This document shows positions 1-64,000 of a DNA stretch of 64,000 nt, piece after piece. Made by a program: the position numbers and the translations under genes. The stretch's first letter is position 1; every line of letters begins with the position of its first letter. Below the pieces are notes generated by a model that saw nothing but the letters and a program-made list of their open reading frames with translations, did no database searches and was not told the origin of the DNA. Origin of the DNA: Candidatus Babelota bacterium (GTDB taxonomy: Bacteria; Babelota; Babeliae; Babelales; Vermiphilaceae); assembly GCA_049325595.1 (NCBI GenBank), contig JBMOLF010000010.1:220113-284112 (forward strand), written 5' to 3'.

Positions 1-317
1 GGTTTTTGGTTAAATGACTGAGGATCAGTGGCATGGGCTTCTTCTTGTTTTCCCTGACCTAGTTCAGCTGATCCAGCTATTTCAACATAGCCGCCCAAAG
101 GGATTGCGGATAAAGCAAATTCAGTTTCTCCAATTTTTTTCTTTATAAGTCTTGGACCAAAACCAATGGAAAATGAAGGAGTACGTATATTAAATAATTT
201 ACAAAATAAAAAATGACCTAATTCATGAAATCCAATCAGAAATCCAATGCCAAGAATTCCAGCTAAGCTAAAAAAAAGTTTTTGCATTAGTAATATAACA
301 GCGCGCGCTAAAATCAT
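1..317 (-). CDS. rseP: RIP metalloprotease RseP (M50 family), 5' part; continues beyond window start
   Basis: Manual translation from ATG at 317: [55 protein letters not shown]...[14 protein letters not shown]; HExxH, FSIGFGP and IPLGGYV motifs; AGGAG RBS. Not in ORF track. Confidence 0.9.
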
Positions 318-511
318 TTGTTAACTCCTGTAATTTAATTAGTAACAGTAAATTGCTGTTATTAATAATATGTTACAACTCTCATTCAGAAAAAGTATTT
401 TATAATTATTCATTTACAACGAATTATTTTAAAAATTCTAAAAGTAATGAAAAAAATATAAACTAATTGTTACACATAGTGTTTCTGCACTTTCCATTTT
501 GCTAATTATTC

Positions 512-539
512 TTGAAAAAATTATCAAAAAGGGTAAAAT
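512..539 (+). promoter_or_regulatory. Putative sigma70 promoter of the str/S10 superoperon
   Basis: TTGAAA-16 nt-TAAAAT about 100 nt upstream of rpsL; the region is AT-rich so chance matches are possible. Confidence 0.4.
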
Positions 540-640
540 ACATTTACCTTTGTTTGCTTGATTTGGGGGTTAAGCAAAAAAATTGGGAATTTTTGCTAAC
601 ACATTATATCACCCTTTAAATTTAATAGGAACGTTAAAGT

Positions 641-1021
641 ATGCCCACAATAAATCAACTTTGTCGGTTGGGAAGAAAGAGCGTAAAAAGCAAGTCAAAA
701 AGCGCAGCGCTAAAAGGCCAACCGCAAGCTCGTGGCGTTTGTACTCGTGTTTTTACAACAACGCCAAAAAAACCAAACTCAGCATTACGTAAGGTTGCTC
801 GTGTTAAGTTGTCTACTGGAATAGAAATTACCGCTTATATACCAGGTGAAGGCCACAATCTTCAAGAACACTCTGTTGTGCTTGTTCGTGGTGGTCGCGT
901 TCCAGATCTTCCAGGTGTAAAATATCATATTGTTCGCGGAACATTGGATTCTGCCGGCGTAGAAAAGCGTAGACAAGCGCGCTCCTTGTATGGTGCTAAG
1001 CGTCCAAAGGAAAGGGGTTAA
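641..1021 (+). CDS. rpsL: 30S ribosomal protein S12
   Basis: [33 protein letters not shown] motifs. Confidence 0.99.
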
Positions 1022-1024
1022 TAT

Positions 1025-1513
1025 ATGCCTAGACGTAAAAAAGAAGGTGTCAGCTTTAAGCGTGATGTCGGTGTAGATACTCGTTATGGCTCTCCTGTAA
1101 TACAAAAATTAATAAATGTAGTTATGTGGCGCGGCAAAAAAAATGCAGCCCGCACCATAGTTTATGATGCTATTGATGTTCTTATTAAAAAGTCAAATGG
1201 CGACAAAAATAAGGCATTAGAGTTATTTTTCAGAGCTCTTGATCAATTAGTTCCGCATGTTGAGGTTCGTCCTCGCCGTGTTGGTGGTAGTGTTTATCAA
1301 ATTCCAATGGAAGTAAACCCTGATCGTGCGCGTGCATTAGCTATGCGTTGGTTAATAGGTGCAGCTAAAGAGCGTTCAGATAAGACTATGGGAATTCGCC
1401 TTGCGCATGAATTGCTTGATGCTGTTGAGGGGCGTGGTGGCGCAGTTAAGAAAAAAATTGATGTACATAGAATGGCAGAAGCAAACAGAGCGTTTTCTCA
1501 CTATGCCTGGTAG
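1025..1513 (+). CDS. rpsG: 30S ribosomal protein S7
   Basis: RRVGGSVYQIP and HRMAEANRAFSHY motifs; position after rpsL. Confidence 0.99.
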   Translation: MPRRKKEGVSFKRDVGVDTRYGSPVIQKLINVVMWRGKKNAARTIVYDAIDVLIKKSNGDKNKALELFFRALDQLVPHVEVRPRRVGGSVYQIPMEVNPDRARALAMRWLIGAAKERSDKTMGIRLAHELLDAVEGRGGAVKKKIDVHRMAEANRAFSHYAW

Positions 1514-1528
1514 TAATTAAGGAACACT

Positions 1529-3592
1529 ATGAGTAATCGGCTAGAAAAATATAGAAATATAGGTATTGCAGCACACATTGATGCTGGTAAAACGACTGTT
1601 TCCGAGCGTATTCTTTTTTATACGGGTATCTCGCATAAGATTGGTGAAGTGCACGAAGGTGCTGCTACCATGGACTGGATGGAGCAAGAGCGTGAGCGTG
1701 GTATTACCATCACTTCCGCGGCTACAACTTGCGAGTGGAAGGGGCATCACATAAATTTAATTGACACCCCGGGACACGTCGACTTTACTATTGAAGTAGG
1801 TCGTTCTTTGCGTGTGCTTGACGGTATGGTGGCTGTTTTTAGTGGTGTTGATGGTGTTCAGCCTCAATCTGAAACGGTATGGAGACAAGCAAATAGATAT
1901 CGTGTTCCTCGTATAATTTTTGTAAATAAGCTTGATCGTATTGGGGCTGATTTTCTCAAGGTTGTTGACGATATTAATACCAAGTTGGGCGCAAATGCTG
2001 TTGCTATGCAATTGCAAGTTGGTATGTCAGAAGATTTTTATGGAATAATTGATCTTCTCTCGCGTAAAATGGCTACTTTTGATGGGGAAATGGGATCTAT
2101 TGTTAAATGGTCTGATGTTCCAGCAGAATTTGCCGATCGCGTTGAAGAACTGCGTACCAAAATAGTAGAAGCGGCTTGTGATGTTGATGACAAGTTGGCT
2201 GAAAAATTCTTAAATGAAGAAGAAATTGCTGTAGAAGAAATTAAAAAAGCTCTTCGCAAGGCAGTGATTGAACGTAAGGTAGTTCCAGCATTTTGTGGAA
2301 CCGCTTTTAAAAACAAGGGTGTTCAATTAATGCTTGATGGGGTAATAGACTTTCTTCCATCTCCACTTGATGTTCCGCCTGTTGCTGGTATAGACCCAGA
2401 TACAAAGCTTGAGATAGAAAGACCTGCTGATGTAAATGGGCCATTTGCTGCATTAGTCTTCAAAATTATGACAGATCCTTTTGTTGGAGTGTTAAATTTT
2501 ATCCGTGTTTATTCAGGAGAATTGAAGGCCGGCTCTTATGTTTATAATATGCGTACACGTAGCAAAGAGCGAATTAGTCGTCTTGTAAGAATGCACGCAA
2601 ATCAACGAGAAGAAATTGGTTCGATACAAGCGGGTGATATTGCGGCAATTGTAGGCGCAAAAGACTCCATTACTGGAGATACTCTTGCTGCAGAAAATAG
2701 CCCTATATTGCTTGAATCTATTGACATTCCAGCACCAGTAATTTCAGCTTCAATAGAGCCAAAAAATAAAGCTGATTATGAAAAGATGACATTAACATTG
2801 AAAAAGTTAATGCAAGAAGATCCTTCATTTAGATTTTCTTATAATGAAGAAACTGGCCAAACTATTATCGAAGGTATGGGTGAGCTTCATCTTGAAATTA
2901 AAGTTGATTTATTAAAACGAGATCACAAGATAGATGTAGTCCAAGGTAAGTTGCAAGTTGCTTACAAAGAAACTGTACAAAAGCCAGTTGAGGCGGAAGG
3001 TAAATTTATTAGACAGTCTGGTGGTAGAGGTCAATACGGACACGTATGGCTTAAATTAGAACCGCTAGAAAGAGGTAAAGGCTTTGAGTTTGTAAATGCA
3101 ATAGTTGGTGGTACTATCCCACGTGAATATATTCCAGCTGTTGAAAAAGGTTTGCAAGAAGCAATTCAAACCGGTATCTTAGGTGGGTATCCTGTTGTTG
3201 ATATTAAAGCAACATTATATGATGGTTCATACCATGATGTTGACTCATCTGAAATGGCCTTTAAGGTTGCTGCATCTATGGCGTTCAAAGCTGCTATGGC
3301 TAAAGCTTCTCCTGTTTTACTAGAGCCTATTATGAAGGTTGAGGTTGAGACCCCTGAAGAATACATGGGTGATGTGATGGGTGCTCTTAATTCAAAACGT
3401 GGTAGAATACTTGGAATGGAAGCTAAAGGAACGGGACAAGTTATTGCTGCTGAGGTTCCATTGGCTGAAATGTTTGGTTATGCTACTGAACTTCGCTCAA
3501 TGACCAAGGGTCGTGCAAGTTATTCGATGGATTTTGAATGCTATCGCGAAGTTCCTAAAAATGTGCAAGAAGCTGTTGTAGAAAAAAAATAA
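1529..3592 (+). CDS. fusA: Elongation factor G
   Basis: [42 protein letters not shown]. Confidence 0.99.
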
Positions 3593-3626
3593 ATATATAT
3601 TTAATTAGTCTTTAGGAGATCACACA

Positions 3627-4817
3627 ATGTCAAGAGACGTTTTTGTGCGAAAAAAGCCCCATTTGAACGTAGGTACAATTGGGCACGTTGACCATGGTAA
3701 GACTACCTTAACTGCGGCAATTACTAAATATCTTTCTGAAAAAGGTTTAGCAAACTTCAGAGCATTTGATCAAATTGATAATGCTCCAGAAGAAAGAGAA
3801 CGTGGTATTACCATTGCGATCTCACACGTTGAATATGAAACTGACAAACGTCACTATGCGCACGTAGATTGTCCTGGTCACGCTGACTATGTAAAAAATA
3901 TGATTACTGGTGCGGCACAAATGGACGGCGCAATTCTTGTGGTTTCTGCTGCAGACGGTGCTATGCCTCAAACTCGTGAGCACATTGTTTTAGCTAAAAA
4001 CGTAAACGTTCCAGCTCTTGTTGTTTTCCTCAACAAGGTTGATATGGTAGATGATCCTGAAATGGTTGACATTGTTGAAGAAGAAATTAGAGATCTTCTA
4101 AACAAATATGATTTCCCTGGCGATAAAATTCCTTTTATAAGAGGATCTGCTCTTAAAGCATTAAATGGTGATAAGGGTGAGCTAGGTTATGGCGCTATGG
4201 AAAAATTAACCGATGCGCTTGACAACTATATTCCAGAGCCAACTCGTGAAATCGATAAGCCGTTCTTGATGCCTATTGAATCTGTATTTACTATTGAAGG
4301 TCGTGGAACTGTTGCGACTGGTAGAATAGAAAGCGGTATTGTAAAAGTTGGTGAAGCAGTTGACCTTGTTGGTTTTGGTAAAAACATGAAAACTACCGTT
4401 ACTGGTGTTGAAATGTTTAGAAAAACTCTTAATGAAGGTCAAGCGGGAGATAACGTTGGTCTTCTCTTGCGTGGTGTTAAGAAAGAAGAAATTGAGCGTG
4501 GTATGGTTATTGCAAAACCAGGCACAATTACTCCTCACAAAAAGTTCAAATGTAAAGTTTATATCTTAACCAAAGATGAAGGTGGTCGTCATAGCCCATT
4601 CTTTAATGGATATAAACCGCAATTCTACTTCAGAACCACCGACGTTACCGGTGTTTGCACCTTGCCAGAAGGTCGCGAGATGGTTATGCCAGGCGATAAC
4701 GTTGAATTATCTGTTGAACTTATCGCGCCTATTGCAATGGACAAAGACTTACGTTTTGCTATCCGTGAAGGTGGTAGAACGGTTGGTTCCGGTGTTGTGA
4801 CACAAATTATTGAGTAA
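3627..4817 (+). CDS. tuf: Elongation factor Tu
   Basis: [44 protein letters not shown]. Confidence 0.99.
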
Positions 4818-4830
4818 CTTTAGGTGATCA

Positions 4831-5136
4831 ATGAAAAAGCAAAAAATAAGACTTACCTTAAAGTCGTATGATCATCAATTGCTTGATAAGGCGGTAAAAC
4901 AAATCGTCTCGACAGTTAAAAGAACAGGATCCCAATTAATGGGACCTGTTCCTTTGCCTAATAAACGTCGATGCTTTACGGTTTTAAGATCGCCTCATAT
5001 AGACAAAAAGTCTCGTGAGCAATTTGAATTGACTACGCATAGAAGAATTTTAGATATTGTTTCTCCGTCTGATCAAACAATGGATGCGCTTATGAAATTA
5101 AATATTTCCTCTGGCGTTGATGTAGAGATCAAGTAA
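4831..5136 (+). CDS. rpsJ: 30S ribosomal protein S10
   Basis: [20 protein letters not shown]. Confidence 0.99.
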
Positions 5137-5153
5137 GACAGAAAGGTCATTCA

Positions 5154-5771
5154 GTGAGTACAAAATTTTGGGGAAAAAAAATTGGAATGACCCAAGTTTT
5201 TTTAGGCGATAAAGTTGTACCAGTTACAGCAGTTGATCTTTCAGCATGGGTAGTTACGCAAATTAAAACTAAAGAGCGTGATGGCTATGAGGCTGTTCAG
5301 GTTGGATGCTTGAGAGAGCGTTTTAAAAACGACTCTTTTAAAGAAGACTGGGTAAAAAAGCCAAAAAAATATTTTAGTCATTTAAAAGAGATGTCAGTAG
5401 AGAGCCAATTTGATTCCATACAAATTGGACAATTAGTAAATTTTACTCAATTAATTGAAACTGGCACAAAGGTTAATGTTGTTGGTACGACAAAAGGTGG
5501 CGGCTTTGCCGGCGTTGTGAAAAGACATGGATTTGCAGGTGGACGAGCAAGTCACGGATCCAAAATGGGTAATAAGCCAGGATCTTCAGGCTTTTTCAGA
5601 CGGCAAGGTAGAATCATTAAAGGTAAAAAATTCCCTGGACACATGGGTATGCTTACCAAAATGATGAAAGGCCTCGAAGTTATAAAGGTAGAACCTGATA
5701 ATAATATCGTACTTGTTAAAGGTTCTGTTCCAGGAAAAACTGGTTCGCTTTTATGCATTAAAAAAGCGTAG
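5154..5771 (+). CDS. rplC: 50S ribosomal protein L3
   Basis: GKKIGMTQVF, DGYEAVQVG, KGKKFPGHMG, LVKGSVPG; GTG start. Confidence 0.98.
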   Translation: MSTKFWGKKIGMTQVFLGDKVVPVTAVDLSAWVVTQIKTKERDGYEAVQVGCLRERFKNDSFKEDWVKKPKKYFSHLKEMSVESQFDSIQIGQLVNFTQLIETGTKVNVVGTTKGGGFAGVVKRHGFAGGRASHGSKMGNKPGSSGFFRRQGRIIKGKKFPGHMGMLTKMMKGLEVIKVEPDNNIVLVKGSVPGKTGSLLCIKKA

Positions 5772-5778
5772 GTAAATC

Positions 5779-6444
5779 ATGATAAAGAAAAAAGAAACTG
5801 CTAAAACTAAAGAACAAACAACTGCTTCGGAAATTTTTGCAGTTATTCAGCCAAATGATTTAGAGGTGGCTGAAGCACTAAGAGAAATTTCTCCTAAAGC
5901 ATTTTCTACATATGTTCGCGTACTTAATCAAAATTGGCGTCAAGGTACTGTTGCTTGCAAAGATCGTTCAGAGGTTAATTTCTCAAATAAAAAACCTTGG
6001 AAGCAAAAAGGTACTGGTCGCGCACGTGCAGGATCTCCAAGATCTCCTTTGTGGAGAAAGGGTGGTGTTGTTTTTGGCCCTCAAGAGCGAACCAGAACGT
6101 TAAAAATAAATAAAGACATCAGAAAAGGTGCATTGGTCTCTTTATTGCAAGAGCGCTTAAATCATGGCAAAATCGGCTGTCTAAATTGGGCTTTGGAAAC
6201 TGAGCAACCGAAAACAGCTGTTGCATATTCAGCATTAAAAAATGCAGGTTTAAATGATAAAAATATAACACTCTTTTTATCTGCCAATGATTTTTTAAAT
6301 TATGCCTCATTTATAAACATTCCTAATGTTAGCATTCTCTTCTTTGATCAACCGAATGCTGTAGACCTTGCAGTTAACAGTCAATGGGTGTTCTTAAAGA
6401 AAGATATGGATCAATTTAAAGAAATGGTTTCACGATGGCTTTAA
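5779..6444 (+). CDS. rplD: 50S ribosomal protein L4
   Basis: KKPWKQKGTGRARAGS, SPLWRKGGVVFGP. Confidence 0.98.
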   Translation: MIKKKETAKTKEQTTASEIFAVIQPNDLEVAEALREISPKAFSTYVRVLNQNWRQGTVACKDRSEVNFSNKKPWKQKGTGRARAGSPRSPLWRKGGVVFGPQERTRTLKINKDIRKGALVSLLQERLNHGKIGCLNWALETEQPKTAVAYSALKNAGLNDKNITLFLSANDFLNYASFINIPNVSILFFDQPNAVDLAVNSQWVFLKKDMDQFKEMVSRWL

Positions 6445-6773
6445 GTATTTATGATATTATCGTTGGTCCGGTTATTTCAGATAAAGCTTATAAATTAAAT
6501 AAGTTAAATAATAAGCTTGTTCTAAAAGTCCATCCTCATGCAAATAAGCCTGCTGTAAAAGAAGCTTTGGAAAAACTATTCAATGTTAAAGTTGAAAAAA
6601 TTGGTATAGTTGTTCGCAAGGGTAAAAATAAGATGTTACGCAGAGGACAAATTACAACCGGTAAATTAAGAAAAATCGCATTCATTACCTTGAAAGAGGG
6701 TTACTCGCTTGACTTATTTAGTCAAGGTGGCAATCCAACCGTATCAGGTGAAGTTGCGCAAGAGCAAGTTTAA
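6435..6773 (+). CDS. rplW: 50S ribosomal protein L23
   Basis: PVISDKA, ANKPAVKEALEKLFNVKV; operon position. Confidence 0.97.
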   Translation: MALSIYDIIVGPVISDKAYKLNKLNNKLVLKVHPHANKPAVKEALEKLFNVKVEKIGIVVRKGKNKMLRRGQITTGKLRKIAFITLKEGYSLDLFSQGGNPTVSGEVAQEQV

Positions 6774-6797
6774 TTAATAGGAATTTAAAGGTAATCC

Positions 6798-7613
6798 ATG
6801 GCAATTGTAACCAGAAGACCTCGTAATTCATCACTGCGTTTTCAATCTTATCTGAATACCGGTGACATAACCAAGACTAAACCTGAAAAAAGTCTTGTCT
6901 ATGGTTTGAAGAAAAAAGGTGGAAGAAACTCATACGGAAGAATTACAGTACGTCATCGTGGCGGTGGCGCTGTTCAAAAATACCGAATTATTGATTTTAA
7001 GCGCTCAGAAAGAGATGTTGTTGGCAAAATAGTTGCTATTGAATATGACCCTAATAGAAACGTTCGTATTGGGTTAGTGCATTATATCAATGGTGCAAAG
7101 AAATATGTTTTAATGCCAGAAGGTCTTTCTGTGGGAAGTACTATTTTGGCTGGTGAAAGTGCTGAAGCTCGCACTGGCAATTGTCTTCCTCTTAGATTAA
7201 TACCTGTTGGTTTTATGATTCATAATATTGAAATTATTCCTGGATCGGGCGGTAAAATCGCACGTAGCGCTGGAACTTCAGTTCAGCTAATGGCTAAGTC
7301 TGATGAATATGCCACATTAAAAATGCCATCCGGTGAAATTCGCATGGTTCCTCTTAATTGCTGGGCAACCATAGGTGTTCTTGGTAATGCAGATTATCAA
7401 AACATTAATTGGGGTAAAGCGGGGCGCACTCGTTATAGAGGTATTCGTCCTACCGTGCGTGGTATGGCTATGAACCCAGTAGATCACCCACATGGTGGTG
7501 GTGAAGGTCGTTCCAAATCTGGTTCTCACCCTGTTTCTCCGTGGGGCAAAGGTTGCAAAGGAACTAAGACTAGAACTCGTAAGAGTGATTTAATTATTAA
7601 ACGTCGTAAGTAG
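6798..7613 (+). CDS. rplB: 50S ribosomal protein L2
   Basis: EYDPNR, RGMAMNPVDHPHGGGEG. Confidence 0.99.
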   Translation: MAIVTRRPRNSSLRFQSYLNTGDITKTKPEKSLVYGLKKKGGRNSYGRITVRHRGGGAVQKYRIIDFKRSERDVVGKIVAIEYDPNRNVRIGLVHYINGAKKYVLMPEGLSVGSTILAGESAEARTGNCLPLRLIPVGFMIHNIEIIPGSGGKIARSAGTSVQLMAKSDEYATLKMPSGEIRMVPLNCWATIGVLGNADYQNINWGKAGRTRYRGIRPTVRGMAMNPVDHPHGGGEGRSKSGSHPVSPWGKGCKGTKTRTRKSDLIIKRRK

Positions 7614-7626
7614 GATAAGGTAAACG

Positions 7627-7908
7627 ATGGCAAGATCTATTAAAAAAGGTCCATATGTTGAACCTTCATTGTTAAGCAAAATTCAAAAAGCTAAGTCTTC
7701 AGGAAAAAAAGAGGCAATCAAAACTTGGTCTCGTCGTAGCATGATTGTTCCTGAATTTGTAGGACTTACCATTGCTGTTCATAATGGCAAAAAATTTATC
7801 CCAGTTTTCATAACTGAAAATATGGTTGGCCATTATTTAGGTGAATTTGCACCAACAAGAACGTTTAGAGCCCATAGTGGACAACGACAATCAGGGGCTG
7901 GCGAATAA
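7627..7908 (+). CDS. rpsS: 30S ribosomal protein S19
   Basis: [27 protein letters not shown]. Confidence 0.99.
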
Positions 7909-7999
7909 CAAAACCAGTTGCTCATTGTCAATAAATTAGTTAAATTATAGTAATATAAACAAATTAAGCTAAACAGCTATATAATTTTTGAGGTTAAAG

Positions 8000-8347
8000 A
8001 TGCAGTTTGTTGCCAAGGCTCGCTATCTTCGATTCTCTCCGTATAAATTAAGACCTATAGTTGATGTTATACGAGGGAAAAATGTTGCGTACGCCTTACA
8101 TTGGCTCGCTACATATCCGGTAAAAAGGGCTATTCCAATTACTAAAATTATTGAATCAGCCGCCGCAAATGCTAAAAATTTGCAAGGATTAAATGCAGAA
8201 GGTCTTATAATTAAAGACATTCGTGTTGACCAAGGACCAATTGTTCGCTATTTCAAACCAGGAGCAATGGGGCGTGCAAATATTCAAAGAAAACGCTTTA
8301 GTCATATGAGTGTTATTGTTGAGCCTATTACTAGGAAAGAGGATTAG
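8000..8347 (+). CDS. rplV: 50S ribosomal protein L22
   Basis: SPYKLR, SAAANA, VDQGP; ATG at 8000 with GAGG RBS preferred over TTG at 7988. Confidence 0.97.
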   Translation: MQFVAKARYLRFSPYKLRPIVDVIRGKNVAYALHWLATYPVKRAIPITKIIESAAANAKNLQGLNAEGLIIKDIRVDQGPIVRYFKPGAMGRANIQRKRFSHMSVIVEPITRKED

Positions 8348-8348
8348 C

Positions 8349-8981
8349 GTGGGACAAAAGGTTCATCCGAAAGGATTTAGACTCGGAGTTTATTTAGGAT
8401 GGGATTCTCGTTGGTTTGCTCGAGATTCTTATGGTAAAGAACTTTTAGAGGATTTAGCAATAAGACGTTACCTTAACTCAGCTCTTGATGAAGCTGAAGT
8501 TTCAAAAATTGAAATTGAAAAAGCTGGCGAAAGCGTGCGAATTGTTATTCATTCTGCTCGTCCAGGCATGGTTATTGGTAAAAAAGGCCAAGAAATTGAA
8601 GTTCTTAGAAACCAATTAACTACGCACCTAAAAAAGAAAAACGTAGACATTTCAGTTCAAGAAGTAAAAAATCCTGAGCTTGATGCAACGATAGTTGCTA
8701 AAACTATAGCAGATCAATTAGTTAAACGCGTAAGTTTCAAAAAAGCAATGAAGCGTGCAGCTATTTCTGCTATGAAGTCAGGTGCTAAAGGGGTTAGAAT
8801 TTCTTGCTCTGGTCGTTTAGGTGGTGCGGAAATCGCGCGTGAAGAAGAAACATTTATAGGTTCAGTTCCATTGCATACCTTAAGAGCTGATGTTGATTAT
8901 GGCGTTGCTGAAGCAAAAACAACATTTGGAATTATTGGTATCAAAGTGTGGATCTATAAAGGTGAATTTCAGCATACGTGA
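8349..8981 (+). CDS. rpsC: 30S ribosomal protein S3
   Basis: GTG start then GQKVHPKGFRLG; SGRLGGAEIAR, PLHTLRADVDY. Confidence 0.98.
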   Translation: MGQKVHPKGFRLGVYLGWDSRWFARDSYGKELLEDLAIRRYLNSALDEAEVSKIEIEKAGESVRIVIHSARPGMVIGKKGQEIEVLRNQLTTHLKKKNVDISVQEVKNPELDATIVAKTIADQLVKRVSFKKAMKRAAISAMKSGAKGVRISCSGRLGGAEIAREEETFIGSVPLHTLRADVDYGVAEAKTTFGIIGIKVWIYKGEFQHT

Positions 8982-9005
8982 TAATTAGCTTGAAAGAATA
9001 CAATC

Positions 9006-9437
9006 ATGTTAATGCCAAAAAAAACAAAATATAGAAAATTACAAAAAGGTACCATGAAGGGCCGCTCAAAAGGAGCTCGAGAAGTTGCTTTTGGTGAGTA
9101 TGGCTTAGAAGCATTGGAACCTAAATGGCTTACTGCGCAGCAGATTGAATCGATGCGTATAACCATTTCTCGTAAGTTGAAAAAAGTGGGAAGATTATTT
9201 TTAAGAGTGTTTCCCGATAAACCTGTTACCAAAAAACCAGCTGAAACACGTATGGGTAAAGGTAAAGGTAACCCTGAGTTGTGGGTGTCAGTTGTTAAGC
9301 GCGGACGAATCATTTGTGAAATAAGCGGATTGTCTGAATTGGAAGCACGTGAAGCGTTGCAAGCAGCTGCTTATAAATTGCCGTTGCGTACAAAGTTTGT
9401 AAAAAAAGATGCTCAGCAGCAAGTATCTGTTGAATAA
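9006..9437 (+). CDS. rplP: 50S ribosomal protein L16
   Basis: [20 protein letters not shown]. Confidence 0.99.
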
Positions 9438-9458
9438 TAGTGAAATGGCGAAGTTATC

Positions 9459-9668
9459 ATGAAAATAAGCAAAATAAAAGAAGAATTTGCTCAAATGTCT
9501 GTTGAGCAATTAGCAGAAAAGCTTGAGAATTTGCGAAGAGAACTTTTTAGTTTGCGCCTAAATGCATCTACCGCTCATATCAAGGATTATTCACAATTCA
9601 AAAAAATGCGTCGCAATATTGCTCGCACTTTGACTGCTATTGGTCAAAGAATAAACCAGAATAATTAA
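9459..9668 (+). CDS. rpmC: 50S ribosomal protein L29
   Basis: LRRELFSLR, RRNIARTLT; operon position. Confidence 0.96.
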   Translation: MKISKIKEEFAQMSVEQLAEKLENLRRELFSLRLNASTAHIKDYSQFKKMRRNIARTLTAIGQRINQNN

Positions 9669-9691
9669 TTTGGATGACGAAAAGGTGTTCA

Positions 9692-9976
9692 ATGGCTACA
9701 GAACAAACAAATAAAAAAACCAAAGTAGGTGTTGTTGTATCAGACAAGATGGATAAAACTATCGTTGTTGAAATTGAACGTGTATATAGACACCCAGAAT
9801 TCAAGCGAATTCTTAAAACAAAAAAGAAATATAAAGTTCATGATGAGCAGGATCTTGCTAAAGTAGGCGATGTTGTTGAAATCTACGAAGGTCGTCCTGT
9901 TTCTAAAACAAAATATATGTATTTGATGCGCGTAGTTAAACCATCTGCATCGGTTACTAGAAGCAGTGGAGAATAA
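9692..9976 (+). CDS. rpsQ: 30S ribosomal protein S17
   Basis: [28 protein letters not shown]; start at 9692 after AAGG RBS. Confidence 0.98.
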
Positions 9977-9978
9977 CA

Positions 9979-10344
9979 ATGGTTCAAAAACAAACAAGAT
10001 TAAAAGTTGCTGACAATTCCGGTGCAAAAGAATTAATGGTTATTGAAATCATTGGGTCTACCAGAAAAAGATTTGCCTATTTGGGCGAAGAAGTAACGTG
10101 CTCAGTAAAAGAAGCAATTCCTGGCGGAGTTGTAAAAAAGAAGCAAGTGGTAAGAGCCGTTTTGGTGAGAACAGCTAAAGAATTTAAGCGAGAAGATGGA
10201 AGTTATATACGTTTTGACGATAATGCTGCCGTTATCATTAAGGATGGCGAACCAGTAGGAACGCGTATATTTGGTCCTGTAGCTCGTGAAGTAAGGGCTA
10301 AAGGTTTTTCAAAAATCATTTCATTAGCGCCTGAAGTGTTATAG
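9979..10344 (+). CDS. rplN: 50S ribosomal protein L14
   Basis: [34 protein letters not shown]. Confidence 0.99.
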
Positions 10345-10353
10345 AGGATTTTT

Positions 10354-10668
10354 ATGATATCGCGTATTAAGAAAAATGACACAGTAGTTGTGTTAACTGG
10401 TAAAGACAAGGGCAAGACTGGAACTGTCTTAGAATTTTTGCCTACTGAAAATCAAGTCCTTGTCAAAGGCATAGGGTTGATGACTCGTCATATAAAAGCT
10501 CGCAAGCAAGGTGAAGTTTCAGGAATTAAAAAAACGGAATCCTATCTTGATGCATCAAAAGTAATGCCTCTTTGTGCTCATTGCAAAAAACCATGCCGCG
10601 TTAAAAGCAAGCTTCTTGAAAATGGACAAAAAGCGCGCATATGCACTCGTTGTAATGATGCGTTTTAA
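10354..10668 (+). CDS. rplX: 50S ribosomal protein L24
   Basis: [21 protein letters not shown] motif; C-terminal CxxC...CxxC. Confidence 0.97.
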
Positions 10669-10695
10669 TAACCACAGGGTTTAAGGATTATACAC

Positions 10696-11244
10696 ATGGC
10701 AAAAGCTCGTCTTGAAGATATATATATAAATGAGATTCGTCCACAATTAAAGAACAAGCTGGGGTTGTCCAATATAATGGAAATACCTAAGATTGAAAAG
10801 ATTGTGTTAAACGTTGGTGTAGGCAAAGATGCAGTAGCAGATACTAAAGTTTTTGATTCTGTTATTAAAGCATTGACACAAATTGCAGGACAATCTCCTG
10901 TTAAAACAACAGCTCGTAAGTCTATTGCAGGATTCAAGCTTCGTAAAGGCATGCCTCTTGGTGTTCGTGTTACTTTACGTAAACAAAGAATGTATGAGTT
11001 TCTTGATAGATTGATTAATTTAGCACTACCAAAAGTGCGTGATTTCCAAGGTGTCCCAACCAAATTTGATGGTCGTGGAAATTATAATCTTGGTATAAAA
11101 GAATGGATCATTTTCCCTGAGATTTCTTATGAGATTTCAGATAAGGTTTATGGTCTTAACGTAACAATATGCACAAGTGCAAAATCAGATGAGCATGGTT
11201 TGGAATTGTTAAAAAGTTTTGGCATGCCATTTCGTCGTGCATAA
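10696..11244 (+). CDS. rplE: 50S ribosomal protein L5
   Basis: [32 protein letters not shown]. Confidence 0.99.
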
Positions 11245-11270
11245 CGAATTTAAGAATTAAGGAAATCAGA

Positions 11271-11456
11271 ATGGCCAGAAAGGCGTTAATAGAAAAATCA
11301 AATAGAACACCTAAGTTTCCAGTAAGAGCAAAAAATCGCTGCAAACTATGCGGTAGACCACGTGGTTACTTAAGAATTTTCATGATGTGTCGACTATGTT
11401 TTAGAAAATTAGCTCTCCAGGGAATGCTTCCTGGTGTCAAAAAAACAAGTTGGTAA
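11271..11456 (+). CDS. rpsN: 30S ribosomal protein S14, zinc-binding short (type Z) form
   Basis: 61 aa, [10 protein letters not shown] and CRLCFR, ends PGVKKTSW. Confidence 0.98.
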
Positions 11457-11478
11457 TTTTGGGACTGGAAGGATTTAC

Positions 11479-11874
11479 ATGTCAGTTGATGCAATTGGTA
11501 ATTTTTTAACCATAATAAGAAATGGTGTAATGGCCTCAAAGCCTTGGGTTGTTGCGCCGTATTCAAAAATAAAATTTGATATAGCTACAATTCTTAAAGA
11601 TGAAGGCTTTATCAAAGATGTAGTTGTTCTTGAAAATGATTCGGTAAAAAAAGAAATTAAAATATTTCTTAAGTATATGAATGGCGAATCAGTAATTCAT
11701 GAAATTAAACGTATTAGCACCCCTGGAAGAAGAGATTATGTTGGTTCAAAAGCAATAAAACCAGTAATTGGTGGCTTAGGGCTTTCAATATTAACTACAA
11801 GCAGTGGGGTTATTTCTAATCGTAAAGCAAAAGAATTAGGCGTTGGCGGAGAAGTTCTTTGCACTGTCTGGTAA
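11479..11874 (+). CDS. rpsH: 30S ribosomal protein S8
   Basis: DAIGNFLTIIRNG, ISTPGRR, GGEVLCTVW; ATG at 11479 after AAGGA. Confidence 0.98.
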   Translation: MSVDAIGNFLTIIRNGVMASKPWVVAPYSKIKFDIATILKDEGFIKDVVVLENDSVKKEIKIFLKYMNGESVIHEIKRISTPGRRDYVGSKAIKPVIGGLGLSILTTSSGVISNRKAKELGVGGEVLCTVW

Positions 11875-11889
11875 GATTAAAGGTTAGCT

Positions 11890-12444
11890 ATGTCAAAAAT
11901 TGGAAGAAAACCTATTGATATCAATGGTGTTCAGATAGATATCAAAGGACAAGAAATACACTATAAAGGCAAGAAAGCTTCTGGTATTCACGTGTTGCCA
12001 GAATTTTTAAAGGCTGAAGTTAAAGATAATGCGTTGGTGATTACCACAAAAGGCGCACGTAAAGGTTTAAGCACCCGCGAAGTTAATAGAGAATGGGGCT
12101 TAAATAGAGCTTTATTATATAATAAGATTAAAGGATCTCAAGCTGAATTTGAGCGACAAGTTCAAATAACTGGTCTTGGTTTTAAGGCGGCTGTTGCTGG
12201 GTCTAAAGTTGTTTTCTCTCTTGGTTATAGTCATAAGATAGATTTTGATCTTCCGCAGGGAGTTACATTAGAGGTAGATAAATCTGGCCAAAAATTAGTC
12301 TTCAAGTCAGCAGATAAAGAACTTGTAGGACAAGTTTGTAGCAAAGTTAGATCATTGCGAGCACCAGAACCTTATAAGGGAACAGGTATTCGCGTTGGTG
12401 ATGAAGTAATTGTTCGTAAAGCAGGTAAAACAAAAGCTGCATAG
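11890..12444 (+). CDS. rplF: 50S ribosomal protein L6
   Basis: MSKIGRKPI, LGYSH, PEPYKGTGIR. Confidence 0.99.
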   Translation: MSKIGRKPIDINGVQIDIKGQEIHYKGKKASGIHVLPEFLKAEVKDNALVITTKGARKGLSTREVNREWGLNRALLYNKIKGSQAEFERQVQITGLGFKAAVAGSKVVFSLGYSHKIDFDLPQGVTLEVDKSGQKLVFKSADKELVGQVCSKVRSLRAPEPYKGTGIRVGDEVIVRKAGKTKAA

Positions 12445-12472
12445 TTAGCTTAGAAATATTAGGTAGCAAAAA

Positions 12473-12838
12473 ATGAGCTTGATTAAAAAAAATGAATCAA
12501 GAAAACATCGCAGAGAGTTGCGCGTAAGAAGTCGTTTAAAGGCTGTTGCTACGCATCCGCGCGTATCGGTTTTTAAAAGTTTAAATCATATTTATGCTCA
12601 AATAATCGATGATGCAGCGCATACAACGATTTTGAGCTGTTCTTCTATTGAATTAGAGAAAGCTAATAAAGCAACTGGTGACAAGAAGGCTGTTGCCAAA
12701 GCAGTAGGAATTGAATTGGCAAAAAAAGCGCAAGAACGTGGAATACAGCAAGTTGTATTTGACCGTGGATGTTTTTTATATCATGGTAGAGTGAAAGCTC
12801 TAGCTGAAGGATTGCGTGACGGCGGATTACAAGTTTGA
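12473..12838 (+). CDS. rplR: 50S ribosomal protein L18
   Basis: [24 protein letters not shown]. Confidence 0.99.
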
Positions 12839-12859
12839 TCTTTATAGCTGGGATATACA

Positions 12860-13393
12860 ATGACTGAAAATAAAAATGATATGAAAAAAAAGTCCTCTAA
12901 TTTTGTAGATTTCGTAGTCCATGTTGGACGTGTAACTACCGTAACTAAAGGTGGTAAACGTTTTTCATTCTCCGCTTTAGTAGTTTCGGGTGACCAACAA
13001 GGTAACGTTGGAATTGGACTTGGTAAAAGTAAAGAAGTTGCACTTGCTATTGCAAAAGCAACTAACCAAGCAAGAAAAAATTTAATTCCAGTTACTATTC
13101 GTGGTACAACTGTTCCTTACAACGTATTAGGAAAACACGGTTCAAGCCATGTAGTAATCAGACCTGCATATCGTGGTACTGGTGTAATTGCTGGTGGTGC
13201 AGTAAGAGCTGTTATGGAAGCTGCTGGAATTAAAGATGTTTTAACCAAATCAATTGGTTCATCTAACCGACAAAACGTTGTTAAAGCAACCTTAAATGCT
13301 TTAGCAAAACTTCGTTCTGCAAATGACTTGGCAAAATTACGTGGTAAAACTGTAGAAGAATTGGTTGGAGGCAGAAAACATGTTAGTGCTTAA
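12860..13393 (+). CDS. rpsE: 30S ribosomal protein S5
   Basis: [29 protein letters not shown]. Confidence 0.99.
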
Positions 13394-13847
13394 TAATTTA
13401 TCATCAGCAGGAAAAAAAAGAAAACGTATTGGTCGCGGCGGTGAAAGAGGTGGTACCTCTGGACGTGGTGGCAAGGGACAAACAGCCCGTTCAGGTGGAT
13501 CAACACGACCTGGATTTGAAGGTGGACAAACTCCATTATTCAGAAGATTGCCAAAACGTGGCTTTAATAACACAGAATTCAAAAAATGTGTTGTTACGGT
13601 TAATATAGATGCTCTTGATAAAGCTTTTGATAATGGAGCAACTGTTGATGCTAATGTACTTCTTGAAAAAGGTCTTATTAAAGTAAAAAAATGCCAAAAT
13701 GGGGCTACAAGAAGATTTTTTGTTAAGGTTCTTGGTAATGGAACATTAACAAAAAAAATTACAATTGAAGCTGATGCATTTAGCCAATCAGCAATCAAAG
13801 CTATTGAAAATTCTGGTGGACAGGTGAAATTAACTAAGGAGATGTGA
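13380..13847 (+). CDS. rplO: 50S ribosomal protein L15
   Basis: GRGGKGQTARSG, GFEGGQTPLFRRLPKRGF; ATG at 13380 after GGAGG. Confidence 0.98.
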   Translation: MLVLNNLSSAGKKRKRIGRGGERGGTSGRGGKGQTARSGGSTRPGFEGGQTPLFRRLPKRGFNNTEFKKCVVTVNIDALDKAFDNGATVDANVLLEKGLIKVKKCQNGATRRFFVKVLGNGTLTKKITIEADAFSQSAIKAIENSGGQVKLTKEM

Positions 13848-13851
13848 AGCA

Positions 13852-15165
13852 GTGGTTTCGTTTGCAAACTTTCTTAATATTTTTTCTATAGCTGAGTTAA
13901 GAAAAAAAATCTTTATAACATTGGGGATGGTTTTGGTGTACCGTTTAGGTGCACACATCCCAGTTATTGGGATTGATGTAAGTGCTCTACACCAATTTAT
14001 GCAGCAAAAGTCTTTATTGGGTGGAATACTTAATTACATAGATCTTTTCTCAGGTGGTATGTTAAAAGAATGTACTCTATTTGCCCTTGGGGTTATGCCA
14101 TATATAACGGCATCAATTATGATGCAATTGTTAAGCATGACAGTACCTTCTTTAGAGCAATTATCAAAAGAAGGTGAATATGGAAGAAAAATTCTTAATC
14201 AGTACACTCGGTATTTAGCTCTCGGAGTTAGTATAGTTCAAGGAATGAGCTATGCATTTGTACTTGAAAGAAATAATTTTGTAATCGATCCGGGCTGGGC
14301 CTTTAGGTTTATGTTTATACTCTCATTGAGTGTTGGCTCGATGTTTGTTATGTGGCTTGGTGAACAAATTTCATTGTTTGGATTAGGTAACGGTAGTTCT
14401 ATTATTATTTTCTCAGGTATAGTATCTCGTTTTCCTACCGATGTTTTATCCACGATTTATCAAGTTCAACAGGGCTTAGTAAGCGGTTTTGTGTCTTTAG
14501 CTGTTTTCTTATTCTTTATTCTTATTGCAGCATGCATAGTTTTTTTAGAAAAAGGCGAAAGAAAAATCCCTGTTCAGTATACCAGACGTGTGGTTGGGCA
14601 ACGAGTCTATGGCGGACAAAGTACCTATATTCCGTTTAAAATAAATGTTCCTGGGGTTATGCCGGTTATTTTTGCAGGTGCCGTTCTTAACGTTCCGATG
14701 TTTTTATCGGTAATGCTTGCTGAAAAATTTGCTTTTTTCAAAATGATATCTGAAAGCATGGTGCCAACTGGATTGTTGTATAATGTGTTTGAATTTATTT
14801 TAATTATTTTCTTTTCATTCTTTTATACGGCTTTGGTTTATAATCCAGACGAATTAGCAGATAATATTAAGAAAAGTGGTGGATTTATTCCTGGAATTAG
14901 ACCTGGAAGAAAAACTTCTGAATTTTTCAATTACATACTAACAAGAATAGGGCTTGTAGGAGCTATTTACCTTGCAGTATTAGCATTACTTCCTAATATT
15001 GTTCGTATGTTTGTAAATGTGCCTTTCAATATAGGCGGAACATCACTTCTTATTGTTGTTGGCGTGGCTATGGATATGGCAGCTCAGATTGAATCATATC
15101 TGATAGAGCATCGTTATGAAGGTTTTTTAACATCTGGTAGATTAAAGGCAAGGGGCGCTCGTTGA
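13852..15165 (+). CDS. secY: Preprotein translocase subunit SecY
   Basis: FALGVMPYITASIMMQL, GNGSS, GVMPVIFA, IPGIRPG, GGTSLLIVV. Confidence 0.99.
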   Translation: MVSFANFLNIFSIAELRKKIFITLGMVLVYRLGAHIPVIGIDVSALHQFMQQKSLLGGILNYIDLFSGGMLKECTLFALGVMPYITASIMMQLLSMTVPSLEQLSKEGEYGRKILNQYTRYLALGVSIVQGMSYAFVLERNNFVIDPGWAFRFMFILSLSVGSMFVMWLGEQISLFGLGNGSSIIIFSGIVSRFPTDVLSTIYQVQQGLVSGFVSLAVFLFFILIAACIVFLEKGERKIPVQYTRRVVGQRVYGGQSTYIPFKINVPGVMPVIFAGAVLNVPMFLSVMLAEKFAFFKMISESMVPTGLLYNVFEFILIIFFSFFYTALVYNPDELADNIKKSGGFIPGIRPGRKTSEFFNYILTRIGLVGAIYLAVLALLPNIVRMFVNVPFNIGGTSLLIVVGVAMDMAAQIESYLIEHRYEGFLTSGRLKARGAR

Positions 15166-15851
15166 TCAATAATTCTATAAAGAAAGTATACATTTTTTTA
15201 GGCCCTCCAGGTTCAGGCAAAGGAACTTTGTCTAATTTATGTGTGAAGCATCTGGGTTGGAGTCAGCTTTCAACTGGTAATCTATGTAGAAAGCACATAG
15301 CTGAGCAAACAGAAATAGGAAAGCAGATAGATTTAGCTTTAAAATCTGGTAAACTTATTTCTGATGAGTTGATTACCGATATGGTAAAAAATTGGCTATT
15401 TGAAATTATTGATCATGTTGATTCGGTAATTTTAGATGGTTTTCCAAGAACTTTACCTCAAGCTCAAGCCTTTGGGGCTATAATTGCAGAAAAAGTGTCT
15501 ACTATAAGTGCTAAAATTGTGAAATTTTCGATTGCAGACAATTTGGTTATTGACCGTATAGGCAGCAGATATGTTTGCAAGAACAAAAACTGTCAAACAG
15601 TTTATTCGTTAGTAGAAAATTCAAATTTAGCGCCTAAAAGATCAATGATTTGCGACAATTGTGATTCAGAGCTTATGAGAAGAAGCGATGATGCTGTTGA
15701 GACGATAACTGAGCGCTTGGTAACCTACCATAAGCATGAGCAGGCATTAATAGATTATTATCTGAAGACTGGTTTTTCTGTGATTGATGTTAATGCTGAA
15801 AGATCTATCGATTGCTTATTTGAGGAATTTAAAAAAATAAATGGAGTTTAA
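15162..15851 (+). CDS. adk: Adenylate kinase (four-Cys LID)
   Basis: GPPGSGKGT, LDGFPRT, RxDD; position after secY. Confidence 0.96.
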   Translation: MINNSIKKVYIFLGPPGSGKGTLSNLCVKHLGWSQLSTGNLCRKHIAEQTEIGKQIDLALKSGKLISDELITDMVKNWLFEIIDHVDSVILDGFPRTLPQAQAFGAIIAEKVSTISAKIVKFSIADNLVIDRIGSRYVCKNKNCQTVYSLVENSNLAPKRSMICDNCDSELMRRSDDAVETITERLVTYHKHEQALIDYYLKTGFSVIDVNAERSIDCLFEEFKKINGV

Positions 15852-16615
15852 TGGTTATGATTACTATTAAAAATAAAGCTTCAATTGAAAAAATGTCTCG
15901 CGCAGGCATACTGTTGCTTGAAGTTTTTGATGCCATTAAACCCTTTATTAAGCCAGGCATAAGTACGGCTGAGATAGATTCAATTGCTGAAAATGAAATC
16001 AAAAAGCGCAATTTAGTTTCTAAATGCAAGGGCTATCATGGTTATAAACATGTTAGTTGTATTTCGGTAAATGATGAAGTTGTGCATGGAGTTCCTTCGG
16101 AAAGAAAAATATTGCGCAGCGGTGATCTAGTAAAAGTTGACATCTGTGTTTCGTGGAACGGTTATTGCGCTGATATGGCACGTCCTTATGTTGTCGATGC
16201 TGTAGATGCTTCAACGATGAAATTTATTTCTGTAGCTCAGGAAGCGCTCAATAAAGGGATTGCTGCTGCTCGAGCTGGAAACCGTTTGACTGATATATCT
16301 GCGGCGATTCAAAAGGAAGTTGAATCTCACGGTTATGGGGTAGTAAGAGATTTTGCTGGACATGGCATTGGAAAACATATGCATGAAGATCCTGAAATTT
16401 TGAACTATGGAAAGCCTGGCCGAGGGCCAATTTTAAGGCCTGGTATGACATTTGCTATTGAACCTATGATTACTTTGGGGAAATATGATGTGTTCATTAC
16501 TGAGGATGGTTGGACGGTTAAAACAGCAGATAAAAGTTTAGCAATGCACGTTGAAGATACTGTTCTGATTACTGAAAGTGATCCAGTAATTTTAACGCGA
16601 CGTATAAATGAGTGA
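15851..16615 (+). CDS. map: Methionine aminopeptidase type I
   Basis: [25 protein letters not shown]; alternative start at 15857. Confidence 0.98.
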
Positions 16616-16619
16616 GTTT

Positions 16620-16862
16620 ATGGCTAAAAAGCAAGAATATAAACAAAAAGAAGAAGTAATAAAAGTTGATGGTATTGTCAAAGAGACTTTGCCAAATGCT
16701 ATGTTTCGTATTGAAATTGAGGGTGGCCATGAAGTTTTAGGGCATGTTTCTGGTAAAATGCGCATGCACTATATTAAAATTTTGCCGGGAGATAAAGTAC
16801 AATTGGAGCTTTCTCCCTATGATTTAACTCGGGGAAGAATAATATTGAGATATAAATCATAA
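16620..16862 (+). CDS. infA: Translation initiation factor IF-1
   Basis: [32 protein letters not shown]; alternative start at 16608. Confidence 0.98.
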
Positions 16863-16893
16863 CATCATGTTGTTTCTCTAAGGGAAAGATATT

Positions 16894-17010
16894 ATGAAAG
16901 TAAGAACATCAGTAAAACAAATCTGCACTAATTGTCGCGTTATTAAGCGTAAGGGTGTTGTGCGCGTTATTTGTCAGCGAAATGCCCGCCACAAGCAACG
17001 TCAGGGTTAG
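16894..17010 (+). CDS. rpmJ: 50S ribosomal protein L36 (zinc form)
   Basis: Manual translation [38 protein letters not shown] (38 aa, below the ORF track cutoff). Confidence 0.98.
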
Positions 17011-17030
17011 TTCACACATAAGGATTAGGT

Positions 17031-17420
17031 ATGGCCAGAATTGAAGGTATAAATTTACCATCAAATAAAAGAATTGAGTATGGATTGACTTATTTATTCG
17101 GCATCGGGTTAAAGTCATCTCAAGATATTTTACGCAAACTCGGTATCAATTTTGATAAGCGCGTTAAAGATTTAAGCAATGAAGAAATTGCTTTAATTCA
17201 AAAAGAGGTTTCATCCAATTATGCAACTGAGGGTGAATTGCGTAAAGAAATTACTATGAACATTAAACGCTTGCAAGAAATTGGTTGCTATCGTGGGCTT
17301 CGTCATAAAAAGGGTCTTCCTGTTCGTGGTCAAAGAACTAAGACCAATGCTCGTACGAGAAAAGGTCCACGTAAAAAAGGCTCCGCTATTGCGTTGAAGC
17401 GTAAAGTTTCTAAAAAATAA
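17031..17420 (+). CDS. rpsM: 30S ribosomal protein S13
   Basis: [26 protein letters not shown]. Confidence 0.99.
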
Positions 17421-17453
17421 TTGATGCTCATTTATAAGAGGTAAAATAAGCCA

Positions 17454-17837
17454 ATGGCATACAAGAAAAAAACAAAAAAAACCAAAGTTCAGGTTGATTC
17501 TGTAATTGCTCATGTTAAATCTACGTTTAATAATACTTTGGTATCAATTACTACGCTTGACGGAAATGTGCTATTGCGTGGAAGTGCTGGCCAAATGGGT
17601 TTTAAAGGAGCGCGCAAAGGAACTCCATTTGCTGCGGGCCAAGTTGGCAGTACTTTAGCAAAAGAAATGAACTTGATGGGAATCAAGAAAGTTGAAGTTA
17701 ATCTTCAAGGGCCTGGATCTGGTAGAGATTCAGTTGTTCGCTCTTTGCAGGCATCAGGATTAGATGTTCAGGTGTTACGTGATGTTACTCCGTTGCCTCA
17801 TAATGGGTGCAGAGCTCCAAAAAAACGTCGTGTTTAA
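17454..17837 (+). CDS. rpsK: 30S ribosomal protein S11
   Basis: STFNNT, GPGSGR, DVTPLPHNGCR. Confidence 0.99.
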   Translation: MAYKKKTKKTKVQVDSVIAHVKSTFNNTLVSITTLDGNVLLRGSAGQMGFKGARKGTPFAAGQVGSTLAKEMNLMGIKKVEVNLQGPGSGRDSVVRSLQASGLDVQVLRDVTPLPHNGCRAPKKRRV

Positions 17838-17888
17838 TAATACGTGTATTAAGTAACACATATTAAATTTATTGAATTTAAGGTTATT

Positions 17889-18437
17889 ATGGATAATAAA
17901 GTTGCAAAAGGCGGCGCTGATCAATCAACCAAGCGTTCACGTAAATTGTCAGAATATGGCAAACAATTAGAAGAGAAACAAAAAGTTAAGCATATGTACG
18001 GTCTCAGAGAACGTCAATTTAAGCGTTTTTTTGATATCGCAAATAAAATTGCTGAAGGTATGCCTGGCGAAAATTTATTAAGTTTGCTAGAGCGTAGACT
18101 TGATAATACTGTTTATCGTCTTAAATTGGCAAATACAAGATCCCAAGCTCGTCAAATAGTTGTGCATGGACATGTACTGGTAAACGGTAAGAAAGTTCAT
18201 TCTCCATCTTATTTTGTAAAAATAAATGATGAAATTTCACTTGCGCCAAATGTAGTTGATAAACAAATTTTTCTTGAGCAAGTTGTAGATAAACGTTTGA
18301 ACATTGGTGTTAAAGTTCCTGATTGGCTTGAATTAAATAAAAAAGATCGTAAAGGTCGCGTATTGCGCAACCCAGTTCGTTCCGATATTCAAACACCAAT
18401 CGAAGAACATCTCATTGTTGAGTTGTATTCTAAGTAA
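17889..18437 (+). CDS. rpsD: 30S ribosomal protein S4 (short N-terminus)
   Basis: SEYGKQLEEKQK, LERRLDN, ARQIVVHGH, IVELYSK. Confidence 0.97.
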   Translation: MDNKVAKGGADQSTKRSRKLSEYGKQLEEKQKVKHMYGLRERQFKRFFDIANKIAEGMPGENLLSLLERRLDNTVYRLKLANTRSQARQIVVHGHVLVNGKKVHSPSYFVKINDEISLAPNVVDKQIFLEQVVDKRLNIGVKVPDWLELNKKDRKGRVLRNPVRSDIQTPIEEHLIVELYSK

Positions 18438-18486
18438 TTTGGGATAATGCGTTATCAGTAAAGTTAGTATAAGACCGTGAGGTTAC

Positions 18487-19527
18487 ATGGAAAAAAAACA
18501 GTTTAAACCGCTCATTGTACCCAAAATTAGTTGGAATAAAAAAGAGCTTACCAATACTTTTGGTGAGCTAATTGCCCAACCTTTGGAGCCAGGATTTGGT
18601 ATTACACTTGGCAACGCCCTTAGAAGAATTCTATTGGGGGGTGTCGAAGGATCCGCGGTTACATCAGTAATTATTAAAGGCGTGAATAATGAATTTGCGA
18701 GTGTTCATGGTGTTGAAGAAGATACTATGCAACTCGTTTTAAACATTAAAAATATTATAGTTCGTAATAAAAGTGGGTTACCTGGAAAAATGCACCTATT
18801 AGTAAAAGGTGAAGGGGTAGCTCGGGTTGCCGATATTAAAGCTGATGATCATCTTGAGTTAGTTAATACTGATCATGTGCTTGCTCACATTGCTTCAGAT
18901 GGTGAGTTGGATATTGAATTTTTTGTGGAACCAGGTCGCGGTTATAAGGCTGCTCAATGGCCAGCTGATAAGGCTTTACAAGAAGATAACAGAATTTATA
19001 TCGATGCAATGTTTTCTCCGGTAAGAAAAGTTATGTTTGACGTAGAGAAAACACGTGTTGGTAAAGATATCGATTATGACAAGTTAATCTTGCGTATTAC
19101 TACTGATGGTTCTGAAAATCCATTGGATGTTCTTCATTATGCAGTTTCTGTATTGCGTAATCAATTAGAGCATTTCATGCATAGTGCTGAGATTCCATTT
19201 AATGAAATTTCTGCATTGCCAGACGAAGAGAAGAAAAAAGAACCAACCGAAACAGATAGTCTAGGTGGTGTTTCTGTTGAATTACTTGCTAAGCCAGTTG
19301 AAGAATTGGAACTTTCTGTTCGTGCTCATAATTGCTTAATTAATGCTGGTATTAAGAGAATTATTGATCTAGTAAACCTTAACGAAGATGAAGTGTTGAA
19401 GATCAAAAATTTTGGTAGAAAATCACTTAATGAAGTTAAAGATAGCATGAAAGAGTTAGGTTTAACTTTTGGCATGAATATTAAAGAAGCTCAATTGAAA
19501 AAAGTACTTAAGACTGAAGAAGAATAA
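18487..19527 (+). CDS. rpoA: RNA polymerase alpha subunit
   Basis: GFGITLGNALRRILL, DAMFSPV, LELSVRAHNCL, KNFGRKSLNE. Confidence 0.99.
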   Translation: MEKKQFKPLIVPKISWNKKELTNTFGELIAQPLEPGFGITLGNALRRILLGGVEGSAVTSVIIKGVNNEFASVHGVEEDTMQLVLNIKNIIVRNKSGLPGKMHLLVKGEGVARVADIKADDHLELVNTDHVLAHIASDGELDIEFFVEPGRGYKAAQWPADKALQEDNRIYIDAMFSPVRKVMFDVEKTRVGKDIDYDKLILRITTDGSENPLDVLHYAVSVLRNQLEHFMHSAEIPFNEISALPDEEKKKEPTETDSLGGVSVELLAKPVEELELSVRAHNCLINAGIKRIIDLVNLNEDEVLKIKNFGRKSLNEVKDSMKELGLTFGMNIKEAQLKKVLKTEEE

Positions 19528-19558
19528 TTGACTTGATCTTAACATACAGGTTTTAACC

Positions 19559-19915
19559 ATGAAACATCAAAGCGGCAAAGTAAAATTAAATTTGAAACCA
19601 TCACATAAAAGATCGATGGTTCGTAATCAGGCTATTCACTTGATTACTTATGGACATTTAGTTTCTACCAAAGCAAATGTTAAAGAAGTTCAGCGTTTTA
19701 CTGAAAAGCTTGTAACTATTGCACGTGAAGGAAATAATTTTAATGCGCGTCGTCGTGTTAAAGCATTATTGCCATATAAAGAAGAAGCTATTATTAAGCT
19801 CTTTAAAGAAATAGCGCCTAACTATGTATCGCGCCCAGGCGGCTATACCCGTGTAATTAATTTGGGTAGAAGAATTAGTGACACTGCTTTAATTGCAAGA
19901 TTAGAGTGGGTATAA
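19559..19915 (+). CDS. rplQ: 50S ribosomal protein L17
   Basis: EKLVTIAR, RPGGYTRV; follows rpoA. Confidence 0.96.
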   Translation: MKHQSGKVKLNLKPSHKRSMVRNQAIHLITYGHLVSTKANVKEVQRFTEKLVTIAREGNNFNARRRVKALLPYKEEAIIKLFKEIAPNYVSRPGGYTRVINLGRRISDTALIARLEWV

Positions 19916-19919
19916 TTTT

Positions 19920-20162
19920 ATGCCTGAATTAAATATGGTAGAGCAGATAGCTCAATTTATTGAAGAAATGAGACCAGCTATTAAAATGGATGGCGGCGAT
20001 ATTGAGTTTGTAAAATATGAAGAGGGTATTGTATATGTACGTTTAAAGGGTGCATGTGCTACCTGTCAGGCTTCAATGTATACCTTAAAATTAGGTGTTG
20101 AAGAAAGACTCAAAGAATTAGTGCCTGAAGTTATAGAAGTAGTAGCTATTGATCAAGAATAG
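19920..20162 (+). CDS. NifU-like (Nfu C-terminal domain) Fe-S scaffold protein
   Basis: RPAIKMDGGDIE, LKGACATC, TLKLGVEERL. Confidence 0.93.
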   Translation: MPELNMVEQIAQFIEEMRPAIKMDGGDIEFVKYEEGIVYVRLKGACATCQASMYTLKLGVEERLKELVPEVIEVVAIDQE

Positions 20163-20185
20163 CACTATATCTACCAAAAAAAATT

Positions 20186-20217
20186 AAAGTCGCATATTAA
20201 CTATGCGACTTTTTTTA
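20186..20217 (+). terminator. Intrinsic terminator ending the ribosomal superoperon
   Basis: aaagtcgcata-ttaac-tatgcgacttt stem followed by T-run. Confidence 0.85.
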
Positions 20218-20273
20218 TTGGCAAAACAGATTTAAGAATATAAAATTATGTCTTAAATTTTTGAGTCCTATCA

Positions 20274-20450
20274 TTATAAATCTTTAGTAGCAGCATTTAA
20301 TCCTACTGGCCAAATCCCATCCAATTCAGGGTTTGCACTTAAACCAATTGCGCCAATATGTTGATTGTCTTTTGTTATAATTAGTAAATTACCGTCAAGT
20401 AATACAATACCAAGCGGGGCCATTTATCAATGTGCTATTTCGTTGGTCTG
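20274..20450 (-). pseudogene. Probable degraded remnant of a GlcG/HbpS-like heme-binding protein gene
   Basis: 20423..20274 reads MAPLGIVLLDGNLLIITKDNQHIGAIGLSANPELDGIWPVGLNAATKDL, resembling the family C-terminus (GGxPIxxDGxxIGAIGVSG); an out-of-frame RPTK* lies just upstream. Confidence 0.45.
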
Positions 20451-20460
20451 GTGTTTATTT

Positions 20461-23166
20461 CTAATCTTGTTCAATTATCTGCACATAACTACCGCGACTG
20501 TTTTTTTCAACAGTAAAATGTACAGGAAATTGATTTTTCATACCAGGTAAGTGTGAAACAATAATAATTTTTGCAAAATCTTCTTGTATAGCATACAAAG
20601 CCTCCATGATATGCTGCAATCCATCTTCATCTTGAGAGCCAAAACCCTCATCTATTATAAGTGTTTGAAGCGCTGTTCCAGATCTTCGTGCTAATAATTT
20701 AGAAATAGCTATTCTTAGAGCAAAATCAATTCTAAAGGCCTCGCCACCTGAAAAAAGCTCATAAGCTCTTAATCCACTCGCATCGGAAATTTTTATATCA
20801 AGTGTTTCTCGGGTACCGCCTTTTTTCAAATCGCGCAAAGACTCAATAAACAATTGTGTTTGATTGTCAGTTAATCGTGAAAGTAAGTGATTTGCTTCAT
20901 ATTCAATTTCAGGTAACACATCTTCAATTAATAATGCTTGAATGCCATCTTTACTAGTAGCTTGAGCAATTGCTTGATAATCATCGCATGCCTGTTCAAT
21001 TTCCTTAACTTTGTGTTGGATAGTAACTAACTCTTTTTGAAGTGTTGTTAAGCGTTCTGTTTTATGTACTAATCCAGCTTGAATTACTAGAAGTTCTTCT
21101 TTTTTTGTATATAATTCTTGTAAAACTTTTTCACATTCAATAAATCGGTTGTGAAGCTTAACTTCTTGTTTTGCTAAGAATTCGTAATCAGGTAATTGTT
21201 GTTGAAGAAGTTGAATGCGACTTTTTAATTGTTTTAATTCTATTTTGTCGGCGTGAATGCGTGCTTTGCGATCTTGTTGCTCGGATAACTGTTTTTGTGC
21301 TTCGTGAAGTAATTGCAGTTGTTTATCAAGTTCAGTCGCTTGTGCTTGAAGAGTTGCATGCTTTTGTTCATCATAGGCAAGAAGCTCTATTTCATTTTTT
21401 TTATTTTGTTGTTCTTTAATAAGAGCTTGATAGATAGAATCATTTTCTAATATTGCACTGTTTTTTAAGCGAGTAATCTCTTTTTCAGATTCCATTAATT
21501 CAGCATTTAGCTCTATTAGTTGTGCTTCCAGATTTTTGCGGGTATGTACATTGCCATCAATTTGTAATTGGAATTTCTCTTGTTGTTTTACTAATTCAGC
21601 TTGTTGGGCAATTGCAACGGCTATTGCTTGTTTATCTTTTTTTATTTGTTCATAATGGGCATGCTGCTCATACAATAAATCTTTTAATTTTTTGGTAATT
21701 TTTATTAATCGATTCAAGCGATGACGAATAAATTGTTCTTCATGACTTAATTTTTTGTTGAGAAACCGTTTGCGCGAGGCTGAAAGGTTTTGTTCACATA
21801 AAGGGCAAGATGGAGCTTCATTGTCTGCTAATAAAAGCTTATGCTTGACAGCATCAAGATTATTTTTAGTCATATTACCTAACGCTATCCATTTATGATA
21901 ATATTCCTTCCTTTTTTCAAATTGATGTTCTATAAAGCTATGATTTTGATTCTGTATTTTTTCAAGAGAGTGTGCAAGTTGTTGATGCTGTTTTTCTAAG
22001 GTAGTTTTTTCTTGTTCTATTTTGGTACTTTGTGCAATTAATTCTTGTAGACTTTTCTTAAGAAGTTGTTTTTCTAACTGATTTTTCTCAATTTTATTTT
22101 TTACTTGATCAATAGCATTAGTATGCTGTGATGTGAGAGTAAGCTCAAGTTGCTGACACTTAGTCTTAATAATCAGCAATTCCTCACTTAATGAAAGTTT
22201 TTTTTGCCATTGTAATTGGAAGTTAATCAAAGAGCTATTTATTTCTTGTTTTTTGATTAATATCTCTTCAAGCTGTTTAATACTTTTACGTCTACGATGC
22301 ACAGTTCGCGAAAGATCTATCAAGTTAAGCCAAAGAGACTTCTTTTTTTGAAATTCAGATTGTAGCAGATCAATTTGGTATAAGACTTGTTGTTGTTCTT
22401 GTTTTTTTGTTTGAAAATCAGTTTTTTCTTGCTCTAAATGGAGTTGAGTAATTTTGATTTTTTCTAACGATGTTTGCGTTTCTTGTAATGCCTTAGTGAT
22501 ACCTGCTTTTTCATCAAGAGCCGGCAGTAACAATTGTATTTCTTGGTTTATTTTTTCTTCAGTCGATGCAAGCGTGTTTTTTGCAAGAAGTAATGTTCGT
22601 GTTTTTTCTTGCGCTTTTTTTCTAATAATTTCGTAGGTATTAAGACCTAATATATTTGCTAAAATTTCTTTACGCTCTTTAGGTGATTTTTTTGAAAACT
22701 CATTTGATTGACCTTGTCGTAAAAAAGCTGAGTTGATGAATGAATCATAATCTAATTTAAGAGTATTTTCGATTTTAGCTTGGGTTTCACGAATAGTCTT
22801 ATCGGTCAAAGAAACATACTTTTCTGTTTCTGGTTCAAGAAGGCCAAAATCAAGTGATGCATGGGGTTTACCATATAAAAAAGAATATTCACGTCTAACT
22901 CGATAGGTCTGCCTATTGCATTGAAAATCTAAGATCACCAGCATATTAGTTTGTCCAAGTCTTAAAAGACCCTGGTCTGCTTTGGCTATACCCCCAATTT
23001 TTCGTGCTTGTCCCCAAATAGCCCACGTAATGGCGTCTAGTAATGCTGATTTGCCATGACCATTTTTCCCTGAAAGACAAATAAGTTGATAGTGATTAAA
23101 ATCAATAGTTTGTAGGTCAGAACCATAGCTCAAAAAGTTTTTGATTTGTAGACGTAACGGTATCAT
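20461..23166 (-). CDS. sbcC: SbcC/Rad50-like SMC ATPase
   Basis: Walker A GKNGHGKS, Q-loop LRQG, central CPLC zinc hook within coiled coil, FSGGE signature, IDEGFGSQD, IVSH. Confidence 0.93.
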   Translation of the reverse strand: MIPLRLQIKNFLSYGSDLQTIDFNHYQLICLSGKNGHGKSALLDAITWAIWGQARKIGGIAKADQGLLRLGQTNMLVILDFQCNRQTYRVRREYSFLYGKPHASLDFGLLEPETEKYVSLTDKTIRETQAKIENTLKLDYDSFINSAFLRQGQSNEFSKKSPKERKEILANILGLNTYEIIRKKAQEKTRTLLLAKNTLASTEEKINQEIQLLLPALDEKAGITKALQETQTSLEKIKITQLHLEQEKTDFQTKKQEQQQVLYQIDLLQSEFQKKKSLWLNLIDLSRTVHRRRKSIKQLEEILIKKQEINSSLINFQLQWQKKLSLSEELLIIKTKCQQLELTLTSQHTNAIDQVKNKIEKNQLEKQLLKKSLQELIAQSTKIEQEKTTLEKQHQQLAHSLEKIQNQNHSFIEHQFEKRKEYYHKWIALGNMTKNNLDAVKHKLLLADNEAPSCPLCEQNLSASRKRFLNKKLSHEEQFIRHRLNRLIKITKKLKDLLYEQHAHYEQIKKDKQAIAVAIAQQAELVKQQEKFQLQIDGNVHTRKNLEAQLIELNAELMESEKEITRLKNSAILENDSIYQALIKEQQNKKNEIELLAYDEQKHATLQAQATELDKQLQLLHEAQKQLSEQQDRKARIHADKIELKQLKSRIQLLQQQLPDYEFLAKQEVKLHNRFIECEKVLQELYTKKEELLVIQAGLVHKTERLTTLQKELVTIQHKVKEIEQACDDYQAIAQATSKDGIQALLIEDVLPEIEYEANHLLSRLTDNQTQLFIESLRDLKKGGTRETLDIKISDASGLRAYELFSGGEAFRIDFALRIAISKLLARRSGTALQTLIIDEGFGSQDEDGLQHIMEALYAIQEDFAKIIIVSHLPGMKNQFPVHFTVEKNSRGSYVQIIEQD

Positions 23167-23232
23167 GTATTTCCCCAGCTAAATATATGCTACTAAACAT
23201 AACACCTTTGGCTGGGGTTAGGAATAGTGAAA

Positions 23233-23757
23233 TTATTTAAAAATATTGTCTATTATTTGAGTAACATCAACCGGTTTATTTCCAATGATTTCTTTTTCAC
23301 CAATATTGTTGGTTAAAGGAATTCCTGATTCTGTTTCTCCTGCTACACCCGCTGCTTTACCTATTTGAGGAACTACCCGTTCGCCATCAAATTTTACCAG
23401 TATCCTTTTTTCAATACGTTGTGCTGGAAACCGAATGGTCAAATTTTTCTCTTTTTTGTTTCCTAAATAGCTTAAAAGAAGAACAATATCAAATCTCTTA
23501 TTGTTAATGTTGGCTATGCGCAATTTTCCTTTTGGTTCAATAGTGTATTCGTAATCAGTTAATATTTTTTTATGTTCATCTGTTTCTCCGTATGCACGGT
23601 AAACCTGTATAGTAATTGGCGCCTTGCTTTTATTACTGAGCTCGAATTGCCATTGATCATATGGTTTACTTGCTTTAGGACCTTGCTCTATTTTGTATTG
23701 GCATTGAATAGCTACAGTGCTAAATAACAATATAATAAAAATAGTAAGATTTTTCAT
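23233..23757 (-). CDS. Secreted hypothetical protein, paralog A of tandem triplet
   Basis: Signal-peptide-like N-terminus; WQFELSNKS and TESGIPLTNN motifs shared with both neighbours. Confidence 0.8.
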   Translation of the reverse strand: MKNLTIFIILLFSTVAIQCQYKIEQGPKASKPYDQWQFELSNKSKAPITIQVYRAYGETDEHKKILTDYEYTIEPKGKLRIANINNKRFDIVLLLSYLGNKKEKNLTIRFPAQRIEKRILVKFDGERVVPQIGKAAGVAGETESGIPLTNNIGEKEIIGNKPVDVTQIIDNIFK

Positions 23758-23788
23758 AGTATGCTCACTTTTTATAGATTTTTACTCA

Positions 23789-24358
23789 TCAAACTTCACC
23801 ATAAACATCATCCACATCAACATCATCCCATAAGGTTCGTTCTATCTGAGGTTCAGGATTACCGGTGATTTCACCGTCAGTTATATTATTTAATAATGGA
23901 ATACCTGATTCAGTTGCTTGCCACCCTTGTTTAAAAAGACTTGTATGTCCGGCCTGCGGTCTAATAATCGAATTTTCATAAGTAATAAAAATATTTTTAT
24001 CTGGAGCAAATGTGTAAGTTCTAGAGCCGATAGAAGGTGTTCTTATATCAAGAGATATATTTGAAAGGTAAGGCAAAACAGCTCTAAATTTTGGTGCATT
24101 AAACAATTTCAATGAGAATGTTTTTGCCGGCAATACCGCCATAGTTATCGGCTGATCATTATGCTTTACTATTATATGAAGTTTTTCTTTGCTACGATTT
24201 ACCAATTCAAAGTTCCATTTTTTCAAAGGTGCAGTTGCTCGTGGGGTTTCTTCGGTGTCGGTAACTATTGACTGAGGGTCAACTGGTGATTTGAATTTAG
24301 TGTCTTGTGGGTGACAATTTATCCCCAATAAAATAATAGGTACTAATATGTATTTCAT
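23789..24358 (-). CDS. Secreted hypothetical protein, paralog B of tandem triplet
   Basis: Start MKYILVP after GGAG; WNFELVNRS and TESGIPLLNN motifs. Confidence 0.8.
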   Translation of the reverse strand: MKYILVPIILLGINCHPQDTKFKSPVDPQSIVTDTEETPRATAPLKKWNFELVNRSKEKLHIIVKHNDQPITMAVLPAKTFSLKLFNAPKFRAVLPYLSNISLDIRTPSIGSRTYTFAPDKNIFITYENSIIRPQAGHTSLFKQGWQATESGIPLLNNITDGEITGNPEPQIERTLWDDVDVDDVYGEV

Positions 24359-24374
24359 AAAAAATGACTCCATT

Positions 24375-24905
24375 TTAATCAACTATAATTATGTCACCCT
24401 GAGTAACGTTATTATCAAGAGGTAATCCCGATTTAGTTGTTTTTTTCATTTTTTGTAATGGATTTACAAAACCTTCTTGGGGATGAACATCGCCATCTTC
24501 GTAACTTAGAAAAATATTTTTACCACGAGTAAATCGGCGCTCTATTTTTTTTGTTCCATCGTCTTCTTGGGTTTGAATAATCAAATCAATATTAGTAGTT
24601 TGCGGAAGAACGGCTCTAATTTTGGGTGTTTGTGTTGGTAAAAATTTGCCCGTTAAGATTTTATCTAAAATAGTGAACATACCTATTTTAACGATCACTC
24701 GAATTTCTCTATTACTTCGATTTGCTAACTCAAAATTCCATTTATCATAGGGTTTTGTTGCAAAAAAGCCTGTTTCTATTTTATCGTCGTCGAGCAAGGC
24801 TTTATAATCACCTGGTCCATAATTTAGAACTTCTGTTGAAAATGAATTTGCTGCAATTAAAACTGTTATTATAAAAAAATTAAAAAATAATTTAAATTTA
24901 GTCAT
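24375..24905 (-). CDS. Secreted hypothetical protein, paralog C of tandem triplet
   Basis: AAGGAG RBS, signal peptide; WNFELANRS and TKSGLPLDNN motifs. Confidence 0.8.
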   Translation of the reverse strand: MTKFKLFFNFFIITVLIAANSFSTEVLNYGPGDYKALLDDDKIETGFFATKPYDKWNFELANRSNREIRVIVKIGMFTILDKILTGKFLPTQTPKIRAVLPQTTNIDLIIQTQEDDGTKKIERRFTRGKNIFLSYEDGDVHPQEGFVNPLQKMKKTTKSGLPLDNNVTQGDIIIVD

Positions 24906-25104
24906 ATTATTATCTCCTTTTAAATATTAGTATAAAAAATTTTCAATTTGAAAATCAATCAAGAGAAAAAATTAAATCTGATTAAAATTAAGCTAGAAGC
25001 TTTTTTTTCAGTTATACTAATAATTAGTAATGACAAATGCATAAATAAAATTGCTTGATGTACTAAGAAATGGTTTTTTACCTTATCTTAGTAAGGAGAA
25101 AACC

Positions 25105-26505
25105 ATGCGTGATGCAATATTTAGAGAATATGATATTAGAGGCATAGTTGGGGTTGATTTTGCTCTAGAAGAAATTTATGACCTTTCACGAGCAATGGCC
25201 TATTATTTTAAAGAACAAAACACATTTGTAAAGACCATTGCAGTAGGAATGGATGGTAGAATTCATTCCCCGCTGATAAAAGAACAATTGGTAAAAGGGT
25301 TAATTGAAAGCGGTCTTGATGTTGTTTTTGTAGGAATTTGTCCCTCACCCGCTTTATATTTTTCTATGTTTAATATGCCCGTTGATGCGGGAATTATGAT
25401 TACCGCATCACATAATCCTAAAGAATATAATGGCTTTAAAATATTATTAGGTACATCAAATGTGTGGGGCGATCAATTAAAGGTTATACGTGATTATTAT
25501 CAACAAAAAAAATATATAACCAGTAATTACCAAGGAACTACACAAGAACAACCAATCATACCAGCTTATGTTACCTGGCTTTCTGAACATTTTAGCCATT
25601 TGAAAAATATGGAATTGCGTGTTGCTATAGATTGTGGTAATGCTGCTGGTGGTACGGTTGTCCCTTTATTAATTGAAAAAATGAATTGGCAGCATGTTGA
25701 TGTATTGTGTGCAGAAGTCGATGGCAATTATCCTAATCATGAAGCCGATCCTTGTGTTGAACAGAACATGCTTGATGTTAAAGAATGTATGAAAACTGGT
25801 TCTTATGATTTAGGAATTGGCCTTGATGGTGACTGTGATCGTATGGTTCCTATGACAGCTTCAGGCTACTTGGTGCCTGGTGATAAGTTATTTGCGTTAT
25901 ATGCACAAGATGTTTTAACACACAACAAAAAAGCTTCTGTAGTAGTAGATATTAAAAGTTCATCAGGATTGTTGGAATTATTAGAAAAGTGGGACGCTTG
26001 TTTGGTAATTTCACCATCTGGACATGCGATAATTAAAGATCAAATGAAAAAAAATAATGCTCTATTAGCCGGAGAATTGAGTTGTCACTTTTTCTTTGCT
26101 GATCGCTATTTTGGCTATGACGATGGTATTTATGCCTTTTTAAGGCTTTTTGATATTTTGTATAAATCAGGCAAGACCCTTGAAGAATTGCTTACGATTT
26201 TTCCTAAAAAATATAGTTCTTCTGAAATTAGATTATCCTGTGCAGAACAACAAAAACAAACAATAATTAATATGATAAAAAATGAATTTACCTTAAAACC
26301 ATATACAAAACTTATTACCGTTGATGGCGTTCGTGCGGTTATGCCGTATGGATGGGGTATAATTAGAGCATCTAATACACAAGAAGTATTAAGTATGCGT
26401 TTTGAATCTGATTCTGAGCACGGTCTTGAGCAAATAAAAGATGATTTTAAATTAATTTTGCGTCAATATTATGATTTTTCTACTCTGCAAAAATATTTTA
26501 ATTAG
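25105..26505 (+). CDS. Phosphomannomutase/phosphoglucomutase
   Basis: IFREYDIRG, ITASHNP, DGDCDR, GELSCH, RASNT; AAGGAG RBS before ATG at 25105. Confidence 0.95.
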   Translation: MRDAIFREYDIRGIVGVDFALEEIYDLSRAMAYYFKEQNTFVKTIAVGMDGRIHSPLIKEQLVKGLIESGLDVVFVGICPSPALYFSMFNMPVDAGIMITASHNPKEYNGFKILLGTSNVWGDQLKVIRDYYQQKKYITSNYQGTTQEQPIIPAYVTWLSEHFSHLKNMELRVAIDCGNAAGGTVVPLLIEKMNWQHVDVLCAEVDGNYPNHEADPCVEQNMLDVKECMKTGSYDLGIGLDGDCDRMVPMTASGYLVPGDKLFALYAQDVLTHNKKASVVVDIKSSSGLLELLEKWDACLVISPSGHAIIKDQMKKNNALLAGELSCHFFFADRYFGYDDGIYAFLRLFDILYKSGKTLEELLTIFPKKYSSSEIRLSCAEQQKQTIINMIKNEFTLKPYTKLITVDGVRAVMPYGWGIIRASNTQEVLSMRFESDSEHGLEQIKDDFKLILRQYYDFSTLQKYFN

Positions 26506-26514
26506 GTTATCTCA

Positions 26515-27336
26515 GTGAAACAAGTTGGATTACACATACGATTAACAGATAGTTTATTAGGTGTAGCGCAAAAAGCTGCTCTGCTTAATATTCCTTTTTT
26601 CCAATGCTTTGTAATAGATCAAGCTACTAATAGAATCATTAAACCAACTGATCAAGAAATTGAAGAATTTGTAACCTATTGCAGATTGCCTTTTATTAAG
26701 CGATTTTTACACGCTTCTTATTGGATTAATTTGTCTGCCGTGAATCATTTTAATAATAAATTATTTGAACGGGAATTTAATCTTGCCCAAAAACTTGAGT
26801 TTACTCATATGATTTTGCACCCAGGTGCGGCAACAGGAAGCAAACAAAAACAAGCAGGAATTCATGCCTTGGCTCAAGCTTTAAATCGCATACTCAAGGT
26901 GGAATCGACTGTTAAAATAGTTCTTGAAAATACTGCCCATGGCGGCATATCAGTTGGTGGTGACTTCAATGATTTTAAATTACTTCTAGAGCAATTAGAG
27001 CATCCTGAAAAATTATATTTTTGTTTGGATACTGCACATGCTTTTTCTTATGGATATGATATCGAAACTGAAAAAGGACAACGAGATTTTATTAATCTGG
27101 TTGATAAAACTATTGGGATACAAAAAATTGAATTGATTCACTTGAATGATACTAAGGAAAAAAAAGGTAGCAAAATAGATCGTCATGAGATTCCTGGAAA
27201 AGGTCATATTGGCGAAAATGCATTAAAAGCCTTTGTTAATCAGCCTGAATTTGTAGATTTGCCAGTGTTATTAGAGTTGCCTGTAATGCCATTGGTAGAA
27301 GAAACAACCATCTTAGGGGCGGTTCGAAACTGGTGA
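26515..27336 (+). CDS. nfo: Endonuclease IV (AP endonuclease family 2)
   Basis: HASYWINL, HPG, LENTA, CLDTAH, HLND, DRHE. Confidence 0.93.
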   Translation: MKQVGLHIRLTDSLLGVAQKAALLNIPFFQCFVIDQATNRIIKPTDQEIEEFVTYCRLPFIKRFLHASYWINLSAVNHFNNKLFEREFNLAQKLEFTHMILHPGAATGSKQKQAGIHALAQALNRILKVESTVKIVLENTAHGGISVGGDFNDFKLLLEQLEHPEKLYFCLDTAHAFSYGYDIETEKGQRDFINLVDKTIGIQKIELIHLNDTKEKKGSKIDRHEIPGKGHIGENALKAFVNQPEFVDLPVLLELPVMPLVEETTILGAVRNW

Positions 27337-27363
27337 TTGTTTTATTAAAAAAGGAGATAGGGT

Positions 27364-28368
27364 ATGCGTATAGCAATAAATGGTTTTGGTAGAATTGGCA
27401 GAAATTTTTTACGAGTAATTCTGTCCGATAAAATAGCATCTCAAAAAATTACCATTGTGGCGATCAATATTGGTCCTGGTCACATTGCTAATACTGCACA
27501 TCTTTTTAAATATGACACTCTTATGGGAACCTATCATGAACCTGTTTTGGTAGAGGATAATTATCTAGTAATTGGAAACAATCGTATACAGCTCTATGCA
27601 ATAGCAGAACCAGCCGATTTACCGTGGAAAAGTCTTGATATTGATTGGGTAGTTGATGCATCAGGAAAATTTACTAAGCGGGAGTTAGCAGAAAAACATC
27701 TTCAAGCTGGTGCTAAAGCAGTGCTCATAACAGCGCCGGCTAAAGGTGATGATATAAGTATTATTCCTGGAATTAATGATGCTGAGTTTGATAAACAAAA
27801 ACATAAAATTGTTTCTCTGGGAAGTTGCACTACTAATGCTTTCATGCCAATTTTAAAAATTATTAATGATGCTTGTGAAATTGAACAAGGATTTATGACG
27901 ACGGTCCATGCCTATACAAATTCTCAGGTATTGTTAGATGTCGAAGATAAAGATTTGCGAATGTCTCGTGCCGCTGCATTAAATATTATTCCTGCCGGTA
28001 CAGGTGCTGCAAAAATGATTGGCAAAGTTATCCCAAGCTTAGAAAATAAAATTAAAGCAACGGCATTACGTGTACCTGTTGCTAAAGTTTCTTTAATGGA
28101 TGTAGTTTTAATCACCAAAAAAAAGAGCAATATTCAACAAATTAATGATCTATTTATATCTGCCTCCCAAACATCATTAAAAGGAATTGTTGCTCTTTCT
28201 CAAGAACCACTAGTTTCAAGTGATTATTCTGGATCACCTTATTCGGTAGTTATTGATGGTCTACTTACTGGATCATTTGGTAATATGCACAAAATATGTG
28301 GTTGGTATGATAATGAATGGGGATATAGTGAACGCCTTAAAGATTTTTTGATTTTAGCGCTTAAATAA
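27364..28368 (+). CDS. gap: Type I glyceraldehyde-3-phosphate dehydrogenase family protein (divergent)
   Basis: INGFGRIGR, SCTTN catalytic Cys, TTVHAYT, WYDNEWGYS. Confidence 0.9.
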   Translation: MRIAINGFGRIGRNFLRVILSDKIASQKITIVAINIGPGHIANTAHLFKYDTLMGTYHEPVLVEDNYLVIGNNRIQLYAIAEPADLPWKSLDIDWVVDASGKFTKRELAEKHLQAGAKAVLITAPAKGDDISIIPGINDAEFDKQKHKIVSLGSCTTNAFMPILKIINDACEIEQGFMTTVHAYTNSQVLLDVEDKDLRMSRAAALNIIPAGTGAAKMIGKVIPSLENKIKATALRVPVAKVSLMDVVLITKKKSNIQQINDLFISASQTSLKGIVALSQEPLVSSDYSGSPYSVVIDGLLTGSFGNMHKICGWYDNEWGYSERLKDFLILALK

Positions 28369-28415
28369 GAAAGAAATGCCACAAAAGGTTTCAGTTGCCA
28401 CATTTTTATTCAAAA

Positions 28416-28443
28416 TTGACAAATAGTATATATTTAGTAAGCT
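28416..28443 (+). promoter_or_regulatory. Putative sigma70 promoter of the 28474 gene
   Basis: TTGACA-16 nt-TAAGCT about 30 nt before the start codon. Confidence 0.5.
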
Positions 28444-28473
28444 TTATAATAACCTAGATAAATGGAGGTTATT

Positions 28474-29463
28474 ATGAACAAATTTCTTGCCGTTTTAACG
28501 CTTATTTTTACGACTTATTTATCAACTTTTGGCTATACTAAAAAAATTGAATATTTAAAAAATCCTAAAACTAATGCTGAAGTTCATATTTTTTATGATT
28601 TTCATGCCGATGAAAAATTTCCTGGCCAAGTAAAACAGCAGGTGCAAGAAATTATTGAAGCAGCTCAACAGAAAAATGCTCATATAATCATTGAAAATAC
28701 TTTTGATTACCATGGTAAGCATACCTTAGTAAAACAAGATTTAGCATTCTTTAAATATATGCGTAAAGCGTTATTGTTACGCGATGTACAGGATCTTGCA
28801 CATAAAAACAAGATTTCAATTGAAAATGTCGAGTATCGCCAAGATCGCGAATATTCGGTTAATGAAAATCGCTTATCTGCTCATGATGCGCTTGATCCAG
28901 TTTCTGAGGCTTTAAAGGCAGTCAAAAATTTTAAAGGTGATGTTTTAAGAGAGTATTATCAAGAAGTGATTAATGACATTGAACCGATTCATCAAGAAAT
29001 TATTAAACTTTTCAAACCAAACCAGTCTATTTTTAAACAACTTCCAAATAAAAACATTCAGACGAAACTTGGAGAAATAAAAAAAGAGTTACCAACAGAT
29101 TGTGCAGATATGCAGAATGGTGATGTTGTTTTGTATTATGATGCACGATTATTAAATCCACTTATTGTAGATAGCATTTATGAAAAGCAAGTTGCCAATG
29201 ATAAACATTCATGTATTTTTGTGATTGCTGGTTCGTACCACGCATTTGAAATAAGTAATGTTTTGCAAATGCAGTTAAACTATCAATTAGTAAAAGAAGG
29301 GGGAACTGATCAAGGCGCATTTATTCCAGCAGCTAGTAAAATTGAATTGGCGCAGATTAAACAATTTTTTAATGATAATCTCACCTCAAATGCTCCTGTA
29401 GCAGTACCCGATATTAAACAGCATCTTTCCCATCTTTTTGCACCAAGTTATCTTATTATTTAA
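28474..29463 (+). CDS. Secreted hypothetical protein, possible EreA/ChaN/TraB-like fold
   Basis: GGAGG RBS, signal peptide MNKFLAVLTLIFTTYLSTFG; motifs VHIFYDFH, IIIE, IFVIAGSYH. Confidence 0.7.
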   Translation: MNKFLAVLTLIFTTYLSTFGYTKKIEYLKNPKTNAEVHIFYDFHADEKFPGQVKQQVQEIIEAAQQKNAHIIIENTFDYHGKHTLVKQDLAFFKYMRKALLLRDVQDLAHKNKISIENVEYRQDREYSVNENRLSAHDALDPVSEALKAVKNFKGDVLREYYQEVINDIEPIHQEIIKLFKPNQSIFKQLPNKNIQTKLGEIKKELPTDCADMQNGDVVLYYDARLLNPLIVDSIYEKQVANDKHSCIFVIAGSYHAFEISNVLQMQLNYQLVKEGGTDQGAFIPAASKIELAQIKQFFNDNLTSNAPVAVPDIKQHLSHLFAPSYLII

Positions 29464-29486
29464 TGTTATCGTAATAATGAATTACC

Positions 29487-29514
29487 AAAGCCTGGGTTAA
29501 ATCCAGGCTTTTTT
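29487..29514 (+). terminator. Intrinsic terminator
   Basis: aaagcctgg-gttaaat-ccaggcttt plus T-run. Confidence 0.8.
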
Positions 29515-29585
29515 CATAAAAGGACTTCACAAGTGTACTATTTTCACGTAGTATAATGGTACGAAATATGCAAACAAAAATATGG

Positions 29586-29662
29586 GGGCCCATAGCTCAG
29601 CTGGTCAGAGCAATCGGCTCATAACCGAGAGGTCCCAGGTTCAAGTCCTGGTGGGCCCACCA
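29586..29662 (+). tRNA. tRNA with CAT anticodon, most likely tRNA-Ile2 (lysidine-modified)
   Basis: Cloverleaf with GGGCCCA/TGGGCCC acceptor stem, loop CTCATAA, encoded CCA; paired 1:72 and no GGG/CCC anticodon stem so not the initiator; acceptor stem resembles Ile2 rather than elongator Met. Confidence 0.85.
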
Positions 29663-29712
29663 GCTGTAACTGGTGGCTACTCATTGCACCCCCTTTACTC
29701 AAGAGAGGTACT

Positions 29713-30417
29713 ATGAGCGAAACGCCACTTCAGTTATTTGTTAACCTTATTCAATTTGATCAATCTTTATTAAAAATTGAATCCAGCATATCAGTTCTTA
29801 ACAACCAGATCCAAGAAGCTGTTCATCAAAAAACTCAATTACAAAATCAACTTGAAGCATTAAAATCCCGTGCTCTTTTGCAAAGAAAAAAGGTAGATGC
29901 ACTAGAACTTGAAATGAAACATATTGATGAAAAAATTTCTCGTAAAAAAGAGCAACTTGATAATGTAATGGGACATCGTGAATATCTTTCATTGAAAGCC
30001 GAAATTGATAATTTTAAAAAGCAACAACATGAACTAGAAGATTCATTGATTAGTTCATGGAATGATCTTGAAAATGTTCAAAAAGAACTAGATAATACTA
30101 TCTTAAAAGTTCATGAACAACTTAATCTTATACAGCAAGAAGAACATAACAAAAAAGTTCGCATAGAAGAATTAGAAAAAGAATTTTCTTTGCTTGCGCA
30201 ACAGCGTGCTGAAAAAGAAAAAGGAATACCCGAAGAATGGCTTGAAAAATATACTGCTATGCGTGCAAAAATAGCAGATCCAGTAGTTCCTGTTGTTGAT
30301 AAAACATGCAGTGGGTGTGCATTTCTTATTTCTGACCAGGATATGTTGCAGCTGCGACATAATAAATTGGTACAATGTAAAAGTTGTTTTAGATTATTGT
30401 ATATGACACCACATTAA
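29713..30417 (+). CDS. Coiled-coil C4-type zinc-ribbon protein (DUF164/CdsZ-like)
   Basis: Long coiled coil, then CSGC...CKSCFRLLY; adjacent to RNase H as often seen. Confidence 0.88.
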   Translation: MSETPLQLFVNLIQFDQSLLKIESSISVLNNQIQEAVHQKTQLQNQLEALKSRALLQRKKVDALELEMKHIDEKISRKKEQLDNVMGHREYLSLKAEIDNFKKQQHELEDSLISSWNDLENVQKELDNTILKVHEQLNLIQQEEHNKKVRIEELEKEFSLLAQQRAEKEKGIPEEWLEKYTAMRAKIADPVVPVVDKTCSGCAFLISDQDMLQLRHNKLVQCKSCFRLLYMTPH

Positions 30418-30450
30418 CATTATTTTAATTGCCTTTTATTTGAGGATAGG

Positions 30451-30969
30451 GTGAAACAATTACATATTTTCGATACGAGTGATTCTGAAACAAGCTCTCA
30501 TAATTCTGTTTTGTCACATCATTATACATTATATGTTGATGGGGCATCGCGTAATAATCCAGGAGATGCTGGCGCAGGTATGTATATTGAAAAAGATGGA
30601 CAGTCGCTTGAAAAGCGTGGCTTTTATTTGGGTGTGAGAACAAACAATCAAGCTGAATATTTAGCCTTGTTAGTAGGTATTTACTATACCAAAAAACATA
30701 TGTTGCCCCAAGATACCTTAAGTATAATATCAGACTCAGAACTTTTAGTACGACAAGTTAAAGGTTTGTATAAAGTTAAACAACCAGAATTGCAACAATT
30801 ATTTGCTGCCGTAAAAAAAACATTACAACCAATTCGTTACACCATTTCACATGTGTTACGCGAGAAAAATAAGCAAGCTGATGCAATGGCAAATTATGGT
30901 ATCGATAAAAAAATTATGCCACCACAAGAATTTTTAAATGTGTTAAAAAATTATGATATTAACTGGTAA
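30451..30969 (+). CDS. rnhA: Ribonuclease HI family protein with N-terminal extension
   Basis: YVDGASRNNPG, TNNQAEY, SDSELLVRQ, REKNKQADAMAN; GTG start after GAGGA. Confidence 0.92.
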   Translation: MKQLHIFDTSDSETSSHNSVLSHHYTLYVDGASRNNPGDAGAGMYIEKDGQSLEKRGFYLGVRTNNQAEYLALLVGIYYTKKHMLPQDTLSIISDSELLVRQVKGLYKVKQPELQQLFAAVKKTLQPIRYTISHVLREKNKQADAMANYGIDKKIMPPQEFLNVLKNYDINW

Positions 30970-32113
30970 ATTTTTTTTAGGTTTAATAATCCTATTTTTT
31001 AGTATAAACAATAGTTTTGCTCAAGAAGAACTAGTTACTTTAAAAAAGAATTATAATGTTCGCATTTTACTTGCAGAATCTCCATCGGATCAAACGCACT
31101 GGACCCTAGAAACAGATCAAGGAGTTGTCTTTGTTGATCCATCAAATCCTAACAATAAATTAAAATATGCTGCTAACAATCTAACGATTACTTATCAAAA
31201 GGGATATTGGCATATAAATAATAAAAAATTTAATACAAATCGCGTCTTAATAATTCCCTGTAAAGATTATTTAACCTTTAATATCAATCAATATAAAGGG
31301 GCCATTCTTTTAGATAGCCGGAATGATAAAACATATCTAATTAATATTCTTGATCTAGAAGATTATGTATACTGCGTATTGAAAACTGAAAGTTGGCCGG
31401 GGTGGCCCTTAGAAGTGAATAAGGTATTTGCGATCGCATGCCGAACATATGCTATCCATATGATAACACACAATAATAAAAAAAATTCATATCATTTAAA
31501 AAATAGCAATCTTCACCAAACCTATAAAGGCATGCATACTCGAGATGATTTAAAACTTGCAGTAGAACAAACTAAGGGATTATTTTTAGCTCATAATAAC
31601 AAGCCAATTATAGCAATGTTTGATATTTGCTGTGGTGGCGTGATTCCGTCTTGCATTGATGGCTTTGATTTTGTTAAAGCTCCCTATCTTGCTCGTGACT
31701 ATGCATGTACACATTGCAAACGATGTAAAGTATTTAATTGGTCTGCTGAATATTCCCTTGATCAGTTAGAGAAAATTTTGCAGCAAGAGATTAATTCTTT
31801 AAAAAAATTAAAGACTATAAAGATTAATAAAAAGGATAAGGCAATGTTAACTAAAGAAGTAATGGTTGTAGGTTCTTCTGGTTGGCACGCATTGCCGATC
31901 AAAAAAATATATTCATTACTTAAAGATAAAATTAAAAGTTTTTGTTTTTCGGTAACAACACAAGGTAAGCAGATTGTTTTTACCGGTAAAGGTTTTGGGC
32001 ATCATTTAGGAATTTGCCAATGGGGTGCACGCGAAATGGTTCGTGATGGATGGAAATTTGAGCAGGTATTAGAATTTTATTATCCAGGTACCCGCTTTAT
32101 GAAGCTCATTTGA
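30953..32113 (+). CDS. SpoIID/LytB domain peptidoglycan lytic transglycosylase
   Basis: INILDLEDYVYCVLKTE, AIACRTYA, HQTYKG, GKGFGHHLGICQWGA, LEFYYPG; signal peptide. Confidence 0.93.
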   Translation: MILTGKFFLGLIILFFSINNSFAQEELVTLKKNYNVRILLAESPSDQTHWTLETDQGVVFVDPSNPNNKLKYAANNLTITYQKGYWHINNKKFNTNRVLIIPCKDYLTFNINQYKGAILLDSRNDKTYLINILDLEDYVYCVLKTESWPGWPLEVNKVFAIACRTYAIHMITHNNKKNSYHLKNSNLHQTYKGMHTRDDLKLAVEQTKGLFLAHNNKPIIAMFDICCGGVIPSCIDGFDFVKAPYLARDYACTHCKRCKVFNWSAEYSLDQLEKILQQEINSLKKLKTIKINKKDKAMLTKEVMVVGSSGWHALPIKKIYSLLKDKIKSFCFSVTTQGKQIVFTGKGFGHHLGICQWGAREMVRDGWKFEQVLEFYYPGTRFMKLI

Positions 32114-32123
32114 AAGGTAAATA

Positions 32124-32507
32124 ATGATTACCAAATTAACTCATCTTATGCTTTTAGTTCATAATCAAAACGATGCACTAAAGTTTTATACCGAACAACT
32201 TAATTTTAAAATTCATCCTGATGCACAATTTGGTCCAGAGCGTTGGCTTACCATTTGCGCTCATAATCAGTCTGATTTTGAAATTGCACTTATGCATGCT
32301 AATGATCAAGAAAAAGATTTGGTTGGTCGTCAGGCAGGTTCAAAACCTTTTTTTGTTATAGAAACAGATAATTGCATCGAAGATTACAAGTTATTCCAAC
32401 TTCGGGGAATACACTTTTTAAGTGAGCCAAAGGAAGAGCTTTGGGGAACGAGTGCTTTATTTCAAGATTTATATGGCAACATAATTTTGTTAAATCAAAG
32501 CAAATGA
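32124..32507 (+). CDS. VOC/glyoxalase family protein
   Basis: ALKFYTEQL, ERWLTI, EPKEELWGTSALFQDLYGN. Confidence 0.9.
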   Translation: MITKLTHLMLLVHNQNDALKFYTEQLNFKIHPDAQFGPERWLTICAHNQSDFEIALMHANDQEKDLVGRQAGSKPFFVIETDNCIEDYKLFQLRGIHFLSEPKEELWGTSALFQDLYGNIILLNQSK

Positions 32508-32509
32508 TT

Positions 32510-33364
32510 TTAGTTATTGGTTCTTTGCTTTTTTAACACCTCTTGAGTAAACCTCATAGCGGGGATTGCAGATAAAAATACTATATTACGCCAAAAAATA
32601 TCTTTGAGTGTTGCAAGTCCTTTAATTCCTTGTTGTTTATAAATTTGATTAAAAGCTTTTAGAGCTGAGATATTATTTTTTTGTGCTTTTGTTTTAATTT
32701 TATCTACAGGGGTGCTTAAGGTTGCAGTGACTAAAGCTACTGGTATGCTACCCCCTAAAGAATATAAAGCAGGATTTTGAGTTGGCAAATTTACAAGCTG
32801 TGCAGCACGATCTGAAAATAAAAAACCTGCTGAAAACATTTCTCGTATTCCCGTTACGCTAACATTTCGATAAACATTGGAAAATTTACTACTGCGAATA
32901 GCACGCCAAAGAGTCGTTTTAAGATCTTGTTGTTTGAGTGTATAATAATCTGCGGGACATACAATAATAGCAGATGCTATGCCCGCCCCCATTACTGCAC
33001 TTACTTCTTCCAGCGCAGATAATTCATAAGATGATTTATGATAAATATATTTTTCGATTGTAACCTTAAGAGGTGTTTGAACCACGGTCCCCAGCGTTAA
33101 ACTTGCTGTAAATGGTATCACGCCTCGTCTCAATTCATAAGTGCTTTTCATCAAATTTCTAATAACAGTGTAGCGGTTATCTTTCAAGTAAATTGGTTGA
33201 TTACTGTAGCTTTTATTTTTAGCGGCATTAGGAAGTTGTGCGGCTAAACTACCAGCTATACCCATAATGCTTCCATCAATAATAGCAGAGTTGATTTCAT
33301 TGTGTTCTGATCCATAGATTACCGCTGTAAAACTAACTAAAATAAAAATAAAATGTTTATGCAT
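32510..33364 (-). CDS. Mitochondrial carrier (SLC25/MCF)-like protein with signal peptide
   Basis: Three-repeat architecture; signatures CPADYYTLKQQ and TPVDKIKTKAQ (Px[DE]xx[KR]x[KR]xQ-like), VYRNVSVTGIRE, IYKQQGIKGL. Confidence 0.8.
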   Translation of the reverse strand: MHKHFIFILVSFTAVIYGSEHNEINSAIIDGSIMGIAGSLAAQLPNAAKNKSYSNQPIYLKDNRYTVIRNLMKSTYELRRGVIPFTASLTLGTVVQTPLKVTIEKYIYHKSSYELSALEEVSAVMGAGIASAIIVCPADYYTLKQQDLKTTLWRAIRSSKFSNVYRNVSVTGIREMFSAGFLFSDRAAQLVNLPTQNPALYSLGGSIPVALVTATLSTPVDKIKTKAQKNNISALKAFNQIYKQQGIKGLATLKDIFWRNIVFLSAIPAMRFTQEVLKKQRTNN

Positions 33365-33378
33365 GATTTGTCTCTTGT

Positions 33379-34353
33379 TTATATAAGCTTAATCCAAGGC
33401 TCTAAATCATTAGGAATTTTTAAATTTAATTCTTTTAATGTTTTTTTATTGACTAATAAAATGTCTTTTGGTGCATGGGCTATGGCTATTTCATAGGGTT
33501 TTTTTTGATAGGTTAATATTTCAAAGGCGGCAATGGCAGCCTGCATGCCATTAGTTTCATAATCTATTCCATACGATGCAATAATGCCTGGAAATGAAAT
33601 TAATGCATTGTCACATACCCATATAGGTTTTTTTGTTTTGCTTGCTCGTTGCGTAATGGTTTGAATCATCGAAGATAGGGTATTGTCTGTTGGTATAAAT
33701 AAAACATCTGCATTATGTAAAGCATTATCAATAGCGGCATACAATGTTGAATCTGCGTCAAAAACAATTTCAAGTGGATTGAGTCCTGCAGCAAGCATAG
33801 CATCGATTAACTTTTTAGAAATCATTCTAGAATTTTGTTCAACAGCGGTATACATAATAGCAACTGTTTTTACTTGCGGCATTAACTGCTTAAGATAATT
33901 AATGTGATAGCTCGGATCGGTCATATCTGAGCTGCCGGTAATATTGGTTTGGTTATAAGCAAGCCCTAATTCATGTGGATCTGATACAGCTGCTACAATA
34001 ATAGGTTTTTCTTTTTCAAATTCGGCAATTGCTTGAGCTGCAGGTGTTCCCAATGCACATATGAGATTGACTGTTTGATTTTCATGAAAGTTTTTAGCTA
34101 TAGTTTGAATTTGTGAATAAGATCCATAGGCATTGAAATGGACAAAGTCAACTGAGGTTCCAAGTCTTTCTGTTAGTGTTTTGATAAATCCTTCACGGGC
34201 AAGATCTAATGCTGGATGAGAAGTGGTTTGTATAATACCAATAGTATATTGTGGTTTGCCATCTCGCTTTTCTAAATTTATTTGAATAATAACAACACCA
34301 ACAATGGCAGTTATTACAAAGGCGATCAAAAATAGAGCAGATCGATTCTTCAT
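33379..34353 (-). CDS. ABC transporter substrate-binding protein (putative Trp/Tyr type, ABC_sub_bind family)
   Basis: IGIIQTTSHPALDLAREGF, GTPAAQA, AVSDP, NITGSSD, PTDN. Confidence 0.88.
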   Translation of the reverse strand: MKNRSALFLIAFVITAIVGVVIIQINLEKRDGKPQYTIGIIQTTSHPALDLAREGFIKTLTERLGTSVDFVHFNAYGSYSQIQTIAKNFHENQTVNLICALGTPAAQAIAEFEKEKPIIVAAVSDPHELGLAYNQTNITGSSDMTDPSYHINYLKQLMPQVKTVAIMYTAVEQNSRMISKKLIDAMLAAGLNPLEIVFDADSTLYAAIDNALHNADVLFIPTDNTLSSMIQTITQRASKTKKPIWVCDNALISFPGIIASYGIDYETNGMQAAIAAFEILTYQKKPYEIAIAHAPKDILLVNKKTLKELNLKIPNDLEPWIKLI

Positions 34354-34467
34354 TGCTAAATTCCTGTAAATTACAATCTAGGGTATACTCGCCTCAAATA
34401 TAATTTAGTTTATAATTTTTTACCAAGAAAAAATTCATAATATTTTTTTTAAGATGAAAGAGTTGCG

Positions 34468-34932
34468 ATGCCAAATTATAAAGGTCATTTATGTGGTGGA
34501 ATAGCTATATATGGCTTAACTTTATTTTTAATTTCGCATTATTTGTATGCCCCAAACTTTATAACCAGTTTGGAGTGGCTATTTTTTGCGTGTGCAGGTG
34601 CACTATTTCCTGATGTTGACACTAAAAGCAAAGGCCAGAAATGGTATTTTAGATTCCTATTTATTTTATTACTCTACGCATTATGTACCAATTATACTTA
34701 TGGTATGTGGTTTGCTATGTTTTGTATTGTGCTACCATTGACGGTTAAGCATCGAGGGATGTTTCATCGAATATGGTTTGTTGTTGGTATTCCAGTGGCA
34801 GCTGGGCTGATATCATGTGCGTATATACCCTGGTGCCGTACTGTTATCTGGTACGACACTTTATTTTTTATACTCGGTGCTCTGTCACACATATGGCTAG
34901 ATTTAGGATTAAAACGTATGTTTAGATGGTAA
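34468..34932 (+). CDS. Membrane metal-dependent hydrolase (YdjM-like)
   Basis: YKGH, FPDVD, HRGMFH, SHIWLD motifs with TM helices. Confidence 0.88.
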   Translation: MPNYKGHLCGGIAIYGLTLFLISHYLYAPNFITSLEWLFFACAGALFPDVDTKSKGQKWYFRFLFILLLYALCTNYTYGMWFAMFCIVLPLTVKHRGMFHRIWFVVGIPVAAGLISCAYIPWCRTVIWYDTLFFILGALSHIWLDLGLKRMFRW

Positions 34933-36357
34933 TCTATTGGTAAATTTAGAAATAACTTTTATTAAAATAAAACCAATAATAAAACCAGGTAACATTTCGT
35001 TAACATGGAACCCAAAAATAAGCGGATTAATTAAACGCCAAATTATAGCTGTTAATCCTCCAGCAAAAATACCAGCTAATGCGCCATACTTATTAATATT
35101 ATGTCCATAAAGTGATAATACTGTTAATGGGCCAAATGAAGCTCCCAGTCCACTCCAAGCAAATTGAACAAGCCCAAATATAGTGCTTTCTTCATTCCAC
35201 GAAGTAATAAAAGCAGCTAAAGCAATAACTATAATCGAGCTTCTAAATATGCGTATTAATTCTTTTTGAGATGCGTTGATACGATATTTTTTCTTGTAAA
35301 GATCATCTGTGATAATTCCGGCTAAAACAAGCATCTGTGCATTCATCGTAGAAAGTGTTGCTGATAAAATACCACACAAAATGAGTCCAGCAATAAACGG
35401 GGTAAATAATTGAAGCGCCATGGAAATAAATAATTGTCGCTCAGGGTTAATAAGCGGATAATTAAAAAACGCTAGAGCAGCAAATCCAGATAATGCAGCG
35501 CCAGATAATGCAAGTATTTGCCAGGTTAATCCTATATATTTAGATTTATGCATTTCAGTAACATTTTTAGCACCCATAAACTTAGATAAAATATGTGGCA
35601 TACCAAGGTAACCAAGTCCCCAAGCTATTGGATCTAATAAAATTGCAATAAATTGTTTAAAACTTGGAATAAGTTCTAATGATAATTGCTTATGATGAGC
35701 AGCTGTTATGATAGGAGCTATTCCGCCAACTGATTTTATTGCAAATAAAGGAGTAATCAGCACAACGCCCAACAAAAAAATTCCTTGAAAAAAATCAACC
35801 CATGCTGCTGCAAGATAACCCCCCATAAAGGTATAGGTTAGTGTAACAACAATAGCAAGCGTGCTTCCGATATGATAAGGAATACCAAAACCGGTATTGA
35901 GCAAATATCCACCACCTTTAATTCCAGCTGCAAGATAGATAATAAAAAAGAAACCCATTATAGCAGCACCCAATAAACTGATTCTTCCTTGTTGCTCCTG
36001 ATACTTTGCCTCAAAAAATGAAGTAAGTGTGGTGGCATTATAACCGGCAGTAGCTTGACGTATTGCTGGCGCAATAAATTGCCAGCTTACAAACATACCT
36101 AATACAAGACTTATTGCTACCCATAAACTAAAGGCGCCGGTAAGATAAATTGCTGCAGGAAACCCTAAAAAAAGCCAATCACTCATATCAGCAGCATGCG
36201 CAGAAATTGCAGTCACCCAATAATTAACAGATCTACCACCAACAATAAAATCAGTAGCACTTTTCTGTTGTTTTTTTTGGTGATGTGAGACAGTAATACC
36301 GATAATAATTAGAGTTGCAACATAGATAATAAAGGCAAAAATCATCTGAATATTCAT
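34909..36357 (-). CDS. putP: Sodium/proline symporter (SSS family)
   Basis: AISAHAADMSDWLFLGFP, WGLGYLGMPHIL, AWSGLGASFGP; multiple TM helices. Confidence 0.88.
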   Translation of the reverse strand: MNIQMIFAFIIYVATLIIIGITVSHHQKKQQKSATDFIVGGRSVNYWVTAISAHAADMSDWLFLGFPAAIYLTGAFSLWVAISLVLGMFVSWQFIAPAIRQATAGYNATTLTSFFEAKYQEQQGRISLLGAAIMGFFFIIYLAAGIKGGGYLLNTGFGIPYHIGSTLAIVVTLTYTFMGGYLAAAWVDFFQGIFLLGVVLITPLFAIKSVGGIAPIITAAHHKQLSLELIPSFKQFIAILLDPIAWGLGYLGMPHILSKFMGAKNVTEMHKSKYIGLTWQILALSGAALSGFAALAFFNYPLINPERQLFISMALQLFTPFIAGLILCGILSATLSTMNAQMLVLAGIITDDLYKKKYRINASQKELIRIFRSSIIVIALAAFITSWNEESTIFGLVQFAWSGLGASFGPLTVLSLYGHNINKYGALAGIFAGGLTAIIWRLINPLIFGFHVNEMLPGFIIGFILIKVISKFTNRLPSKHTF

Positions 36358-36417
36358 AGCGTTTTTTCTCCCAAAAAAATTGTAAATAAGATTAACTCAA
36401 AAAGGTTGATTGAGTAA

Positions 36418-36486
36418 TTAAATACAACCCCAACGGGGAGTTACGCAGGATAGATATAAGTGATAAGATTTTTTGTCTTGTTTCAT
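36418..36486 (-). CDS. Putative leaderless leader peptide (uORF) of putP, 22 aa
   Basis: MKQDKKSYHLYLSCVTPRWGCI*; ATG lies 7 nt after a TTGTAT-17-TACATT promoter; contains a CCCC/GGGG hairpin and a CTCCC complementary to the putP SD. Confidence 0.45.
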   Translation of the reverse strand: MKQDKKSYHLYLSCVTPRWGCI

Positions 36487-36493
36487 AAGTACT

Positions 36494-36522
36494 AATGTAA
36501 ATTAAGTTATCTAATAATACAA
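36494..36522 (-). promoter_or_regulatory. Putative sigma70 promoter for uORF-putP
   Basis: Minus strand TTGTAT-tattagataacttaatt (17 nt)-TACATT. Confidence 0.5.
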
Positions 36523-36523
36523 C

Positions 36524-37348
36524 TTATTCTGCGATAAATTGGTCTAATTTAAATAGTTTAAAAGCATTTTGCGTTGTTTGCTTACTAATTGTTTCAAAAG
36601 AGACCGTTCGTAAGGATGCAAGATATTCGGCAATAAGTTTGATGTGATGAGGATAGTTTTTTTTACCTCTAAATGGTTGTGGAGGTAAATAAGGAGCATC
36701 AGTTTCCAATACAATTGCTTCAAGAGGAATAGTAGCAAAGATATCGCGTAAAAAATTGTTTTTAGGGTAGGTTAAAGTTCCACCTATGCCAAGTTTAAAT
36801 CCCATTTCTAAACAAAATTGTGCAAAATCATTGTTTTCTGAAAAACAGTGAATGACGGTGCGAGTTAATTGTCCTTTATATTGTTCGAGTGCGCGCGCAG
36901 TTTCTTCTCGTGCATCGCGTGTATGAACAACAAGTGCACAATCGTATTCTAAGGCAAATTCAATTTGCTTATGAAAAGCATCCGATTGACGTTGTAGATT
37001 ATAGTTGGGATAGTGCATATCAAAGCCACATTCACCAATAGCAACTATTTTATGTTCTTTTTTTTGCTTGAGAAGCTTTTCAATTTCTTTTAAATCATTT
37101 TTCCAATCGTTGGTTAAATCATTAGGATGAATACCAATTGCTGCAAAATTGTGCGTATATTTTTTTGCAAGAACAATACAATTATGACTTTCAATAAGTG
37201 AGGTACCAACATTTAAAATATATTTTACCTCGTATTGATTTGCTTGATCTATAAATTCTTTTGCAGCATCTATTTCGTCTAGGGTAAGTGATCGATCAAA
37301 TACTTCTTTGATTAAAATGTTCAAATGACAGTGTGTATCAAATAACAT
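36524..37348 (-). CDS. tatD: TatD family DNase
   Basis: DTHCHL, GIHP, AIGECGFD, VHTRDA, HCFS, ETDAPYL. Confidence 0.95.
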   Translation of the reverse strand: MLFDTHCHLNILIKEVFDRSLTLDEIDAAKEFIDQANQYEVKYILNVGTSLIESHNCIVLAKKYTHNFAAIGIHPNDLTNDWKNDLKEIEKLLKQKKEHKIVAIGECGFDMHYPNYNLQRQSDAFHKQIEFALEYDCALVVHTRDAREETARALEQYKGQLTRTVIHCFSENNDFAQFCLEMGFKLGIGGTLTYPKNNFLRDIFATIPLEAIVLETDAPYLPPQPFRGKKNYPHHIKLIAEYLASLRTVSFETISKQTTQNAFKLFKLDQFIAE

Positions 37349-37552
37349 AAAATTCCCATTTTTAAAATATTTATTTTTTTGCAATATTAACAGTCTACAA
37401 ATCACTTTCTAATGCGAGTTTTCAATAATTTTTGCCAATTTGACAAAGTGGTAAATAGAATTACTCTATGTTACAAAGATTAAAAAAAATTAAAAGAGAA
37501 GAGAGAGTAATGCAAGTGCAGTGTTTAACTATATATAATCTGAGGAGTAACC

Positions 37553-37840
37553 ATGAACAAAAGTGAATTAATAAATTCACTGAGCGAAGAAACTGCGTTC
37601 AGCAAAAAAGATGTAACGCGTGTTCTTGAATCTTTAACTCGTATTATTGAACGTACTTTAAAAAAAGGTGAAAAAGTTTCTATCACCGGTTTTGGAGCTT
37701 TCTGGATTTCTCAACGTCCAGCACGTAAAGGAATCAATCCATCAACAAAACAGCGTATTGATCTTCCTGCCGTAAATGTTCCACGTTTCAAAGCGGGAAA
37801 AAATTTACGCGAAGTATTACGTTCAATTAAACTTGGTTGA
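37553..37840 (+). CDS. hup: DNA-binding protein HU
   Basis: MNKSELI, GFGAF, RKGINP, PRFKAGKNL; GAGGAG RBS. Confidence 0.96.
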   Translation: MNKSELINSLSEETAFSKKDVTRVLESLTRIIERTLKKGEKVSITGFGAFWISQRPARKGINPSTKQRIDLPAVNVPRFKAGKNLREVLRSIKLG

Positions 37841-37875
37841 TGAAAATCCAGTTCTCAAATTGAGCTTTTATTCAG

Positions 37876-37905
37876 AAGGTCGCATTCATCATGCGGCCTT
37901 TTTTT
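37876..37905 (+). terminator. Intrinsic terminator after hup
   Basis: aaggtcgcat-tcatc-atgcggcctt plus T-run. Confidence 0.8.
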
Positions 37906-37921
37906 AATAAAGGATATATTC

Positions 37922-38392
37922 ATGATAGTTTCAAAAGATATTGTTCAATATTCAGCATTTAATATTATTGGTATTCAAGTACGCACTAATAACAATGAAG
38001 CAGTGACTACCGTTCCTACTTTGTGGCAACAATGGCATAACAATAATATTTTTCATAAAATACCCAATAAAATAAATACTACCGAGTATTTTGCAGTTTA
38101 CACCGATTATGAATCAGATGAACATGGAGATTATACCTTAATTATAGGGGCACAAGTAGACTCACTTTCTGATATTCCTCAAGGATGTGTCGGACGTTTT
38201 ATTCCTACAGCATCTTACGTGAAGTTTGGTGTAGCGGGCGTTGTTCCGGTGTGTATTATTGAAGCATGGCATTCTATCTGGTCTTCTGAATTTTCTTATG
38301 AACGCGCTTTTACGTATGACTTTGAAGTATATCCAATAAAAACTGCAAGTAATACTGAACCAGTAGCTCATATTTATGTTGCAATTAAGTAA
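37922..38392 (+). CDS. GyrI-like small-molecule binding protein
   Basis: IIGIQVRTNN, AVYTDYESDEHGDYT, RAFTYDFEVY. Confidence 0.88.
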   Translation: MIVSKDIVQYSAFNIIGIQVRTNNNEAVTTVPTLWQQWHNNNIFHKIPNKINTTEYFAVYTDYESDEHGDYTLIIGAQVDSLSDIPQGCVGRFIPTASYVKFGVAGVVPVCIIEAWHSIWSSEFSYERAFTYDFEVYPIKTASNTEPVAHIYVAIK

Positions 38393-38467
38393 AGCGCATT
38401 TTTCTTTTCATCTCTTTTAAAATCATTATTATAGAGGAATATAAGCACATTATCTTTTGGGAGCCCT

Positions 38468-39703
38468 ATGATAGATTTAAAACTTTTGCGTGAAAATCCA
38501 ACAGAGATGATAACGCTCTTACAAAAAAAAGATCCCTTATTTGATGCTCGACGTTTATATGATCTTGATGCTCAAATAAGACAATTGCGTATTGAGATTG
38601 ATGCTTTGCGTCATAAAAAAAATGAATTGGCTCAACAAGGCAAATCAGGCATAACATCTGAATTACGTACCCAATCGATAGAAATAAGTAAAATTTTAAA
38701 AGAAAAAGAATCGGGTCTTGCCGATATTGAAAAAGAATTTAATCAATTATATTTATCATGTCCCAATGTGCCAGCTGCTGATATTCCAGAAGGTGGCAAA
38801 GAATCAAATAAAATAGTAAAAATTGTTGGGCAAAAATCTCAATTTTCTTTTCCCGTGAAAAATCATTTGGAATTGGGCACATCCTTAAAATGGTTTGATT
38901 TTGAAACAGCTGCTCAAATCACCGCCGGTAATTTTCCTTTATATATGGGCGATGGGGTAAAAGTTATTTATGCGTTGACCATGATGATGCTTAAAAATAA
39001 TATGAAATTTGGTTATGAACCAATATTGCCAAGTTATTTAGTAAATGAAGAATCTCTTACTGTTGCAAGTAATTTCCCTAAATTTAAAGATCAAGTTTTT
39101 GCCGTAACAGCAGACAATCTTTATTTAACTCCTACTGCGGAAGTTAATCTTGCAAATATATACCGTAACAAAATACTATCATCAGAACAATTGCCGATTA
39201 GAATGACTGCATGGACAAGCTGTTTTAGAAGAGAAGCTGGAGGCTATGGTGCTCATGAGCGTGGCCTTATTCGCATGCATCAATTTGAAAAAGTTGAATT
39301 GTTTACCGTATGTCAGCCAGAACAAGCAGCTCAAGAACAAGAACGTATGCTTGCTTGCGCAGAGTCAATTTTGCAACAACTTGGTTTGCATTATCGTATT
39401 AGCTTATTAGCTGGCCAAGATTGTTCTTTTGCTTCAGCAAAAACATACGATATTGAAGTATGGTTGCCTGGTCAAGGCATGTATTATGAGGTATCTTCAA
39501 TTAGTAATTGTACCGATTTTCAAGCTCGTCGCGGTATGATTAGATACCGAAAAACGGCTGATTCAAAAACTGAATTAGTAAATACACTGAACGGTTCATC
39601 GTTGGCGCTTTCTCGCTTGATGGTTGCTATTTTAGAAACATACCAAAAAGAAGATGGATCGGTTGAAATTCCTGATGTATTAAAAAAAGAAGGAATATTT
39701 TAA
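38468..39703 (+). CDS. serS: Serine--tRNA ligase
   Basis: LTPTAEV, CFRREAG, GLIRMHQFEKVE, YDIEVWLP, SNCTDFQARR, TLNGS. Confidence 0.98.
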   Translation: MIDLKLLRENPTEMITLLQKKDPLFDARRLYDLDAQIRQLRIEIDALRHKKNELAQQGKSGITSELRTQSIEISKILKEKESGLADIEKEFNQLYLSCPNVPAADIPEGGKESNKIVKIVGQKSQFSFPVKNHLELGTSLKWFDFETAAQITAGNFPLYMGDGVKVIYALTMMMLKNNMKFGYEPILPSYLVNEESLTVASNFPKFKDQVFAVTADNLYLTPTAEVNLANIYRNKILSSEQLPIRMTAWTSCFRREAGGYGAHERGLIRMHQFEKVELFTVCQPEQAAQEQERMLACAESILQQLGLHYRISLLAGQDCSFASAKTYDIEVWLPGQGMYYEVSSISNCTDFQARRGMIRYRKTADSKTELVNTLNGSSLALSRLMVAILETYQKEDGSVEIPDVLKKEGIF

Positions 39704-39717
39704 GAAGGGTTAGGCTC

Positions 39718-40581
39718 ATGGTATCACAAGAAGTTTTGCGAAAAATTAAAGAAATAGAAATTATAGCACGGCGTCTTGTGAGTTCAAAAAGAATTGGTTC
39801 AGCAAGTTCTGCGCAAAAAGGTGTAGGGTTTGAGTTTGATCAGCTAAGAGAATATCAACCTGGAGATGATGTGCGCGCTATAGATTGGAATAGTTCTGCG
39901 CGATCTCAAAAATTGTTAGTAAAACAATATATTGAAGAACGTAACAGAACTATTTTTATAGTTCTTGATATCACCGCATCTATGGCATTTTCAAGTCAGG
40001 AGAAATTAAAGTTTGATCTGGCAAGCCAAATAGCGGCTTTGTTAGCGTTAGTAGGAAATTATGGAAAAGATAAAATTGGACTTATTTTATTTGGGCAGGT
40101 AGTTGAAACCTATCGTCCAGCAAAAATGGGTCGTTCTTGGGTATGGCAAATCATTCACGATATTTTTAGTGCTGCTCCCTCACGTACAAAAACGAACATT
40201 AGTCAGGCTTTAATGTATCTTAATCGTATAAAAGAAAAGAATGCTATTGTTTTTGTAATTTCAGATTTTATTGATTCTAGCTTTCAAAAAAGTTTAAAAA
40301 CAGCAGCGTTAAAACATGAAATAGTAGCAATTTGTGTTATGGACCAACGTGAATTTGAATTGCCAAATTGTGGAATATACCATGTATTAGATGTAGAAAG
40401 TGGACAAGTTAATTTACTGGATACTCGAAATAGTTGTCATATAAATTCATTATTGCGAGCTCGACTTAAAGAACAGGAAAACTTTTTTCAGCAGGGTAAT
40501 ACCAGTATGATTACTGTATTTCCTGGCGAACAAGCCTTGCATCAGGTTGCCAATTTTTTTACTAGAAAAATGAGATATTAA
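39718..40581 (+). CDS. DUF58 domain (VWA-associated) protein
   Basis: GFEFDQLREYQPGDDVRAIDW, VLDITASM, ISDF. Confidence 0.92.
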   Translation: MVSQEVLRKIKEIEIIARRLVSSKRIGSASSAQKGVGFEFDQLREYQPGDDVRAIDWNSSARSQKLLVKQYIEERNRTIFIVLDITASMAFSSQEKLKFDLASQIAALLALVGNYGKDKIGLILFGQVVETYRPAKMGRSWVWQIIHDIFSAAPSRTKTNISQALMYLNRIKEKNAIVFVISDFIDSSFQKSLKTAALKHEIVAICVMDQREFELPNCGIYHVLDVESGQVNLLDTRNSCHINSLLRARLKEQENFFQQGNTSMITVFPGEQALHQVANFFTRKMRY

Positions 40582-40594
40582 AGTAGGTGGAGTT

Positions 40595-41092
40595 ATGAAC
40601 CAAGATAATTTTTATGAAATTTATGGGTATTGGCATATTCCTTGGTGGCAAAATTCGCTATTTAAGTATTTAGGTTGGGGAATAACTTTCCTATTACTAT
40701 CAGGCCTTATTTTTGTTATAATTTACCGATATAAAGGGAAAAAGATTCTTAAACCTTGGGAAAAAGCAATTCAACAATTAAATAAACTCAAAATTGAAGC
40801 AGTAGAGGCTAATGCATCTAAAGCATATACAAAGTTAATTGATATTGTAAAAAATTATGGAAAAGAACGCTTTGGTTTTTCGTTGTCGTTAACAGAAAAT
40901 GAGCTTCAAGAAAAAATTGCAGATATTATACAAGCACCCTTACGTGAAAAGCTCAATGAAGTATTTATCCATGCAACACAAGCTAAGTATGCATCAGCAG
41001 CATATTTGTTTGAATCAATACAGCAAGATATTGAAACTGTTTTATCTTTTGTCTCTCTAACAACGCCTATTGATTGTGACAAAAGGGCTTAG
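40595..41092 (+). CDS. Single-TM hypothetical protein of the type found after DUF58 (DUF4381/Bat-associated)
   Basis: N-terminal YEIYGYWHIPWW then a TM helix, PWEKA, TENE, AKYA; gene context. Confidence 0.6.
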   Translation: MNQDNFYEIYGYWHIPWWQNSLFKYLGWGITFLLLSGLIFVIIYRYKGKKILKPWEKAIQQLNKLKIEAVEANASKAYTKLIDIVKNYGKERFGFSLSLTENELQEKIADIIQAPLREKLNEVFIHATQAKYASAAYLFESIQQDIETVLSFVSLTTPIDCDKRA

Positions 41093-41119
41093 CGTACACT
41101 ACCTCAGCAAGGAACCACA

Positions 41120-42274
41120 TTGGATTTTAATTATCGCATGCCAACGAAATCATGGTATATTCATTGGCCTTTTTGTCCCTACAAATGTCACTTTTGCCCG
41201 TTTGTGGCAATAGCATCACATGATCAATTCATGGAGCGTTATCATCAAGCTCTTATAAAAGAAATAACCAAATTTTGTGCTCAAGTAAATGATCCAATAG
41301 ACTTAGATACTATTTTTATTGGAGGGGGAACACCAAGCACGTATCCCTGCAACCTACTACTTGACATGTTTGGTACACTAAACAAAGTGGTTACTATTAA
41401 TCCATCAAGTGAAATTACCATAGAAGTAAATCCAGGTACGGTATCTGAAGCCAAGCTGGCGACCTGGAAGCAATGTGGTATAAATCGAATGAGTGTTGGT
41501 GTGCAAAGTTTAAAAGATTCAGTTTTGCAAAAGTTAAATAGAAAGCAATCGGCCCAAGATGTGGCATGGTTAATGGATACGGCTCCTGGCTATATTGAAA
41601 ATATATCAGTCGATTTGATTATCGGATTGCCTGAAGTATCTGATGATGAATGGAAAGACTTATTAGCGCAAATCGTTGCCTGGCCAGTATCGCATGTTTC
41701 AATTTATTTTTTGACTGTTCATGAAGACACACAATTATACTTTAAAGTTAAAAAGTCTGAAATCGTATTGCCTCCCGATGATGCTATTGTTGATTTATAT
41801 TTATATTCGATCGAGTTTTTAAATCAGCATGGATTTGAACAATATGAAGTATCCAATTTCGCCAAATTGGGACGTAAATCACGCCATAATTCAATATATT
41901 GGGAGCGAAAACCCTATAAAGCATTTGGCTTAGGAGCATGCTCATTTGATGGAAATAAACGTTATCAAAATCAAAAAAATTTAATGAAATATATAGCCGA
42001 TATAGAAGCAGATAAAAGTACCACTATTTTCCAAGAGTTGCTGGATAATAATCAAATAGCCCTAGAAAAATTAATGCTTGGATTACGAAAAACAACCGGT
42101 ATTTCTTATGAGGATTTGATTGCCAATATACCAAGCAGCAATAGAGAACATATACAAATTACTTTAGAAAAATTACGTGAGAATAATTTCATGACGATTA
42201 AAGATTCGCAAATAATCTTGACACCCCGGGGGTTAGCAGTTCAAAATCAGATTATTTCTCAATTAATATCTTAA
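41120..42274 (+). CDS. hemW: Radical SAM heme chaperone HemW (HemN-like)
   Basis: YIHWPFCPYKCHFC, IGGGTPS, EVNP, YEVSNF, HNSIYW; TTG start after AAGGA. Confidence 0.9.
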   Translation: MDFNYRMPTKSWYIHWPFCPYKCHFCPFVAIASHDQFMERYHQALIKEITKFCAQVNDPIDLDTIFIGGGTPSTYPCNLLLDMFGTLNKVVTINPSSEITIEVNPGTVSEAKLATWKQCGINRMSVGVQSLKDSVLQKLNRKQSAQDVAWLMDTAPGYIENISVDLIIGLPEVSDDEWKDLLAQIVAWPVSHVSIYFLTVHEDTQLYFKVKKSEIVLPPDDAIVDLYLYSIEFLNQHGFEQYEVSNFAKLGRKSRHNSIYWERKPYKAFGLGACSFDGNKRYQNQKNLMKYIADIEADKSTTIFQELLDNNQIALEKLMLGLRKTTGISYEDLIANIPSSNREHIQITLEKLRENNFMTIKDSQIILTPRGLAVQNQIISQLIS

Positions 42275-42312
42275 GAATACACTATTATTTTTTTTCATAT
42301 GAGGATTAGCGC

Positions 42313-42774
42313 ATGGCAAAACATGTCGGTATAAAACTTCCTGAAGATTTAATTAAAGTTTTAAAAGAAGGTAAAACGGTTGGGGTACTGGCTACTTTTT
42401 CAGAAAAAGGATTGCCTCATACTACGCCTATACAGTGTGTTTATCCTAAAGGATCTGAAAGTATTCTTCTTTCAATAAATAAAGATCATGCTGGTTATCA
42501 CAATATGGTATGGCAAAAAAAAGTAATGTTATGCTTCATGGATGAAGGTAACGTAGCGTATAGCATTTTAGGAAGAGCTGGTGTTGTAAGAGCTCCTTCA
42601 TCAGTGCATCCGCTTATGAATATTGTGCGCATTGATGTTATTGATATTAAAAGTGATCGTTCGGTGCTTACAAAAATTGATTCAGGTGTTCGTTGGAGTT
42701 ACACGTCGTGGGAAGCAGAAGAGCTTTCTAAGGCTTTAATGAGTGAACTTAAAGAATTAGCCCAAACGCTCTAG
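42313..42774 (+). CDS. Pyridoxamine 5'-phosphate oxidase-like (split-barrel) protein
   Basis: VLATFSEKGLPHTTPI ... AYSILGRA pattern. Confidence 0.7.
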   Translation: MAKHVGIKLPEDLIKVLKEGKTVGVLATFSEKGLPHTTPIQCVYPKGSESILLSINKDHAGYHNMVWQKKVMLCFMDEGNVAYSILGRAGVVRAPSSVHPLMNIVRIDVIDIKSDRSVLTKIDSGVRWSYTSWEAEELSKALMSELKELAQTL

Positions 42775-42801
42775 TTAACTGATGAGAATAAGGAGTGAAA
42801 A

Positions 42802-44193
42802 ATGCGCGTTAAAATTAGTATGTTAATGATGCTCTTGTGTGTGGTTATGAGTTACCTTTATGCCCAAGAAGACATAGAAGGTGCTATACCATCAGTACTG
42901 CCATCTCAAGAACAAAACGTAACTGAAATGATACCTTCAGTTGAGGTGGAAAATTTAGCTACCCAACCCGTAGATGCATCTTTATCTACTGTTGAACAAG
43001 CAGCGCCATTGGTAACAGTTCCCTCTGGTTCTGATGCTCAAGAAATAACTACGGTATCTGAATCACCACAAGAATTACAATCAGAACTAGTAACAACGCC
43101 TGAAGGAGAATTTCCTTCAATAACTTCTTATTCTGCTTCTCAAGAGTTGTCTTCAACCCCATCAATGCCCGAATCTCTGCCCGAAATTACTCCTGCTCCT
43201 GAATTTAGTGAACCGGAGATTACTCCTGAACCAGCGCCAATTACTAAACCTGAAATAATTCCTACAACCGATTCTGTCCAACCTGAACCTTCATTTCCAG
43301 CAGATATTACAGAAATAGATACCATGAATTTGGATGAGCCAAAAGGTAACTGGCTATTTAAACGATTCTGGTGGGAAAAAGCCGAAAGAACATACGAGAA
43401 AATTAAAAATCTAGTTGATAAAATAATTGAATCGCGTCTTTCTTTCTTTCAACAAAGAACTGATATTGACAGAACGTTGTTCGATCCCTTTTATCTTACT
43501 GTTGGATTTGAGCAGGGTGAGTTGCGTGCTCTCAATGAATTTTTCCAAAATGAATTGCAACAAGAGAGGTTAATGAGAGGTACTTTAAGAGGCCAAGAGC
43601 GAGCGCTTTTGCAAAAATTACTGGAAGAGAAGCAAACGATTCAAAATGTTCAAAGTGATTTAGAATTAGTTCGCAAGATTGATATGAGTATTGATGATGC
43701 ATTAAGCAAGCTCATTGAGCGAATTAGCGAAGCACGCAATTATGAACGTCAAGCATGGGACAAACTCAAGGCTATTGGTCGTGAATTAAGCGATCTTAGG
43801 GCTCATGAAAATTATCTTGCAATGGACGCTTTCTGGAAAAATGTGAATAATATAAATAATTATATTTCACATGATTTTACTAATTATTTTGAAGAGCTTA
43901 TTCAAAAAGCCCAGACAGAAATTGATCGTGTTAAAACAGCATCTCAAGCATTGCGTGAAAAAGGTATAGATCTTAAGCAAACCGTACAAGAATTAAAACA
44001 AATTGCCGAAAGCCAAAGTGCTCCAGAATCGACTGAGCAAGAAGAGCAAGAGCCGACAGTAGAAAAAAAATCTTGGCTTGAATGGATCTGGAATGGTATT
44101 AGCTGGCCATTTAGTGCGCTATATAGCTGGGTTGGTTCTTTTTTTGTTTCTTCAGTAGAAACAGAAGAATCAATTAACGAAACTGAGCAATAA
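42802..44193 (+). CDS. Exported hypothetical protein with Pro/Glu/Ser/Thr-rich region, coiled coil and Trp-rich C-terminal helix
   Basis: AAGGAG RBS, signal peptide, PEITP repeats, GNWLFKRFWWEKAE, KKSWLEWIWNGISWPF. Confidence 0.8.
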   Translation: MRVKISMLMMLLCVVMSYLYAQEDIEGAIPSVLPSQEQNVTEMIPSVEVENLATQPVDASLSTVEQAAPLVTVPSGSDAQEITTVSESPQELQSELVTTPEGEFPSITSYSASQELSSTPSMPESLPEITPAPEFSEPEITPEPAPITKPEIIPTTDSVQPEPSFPADITEIDTMNLDEPKGNWLFKRFWWEKAERTYEKIKNLVDKIIESRLSFFQQRTDIDRTLFDPFYLTVGFEQGELRALNEFFQNELQQERLMRGTLRGQERALLQKLLEEKQTIQNVQSDLELVRKIDMSIDDALSKLIERISEARNYERQAWDKLKAIGRELSDLRAHENYLAMDAFWKNVNNINNYISHDFTNYFEELIQKAQTEIDRVKTASQALREKGIDLKQTVQELKQIAESQSAPESTEQEEQEPTVEKKSWLEWIWNGISWPFSALYSWVGSFFVSSVETEESINETEQ

Positions 44194-44195
44194 CA

Positions 44196-44239
44196 AAAGA
44201 AAAAGAAGCTGCCGATAAAAAGCAGCTTCTCTTCTTTTT
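44196..44239 (+). terminator. Intrinsic terminator
   Basis: agaagctgc-9 nt-gcagcttct followed by pyrimidine/T-run. Confidence 0.75.
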
Positions 44240-44341
44240 GATCAAAATTACTTTTCTTACATAATTTTGATGATGCTTGTTGATAAACGGTATTATTTCT
44301 GATACATTTCTTATGTTTTTCACAAGTAGATTGAAATATAT

Positions 44342-44428
44342 GCCGAGGTGGTGAAACTGGTATACACGCAGCCTTGAGGTGGCTGTGGGAGAAATCCTGT
44401 AGGGGTTCGAGTCCCCTCCTCGGCACCA
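44342..44428 (+). tRNA. tRNA-Leu(GAG)
   Basis: GCCGAGG/CCTCGGC acceptor stem, CAGCC-TTGAGGT-GGCTG anticodon arm, long variable arm, GTTCGA, CCA. Confidence 0.97.
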
Positions 44429-44491
44429 TCAAATTACCTCTGGTTAAAAAAACATGATTATTCACTTCTTCAATGATAAAAAAGGAGCTTC

Positions 44492-46033
44492 ATGAGTACT
44501 GCTGTAAAGCGATTCAGTTTTTCGTGGTTTTCTTTTTGGGTAGTTCTTGCCCTTATTGGGATTTACTTTTTATTACCTCTTCGTAAAAATTTGCGTTTGG
44601 GTATTGATCTGGTAGGGGGAACCTATATAACACTTCAAGTGCAAACTGAAAAGGCAGTTGAAGCAGAGCTTCTTTCACGCATGCAAGGTATTACAACTAA
44701 ATTAAAAGAAGTTGCAAAAGAGCCAGTTGAAAAATTAATAGAAAATAATCAAATTCGTTTAACATTTGATACCCCCGCTGCAGCAGCTTCAGCAAGTCAA
44801 ATGATTACCAGCTTGGATAAAGAATTAAAAGTCACTACCACTCAAAATGTAATTACTGCTACATTACCCGAAACTATAATTGAAAAAGTGCAAGAAGAAG
44901 CAGTAACAAGAAATATTGAGGTACTACGAGCGCGTTTTGGTGTTGAAGAGATTCCGGTAAGTAAACAAGGTAAAGATCGTATTGTGCTTGAATTACCTGA
45001 TACAGCAAATCCTGAAGAAGCTAAAATGCGTATTGGTAAAGCTGCAGTATTAGAATTTAGATTAGTACACAAGTATGGTTCTAGCAAAGAACAAATTGAA
45101 TATGAGTATGATGGCTTCATACCTGGCGATATGGAAATTTTAGAAGGTCAAGATGAAGGATATGGTAAACAGTATTACTTAGTTGACAAGTACGCTGAAG
45201 TTACTGGTAAGATGCTCAAAGATGCGCAAGCGCGTATTGGCCAAGATCGCATGCAGCCTGAGGTATTTTTCTCGTTGACTTCTGAAGGAAGTGACAAGTT
45301 CTATGAATTAACAAGTCAGAACATGGGCAAAATGCTTGCAATTGTTCTTGATAATGTAGTTATTTCTGCTCCTGTTATTCAAGCGGCAATTCGCTCTGAA
45401 GGCATGATAACACTTGGCAAATCTGATATTAATTATGCTAAAGAATTGGCATTATTGTTGCGCTCTGGATCTTTTGTAGCGCCAGTAAGCTTTGAAGAAG
45501 AACGTCAAATTGGTCCATCGCTCGGTGCAGAGTCAATTAAGCAGGGGCTTATTTCCTGTTTAGTAGGGCTTGGATTATTATTATTGTTTAGTGTGTTCTT
45601 TTATGGATTCCCCGGTATTCTTGCTTTTATCGCATTAGTTTATAATCTTTTGCTAATTCTTATCGGTATGTCTTGGCTCAATGCAACCCTTACTTTACCA
45701 GGTATTGCAGGTATGGTATTAACCGTTGGTATGGCAATTGATGCCTCCATTCTTATTTACGAACAAATTAAAGAAGCATTGGCAAGTGGATTACCATTAC
45801 GAAAAGCAGTGCAACATGGTTTTTCAGATGCGATGGTTGTGATTTTAGATGCTAATATTACCACCTTCATTGTAGGTGTTGTATTATTCTATTTTGGCAC
45901 TGGTCCAATCAAAGGATTTGCAGTTACTATGATGTTTGGTATAATTTCTACTCTTATTACTGGATTATTTTTCTTAAGATCATTATTTTCCTTTATTTTA
46001 GATACATTTAATATTCAAAAACTAAAATTTTAA
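44492..46033 (+). CDS. secD: Protein translocase subunit SecD
   Basis: LRLGIDLVGG, AIVLD, LLLRSGS, IGPSLG, TLTLPGIAG, GMAIDA, DANITT. Confidence 0.96.
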   Translation: MSTAVKRFSFSWFSFWVVLALIGIYFLLPLRKNLRLGIDLVGGTYITLQVQTEKAVEAELLSRMQGITTKLKEVAKEPVEKLIENNQIRLTFDTPAAAASASQMITSLDKELKVTTTQNVITATLPETIIEKVQEEAVTRNIEVLRARFGVEEIPVSKQGKDRIVLELPDTANPEEAKMRIGKAAVLEFRLVHKYGSSKEQIEYEYDGFIPGDMEILEGQDEGYGKQYYLVDKYAEVTGKMLKDAQARIGQDRMQPEVFFSLTSEGSDKFYELTSQNMGKMLAIVLDNVVISAPVIQAAIRSEGMITLGKSDINYAKELALLLRSGSFVAPVSFEEERQIGPSLGAESIKQGLISCLVGLGLLLLFSVFFYGFPGILAFIALVYNLLLILIGMSWLNATLTLPGIAGMVLTVGMAIDASILIYEQIKEALASGLPLRKAVQHGFSDAMVVILDANITTFIVGVVLFYFGTGPIKGFAVTMMFGIISTLITGLFFLRSLFSFILDTFNIQKLKF

Positions 46034-46065
46034 TGTATACTAGTAACCAGTAATCAAAAATTCGT

Positions 46066-46142
46066 GGCGACGTAGCTCAGGTGGTTAGAGCGGCGGAATC
46101 ATAATCCGTAGGTCCGGGGTTCAAGTCCCTGCGTCGCCACCA
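46066..46142 (+). tRNA. tRNA-Met(CAT), elongator
   Basis: GGCGACG/CGTCGCC acceptor stem, GCGGA-ATCATAA-TCCGT anticodon arm, CCA. Confidence 0.9.
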
Positions 46143-46151
46143 GGTAATACA

Positions 46152-46748
46152 ATGACTTTTGGTACATACGTTAATACCCCAACTAAGCTGACACTTATAA
46201 GACTTCTTATTTCTCCTTTTGTTTTACCTCTTCTTATTTTTTATATATCACCACTCAATAATATTTATCTTAATAGTTTACTTGCACTACTTTTTATTTT
46301 AATAAGTCTTACCGATTTTTTTGATGGATATCTTGCTCGACGTTATAGGCAAGAAACGAAAATAGGCAAAAGCCTTGATCACATTGCGGATAAATTTTTG
46401 GTATATGCTACGTTAGTTGCATTATTGGCGGTAAAAAAAATATTTTTTTACTGGGTTATTGTGCTTATAGGACGTGAGTTTTTTGTATTGGGCTTACGTA
46501 TAATTGCTTTAGAGCATGGTTTAGAAGTGGCAGTATCTACCTTTGGTAAATTAAAAACAGCCACGCAAATGATTTGGCTAACTTTTTTATTAGTAGTTCC
46601 TAATCGTTATTTGATTATGAATGTTTCGCCATTTTGGGCAACAATTAATAGCCTGTTGATTACCTTAACTTTAGGTTTTTCTATTTATTCTGCCTATGCG
46701 TACGGTAGAGCATTTTATACCAAACTCAAGAATTATCGTGCGCTGTAA
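46152..46748 (+). CDS. pgsA: CDP-diacylglycerol--glycerol-3-phosphate 3-phosphatidyltransferase
   Basis: PTKLTLIRL, TDFFDGYLARR, LDHIADK, GREF, GKLKT. Confidence 0.92.
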   Translation: MTFGTYVNTPTKLTLIRLLISPFVLPLLIFYISPLNNIYLNSLLALLFILISLTDFFDGYLARRYRQETKIGKSLDHIADKFLVYATLVALLAVKKIFFYWVIVLIGREFFVLGLRIIALEHGLEVAVSTFGKLKTATQMIWLTFLLVVPNRYLIMNVSPFWATINSLLITLTLGFSIYSAYAYGRAFYTKLKNYRAL

Positions 46749-48592
46749 TGTCTAAGCTCTCCATAACACAGAAATTAATTATACTAAGCAGTGTTCTGGC
46801 TTTTAGTGGTGCGGCTATTGGTTTGTATTATTCGTATAATAACAAGGATAGTAAACATATGACCTTTAAAGAATTAGCTCATTATTTTTTTAAAATTGAA
46901 CAAGAACCCTCTCGTTTAGGTATGACGCGATTGCTTTCTCATTTATTAAAGGAAGCTACGCCACAAGAGGCGGCAGTAATTTGTAATATTTCTTTAGGAC
47001 AGTTACATGCACCTTATATTGGAACGCAATTTAATATTGCTGAAAAAAATATTATTAAAGTTATTGCTGATATTTTGCAACAGGACGAAAAAGAAATAAC
47101 TCTACAATCTAAAATGATTGGTGACCTTGGACTTATAATTGAAACGGGCAAATGGGACATAAAAAATGATCCTGAATTATTGGGAATCTATGATACTCTT
47201 GAAAAAATTGAAAAAATAAGTGGTATTGGGTCGCAAGAAGAAAAAAATAGAGCTCTTAAAAATTTAATAATATCGCTTGATCCACTTTCAGCAAAATATG
47301 TAATTAGAATTATTCTTGGCACTTTGCGCTTGGGTTTTTCTGATATGACGCTTATTGATGCCTTGTCGTGGATGGAAGCTGGCGACAAATCATTGCGACA
47401 TGTTATTGAACATGCTTACAATGTTTGCGCTGATATTGGGTATATTGCTCGATTGCTCAAACAAGAAGGCATTGAAGCAATAAAAAAAATGGAGCCTCAT
47501 GTCGGCACACCAATTCGCCCAGCAGCCGCAGAGCGACTGCCTACACCTCAAGCAATTTTTGAAAAATTAGGTACATGCATAGCACAGCCGAAGCTTGATG
47601 GGTTTCGCTTGCAAATTCATTATGATCATTCTCAAAATCCACCATTAATTAAATTTTATTCACGAAATTTAATTGATATGTCGCACATGTTTCCTGATCT
47701 TGCTCAGGCTATACAAAATTTACCTGTGCAAAATTTAATTGCTGAAGGAGAGGCAATAGTATACGATCAAAACGCGGGAACTTTTTTACCATTTCAAGAG
47801 ACGGTAAAGCGTAAACGAAAACATGGTATTGAAAAAGCAATTGAGGAATTGCCGTTACAAATATTTATGTTTGATATCTTATATCTGAATGGGAAATCTT
47901 TGCTTTCATTAACCCATGAAACGCGTCGTGCCCAATTGAAAGCTTTATTTGAAGCTGGTCCTTCATCAGCAATAAAAATTATCGATGAAAAAACAATTCA
48001 TAATGCAAAAGAACTTGAAGATTATTTTATGCAAAATATTTCTTCAGGTTTAGAAGGCTTGGTCGTTAAAAGACCTGATGCTATTTATCAACCAGGTAAA
48101 CGTAATTTTAATTGGATCAAATTAAAACGATCAGAAGAAGGTCATTTAGAAGATACTATCGATTGCGTTATTCTTGGATATTATGCCGGCTCAGGTAAAC
48201 GGGCATCATTTGGCATAGGCGCATTTCTTGTTGGTGTTTATAATCCTGCGCACGATTGTTTTGAAACCGTTGCCAAAATTGGTACCGGGTTAAAAGATAT
48301 TGATTGGATTGAGCTCAAGGCAAAGTGTGACGCAATAACTGTGCACGAAAAACCAAAAAATGTACATTGTGCACCAGAACTTTATCCTGATGTATGGGTT
48401 AATCCTGAATTAGTGTGTGTAATACGTGCTGATGAAATTACTATATCGCCTCTTCACACAGCAGGCAAAACTGAACACCATTTAGGATATGCTTTGCGAT
48501 TTCCTCGATTTATAAGTTATCGCACTGATAAAGGTGCTCAAGAGGCAACCACATCAGAAGAAGTTGCTCATCTTTACCAAGATCAATTTTAA
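46748..48592 (+). CDS. ATP-dependent DNA ligase (LigB/archaeal-like, with DNA-binding, adenylation and OB domains)
   Basis: PKLDGFRLQIH, YSRN, EGEA, FDILY, EGLVVK, WIKLK, LRFPRF; alternative start MTFKEL at 46859. Confidence 0.95.
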   Translation: MSKLSITQKLIILSSVLAFSGAAIGLYYSYNNKDSKHMTFKELAHYFFKIEQEPSRLGMTRLLSHLLKEATPQEAAVICNISLGQLHAPYIGTQFNIAEKNIIKVIADILQQDEKEITLQSKMIGDLGLIIETGKWDIKNDPELLGIYDTLEKIEKISGIGSQEEKNRALKNLIISLDPLSAKYVIRIILGTLRLGFSDMTLIDALSWMEAGDKSLRHVIEHAYNVCADIGYIARLLKQEGIEAIKKMEPHVGTPIRPAAAERLPTPQAIFEKLGTCIAQPKLDGFRLQIHYDHSQNPPLIKFYSRNLIDMSHMFPDLAQAIQNLPVQNLIAEGEAIVYDQNAGTFLPFQETVKRKRKHGIEKAIEELPLQIFMFDILYLNGKSLLSLTHETRRAQLKALFEAGPSSAIKIIDEKTIHNAKELEDYFMQNISSGLEGLVVKRPDAIYQPGKRNFNWIKLKRSEEGHLEDTIDCVILGYYAGSGKRASFGIGAFLVGVYNPAHDCFETVAKIGTGLKDIDWIELKAKCDAITVHEKPKNVHCAPELYPDVWVNPELVCVIRADEITISPLHTAGKTEHHLGYALRFPRFISYRTDKGAQEATTSEEVAHLYQDQF

Positions 48593-48596
48593 AAAT

Positions 48597-48634
48597 AAAA
48601 AAGGCCTTGCACAGAAATTGCAAGGCCTTTTTTT
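48597..48634. terminator. Bidirectional intrinsic terminator between convergent genes
   Basis: aaaaaaggccttgca-cagaaat-tgcaaggcctttttt. Confidence 0.9.
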
Positions 48635-48649
48635 AATAGTGCAAAAATT

Positions 48650-49264
48650 TTATTTTACATATTTGTTCATAAGAGTATCAATGCCACCACGAAGTATTTG
48701 GAGATAAATGGTGCGCGCTGTTTGACCATGGGCCCAATCTGGCAAATTATTGGTAATTGCTTGAGTAATACCAGTTTTTTCGCCTGTTTTAACCAGTGCA
48801 TGTACCGTAAGTTCACGGATTGCTGTTTTGGTTGCAGCTTTGCCCGCTTCTTTTACATTAAACTCTTTTTTTGTTGCACTATGGTTTTTAGTGCAATAAG
48901 ATCCTACGCCAAATGCAATTTCTACTAATGGATCGACAGCTGGCGTAACATTTACTTCATATTGCTTAATAGATAGTGCGCTTGATGGAACAACTAATGA
49001 TAATAAATATTTTACTGATTCTTTAGTTAAAGCTATATCTGCCCATTTTTCAAAAGATTCTGCATGGTCTTTAAGATGAACTTTTTCACTATGTGGAATG
49101 CGAGCAAAAAGATTTGCTAGTTTTGGTGTACGCATGCTAAAATGCTTACCCAAATATAAAGTTGCAGCAGTAATTTTAACATGTTTTTCTTGTAAGCTTG
49201 GATTTGCTTTAACTAGCGAAGAAATAGACAGTAAAAGTGCTAATGCGTATATAATTTTCTTCAT
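48650..49264 (-). CDS. Secreted hypothetical protein
   Basis: GGGAG RBS; signal peptide MKKIIYALALLLSISSLVKA; no recognised domain. Confidence 0.75.
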   Translation of the reverse strand: MKKIIYALALLLSISSLVKANPSLQEKHVKITAATLYLGKHFSMRTPKLANLFARIPHSEKVHLKDHAESFEKWADIALTKESVKYLLSLVVPSSALSIKQYEVNVTPAVDPLVEIAFGVGSYCTKNHSATKKEFNVKEAGKAATKTAIRELTVHALVKTGEKTGITQAITNNLPDWAHGQTARTIYLQILRGGIDTLMNKYVK

Positions 49265-49382
49265 TACTACTCCCTTATTTTTAAATTAATCTCTCATGTT
49301 GTAATGCGTTACTATAAACCATACTACATACCCAAAAGATTTCAAATGGTCTGAGTATGGTGGCTAGCACAAAAAATTAATG

Positions 49383-50006
49383 TTATCGAGATAAAAGATC
49401 TTTGAAATATTGTGCCTCTTGAACAGGATCTGAAGCGTCAGTAATACTTTTACCAATAATTAATCCATCTGATTTTAAACTTAAAAAATAGTTAATAGTA
49501 TCACGGGTTATTTTAGCAGACACAAATACTGGTAATTGAGTATTTCCTTTAACCATTTCCCACTTATCAAGAAATTGTACCGATTCTTTTTCATCAAATG
49601 CTTGATGAAAAAGAAGTGCATCGGCTCCTAAATTTTTAGCCTCCAAAGCAGATTGACCTAATGATGATGCGTCAACTAAATCAAGCATCACTTGAATTTT
49701 AGCTTGATGAGCAGCGGCGCACGCGGCATGAATAACATCTTTGCCGGTGCCAGCCATTACGGTCACCCAATCTGCACCCGCATCTGCAAATAACGCAATT
49801 GCTTCTTTGCCTCGATCAATAATTTTAGCGTCAGCAAGTATTTGTTTGCGTGGAAATTGTTCTTTAAATAACTTAACTGCTTTCACGCCATGGCTATAAA
49901 GCAATAATGTCCCAACTTCAAAAATATCTGCATACTCCGCCACTTGCGTGGCAATTTCTAATGCTTTCTCGACGTTGGACATGTCAAACGCTATTTGCAA
50001 TTTCAT
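49383..50006 (-). CDS. 3-hexulose-6-phosphate synthase / KGPDC (OMP decarboxylase-like barrel) family protein
   Basis: MKLQIAFD, FEVGTLL, ILADAKIIDRG, AGADWVTV, IIGKSIT. Confidence 0.85.
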   Translation of the reverse strand: MKLQIAFDMSNVEKALEIATQVAEYADIFEVGTLLLYSHGVKAVKLFKEQFPRKQILADAKIIDRGKEAIALFADAGADWVTVMAGTGKDVIHAACAAAHQAKIQVMLDLVDASSLGQSALEAKNLGADALLFHQAFDEKESVQFLDKWEMVKGNTQLPVFVSAKITRDTINYFLSLKSDGLIIGKSITDASDPVQEAQYFKDLLSR

Positions 50007-50115
50007 ATGAATGTTCCTTTTACAATTATCTCTCTCAATATGAAAATTACCTTAGAGTAACAATTGGCAGTATAACAACATTTAAAAAAAATTAAAAAAT
50101 GCCTTTTTTTATATA

Positions 50116-50835
50116 TTAATAACGACTACCAGTAAAACGAATAAGTCGCTTTTCATCTCTTTTATACCAGCGAGGTACTAAGCTGAAAAAGTGCATAAGA
50201 TTAAGAACATATAACGCATCTTTGGTTATATTAAGGCCTTTTTTAATATATATATCTGGTAAAATAAGATGAGGAGATTCTTGTGCTAACGTAATTCCCA
50301 ATGGAACATATACATATTTGGGATGGGCAAATATGGTTACCGAATCTCTGGGTACTTGATTGTTTGTTGGTAAAGGTTCTTGGGTCGCTCGCCAAAATAA
50401 TATTTTTGTTTCAGGGTCCTCTGTTTTTTCAAACAAATATAACTTTGCGGCGGTTCCTTCTTCTAACTCCCAATGGCTTACCGTATTGTGCGCCATCATA
50501 ATAGGGCTAATTTTTTCAGTTACTAAAACATATACCGATTCAGTGCGGTGCCAACGAGGGAAGATTGTTTGCCCATGAATATCAGAGGCCGCTAAAAAAC
50601 CATAATAGGTAGAAAAAATCCCGGCAATTCTATTATTAGTAAGTAATTTAAGATGTTCGCGTGAAAGTTTTAATGAATTGCTTAACTTGGTAACTTTTTT
50701 TTCTGTTTTTTCTGGTATAACTATGTGAGGAAATGGCTTATAAAAAAAAGTGAGTAATTGTGTTGCTTCAAGCGCATTAGTAAAAAATGCAAAATATGTT
50801 ATAATTAACGCAAACTTACGAAAAAAATAGTTCAT
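50116..50835 (-). CDS. Exported hypothetical protein
   Basis: 239-aa ORF with signal-peptide-like N-terminus; no recognised domain. Confidence 0.75.
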   Translation of the reverse strand: MNYFFRKFALIITYFAFFTNALEATQLLTFFYKPFPHIVIPEKTEKKVTKLSNSLKLSREHLKLLTNNRIAGIFSTYYGFLAASDIHGQTIFPRWHRTESVYVLVTEKISPIMMAHNTVSHWELEEGTAAKLYLFEKTEDPETKILFWRATQEPLPTNNQVPRDSVTIFAHPKYVYVPLGITLAQESPHLILPDIYIKKGLNITKDALYVLNLMHFFSLVPRWYKRDEKRLIRFTGSRY

Positions 50836-50925
50836 ACTATCTCTTGCTTAAATACGAGCAATAACAATTAGGTACTAAAAGCCTATCAAATGGAAGAATC
50901 TAAAAGCTAGGGTTACGGATAACAT

Positions 50926-51567
50926 ATGACAATGACATTGAATAAACATAATTACTCGTGGAATGATATCATTGCTGATTATCACTTATCAGAGCATCAA
51001 TTATGGCAATTCAATACCTACCAGCAGTTCTTAATTGAAAAAAATAACGATTTTAATTTAACGGCTATAACTGATCCGGAAGAAATACAAAAATTTCATT
51101 TTGTTGATTCACTTTCGATAGCATCATTTGTTGATTTTAACCGTATACAATCGATTGCTGATATAGGAACTGGTGCCGGGTTTCCCGCGATCCCTCTTAA
51201 AATAGTTTTTCCGCATCTTCGTGTGTATCTTTTGGAAGTTAATAAGAAAAAAATTAATTTTTTACAGGAATTAGCACGCCTATTAAATTTGTCCGATATT
51301 GTTACGTGTGATTATGATTGGCGTACTTTTTTACGTAAGACAACTTATCCTATAGATCTTTTTGTTTCGCGTGCCTCATTGCATCCAGATGAATTGTTGC
51401 GGGTATTTAAAAAAAGTTCTCCTTACAAGCACACGCAATTGGTATACTGGGCATCACAAAATTGGCTACCACAGGAAGATGAAAAGAAACATCTAGCTCG
51501 TAAAGAAATATATAGTGTGGGTAATAAAACGCGCCAGTTAATTTTTTTTAAGAACTATATCGAATAA
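50926..51567 (+). CDS. rsmG: 16S rRNA m7G527 methyltransferase
   Basis: NLTAI, HFVDSL, DIGTGAGFPAIPL, VSRA. Confidence 0.93.
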   Translation: MTMTLNKHNYSWNDIIADYHLSEHQLWQFNTYQQFLIEKNNDFNLTAITDPEEIQKFHFVDSLSIASFVDFNRIQSIADIGTGAGFPAIPLKIVFPHLRVYLLEVNKKKINFLQELARLLNLSDIVTCDYDWRTFLRKTTYPIDLFVSRASLHPDELLRVFKKSSPYKHTQLVYWASQNWLPQEDEKKHLARKEIYSVGNKTRQLIFFKNYIE

Positions 51568-51665
51568 GCTTAGGACTCATTTGCTAATACTACTGGCTAT
51601 GTGTAGATTGCCTATATTAAGATAACTCAAAAATGAGCGCTGCTAACAAGAGAAAGGCTTTTTTT

Positions 51666-53057
51666 ATGAAAAAGGGATTATTTGCAAGTTATGTTGCAGG
51701 AATCAAAGATTTTCAAGTCGGTGAGTCATACCAAACAATAATTCGTTATTTTTTGCCCGAATATGTAACATCACTAGTAGTTTTTTCGATGCCATTTCTT
51801 TTAGATTCCTATTTTATTGGGCACTTAGAATCTATGTCTGCATATGCTACTTTAGGGGTAACAAATAATCTTATCCATTTTTTTATCAAAGTAGCAGAGG
51901 CATTTTCAGTTGGTGCGGTAGTTCTTGCTGGTCAGTTCAACGGTAGAGAGCAATATAAGAATGTTGGCAAAGTAATAAGAGATTCTTTTTGGATTACCTG
52001 TTTTTTAGGAGCACTCATTTCAAGTGCTCTTTATTTTGGTGCTCATGCGATTTATTCATGGCATAATGTTCCTGCTGAAATTGCACATCTTGGTATTCCT
52101 TTTCTTCAATTGCGTGCGGTAGGAATTTTTTTTACTTTTCTTGCCTATGCTTTTATTGGTTTTTTTAAAGGAATTAAAAACACACAAACTCCTATGAAAA
52201 TTTATTTGATGGGAGCTATTGTATTTGTTTTATGTGATTATATTTTTATTTTTGGCAATTTTGGAGCACCTCAAATGGGGTTAAATGGTTCAGCTCTTGC
52301 ATCCGTAATACAAAGTTTAGTGATGCTTGCGGCTGCAATTTGGTTTATTTTTGGTGATAAAAATTATAGACATTTTGGTATTCATTTATTTTCAGGATTA
52401 AAAGAAAAAGGCTATATTAAAGAACTTTTAACCTTAATTTGGCCTATGGTTATTGATAAGGCAACATTGGCTGCTGCCTATGTATGGCTTAACAAAATGT
52501 TATGCCCAATGGGTACTTGTGCTATTGCTAGTTTCTCTGCAGTAAAAGATATGGAGCGATTTGCCTTTTTACCGGCAATAGCATGTGCACAAATTATTAC
52601 TTTTTTGGTGAGTAATGACTATGGAATAGGAAATTGGGCAAGTATTAAGAACAATATAAAAAAAGTAATATTTTTAGCTTCTATTATGGTGTTTACTATT
52701 TTACTTGTTTTTTCTTTGTTTCCCCATGTGGTAATGCAGTTTTTTGATAGAAAAGGAGAATTTTCTCCTATGGCAGCGCAAGTTTTTCCGATTTTGAGTA
52801 TACTGGTCTTTTTTGATTTGCTACAATTAATATTATCAGGTGCCTTGCGTGGAGCCAGTAATGTAAAAACAGTCATGATGGTGCGCCTTATGGTATGTCT
52901 TGGGTATTTTGTACCCGTATCATATGTGCTCTCAAATATGCCAATAAGCAATGTAGCGCTTAAGTTTATGCTTATCTATGGATCGTTCTACATAGGAAAT
53001 GCTCTCATGAGTTTGGTATATATTCACCGATTCCGCACTGATGATTGGAAATCATAA
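51666..53057 (+). CDS. MATE family efflux transporter
   Basis: Multi-TM protein; KGIKNTQTPM, GLNGSALAS, SGALRGASN; alternative start at 51633. Confidence 0.9.
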   Translation: MKKGLFASYVAGIKDFQVGESYQTIIRYFLPEYVTSLVVFSMPFLLDSYFIGHLESMSAYATLGVTNNLIHFFIKVAEAFSVGAVVLAGQFNGREQYKNVGKVIRDSFWITCFLGALISSALYFGAHAIYSWHNVPAEIAHLGIPFLQLRAVGIFFTFLAYAFIGFFKGIKNTQTPMKIYLMGAIVFVLCDYIFIFGNFGAPQMGLNGSALASVIQSLVMLAAAIWFIFGDKNYRHFGIHLFSGLKEKGYIKELLTLIWPMVIDKATLAAAYVWLNKMLCPMGTCAIASFSAVKDMERFAFLPAIACAQIITFLVSNDYGIGNWASIKNNIKKVIFLASIMVFTILLVFSLFPHVVMQFFDRKGEFSPMAAQVFPILSILVFFDLLQLILSGALRGASNVKTVMMVRLMVCLGYFVPVSYVLSNMPISNVALKFMLIYGSFYIGNALMSLVYIHRFRTDDWKS

Positions 53058-53079
53058 ACATTTAATACAAAGGTCAGCG

Positions 53080-53364
53080 ATGGTTAAAGTTACCAAGGAA
53101 GAATTGCTTAAATTTGCTCATCTTTCTCGTATTGAAATTCATGAAACTGAAATAGAATCATTGCTTAAGCAACTTAATGATGTTCTCAGTTATGCGCAGC
53201 GAGTACAAGATATAGCGCAGCAGTCTGAAGAATTGTTACATAAGAATGCTAATTCATGGCGTGAAGATGAAGTAATTAAAACAGATCCACAACCATTGCT
53301 TAATAATGCTCCAGAGCATGAATCTGGTTATTTTGTGGTTCCGGTAGTTCTTGAAAATGAATAA
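53080..53364 (+). CDS. gatC: Asp/Glu-tRNA amidotransferase subunit C
   Basis: AHLSRIE, WREDEV, LNNAPEHESGYFVVP; precedes gatA. Confidence 0.92.
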   Translation: MVKVTKEELLKFAHLSRIEIHETEIESLLKQLNDVLSYAQRVQDIAQQSEELLHKNANSWREDEVIKTDPQPLLNNAPEHESGYFVVPVVLENE

Positions 53365-53374
53365 AGGCTTTGGT

Positions 53375-54820
53375 ATGAACATACTTGCATTTGCATCAAT
53401 TAAAGAAATAAAAGAAAAATTAGCAAAAAAAGAAATTTCTCAAGAAGAGGTATTGACCTATTTTCTTGATAGGTTTGCAAAACATGACCAATCAATAGAA
53501 TCGGCATTAGAAATATTTGATAAGCAATCAATAGTAGAAAGCTCATCAAAAGATGGTTTTTTAGCTGGCATACCAGGCATTATTAAAGATAATATTCTTC
53601 AAAAAGATAGAAAAGTTACCTGTGCTTCTAAAATTTTAAAAGGTTTTAAAGCAACCTACGATGCAACCGTTACTGATCGCTTAAAAAAACAAGGTGCATT
53701 GATTGTAGGAAGAGCAAACTGTGATGAGTTTGCAATGGGAAGCTCTGGAGAAACCAGTGCGTATAAAAAATCAAAAAATCCATGGGATCTTGAGCGCGTA
53801 CCAGGTGGCTCAAGCAGTGGTTCAGCAGCAGCTGTTGCTGCAGGATTGGTGCCTTGGTCGCTTGGCTCTGAAACCGGTGGCTCAATTAGATTACCTGCAG
53901 CATTTTGTAATTTAGTTGGTATTAAACCAACCTATGGTAGAGTTTCGCGCTATGGGTTAGTTGCTTATGGATCTTCGCTCGATCAAGTTGGCGCATTTAC
54001 GCGTACTGTGTATGATAATGCCCTGGTAATGTCCGCTATAGCAGGCCATGATGTAAAAGATTCTTCCAGCAGGACTGTACCCAATACTGATTATACGGCC
54101 AATTTGACTGGCAAACTCAAATCGGGACTTACTATTGGCGTAATTGAAAATGCCTTATATGCGCCGGGAATGGATCCAGAAATTGCAGCGGCAATTGATA
54201 CAGCAATTAAAGAATATGAAAAACTGGGTGCGACCATTAAAAAAATTTCATTGCCAACCGTTGAATATGGTGCTGCCACTTACTTTATTATAAGTCGTGC
54301 AGAAGCGGCATCAAATTTAGCTCGCTTTGATGGTGTTCGTTATGGATTGCGTGCAGATGTTGATAATTTAAATGAAATGTATCTAAAAACTCGACACGAT
54401 GGTTTTGGCTCTGAAGTGAAAGCTCGTATTATTGTGGGCAACTATGTATTATCAGCTAGCCATGCAGGGCAATATTATCAAAAAGCTAACATGGTTCGTG
54501 CTATGATTCGCTCTGAGTTTTTAAATGCATTTAAATCGGTTGATGTCTTATTAATGCCTACTCACTCAATTCCACCATTTAAATTTGGATCATTTGAAGT
54601 GGACAAACTAGCTATGGACTTGCAAGACAACTTCACCTGTACGGCTAATTTAGCGCATATTCCTGCATTATCTATTCCATGTGGGTTCACTAAAGACAAG
54701 TTGCCAATTGGTTTGCAATTGATAGGTCCAGACTTCTCAGAAGAGTTGCTGTATCAAACAGCGTATGCCTATGAGCAAATAACACCATGGCATACCTATA
54801 AGCCAGATAATTTGGATTAA
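53375..54820 (+). CDS. gatA: Asp/Glu-tRNA amidotransferase subunit A
   Basis: KDN, DEFAMGSS, PGGSSSGS, SETGGSIR, SNLARFDGVRYG; alternative start at 53357. Confidence 0.97.
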   Translation: MNILAFASIKEIKEKLAKKEISQEEVLTYFLDRFAKHDQSIESALEIFDKQSIVESSSKDGFLAGIPGIIKDNILQKDRKVTCASKILKGFKATYDATVTDRLKKQGALIVGRANCDEFAMGSSGETSAYKKSKNPWDLERVPGGSSSGSAAAVAAGLVPWSLGSETGGSIRLPAAFCNLVGIKPTYGRVSRYGLVAYGSSLDQVGAFTRTVYDNALVMSAIAGHDVKDSSSRTVPNTDYTANLTGKLKSGLTIGVIENALYAPGMDPEIAAAIDTAIKEYEKLGATIKKISLPTVEYGAATYFIISRAEAASNLARFDGVRYGLRADVDNLNEMYLKTRHDGFGSEVKARIIVGNYVLSASHAGQYYQKANMVRAMIRSEFLNAFKSVDVLLMPTHSIPPFKFGSFEVDKLAMDLQDNFTCTANLAHIPALSIPCGFTKDKLPIGLQLIGPDFSEELLYQTAYAYEQITPWHTYKPDNLD

Positions 54821-54822
54821 AT

Positions 54823-54858
54823 AAAAAAGGCTCACTTTTTAAAAGTGAGCCTTTTTTT
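54823..54858. terminator. Bidirectional intrinsic terminator
   Basis: Near-perfect palindrome aaaaaaggctcacttttt/aaaagtgagccttttttt between convergent genes. Confidence 0.9.
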
Positions 54859-54878
54859 GTGTGGGTAATTAAAAAAAA

Positions 54879-55343
54879 TTAATGTTTACCTTTATAGATG
54901 TTTTCTAGTTGTTCAGATGTTAGCTGAGGTCCATAGCTTTTATACTTTTCATTATATATTCTAACTATGGTTTCCATAACTTCTTTTTTTTCTGCTGTAT
55001 GGTGTAATAACTGAGGAGTAGGAGCAATCTCTTTTTGTTCTTGGCGTAATAGTTTTAATGATTCTTCTGAACGTTGTAATGTTTCGACGGTTGTCGGTGT
55101 ATTAGCATTGTTAGCAAAATAATCGTCAAGTTTGGTAATAATTTGTCCTAAATATTCCGTTTTGAGTTCTTTCGGAATTACGTTATCAAAATATTCACTA
55201 TCTTTAGTGAATATACTATCAAAAGTATTAATTGCTGCGCGATCATCCACCTCTGTTGACAACCTTGTTTTTTTAACTGATTGTTGTTCCATAGTGAAGC
55301 AGCAAGATGCGCTCATTGCAACAAGTAGTAATATTTTATTCAT
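54879..55343 (-). CDS. Secreted hypothetical protein (signal peptide + ME)
   Basis: MNKILLLVAMSASCCFT-MEQQ; weak similarity to the neighbouring 55379 ORF. Confidence 0.75.
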   Translation of the reverse strand: MNKILLLVAMSASCCFTMEQQSVKKTRLSTEVDDRAAINTFDSIFTKDSEYFDNVIPKELKTEYLGQIITKLDDYFANNANTPTTVETLQRSEESLKLLRQEQKEIAPTPQLLHHTAEKKEVMETIVRIYNEKYKSYGPQLTSEQLENIYKGKH

Positions 55344-55378
55344 AGTTGGTCTCTATAAAATATTAATTATGATTAATC

Positions 55379-55936
55379 TTATTTTTTTAAATTAAGCAAT
55401 CGATCATATTCTATAATTAACTTTTTTTGGAGTTCTTCGATAGTTAAGTCAGGAGTAAGTGGAGAACTGTTATATTCTTTACAATAATTCTCATATTCAC
55501 GATTAAAAACTTTATGTGTTTCAGCTGTTTCGGTTATAAGTTTACATTCTCTTGCGTGAGAATCCTCTTTATTTTGAGTTCCTTTTTGCTGTAATTTATG
55601 TCTTAAAAGAGTTCGATTGGTTTCAATTACAGTAGCCTGAACTGTCGTATTGATAATTTTTGGCTTTTCTTTGCTAGTTAATTGCTGTTGATTAACATTT
55701 TTGTTATTGATTAATTGATCTAATGTGGTAGTTATTTTTGTTAAAGGCACATTTTGTTTTGTGTATAAATCAACTAATTGTTTAATTTTGGCCTTGTTTG
55801 GATGAGTATTTTGCGGATCAACACTTATCTGGATTGCTTTTTCTAGAGTATTTATTTCTTGATCAATTTTTTCCATTCCCTGAATTAGTGTAAAAGTACT
55901 AATAAAAATTAATAAACTTAGTTTTTTTATTTCCAT
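55379..55936 (-). CDS. Secreted hypothetical protein (signal peptide + ME)
   Basis: GAGG RBS, MEIKKLSLLIFISTFTLIQG-MEKI. Confidence 0.75.
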   Translation of the reverse strand: MEIKKLSLLIFISTFTLIQGMEKIDQEINTLEKAIQISVDPQNTHPNKAKIKQLVDLYTKQNVPLTKITTTLDQLINNKNVNQQQLTSKEKPKIINTTVQATVIETNRTLLRHKLQQKGTQNKEDSHARECKLITETAETHKVFNREYENYCKEYNSSPLTPDLTIEELQKKLIIEYDRLLNLKK

Positions 55937-55997
55937 TTGCAACCTCAATAGTAAATAATGCCTTTCATTCAACTATTTTCACTTTAACACAAAAAAT

Positions 55998-56576
55998 TCA
56001 AATAGCAAGGTCAGGGAAAGATTGAAACAAGTTGTTATTGTTGTTTTCTAATTGAAATTTCGCTACGACGTAATTTTTAGCTGCTATATCTATGTTTGCT
56101 TGTTTTCTTGTTAAATCAGTAGTGTAGTTTATTAGGTTAGCCCAGGTTGGACTGCCAGGTTTTTCATTGCTAATTAGTAGATTAGCTTGGTTTTTAATTT
56201 GTTCTAAGGCAGACCATGCATGGGTAATGGTACCTATGGTAATGTTATCCAATATCTGAAATTGCTGTGTTACTCTATGATTTAAATAAGTTTCCTCTTC
56301 AAAACAGATTTTAGCTATTTCAGCATTAAGAAATGCCGTATATAAATCGGCTTCATGTTTTTTTAACGATAACAGCGTCAATGTATACATAGGAAATTTA
56401 TGAGCAATATCAGTAAATAGAGTGGTTACTTCTTTTACTGCATCATGCATGGCATCTATTTGTTGCAAATCTTGATCAATTTTTTTAATGATCTGTTCTT
56501 GATGCGATGCTGCTCTATGCTCCATTGGTAGTGCGGTGCTCAAATAACTTAATAATAAAATAAGAATAACTAACAT
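55998..56576 (-). CDS. Secreted helical hypothetical protein (signal peptide + ME)
   Basis: GGAGG RBS, MLVILILLLSYLSTALP-MEHR. Confidence 0.75.
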   Translation of the reverse strand: MLVILILLLSYLSTALPMEHRAASHQEQIIKKIDQDLQQIDAMHDAVKEVTTLFTDIAHKFPMYTLTLLSLKKHEADLYTAFLNAEIAKICFEEETYLNHRVTQQFQILDNITIGTITHAWSALEQIKNQANLLISNEKPGSPTWANLINYTTDLTRKQANIDIAAKNYVVAKFQLENNNNNLFQSFPDLAI

Positions 56577-56584
56577 AGTTCCTC

Positions 56585-56624
56585 CATAAAATAAAAAGAG
56601 AGTCGATAATAGATCGACTCTCTT
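56585..56624 (-). terminator. Intrinsic terminator of brnQ
   Basis: 12-bp stem aagagagtcgat/atcgactctctt with T-rich tail on the minus strand. Confidence 0.85.
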
Positions 56625-56645
56625 AGGTATATGCTTTTGTTTAAT

Positions 56646-57794
56646 TTACCATAAATACTTTACTAAAAGAGTTGCTGCTAAGGTAAAAGCTACTGGCAAC
56701 TTCACCGAACGCCATCCCCATAATTGATGCCCAATGTTAACAAGAGCAAGCATAATAAGTGCTGGATAGCAGGTAATAACTATTGGGGCAATCAGATTCA
56801 TAATTTTTTCAAATCCAAGATTTGCCATTACCGTGGTAATACCAATGGTTACTCCAAGGCATACTAAATATTGGACTTTATTTTTAAAAATCTCGGTTTG
56901 CAGATAATCAGTAAACACGGCGGTAAGCGCTACTGAAGTAGTTAAGCAAGCGACTGCTACGGTGATATTTGCTAAAATTCCTGCTTGTGGTCCTAAAATA
57001 ATTGAAGCCAATACGGTAAGAATTTTAGAGCGATCATTAATTCCTTGTAGTGCTGGAGCATACATTGCAGCTACAATGCAAAAACCTGCATACACTACTG
57101 CCAAAAGAATAGCGCCTATTGCTCCTGCTTGCAATCCAACTATCATTTGTTGCTTTTTGGTGCTTAGATTCATGCTTCGTTTTAACCCAGAGAAAATAAG
57201 GGTTGAAAAGAAAATAGTTGCAAGTAAATCCAGTGTCCAATACCCATCTATAAGGCCACGAAAGAAGCTATCGCTTGGGCTAATGTCAAAGTGTGGAGGT
57301 GTTGCTGACCAATAAAGACCAAACAAAACAATAGAAAGTAATAAAGTTAGTTTTAAAGGCCCTAAAAATCTTCCAATAATATCAATTACGGCACTTTGCT
57401 TGAACGTGAAAAGAAAAATAGTAGCTGCTGCTAATAAACTAAAAGTAAAAAGCGAAATCCATGGTACGTAATAGGATACTGCAGAATGAGAAACAGTAAT
57501 GCAGCGTGGAATAATTGCAAATGGTCCAATGAGCAATAGGCACATAAAAATTGCAATTGACCCTGGTACACGACCTATCAACTTAAATAGTTTTTTATAA
57601 TCACCATCGGCAAGGTTAGCGGAAATTAAACCAATTAATGGAACAATTGTTGCGGTAATAATAAACCCAAAAAGTGCATACCACACCATATCACCAGTAT
57701 CGCGGCCTAGTGCAAGTGGAAAAACAATATTACCTGCGCCGAATAACATTGCAAACATTGCAAGCCCAGCAGAAAAAATTTTAAAAAATTTCAT
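56646..57794 (-). CDS. brnQ: Branched-chain amino acid:cation symporter (LIVCS family)
   Basis: FAMLFGAGNIVFP, IGPFAIIPR, GYWTLDLLA, ACLTTSV, YPA. Confidence 0.93.
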   Translation of the reverse strand: MKFFKIFSAGLAMFAMLFGAGNIVFPLALGRDTGDMVWYALFGFIITATIVPLIGLISANLADGDYKKLFKLIGRVPGSIAIFMCLLLIGPFAIIPRCITVSHSAVSYYVPWISLFTFSLLAAATIFLFTFKQSAVIDIIGRFLGPLKLTLLLSIVLFGLYWSATPPHFDISPSDSFFRGLIDGYWTLDLLATIFFSTLIFSGLKRSMNLSTKKQQMIVGLQAGAIGAILLAVVYAGFCIVAAMYAPALQGINDRSKILTVLASIILGPQAGILANITVAVACLTTSVALTAVFTDYLQTEIFKNKVQYLVCLGVTIGITTVMANLGFEKIMNLIAPIVITCYPALIMLALVNIGHQLWGWRSVKLPVAFTLAATLLVKYLW

Positions 57795-57876
57795 GAGTAT
57801 CCTTTGATAGAATCATTAAAAGGCACTTAGCCTTCATAATGCAGTTAATTTGATAGATACGAAAATAATAAATTTT

Positions 57877-58068
57877 TTATAAAGAAGAAATACCGCATGC
57901 CATACAGGCAATGCCTTGGGAGATTGCAGCGCAGAGAGTAATTGCTGCCATACACATATAAGAGAGAGTGGAAAATGACATGCTTTGGCATGCAGAAGAT
58001 AAGGTACTATTTAAGAGATTCTCATTGAGAAATCCCGGTGGCGTTGATAGATCATGATATGATTTCAT
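57877..58068 (-). CDS. Small Ser/Cys/Met-rich ORF upstream of brnQ (putative leader peptide)
   Basis: Strong GAGGAG RBS; 63 aa with 12 Ser, 5 Cys, 5 Met; hairpin between it and brnQ. Confidence 0.6.
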   Translation of the reverse strand: MKSYHDLSTPPGFLNENLLNSTLSSACQSMSFSTLSYMCMAAITLCAAISQGIACMACGISSL

Positions 58069-58300
58069 GCCAGCTCCTCAATTGTGTGTTTTATGTATTA
58101 GTATCACCAATATTCCTTTAGTGTATAAAAATATCAATAAAATACAACTGTACAAAAAATAGCGACTGCTGTTTATTCAAATTGATATTAATTTTAACGG
58201 GCTAAATTTTTTTTACTGTATTAATATTCTTGTAAATAGTTACCCGAAAAAGATAAGATTAAAAAGGTTCTGGGGGACATGCATGAGATAGGGTAAATGT

Positions 58301-59164
58301 ATGGCTAAAAATAAAATGCGGCTGCTTTTTTTTATGTGTGCTGTATTGAGCTGCCATAGTATGCAGGGTGCAGAGCCAAAGCCTCAAAAATGCAAAACAA
58401 CTTTAAGAAAAAAACGACCTCTCAAAAATCAAAAATATGAACAAGACCTTCTCAAAGTAAAGCATGGATTGTCTGATATTGTCGCCGATGTATTTAGGCT
58501 TAATCTTAACATTATTTCATGGGATACGTTTAAGGTCATTAGTACGGTATTCCCTTTGTATATTGGATTACGCATGGTCGATGACCGGATACAGAGCCAT
58601 TTTTTTTGTCATAAACATAAAAAAAATATTAACCAGCCACCCCATTGGTGCTATGAAGTAGCACGTTTTGGCTTAGGTATACCAATTGTATTACTTGGAA
58701 GCCAAGCTTTTTTAAGCAGAGATTTAGAATTCAGATTAGCAGGCCGCATGTTATTGCTGGGGTTGCCTTTTGTAATTTTTGGCAAAGATATTATTAAAAA
58801 ATTTGATGCCGATTGTTGTTTGCGACCCTGGCATGAAAATTTTTGTCATACAAAAAAACGAGCATTGGGTGGATTCCCTTCAGGTCATATGGCTCAAGCA
58901 TTTTATATCACTATGCTCTATGGCATGCGCTTTGGTCCTAAATTTGCTATCCCCTTAGGGCTTTATACGGCAGCTCTTGCTGGTGTATTTTTAGCCTGCA
59001 ATCGCCATTATGTTTCTCAATTAGCTGCGGGTGCTGCATTAGGAGGAATTTATGCTTTTGCAGCAAATAAGCTTATTAATACTAAATTGTCTGAATCATG
59101 CCAGCTTGAATTTAAAGTTAGCGATAAGGGCTATCCCGGCATGAAAATGTGTTATTCATTTTAA
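58301..59164 (+). CDS. PAP2 family phosphatase
   Basis: RP, FPSGH and RHY motifs; signal peptide and TM helices. Confidence 0.85.
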   Translation: MAKNKMRLLFFMCAVLSCHSMQGAEPKPQKCKTTLRKKRPLKNQKYEQDLLKVKHGLSDIVADVFRLNLNIISWDTFKVISTVFPLYIGLRMVDDRIQSHFFCHKHKKNINQPPHWCYEVARFGLGIPIVLLGSQAFLSRDLEFRLAGRMLLLGLPFVIFGKDIIKKFDADCCLRPWHENFCHTKKRALGGFPSGHMAQAFYITMLYGMRFGPKFAIPLGLYTAALAGVFLACNRHYVSQLAAGAALGGIYAFAANKLINTKLSESCQLEFKVSDKGYPGMKMCYSF

Positions 59165-59269
59165 AATAGAATGTGGCGGACTTTCTTTTTGGCTTATTGC
59201 CAATTAAACGCTATACTAAGAAAAAATAGATTTTAATCACTTCAAAACTTCAAACAAGCATTTTTTACT

Positions 59270-60241
59270 ATGAATTATTGGGAACAACAGATAAAAATAG
59301 GCAATTTGTCATTTCCTCGCTTTATTGGCGGTCCGCTTGATGGCATCACTGATTCACCATTTAGACAATTAGTGCGAGAATTTTCACCTAACGAGCTGTT
59401 GTATACTGAGATGCGCCATGTTGCCTGCGTTGCCAATGATAAAGGTGGAATTAAAGCTCTTCAGTTCAAACAACTAGAACGCCCTTTAAATTTTCAAGTA
59501 GCAGCTAATAGGCTGGATTTTATTGAAAAAGCCTGCGAAAAAATTTTAGCAGCAGGTGTTGATCTGGTAGATTTAAATGTGGGTTGTCCGGCACCTAATG
59601 TAATAGGCTCAGGTTCAGGCTCAGCTTTAATGGCAGATTTGCCACGTTTGGAATCTATTTTAAAGCTTTTCCGAAAAGTATTACCAATTCCATTTACGGT
59701 CAAAATTAGGGCAGGCTTTAAGCAGCAAAATGCTTTAGATGTTGCTAAATTAATACAAGATTGTGGCGCTGATGCGCTTGCTATTCATCCACGCCTGCAA
59801 ACACAAAAGTTTGAAGGTAGGCCTGATTATGCGTTGGTTGCGCAGGTAAAAAAATCAGTCTCTATTCCTGTAATTGTTTCTGGCGGGGTTATTAATTATA
59901 AAACTGCCAAATTAGTATATGATCAAACCGGGGTTGATGGTTTTCTTATTGGCCGAGGCATTTGGGGCAAGCCATGGAAATTAGCAGAAATGGAAGCACA
60001 TAAAAATGGATTGCCATATGTTATTCAAAATAAGCAGATGTTGTATTGGGCTGCGCGCCATTTAGATGCCATGGTAGAATTTTATGGCCCGAAAGGTTTA
60101 TTTGCGTTTCGTAAACATTTGCCTTTTTATCTAAAAGGATTAACAGATGCTTCAACTTTACGTCAAAAATTAGTAGTTTCAAACTCATTAGAACAGGTTC
60201 GTGCAACATTCATTGAGTTAATGGAACAATATGGTTCTTAA
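59270..60241 (+). CDS. dus: tRNA-dihydrouridine synthase (DusB-like)
   Basis: GITDSPFR, YTEM, DLNVGCP, GSALM, TVKIRAG, IHPR, IGRG, RKHL. Confidence 0.93.
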   Translation: MNYWEQQIKIGNLSFPRFIGGPLDGITDSPFRQLVREFSPNELLYTEMRHVACVANDKGGIKALQFKQLERPLNFQVAANRLDFIEKACEKILAAGVDLVDLNVGCPAPNVIGSGSGSALMADLPRLESILKLFRKVLPIPFTVKIRAGFKQQNALDVAKLIQDCGADALAIHPRLQTQKFEGRPDYALVAQVKKSVSIPVIVSGGVINYKTAKLVYDQTGVDGFLIGRGIWGKPWKLAEMEAHKNGLPYVIQNKQMLYWAARHLDAMVEFYGPKGLFAFRKHLPFYLKGLTDASTLRQKLVVSNSLEQVRATFIELMEQYGS

Positions 60242-61097
60242 AAAGAAGAAAAGAGATTTTTTTATTGCGCTTGGGTTTATTGGTCTAACTGCTTTTTTAA
60301 TAATAAAGCGACAACTGCTCATTACTTCTCCTATCGTGGAACAGTATGCTTCGTATGTTACCTATCCTTTAATGGTAATGCAGCAAAAATGTATTGAGCC
60401 GCTCAAACAAAAGATGCATAATCGTAAAACTAATCAAGAATTACAGTTGTTAGTAGCACAACTTCAAGCAGAAAAAGAAGCATTGCAAAATCATAACATT
60501 GAACTTCAAAGTACCTTAGATTATTTTCAAGACATTAAAGAACTCACCGCGTTTAAACAGCGTTACCAAGCTAATACTATGGTGCTTGCGCAAATTCTTT
60601 CACGACAGTTGTCTGAAGTTGGTCACTATTGTTGGATTGATGCAGGTTCAACTAAGGGCATTACTCCTAATATGATTGCAGTATATAAAGGATGTTTGCT
60701 TGGCAGAGTGACCGAAGTGTATCCATGGTATAGTAAGCTTGAATTGATTACAGATAAATCATGTAAAATAGCCGCGCACGGTGTTAATAGCAAAGCGAGT
60801 GGAATTTATCAAGGAATAAATAGCGAATCTATCGCACAGCTTAATCACGTAAGTCATTTAGCAACATTACAAGAACACGATGTGCTTATTTCTAGTGGTG
60901 AAGGATTAGTGTTTCCACGTGGGTTTGGAATTGGTAAAATGAAACGGTTTGAAGTTGATGGATTATTTTATCAGATCGATGTACAACCATTGCTTGATGT
61001 AAGAGCTGTTTCGCATTGCTATATTCTGCAACGCGAAACAGATAAAGATTTTAAACTTATTGAGTCACCAACTGGCCATAACGAGTTTCTAAGATAG
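60231..61097 (+). CDS. mreC: Rod shape-determining protein MreC
   Basis: N-terminal TM and coiled coil, IDAGSTKGI, LLGRVTEV, LITD, SSGEGLVFPRGFGIG. Confidence 0.9.
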   Translation: MVLKKKKRDFFIALGFIGLTAFLIIKRQLLITSPIVEQYASYVTYPLMVMQQKCIEPLKQKMHNRKTNQELQLLVAQLQAEKEALQNHNIELQSTLDYFQDIKELTAFKQRYQANTMVLAQILSRQLSEVGHYCWIDAGSTKGITPNMIAVYKGCLLGRVTEVYPWYSKLELITDKSCKIAAHGVNSKASGIYQGINSESIAQLNHVSHLATLQEHDVLISSGEGLVFPRGFGIGKMKRFEVDGLFYQIDVQPLLDVRAVSHCYILQRETDKDFKLIESPTGHNEFLR

Positions 61098-61971
61098 TAC
61101 AAATTTCATGTACATAATTTGCAAGCATGGTGCTATCATCAGTTTCTTTTTCAGCACTTAATGAGGCAAAAAATCCTGTTTTTGCTGGTGGATGTATCCA
61201 GCGAATATCTTTTTCAATCATTGTTTTTTGTTTAATAGCAGAAACTACTTCAGAGTGTCCACCAATAGTGTCAACCAAGCCAATTTGTTGTGCTTGTCTG
61301 CCGGTAAAGATTTTACCATCAGCCCATTCTTTTTCAGCAGCTAATGATATTTTGCGATAGTTTGCCACATCAGTGACAAATTGATTGTACGTATCGTCAA
61401 GAAGCGATTGAATCATAGCAGTTTGTTCTGGCGTTCGTTCGGCTAATGGATTGGTAGCGGATTTAAATTTCCCTGCCTGCACAGGCGCATACCCAATTTT
61501 GTGATACTCAAGAAAATCTTTTAACTGGAATAAGAATGGTGAATAGACACCAATGCTACCAATAATAGCTGATGGTGATGAGACAATATGATCAGCTGCT
61601 ATAGCTATGTAATAGCCACCTGATGCGCACATATTTTCTACCCAGACAATAACTGGTTTTTGATGCTCTTTTTTCAAAGATACTATTTCGCTAAATACGG
61701 TTTGACTCGCACCTGAAGCGCCACCTGGACACTCCATTTTAAGTAAAATAGCTTTAATATCAGGATCTTTAAAGAAGGTGTTGAGCTGTTTAATGTAATT
61801 GGAAGCGTCATAAATAGTACCTTTTATAGGTATTACTCCTACTGCTGTACGAGTATCGAAATTACGCAAATAAACTTTTTTTAACCCTTCAATTAGCCCG
61901 GGAATGATCGGAAGTACGAAAAATAAAAGAGCGATATAAAAAATATTTTTGAGCCAACTTTGTGTTGCCAT
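61057..61971 (-). CDS. sppA: Signal peptide peptidase SppA (S49, short form)
   Basis: ECPGG, CASGGYYIA, GSIGV, AGKFK, ADGKIFTGRQA, GLVD. Confidence 0.94.
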   Translation of the reverse strand: MATQSWLKNIFYIALLFFVLPIIPGLIEGLKKVYLRNFDTRTAVGVIPIKGTIYDASNYIKQLNTFFKDPDIKAILLKMECPGGASGASQTVFSEIVSLKKEHQKPVIVWVENMCASGGYYIAIAADHIVSSPSAIIGSIGVYSPFLFQLKDFLEYHKIGYAPVQAGKFKSATNPLAERTPEQTAMIQSLLDDTYNQFVTDVANYRKISLAAEKEWADGKIFTGRQAQQIGLVDTIGGHSEVVSAIKQKTMIEKDIRWIHPPAKTGFFASLSAEKETDDSTMLANYVHEICTILETRYGQLVTQ

Positions 61972-62060
61972 AACAAGACCTTTTTATTGAGATGAATAAT
62001 AATGTAGGCAAGAGCTTATAAAAAAAATGATAATTTATGAAGAATTTATGAAAAATGCCT

Positions 62061-62089
62061 TTGACATTCTTACTATTTTCATTTAGAAT
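62061..62089 (+). promoter_or_regulatory. sigma70 promoter of the tRNA operon
   Basis: TTGACA-17 nt-TAGAAT, 28 nt upstream of tRNA-Val. Confidence 0.85.
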
Positions 62090-62117
62090 TTTGAGAGTCT
62101 TAATTGACGGTGGGTAA

Positions 62118-62193
62118 GGGCGGTTAGCTCAGCTGGTAGAGCATCAGTCTTACAAACTGGGGGTCGTAGGTTCGAATCCTGCACCGCCCACCA
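62118..62193 (+). tRNA. tRNA-Val(TAC)
   Basis: GGGCGGT/ACCGCCC acceptor stem, loop CTTACAA, GTTCGAATCC, CCA. Confidence 0.97.
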
Positions 62194-62224
62194 GATTTTA
62201 AAACTTTGAAAAAAAATAGAGAGT

Positions 62225-62300
62225 TCCTCGGTAGCTCAGCTGGTAGAGCAAACGACTGTTAATCGTTGGGTCGCAGGTTCGAGTCCTGCCCGAGGAGCCA
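62225..62300 (+). tRNA. tRNA-Asn(GTT)
   Basis: TCCTCGG/CCGAGGA acceptor stem, loop CTGTTAA, G discriminator, CCA. Confidence 0.97.
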
Positions 62301-62317
62301 GCTCAAAAAAATTTGTC

Positions 62318-62395
62318 GGGGCTGTAGCTCAGTTTGGTTAGAGCGTCCGCCTGTCACGCGGAAGGTCGAGAGTTCGAGCCTCTTCAGCCCCGCCA
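62318..62395 (+). tRNA. tRNA-Asp(GTC)
   Basis: GGGGCTG/CAGCCCC acceptor stem, loop CTGTCAC, G discriminator, CCA. Confidence 0.97.
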
Positions 62396-63841
62396 TTGTT
62401 GACGATCAGAACAATTTACGATCAAGTCAAATGGCTTTACAACGTCCCACAGCAGTTTTTCACCTTCTATCCTCAAGTTCGAAAGTAACAGTTTAATTAA
62501 CTGGCGCTTTTCCTCAACTTCAGAACTCAAAAATAATTCATACGTGCGATTAGTTAGATCTAGTACTTGTTTTGCGGTGGTATAGTAGTTATCATCTGCT
62601 TCTTGCAAGCGCTCTAAGCGAACATTAATACTCATAAGTTCTTGGCGTAGGCTTTGGTAAAATCTGTCATATTCGCTCTCAGTAATTCTCCCACGCAATT
62701 TATCAAGATATAAATTATCAAGCATTGTTGTGGTTGATTTTTGTTCTCTGGTGAGCTTGTCGAACTCTTTATTATAAAATTCAATTTTTTCTTGATGTAA
62801 TTCATCTAATGATTGTGCAATTTGTGCGCACACATCTTTTGGCATCTGTAAGCTTTTAAAAACGGTGCTGAGTTGTTCTGTAATATATTCTTCTCTAAAC
62901 CATTTTGCACCGTGTTTACCTTTGTATTGGGTGCAATGATAATACACAAAGCCTTTATGCTTTTCTGGTGTGATTGCGCAATCACATTCTCCACAGCGGA
63001 TCAGACCGCGATAGATGTAGGGTATGCCCGCGTATTTGAATGGCTTCTTTTGAAAGCTGTCACGAACTTGTTTGACTTGGTCAAATAATGCTTTGCTGAT
63101 GAGTGGTGGATAACGATGGGGATATTCTTTATGTTTTACTACCATGGTTCCATGGTAAAAAGGATTGCTTAATATTTTTCCGAGCTGACCTTTAGGCCAA
63201 TCAATCCCAAAGTCTTCTTTTATTTTTTTACACAGTATTTCCATTGAGTAAGCACCTGTGGCATAGAGCTCAAATGCTTTCTTAAGAATATGTGCATTGT
63301 AATCATCTACAATAACATCAGTGCTACCATCAGCCTTTGTACTATTTTTATAGCCAAAGGGTGCAAGGGCAAGCCACTCACCTTTACGGAGCTTTTGCTC
63401 AATAGCGCGCTTTACGTTGTCACTAATAGCATCTGAATAATATTTGGCTAACCCAAGGCTAATGCTGAATTGGAATTTTTCTACCGCAGATATTTTGCTA
63501 TTGATCACTTGGCCATCACGATACAAAGTGTAACTCAATTTCATCATTTAATGCTTTTTCATACAAGATAGATACGCGTTTATCAAACACATTGCGTGAT
63601 AAACGGTCAACCTTATCACAGCATATTATTATCTTTTCTTCCTGGTTTAATATAAGGTCAATGATTGCATCAAACTCAGAGCGGTCTTTGGTGTATGCGC
63701 TTTCATCAAAGCTATAAACTTGAGCTATCTCTAATTGTTTGTTTTGGCAATATTTTTCAAGGCGTGATACTTGTGCGGGTAATGAGTTACCTGCTTCTCG
63801 TTGTTCTTCTGTGCTTACGCGAGCTATGAGAATTGCTTCAT
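62384..63841 (-). pseudogene. Large serine recombinase (resolvase + recombinase + zinc ribbon + coiled coil), disrupted by two frameshifts
   Basis: ATG at 63841 with AGGA RBS; a shifted frame gives AILIARVSTEEQ...DESA...DKVDRLSR...HFVS*; the C-terminal ORF has APFGY, ILSNPFYHG, CGEC, YYHC; indels near 63838 and 63518. Confidence 0.88.
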
Positions 63842-64000
63842 GATATTTATCCTGTGCTTCTAACTTATTTTTTTAGGTTCTGTGAACGAAATTTAAAAAA
63901 GTTATAAAAAAAAGTAAGCTTCCTTCTAATCACAATCAAAAAAAAGCAAGAAGGAAGCTGTAATGCATTACTTAATTAAAGATACAGAATTTGAAGAAAT
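62384..64000. mobile_element. Left end of a probable genomic island integrated at the 3' end of tRNA-Asp
   Basis: Recombinase gene converges on and overlaps the tRNA-Asp 3' end; the distal att copy is not in the window. Confidence 0.6.

Follow-up and report, generated by a model that had tools for sequence, protein, structure and literature searches.

A divergent SLC25-type carrier of a Dependentiae bacterium carries a putative Sec-type signal and is probably an importer of the bacterial inner membrane

SLC25 carriers are regarded as a hallmark of eukaryotes. A gene for a protein of this kind in a bacterial chromosome raises the question of whether the product works in the mitochondria of a host or in a membrane of the bacterium itself. 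The gene considered here lies in a 64-kb stretch of DNA, referred to below as the window, from a genome (G000; 1.29 Mb, 24 contigs, 95% complete) of the Dependentiae (TM6), a group of obligate parasites of protists. The window is an ordinary part of the chromosome, with ribosomal and housekeeping genes, glycolysis genes, SecD, a tRNA synthetase, and others. The open reading frame starts with ATG and encodes 284 amino acids, and the source of the closest named homologue is 'Candidatus Dependentiae bacterium Noda2021'. A first-pass annotation had proposed that the product is a mitochondrial carrier with a bacterial signal peptide, acquired horizontally and delivered to host mitochondria in order to drain or perturb their metabolites. 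The positions of the gene, of its parts, and of the neighboring gene that enters the argument are listed in Table 1.

Table 1. Positions in the window of the carrier gene, its segments, and the adjacent binding-protein gene
Feature	Position	Strand	Basis
SLC25/PF00153 carrier gene, 284 aa, stop codon included	32510..33364	-	ORF, Pfam, AF2 model, Foldseek
N-terminal signal-like segment, codons 1-18	33311..33364	-	extra helix in model, structure alignments, hydropathy
Carrier repeat 1 (residues 23-110: H1, matrix helix, H2)	33035..33298	-	model, motif alignment
Carrier repeat 2 (residues 115-196: H3, matrix helix, H4)	32777..33022	-	model, motif alignment
Carrier repeat 3 (residues 197-284: H5, matrix helix, H6)	32513..32776	-	Pfam, motif alignment
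TrpX-like ABC substrate-binding protein gene (PF04392), membrane-anchored	33379..34353	-	Pfam 154.9 bits, NF041285

All of the peptide stretches quoted in the first-pass annotation are present in the open reading frame. Pfam family PF00153 (Mito_carr) matched it with 28.8 bits against a cut-off of 22.3 (E = 1e-6), with scoring limited to repeat 3 (residues 207 to 250), and a six-frame search of G000 gave the carrier 22.8 bits for the same family. A single-sequence phmmer search of the PDB sequences returned no carrier and four unrelated matches at E values of at least 0.1; a profile of seven close homologues (A1) matched solely the yeast GTP/GDP carrier there, at a marginal E value of 0.059. 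An exhaustive phmmer search of 1.84 billion representative sequences yielded 62 matches at E values of 0.001 or less, three of them at 1e-10 or less, and PF00153 was found in all 67 sequences of the alignment built from the phmmer matches (A2). The AlphaFold2 model computed on A2, an alignment that contains canonical carriers, has a mean pLDDT of 90.8 and a pTM of 0.85. It consists of six long helices and three short matrix helices (residues 23-53, 67-78, 82-106, 117-148, 152-164, 168-190, 198-229, 234-250, and 253-283). When the model was compared with the PDB by Foldseek, 13 of 13 matches at E values of 0.001 or less were mitochondrial carriers (TMq 0.57 to 0.74), including UCP1, the oxoglutarate carrier, and ADP/ATP carriers; the next match had an E value of 0.06 and a TM score of 0.20. 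Eukaryotic carrier clusters recovered in a structure search of the Atlas align from residue 17, 20, 22, or 23 to residue 284 (TM 0.71 to 0.78), which places the first 20 or so residues outside the carrier fold.

The SLC25 assignment was thus borne out, and a match was found both to PF00153 and to the carrier fold, the two comparisons on which the first-pass annotation had staked it beforehand. Membership in the family is clear through intermediate sequences and structure, with thin evidence from the protein's own sequence. As modeled, the product of 32510..33364 is a divergent SLC25-type protein with the six-helix carrier fold. The three repeats of about 90 residues that had been read from the sequence are supported by the three-fold pattern of the model but not at the level of sequence, where hhalign comparisons of the repeat sub-alignments of the seven-member family gave E values of 0.36 to 0.55, with repeats 2 and 3 in the right register but without significance. 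The three-fold repeat is therefore visible in the model alone.

Comparison with solved eukaryotic members (UCP1, 8g8w and 8hbv; ADP/ATP carriers, 1okc, 4c9h, and 6gci; oxoglutarate carrier, 7w5z) brings out both kinship and divergence. The six-helix, three-domain fold is shared, as are a PF00153 score above the cut-off, a canonical third signature with its glutamine brace, and basic residues at contact points II and III. However, identity to the solved chains is 11 to 17%, the first two signatures are degenerate, little of the cytoplasmic network is left, and the protein is shorter, about 265 residues without the signal segment. Furthermore, unlike the eukaryotic carriers, it is bacterial and begins with a Sec-type signal-like segment.

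The first-pass annotation had read the N-terminus as a bacterial-type signal, and the features of this region are consistent with that reading. In the model, residues 2 to 17 form an extra helix before H1 at low confidence (pLDDT 52 to 56). They are hydrophobic, with a best 10-residue Kyte-Doolittle mean of 2.71. The N-terminus is made up of one K and two H, an uncharged core of 16 residues (residues 4 to 19), I-Y-G, and then S-E-H. Six of the seven close homologues keep the hydrophobic segment, and the seventh begins later. The segment could be a putative Sec-type signal that is cleaved or, equally, a signal anchor that stays uncleaved; genes for signal peptidase I and SecD were both found in G000.

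The same feature recurs across the phylum. In a sample of 201 Dependentiae genomes PF00153 was found in 31, and the A1 profile, which matched in 14, added one, giving 32 carrier-bearing genomes. The hidden Markov model of A2 matched 48 open reading frames in loci L001 to L047, which correspond to 33 distinct sequences; one of these, a 223-aa second partial carrier-like open reading frame in L006 that also opens with a hydrophobic stretch, was left out. A stretch was scored as signal-like if the best 10-residue Kyte-Doolittle mean ahead of helix 1 was at least 1.8. By this measure all 32 distinct Dependentiae carrier open reading frames, from 32 genomes, have a hydrophobic stretch before helix 1, and 31 of them have an uncharged run of at least 10 residues. 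Acidic or polar residues typically come after the hydrophobic stretch. Three of 25 named eukaryotic carriers passed the threshold, all as artefacts: in two the stretch was the start of H1, and in one it came from a misaligned 144-residue pre-segment. Among the 67 sequences of A2, which include environmental ones, 31 have the stretch. Species-representative genomes were also scanned with a narrower alignment (A4), and relatives of the Dependentiae-type carriers turned up in four Legionellaceae metagenome-assembled genomes and one from Thiotrichales. None of these relatives (0 of 4 and 0 of 1) has a hydrophobic N-terminal stretch, their best means ranging from -1.12 to 1.17. As judged from the sequences, the signal-like segment is a lineage-wide trait of Dependentiae carriers. 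The 32 open reading frames are kin, so that they do not amount to 32 independent events, and one ancient gain may lie behind the segment in all of them.

Hydrophobic helices handled by the Sec machinery normally end up in the inner membrane of the bacterium itself, and the combination of a Sec signal with six helices behind it is typical of proteins that insert there. We consider it probable that the protein is a carrier which Sec inserts into the bacterial inner membrane, in the orientation of its mitochondrial counterparts, and that it imports a host metabolite, possibly an amino-acid-like one. The signal-like segment would engage SRP and Sec and, whether cleaved or retained, would leave helix 1 starting on the periplasmic side. 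With six helices crossing the inner membrane, both ends of the protein would lie outside and the three positive 'matrix' loops in the cytoplasm, which by topology rules would be the orientation that the carrier has in the mitochondrion. A host-derived metabolite would then be carried from the periplasm into the bacterial cell.

The distribution of charge is compatible with this topology. The matrix-side loops of the window carrier hold 22 lysine and arginine residues and the other side 4; across the seven family members the counts are 15 to 22 and 3 to 7. The same bias occurs in eukaryotic carriers, and it is therefore consistent with bacterial insertion without discriminating for it. The six helices are weakly hydrophobic, with a mean Kyte-Doolittle value of 0.95 in the window carrier. 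Higher helix hydrophobicity was considered as a mark of adaptation to Sec and was discarded, since the helices of Dependentiae and eukaryotic carriers do not differ (medians 0.81 and 0.87; Mann-Whitney p = 0.49). Thus, retention by Sec is not guaranteed, and the helices give no sign of adaptation. Functional analogues of such an importer are the TLC/NTT translocases of intracellular bacteria (PF03219), inner-membrane carriers that tap host cytosolic metabolite pools, although these belong to an unrelated 12-helix family and their nucleotide substrate is known. G000 has two TLC-type genes, which fits the energy-parasite lifestyle described for the phylum in the accessible portion of a study of Dependentiae (PMC6561590).

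The setting of the gene also bears on where the product works. The carrier gene begins 14 nt past the stop codon of the TrpX-like binding-protein gene on the same strand, and the two are probably co-transcribed. For positions 32100 to 34500 of the window no RNA sequencing run was listed, and the DNA runs listed are metagenomic. The binding protein is a relative of the tryptophan-binding TrpX proteins and scores 190 bits for NF041285, under the equivalog cut-off of 390. A gene for a PutP-like sodium/solute symporter lies two genes further upstream, and the order SpoIID, carrier, binding protein, YdjM, symporter is also found in a second genome of the same genus (G107). In another genus (G109) a binding protein, a permease, and an ABC ATPase are followed, after a 16-nt gap, by a carrier with 20% identity to the window carrier and then by CTP synthase. 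That carriers occur in uptake operons in two diverged lineages supports the view that they serve the bacterium's own uptake of nutrients. This adjacency is confined to these three of the 32 carrier-bearing genomes and was found in none of the other 29 (1.5-kb flanks or coordinates), so that a general, phylum-wide linkage of binding protein and carrier was rejected.

The strongest alternative to an inner-membrane importer is the one proposed in the first-pass annotation, that the protein acts in host mitochondria. It would be exported via Sec, pass out of the bacterium by type II secretion or with outer-membrane vesicles, be imported through TOM and TIM22, and alter mitochondrial metabolite fluxes. 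There is a precedent for carriers as effectors in LncP, which is delivered by type IV secretion, reaches the mitochondrial inner membrane, is assembled there by TIM22, and carries ATP, according to the part of the LncP paper available to us (PMC3252375). The first-pass annotation had assigned LncP to Legionella longbeachae; it is the protein of L. pneumophila, and the L. longbeachae homologue is Llo1924 (PMC3252375, same part). Like the gene in the window, both are SLC25-fold genes in intracellular bacteria of protists. Dependentiae are thought to secrete effectors that bear signal peptides, and vesicles have been seen (PMC4378268 and PMC6561590, as far as their accessible text goes); the route presumed for such effectors is Sec and then type II secretion. 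Relatives are enveloped by host mitochondria while they replicate (accessible text of PMC6561590; PMC8812299), and the cells of a cultured isolate of the same lineage are surrounded by altered host mitochondria (PMC8812299). Putative signal peptides were reported on 44% of the coding sequences of Chromulinavorax in the portion of PMC6561590 at hand, and signal peptides so common in Dependentiae mean that a signal peptide alone does not discriminate between the two readings. The weakly hydrophobic helices of the window carrier count in favor of an effector.

Other features of the genome and the protein speak against delivery to the host. Neither the type IV markers VirB4 (PF03135) and VirD4 (PF02534) nor the type III marker FHIPEP nor the type VI marker VipB was found in G000 (95% complete), which has two secretins. 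Type II secretion, as is well established, handles folded, soluble periplasmic proteins. The pattern of secretion markers agrees with the Babela paper, in the available part of which type II is the sole secretion system detected (PMC4378268). The authors of the LncP study state, in the part seen, that LncP must avoid YidC and SecYEG for hand-over to Dot/Icm (PMC3252375), whereas the window carrier has a Sec-type signal-like segment as well as an R-E pair at contact point II that sets it apart from LncP. The Legionellaceae relatives of the Dependentiae carriers lack the signal stretch. In addition, the gene occupies an operon-like position with uptake genes, and the positive-inside charge bias fits bacterial insertion. 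Delivery to host mitochondria was therefore not upheld and appears unlikely, but the weak helices, the commonness of signal peptides, and the altered host mitochondria around the cultured isolate leave it some weight.

If the protein is an importer of the bacterial inner membrane, its gates and cavity may indicate how and what it transports. Of the three matrix signatures, the third, on H5, is canonical (P219-V-D221-K-I-K224, with the brace Q228). The second, on H3, keeps P137-A-D139 and has T142 at the base position, which is T, M, or L across the family. In the first, on H1, the base K49 remains, N46 stands where the acid would be, and the proline is displaced by one. Two of the three inter-domain pairs of the Px[DE]xx[KR] network are possible, and the third is gone on both sides; other Dependentiae carriers and the Legionellaceae relatives have the same pattern. 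On the cytoplasmic side, the acid and base of the [YF][DE]xx[KR] motif are left on H6 alone (E275 and K278), in four of the seven family members, and the motif is absent from H2 and H4. The observation in the first-pass annotation that the gate motifs are eroded was thus correct. Some accepted SLC25 members also have no salt-bridge networks, according to the accessible part of a review by Ruprecht and Kunji (PMC7611774), and the loss of the cytoplasmic motifs therefore bears on mechanism more than on membership.

The same part of that review notes that a weak network can open spontaneously, allowing uniport (PMC7611774). The suggestion in the first-pass annotation that erosion of the network leads to uniport has a basis there, but what it favors is net import into the bacterium, not a draining of mitochondria. 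With the cytoplasmic salt-bridge network nearly absent, the empty carrier could reset from inward-open to outward-open, which would give net import over strict exchange. Because the gate motifs are so heavily eroded, a normal transport cycle is nevertheless uncertain.

R174, E175, and R259 are invariant in the seven homologues, as are the glutamine braces Q146 and Q228. R174 and E175, on H4, fall at the expected contact point II and R259 at the expected contact point III, in a register taken from an HMM alignment and not from a solved complex. The column of contact point II holds R-[DE] in ornithine, basic-amino-acid, carnitine, S-adenosylmethionine (SAM), and glycine carriers, R-Q in citrate and succinate-fumarate carriers, and G-V in an SLC25A42-like carrier. 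This contact point discriminates between substrate classes, as stated in the accessible part of the review by Ruprecht and Kunji (PMC7611774). Given the invariant R-E pair, our best guess from the sequence is that the substrate is amino-acid-like or zwitterionic, and that a nucleotide, as for LncP, is less likely. Import of SAM was considered and set aside. The SAM synthetase gene metK (PF02773) was not found in G000, but the pattern across the phylum is uninformative: metK was found in 15 of the 201 sampled genomes and in none of the 32 that bear the carrier, and about 154 genomes are without both, so that the carrier is not the general SAM importer.

The erosion of the gates also admits the possibility that the protein is a carrier-fold protein of the bacterial membrane that no longer transports, having taken on another role, insertase- or scramblase-like, or persisting as a slowly decaying relic. 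Roles of the former kind have been reported for outer-membrane SLC25 members. A single canonical matrix signature of three, at most one recognizable cytoplasmic motif of three, a Pfam score for repeat 3 alone, and a clade on a very long branch (1.51) are all features that a nontransporting protein might have, and peculiar members without networks exist in the SLC25 family, as mentioned above. However, the open reading frame is intact in the seven homologues, at 44 to 53% identity and with 75 invariant columns. The invariant columns include those of the cavity residues and the braces. Of the three matrix pairs, two appear to persist, whereas both partners of the third have been lost together. 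From the sequences, the gate pattern looks like a tuned rather than a decayed gate, and loss of transport seems quite improbable.

An elaboration of the importer in the bacterial membrane would give the neighboring gene a part in transport. The carrier would replace an ABC permease and ATPase and be fed by the orphan TrpX-like binding protein, in the manner of a TRAP transporter. The spacing of the two genes in the window fits such a partnership, and a search of G000 found a single PF04392 gene, the carrier-linked copy, and no BPD_transp_2 permease. In the phylum sample PF04392 and BPD_transp_2 occur in 77 and 75 of 201 genomes, nearly the same ones, side by side. G107 has three binding proteins, two with a permease next to them and the third with a carrier in its place. 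The binding protein is well kept, with 71% identity between G000 and G107, compared with 44 to 47% for the carrier. However, G000 is 95% complete in 24 contigs, so that a permease may be missing from the assembly; the pairing occurs in one genus alone; and the carrier that follows a complete ABC operon in G109 suggests co-expression, not replacement. Complex prediction with carrier residues 19 to 284 (A1) and binding-protein residues 31 to 324 (A3) scored 0.00 in two runs, which were made without controls and count neither toward nor against an association of the two. We know of no precedent for a binding-protein-dependent SLC25 carrier. That a phylum-wide branch of Sec-inserted SLC25 carriers has, in the genus of the window, replaced an ABC permease and ATPase alongside an orphan binding protein is therefore a long shot.

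The proposed horizontal acquisition of the gene holds, if at all, for a distant past. In a tree that included the N-termini, 35 Dependentiae-type rows split from 24 eukaryotic rows with an SH-aLRT of 99. When the N-termini were trimmed and 14 unlabelled environmental carriers were added, the groups interleaved and the Dependentiae label required four changes, although a single Dependentiae clade was not rejected (AU p = 0.32). The eukaryotic rows were drawn from matches to the carrier profile and are an unbalanced sample. The clade of the window carrier, which has five members, lies on the long branch noted above, and its nearest outside row is an environmental carrier (P0012) without the signal. 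Recent transfer was rejected: the GC content of the gene (0.349) and its GC3 (0.228) equal those of the neighboring genes, and Dependentiae carriers cluster together. Acquisition as an ancient event is plausible from these data.

Carriers of this family have been noticed in the phylum before. Pagnier et al. (2015) mention mitochondrial carrier family transporters of Babela massiliensis in one line, among nutrient importers and with unknown specificity, in the part of their paper available to us (PMC4378268). The importer reading of those proteins, which belong to the same phylum and the same family, matches ours. The available text is silent on a signal peptide and on topology, distribution, operon context, and motifs (PMC4378268), and the clade of the window carrier is a far more divergent branch than the Babela carriers. 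Bacterial SLC25 members also appear as database entries in a few intracellular bacteria, according to the accessible part of PMC5621508. In the literature available for searching, which lacks many subscription papers, this one-line statement was the sole mention of Dependentiae carriers. No account was found of their signal segment or of how that segment is conserved across the phylum, of the difference from Legionellaceae, of the place in an ABC operon, or of the gate pattern. In the literature searched, the injected effector is the one bacterial SLC25 protein with experimental work.

It appears that the SLC25 fold has been equipped with a Sec signal across an entire bacterial phylum. This reading of the Dependentiae carriers bears on the claim, in the abstract of a preprint, that no prokaryotic SLC25 homologues are known (bioRxiv 10.64898/2026.03.31.715626). 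If the reading is correct, running a carrier in their own membrane would be a second, different use that intracellular bacteria make of a eukaryotic transporter, and the host cytosol would be tapped much as it is by the nucleotide translocases. The assembly of such carriers would then be possible via SecYEG and YidC instead of TIM22. In the event that the binding protein does serve the carrier, the combination would be one not described for the family. A natural, bacterially expressed family with a near-absent cytoplasmic network would be useful for the model that sets uniport against exchange. Because an isolate of the same lineage is in culture with its host Vermamoeba, the location of the carrier is directly testable.

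The gene for an orphan TrpX-like ABC substrate-binding protein (PF04392) in the window (see the table) is the only PF04392 gene detected in its genome. Across the 201 Dependentiae genomes of the phylum sample, PF04392 genes and genes for BPD_transp_2 permeases nearly always co-occur, side by side. No BPD_transp_2 permease was detected by profile match anywhere in the window's genome, which is 95% complete. Separately, PF04392 is expanded in four genomes of family f11 (G043, G095, G177, and G188), each with at least 11 binding-protein matches, whereas the remaining genomes of the sample that have any carry 1 to 4.

Features located in the window and in carrier locus L006
Feature	Location	Strand	Remarks
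Three consecutive same-strand ORFs	window 23233-24905	-	0 Pfam matches at E<=1e-5
CT398-like coiled-coil hairpin ORF	window 29713-30417	+	PF24481, family named after CT398
Orphan TrpX-like ABC binding-protein gene	window 33379-34353	-	Sole PF04392 gene detected in G000 (the window's genome)
ATP-dependent DNA ligase, 614 aa	window 46748-48592	+	PF04675 (N-terminal), PF01068 (adenylation), PF04679 (C-terminal)
Three consecutive same-strand ORFs	window 54879-56576	-	0 Pfam matches at E<=1e-5
Large serine recombinase	window 62384-63547	-	Recombinase and Zn_ribbon_recom domains; close to window end
Second, shorter carrier-like ORF, 223 aa	L006 2229-2900 (G197)	+	Immediately downstream of full-length carrier gene

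The ORFs in both runs lacking Pfam matches are 154 to 197 aa long. The serine recombinase could be a sign of a mobile element or of what is left of a prophage. The three-domain architecture of the ligase is characteristic of eukaryotic, archaeal, and large-virus enzymes, and here it is encoded within a reduced bacterial genome.

The shorter carrier-like ORF of G197 likewise opens with a hydrophobic, signal-like segment. It could have arisen by tandem duplication or be a fragment. Two further carrier loci, L083 and L084, are titled "uncultured Pseudomonadota bacterium." Their proteins are identical to those of two loci in a genome that a genome search placed in the window's phylum and family, and the Pseudomonadota label is probably wrong. 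In the tree built with N termini trimmed, P0012, an environmental carrier of 304 aa whose N terminus has no hydrophobic stretch, adjoins the clade of the window carrier (SH-aLRT 96). P0012 could point to the source or a sister of this divergent carrier clade.
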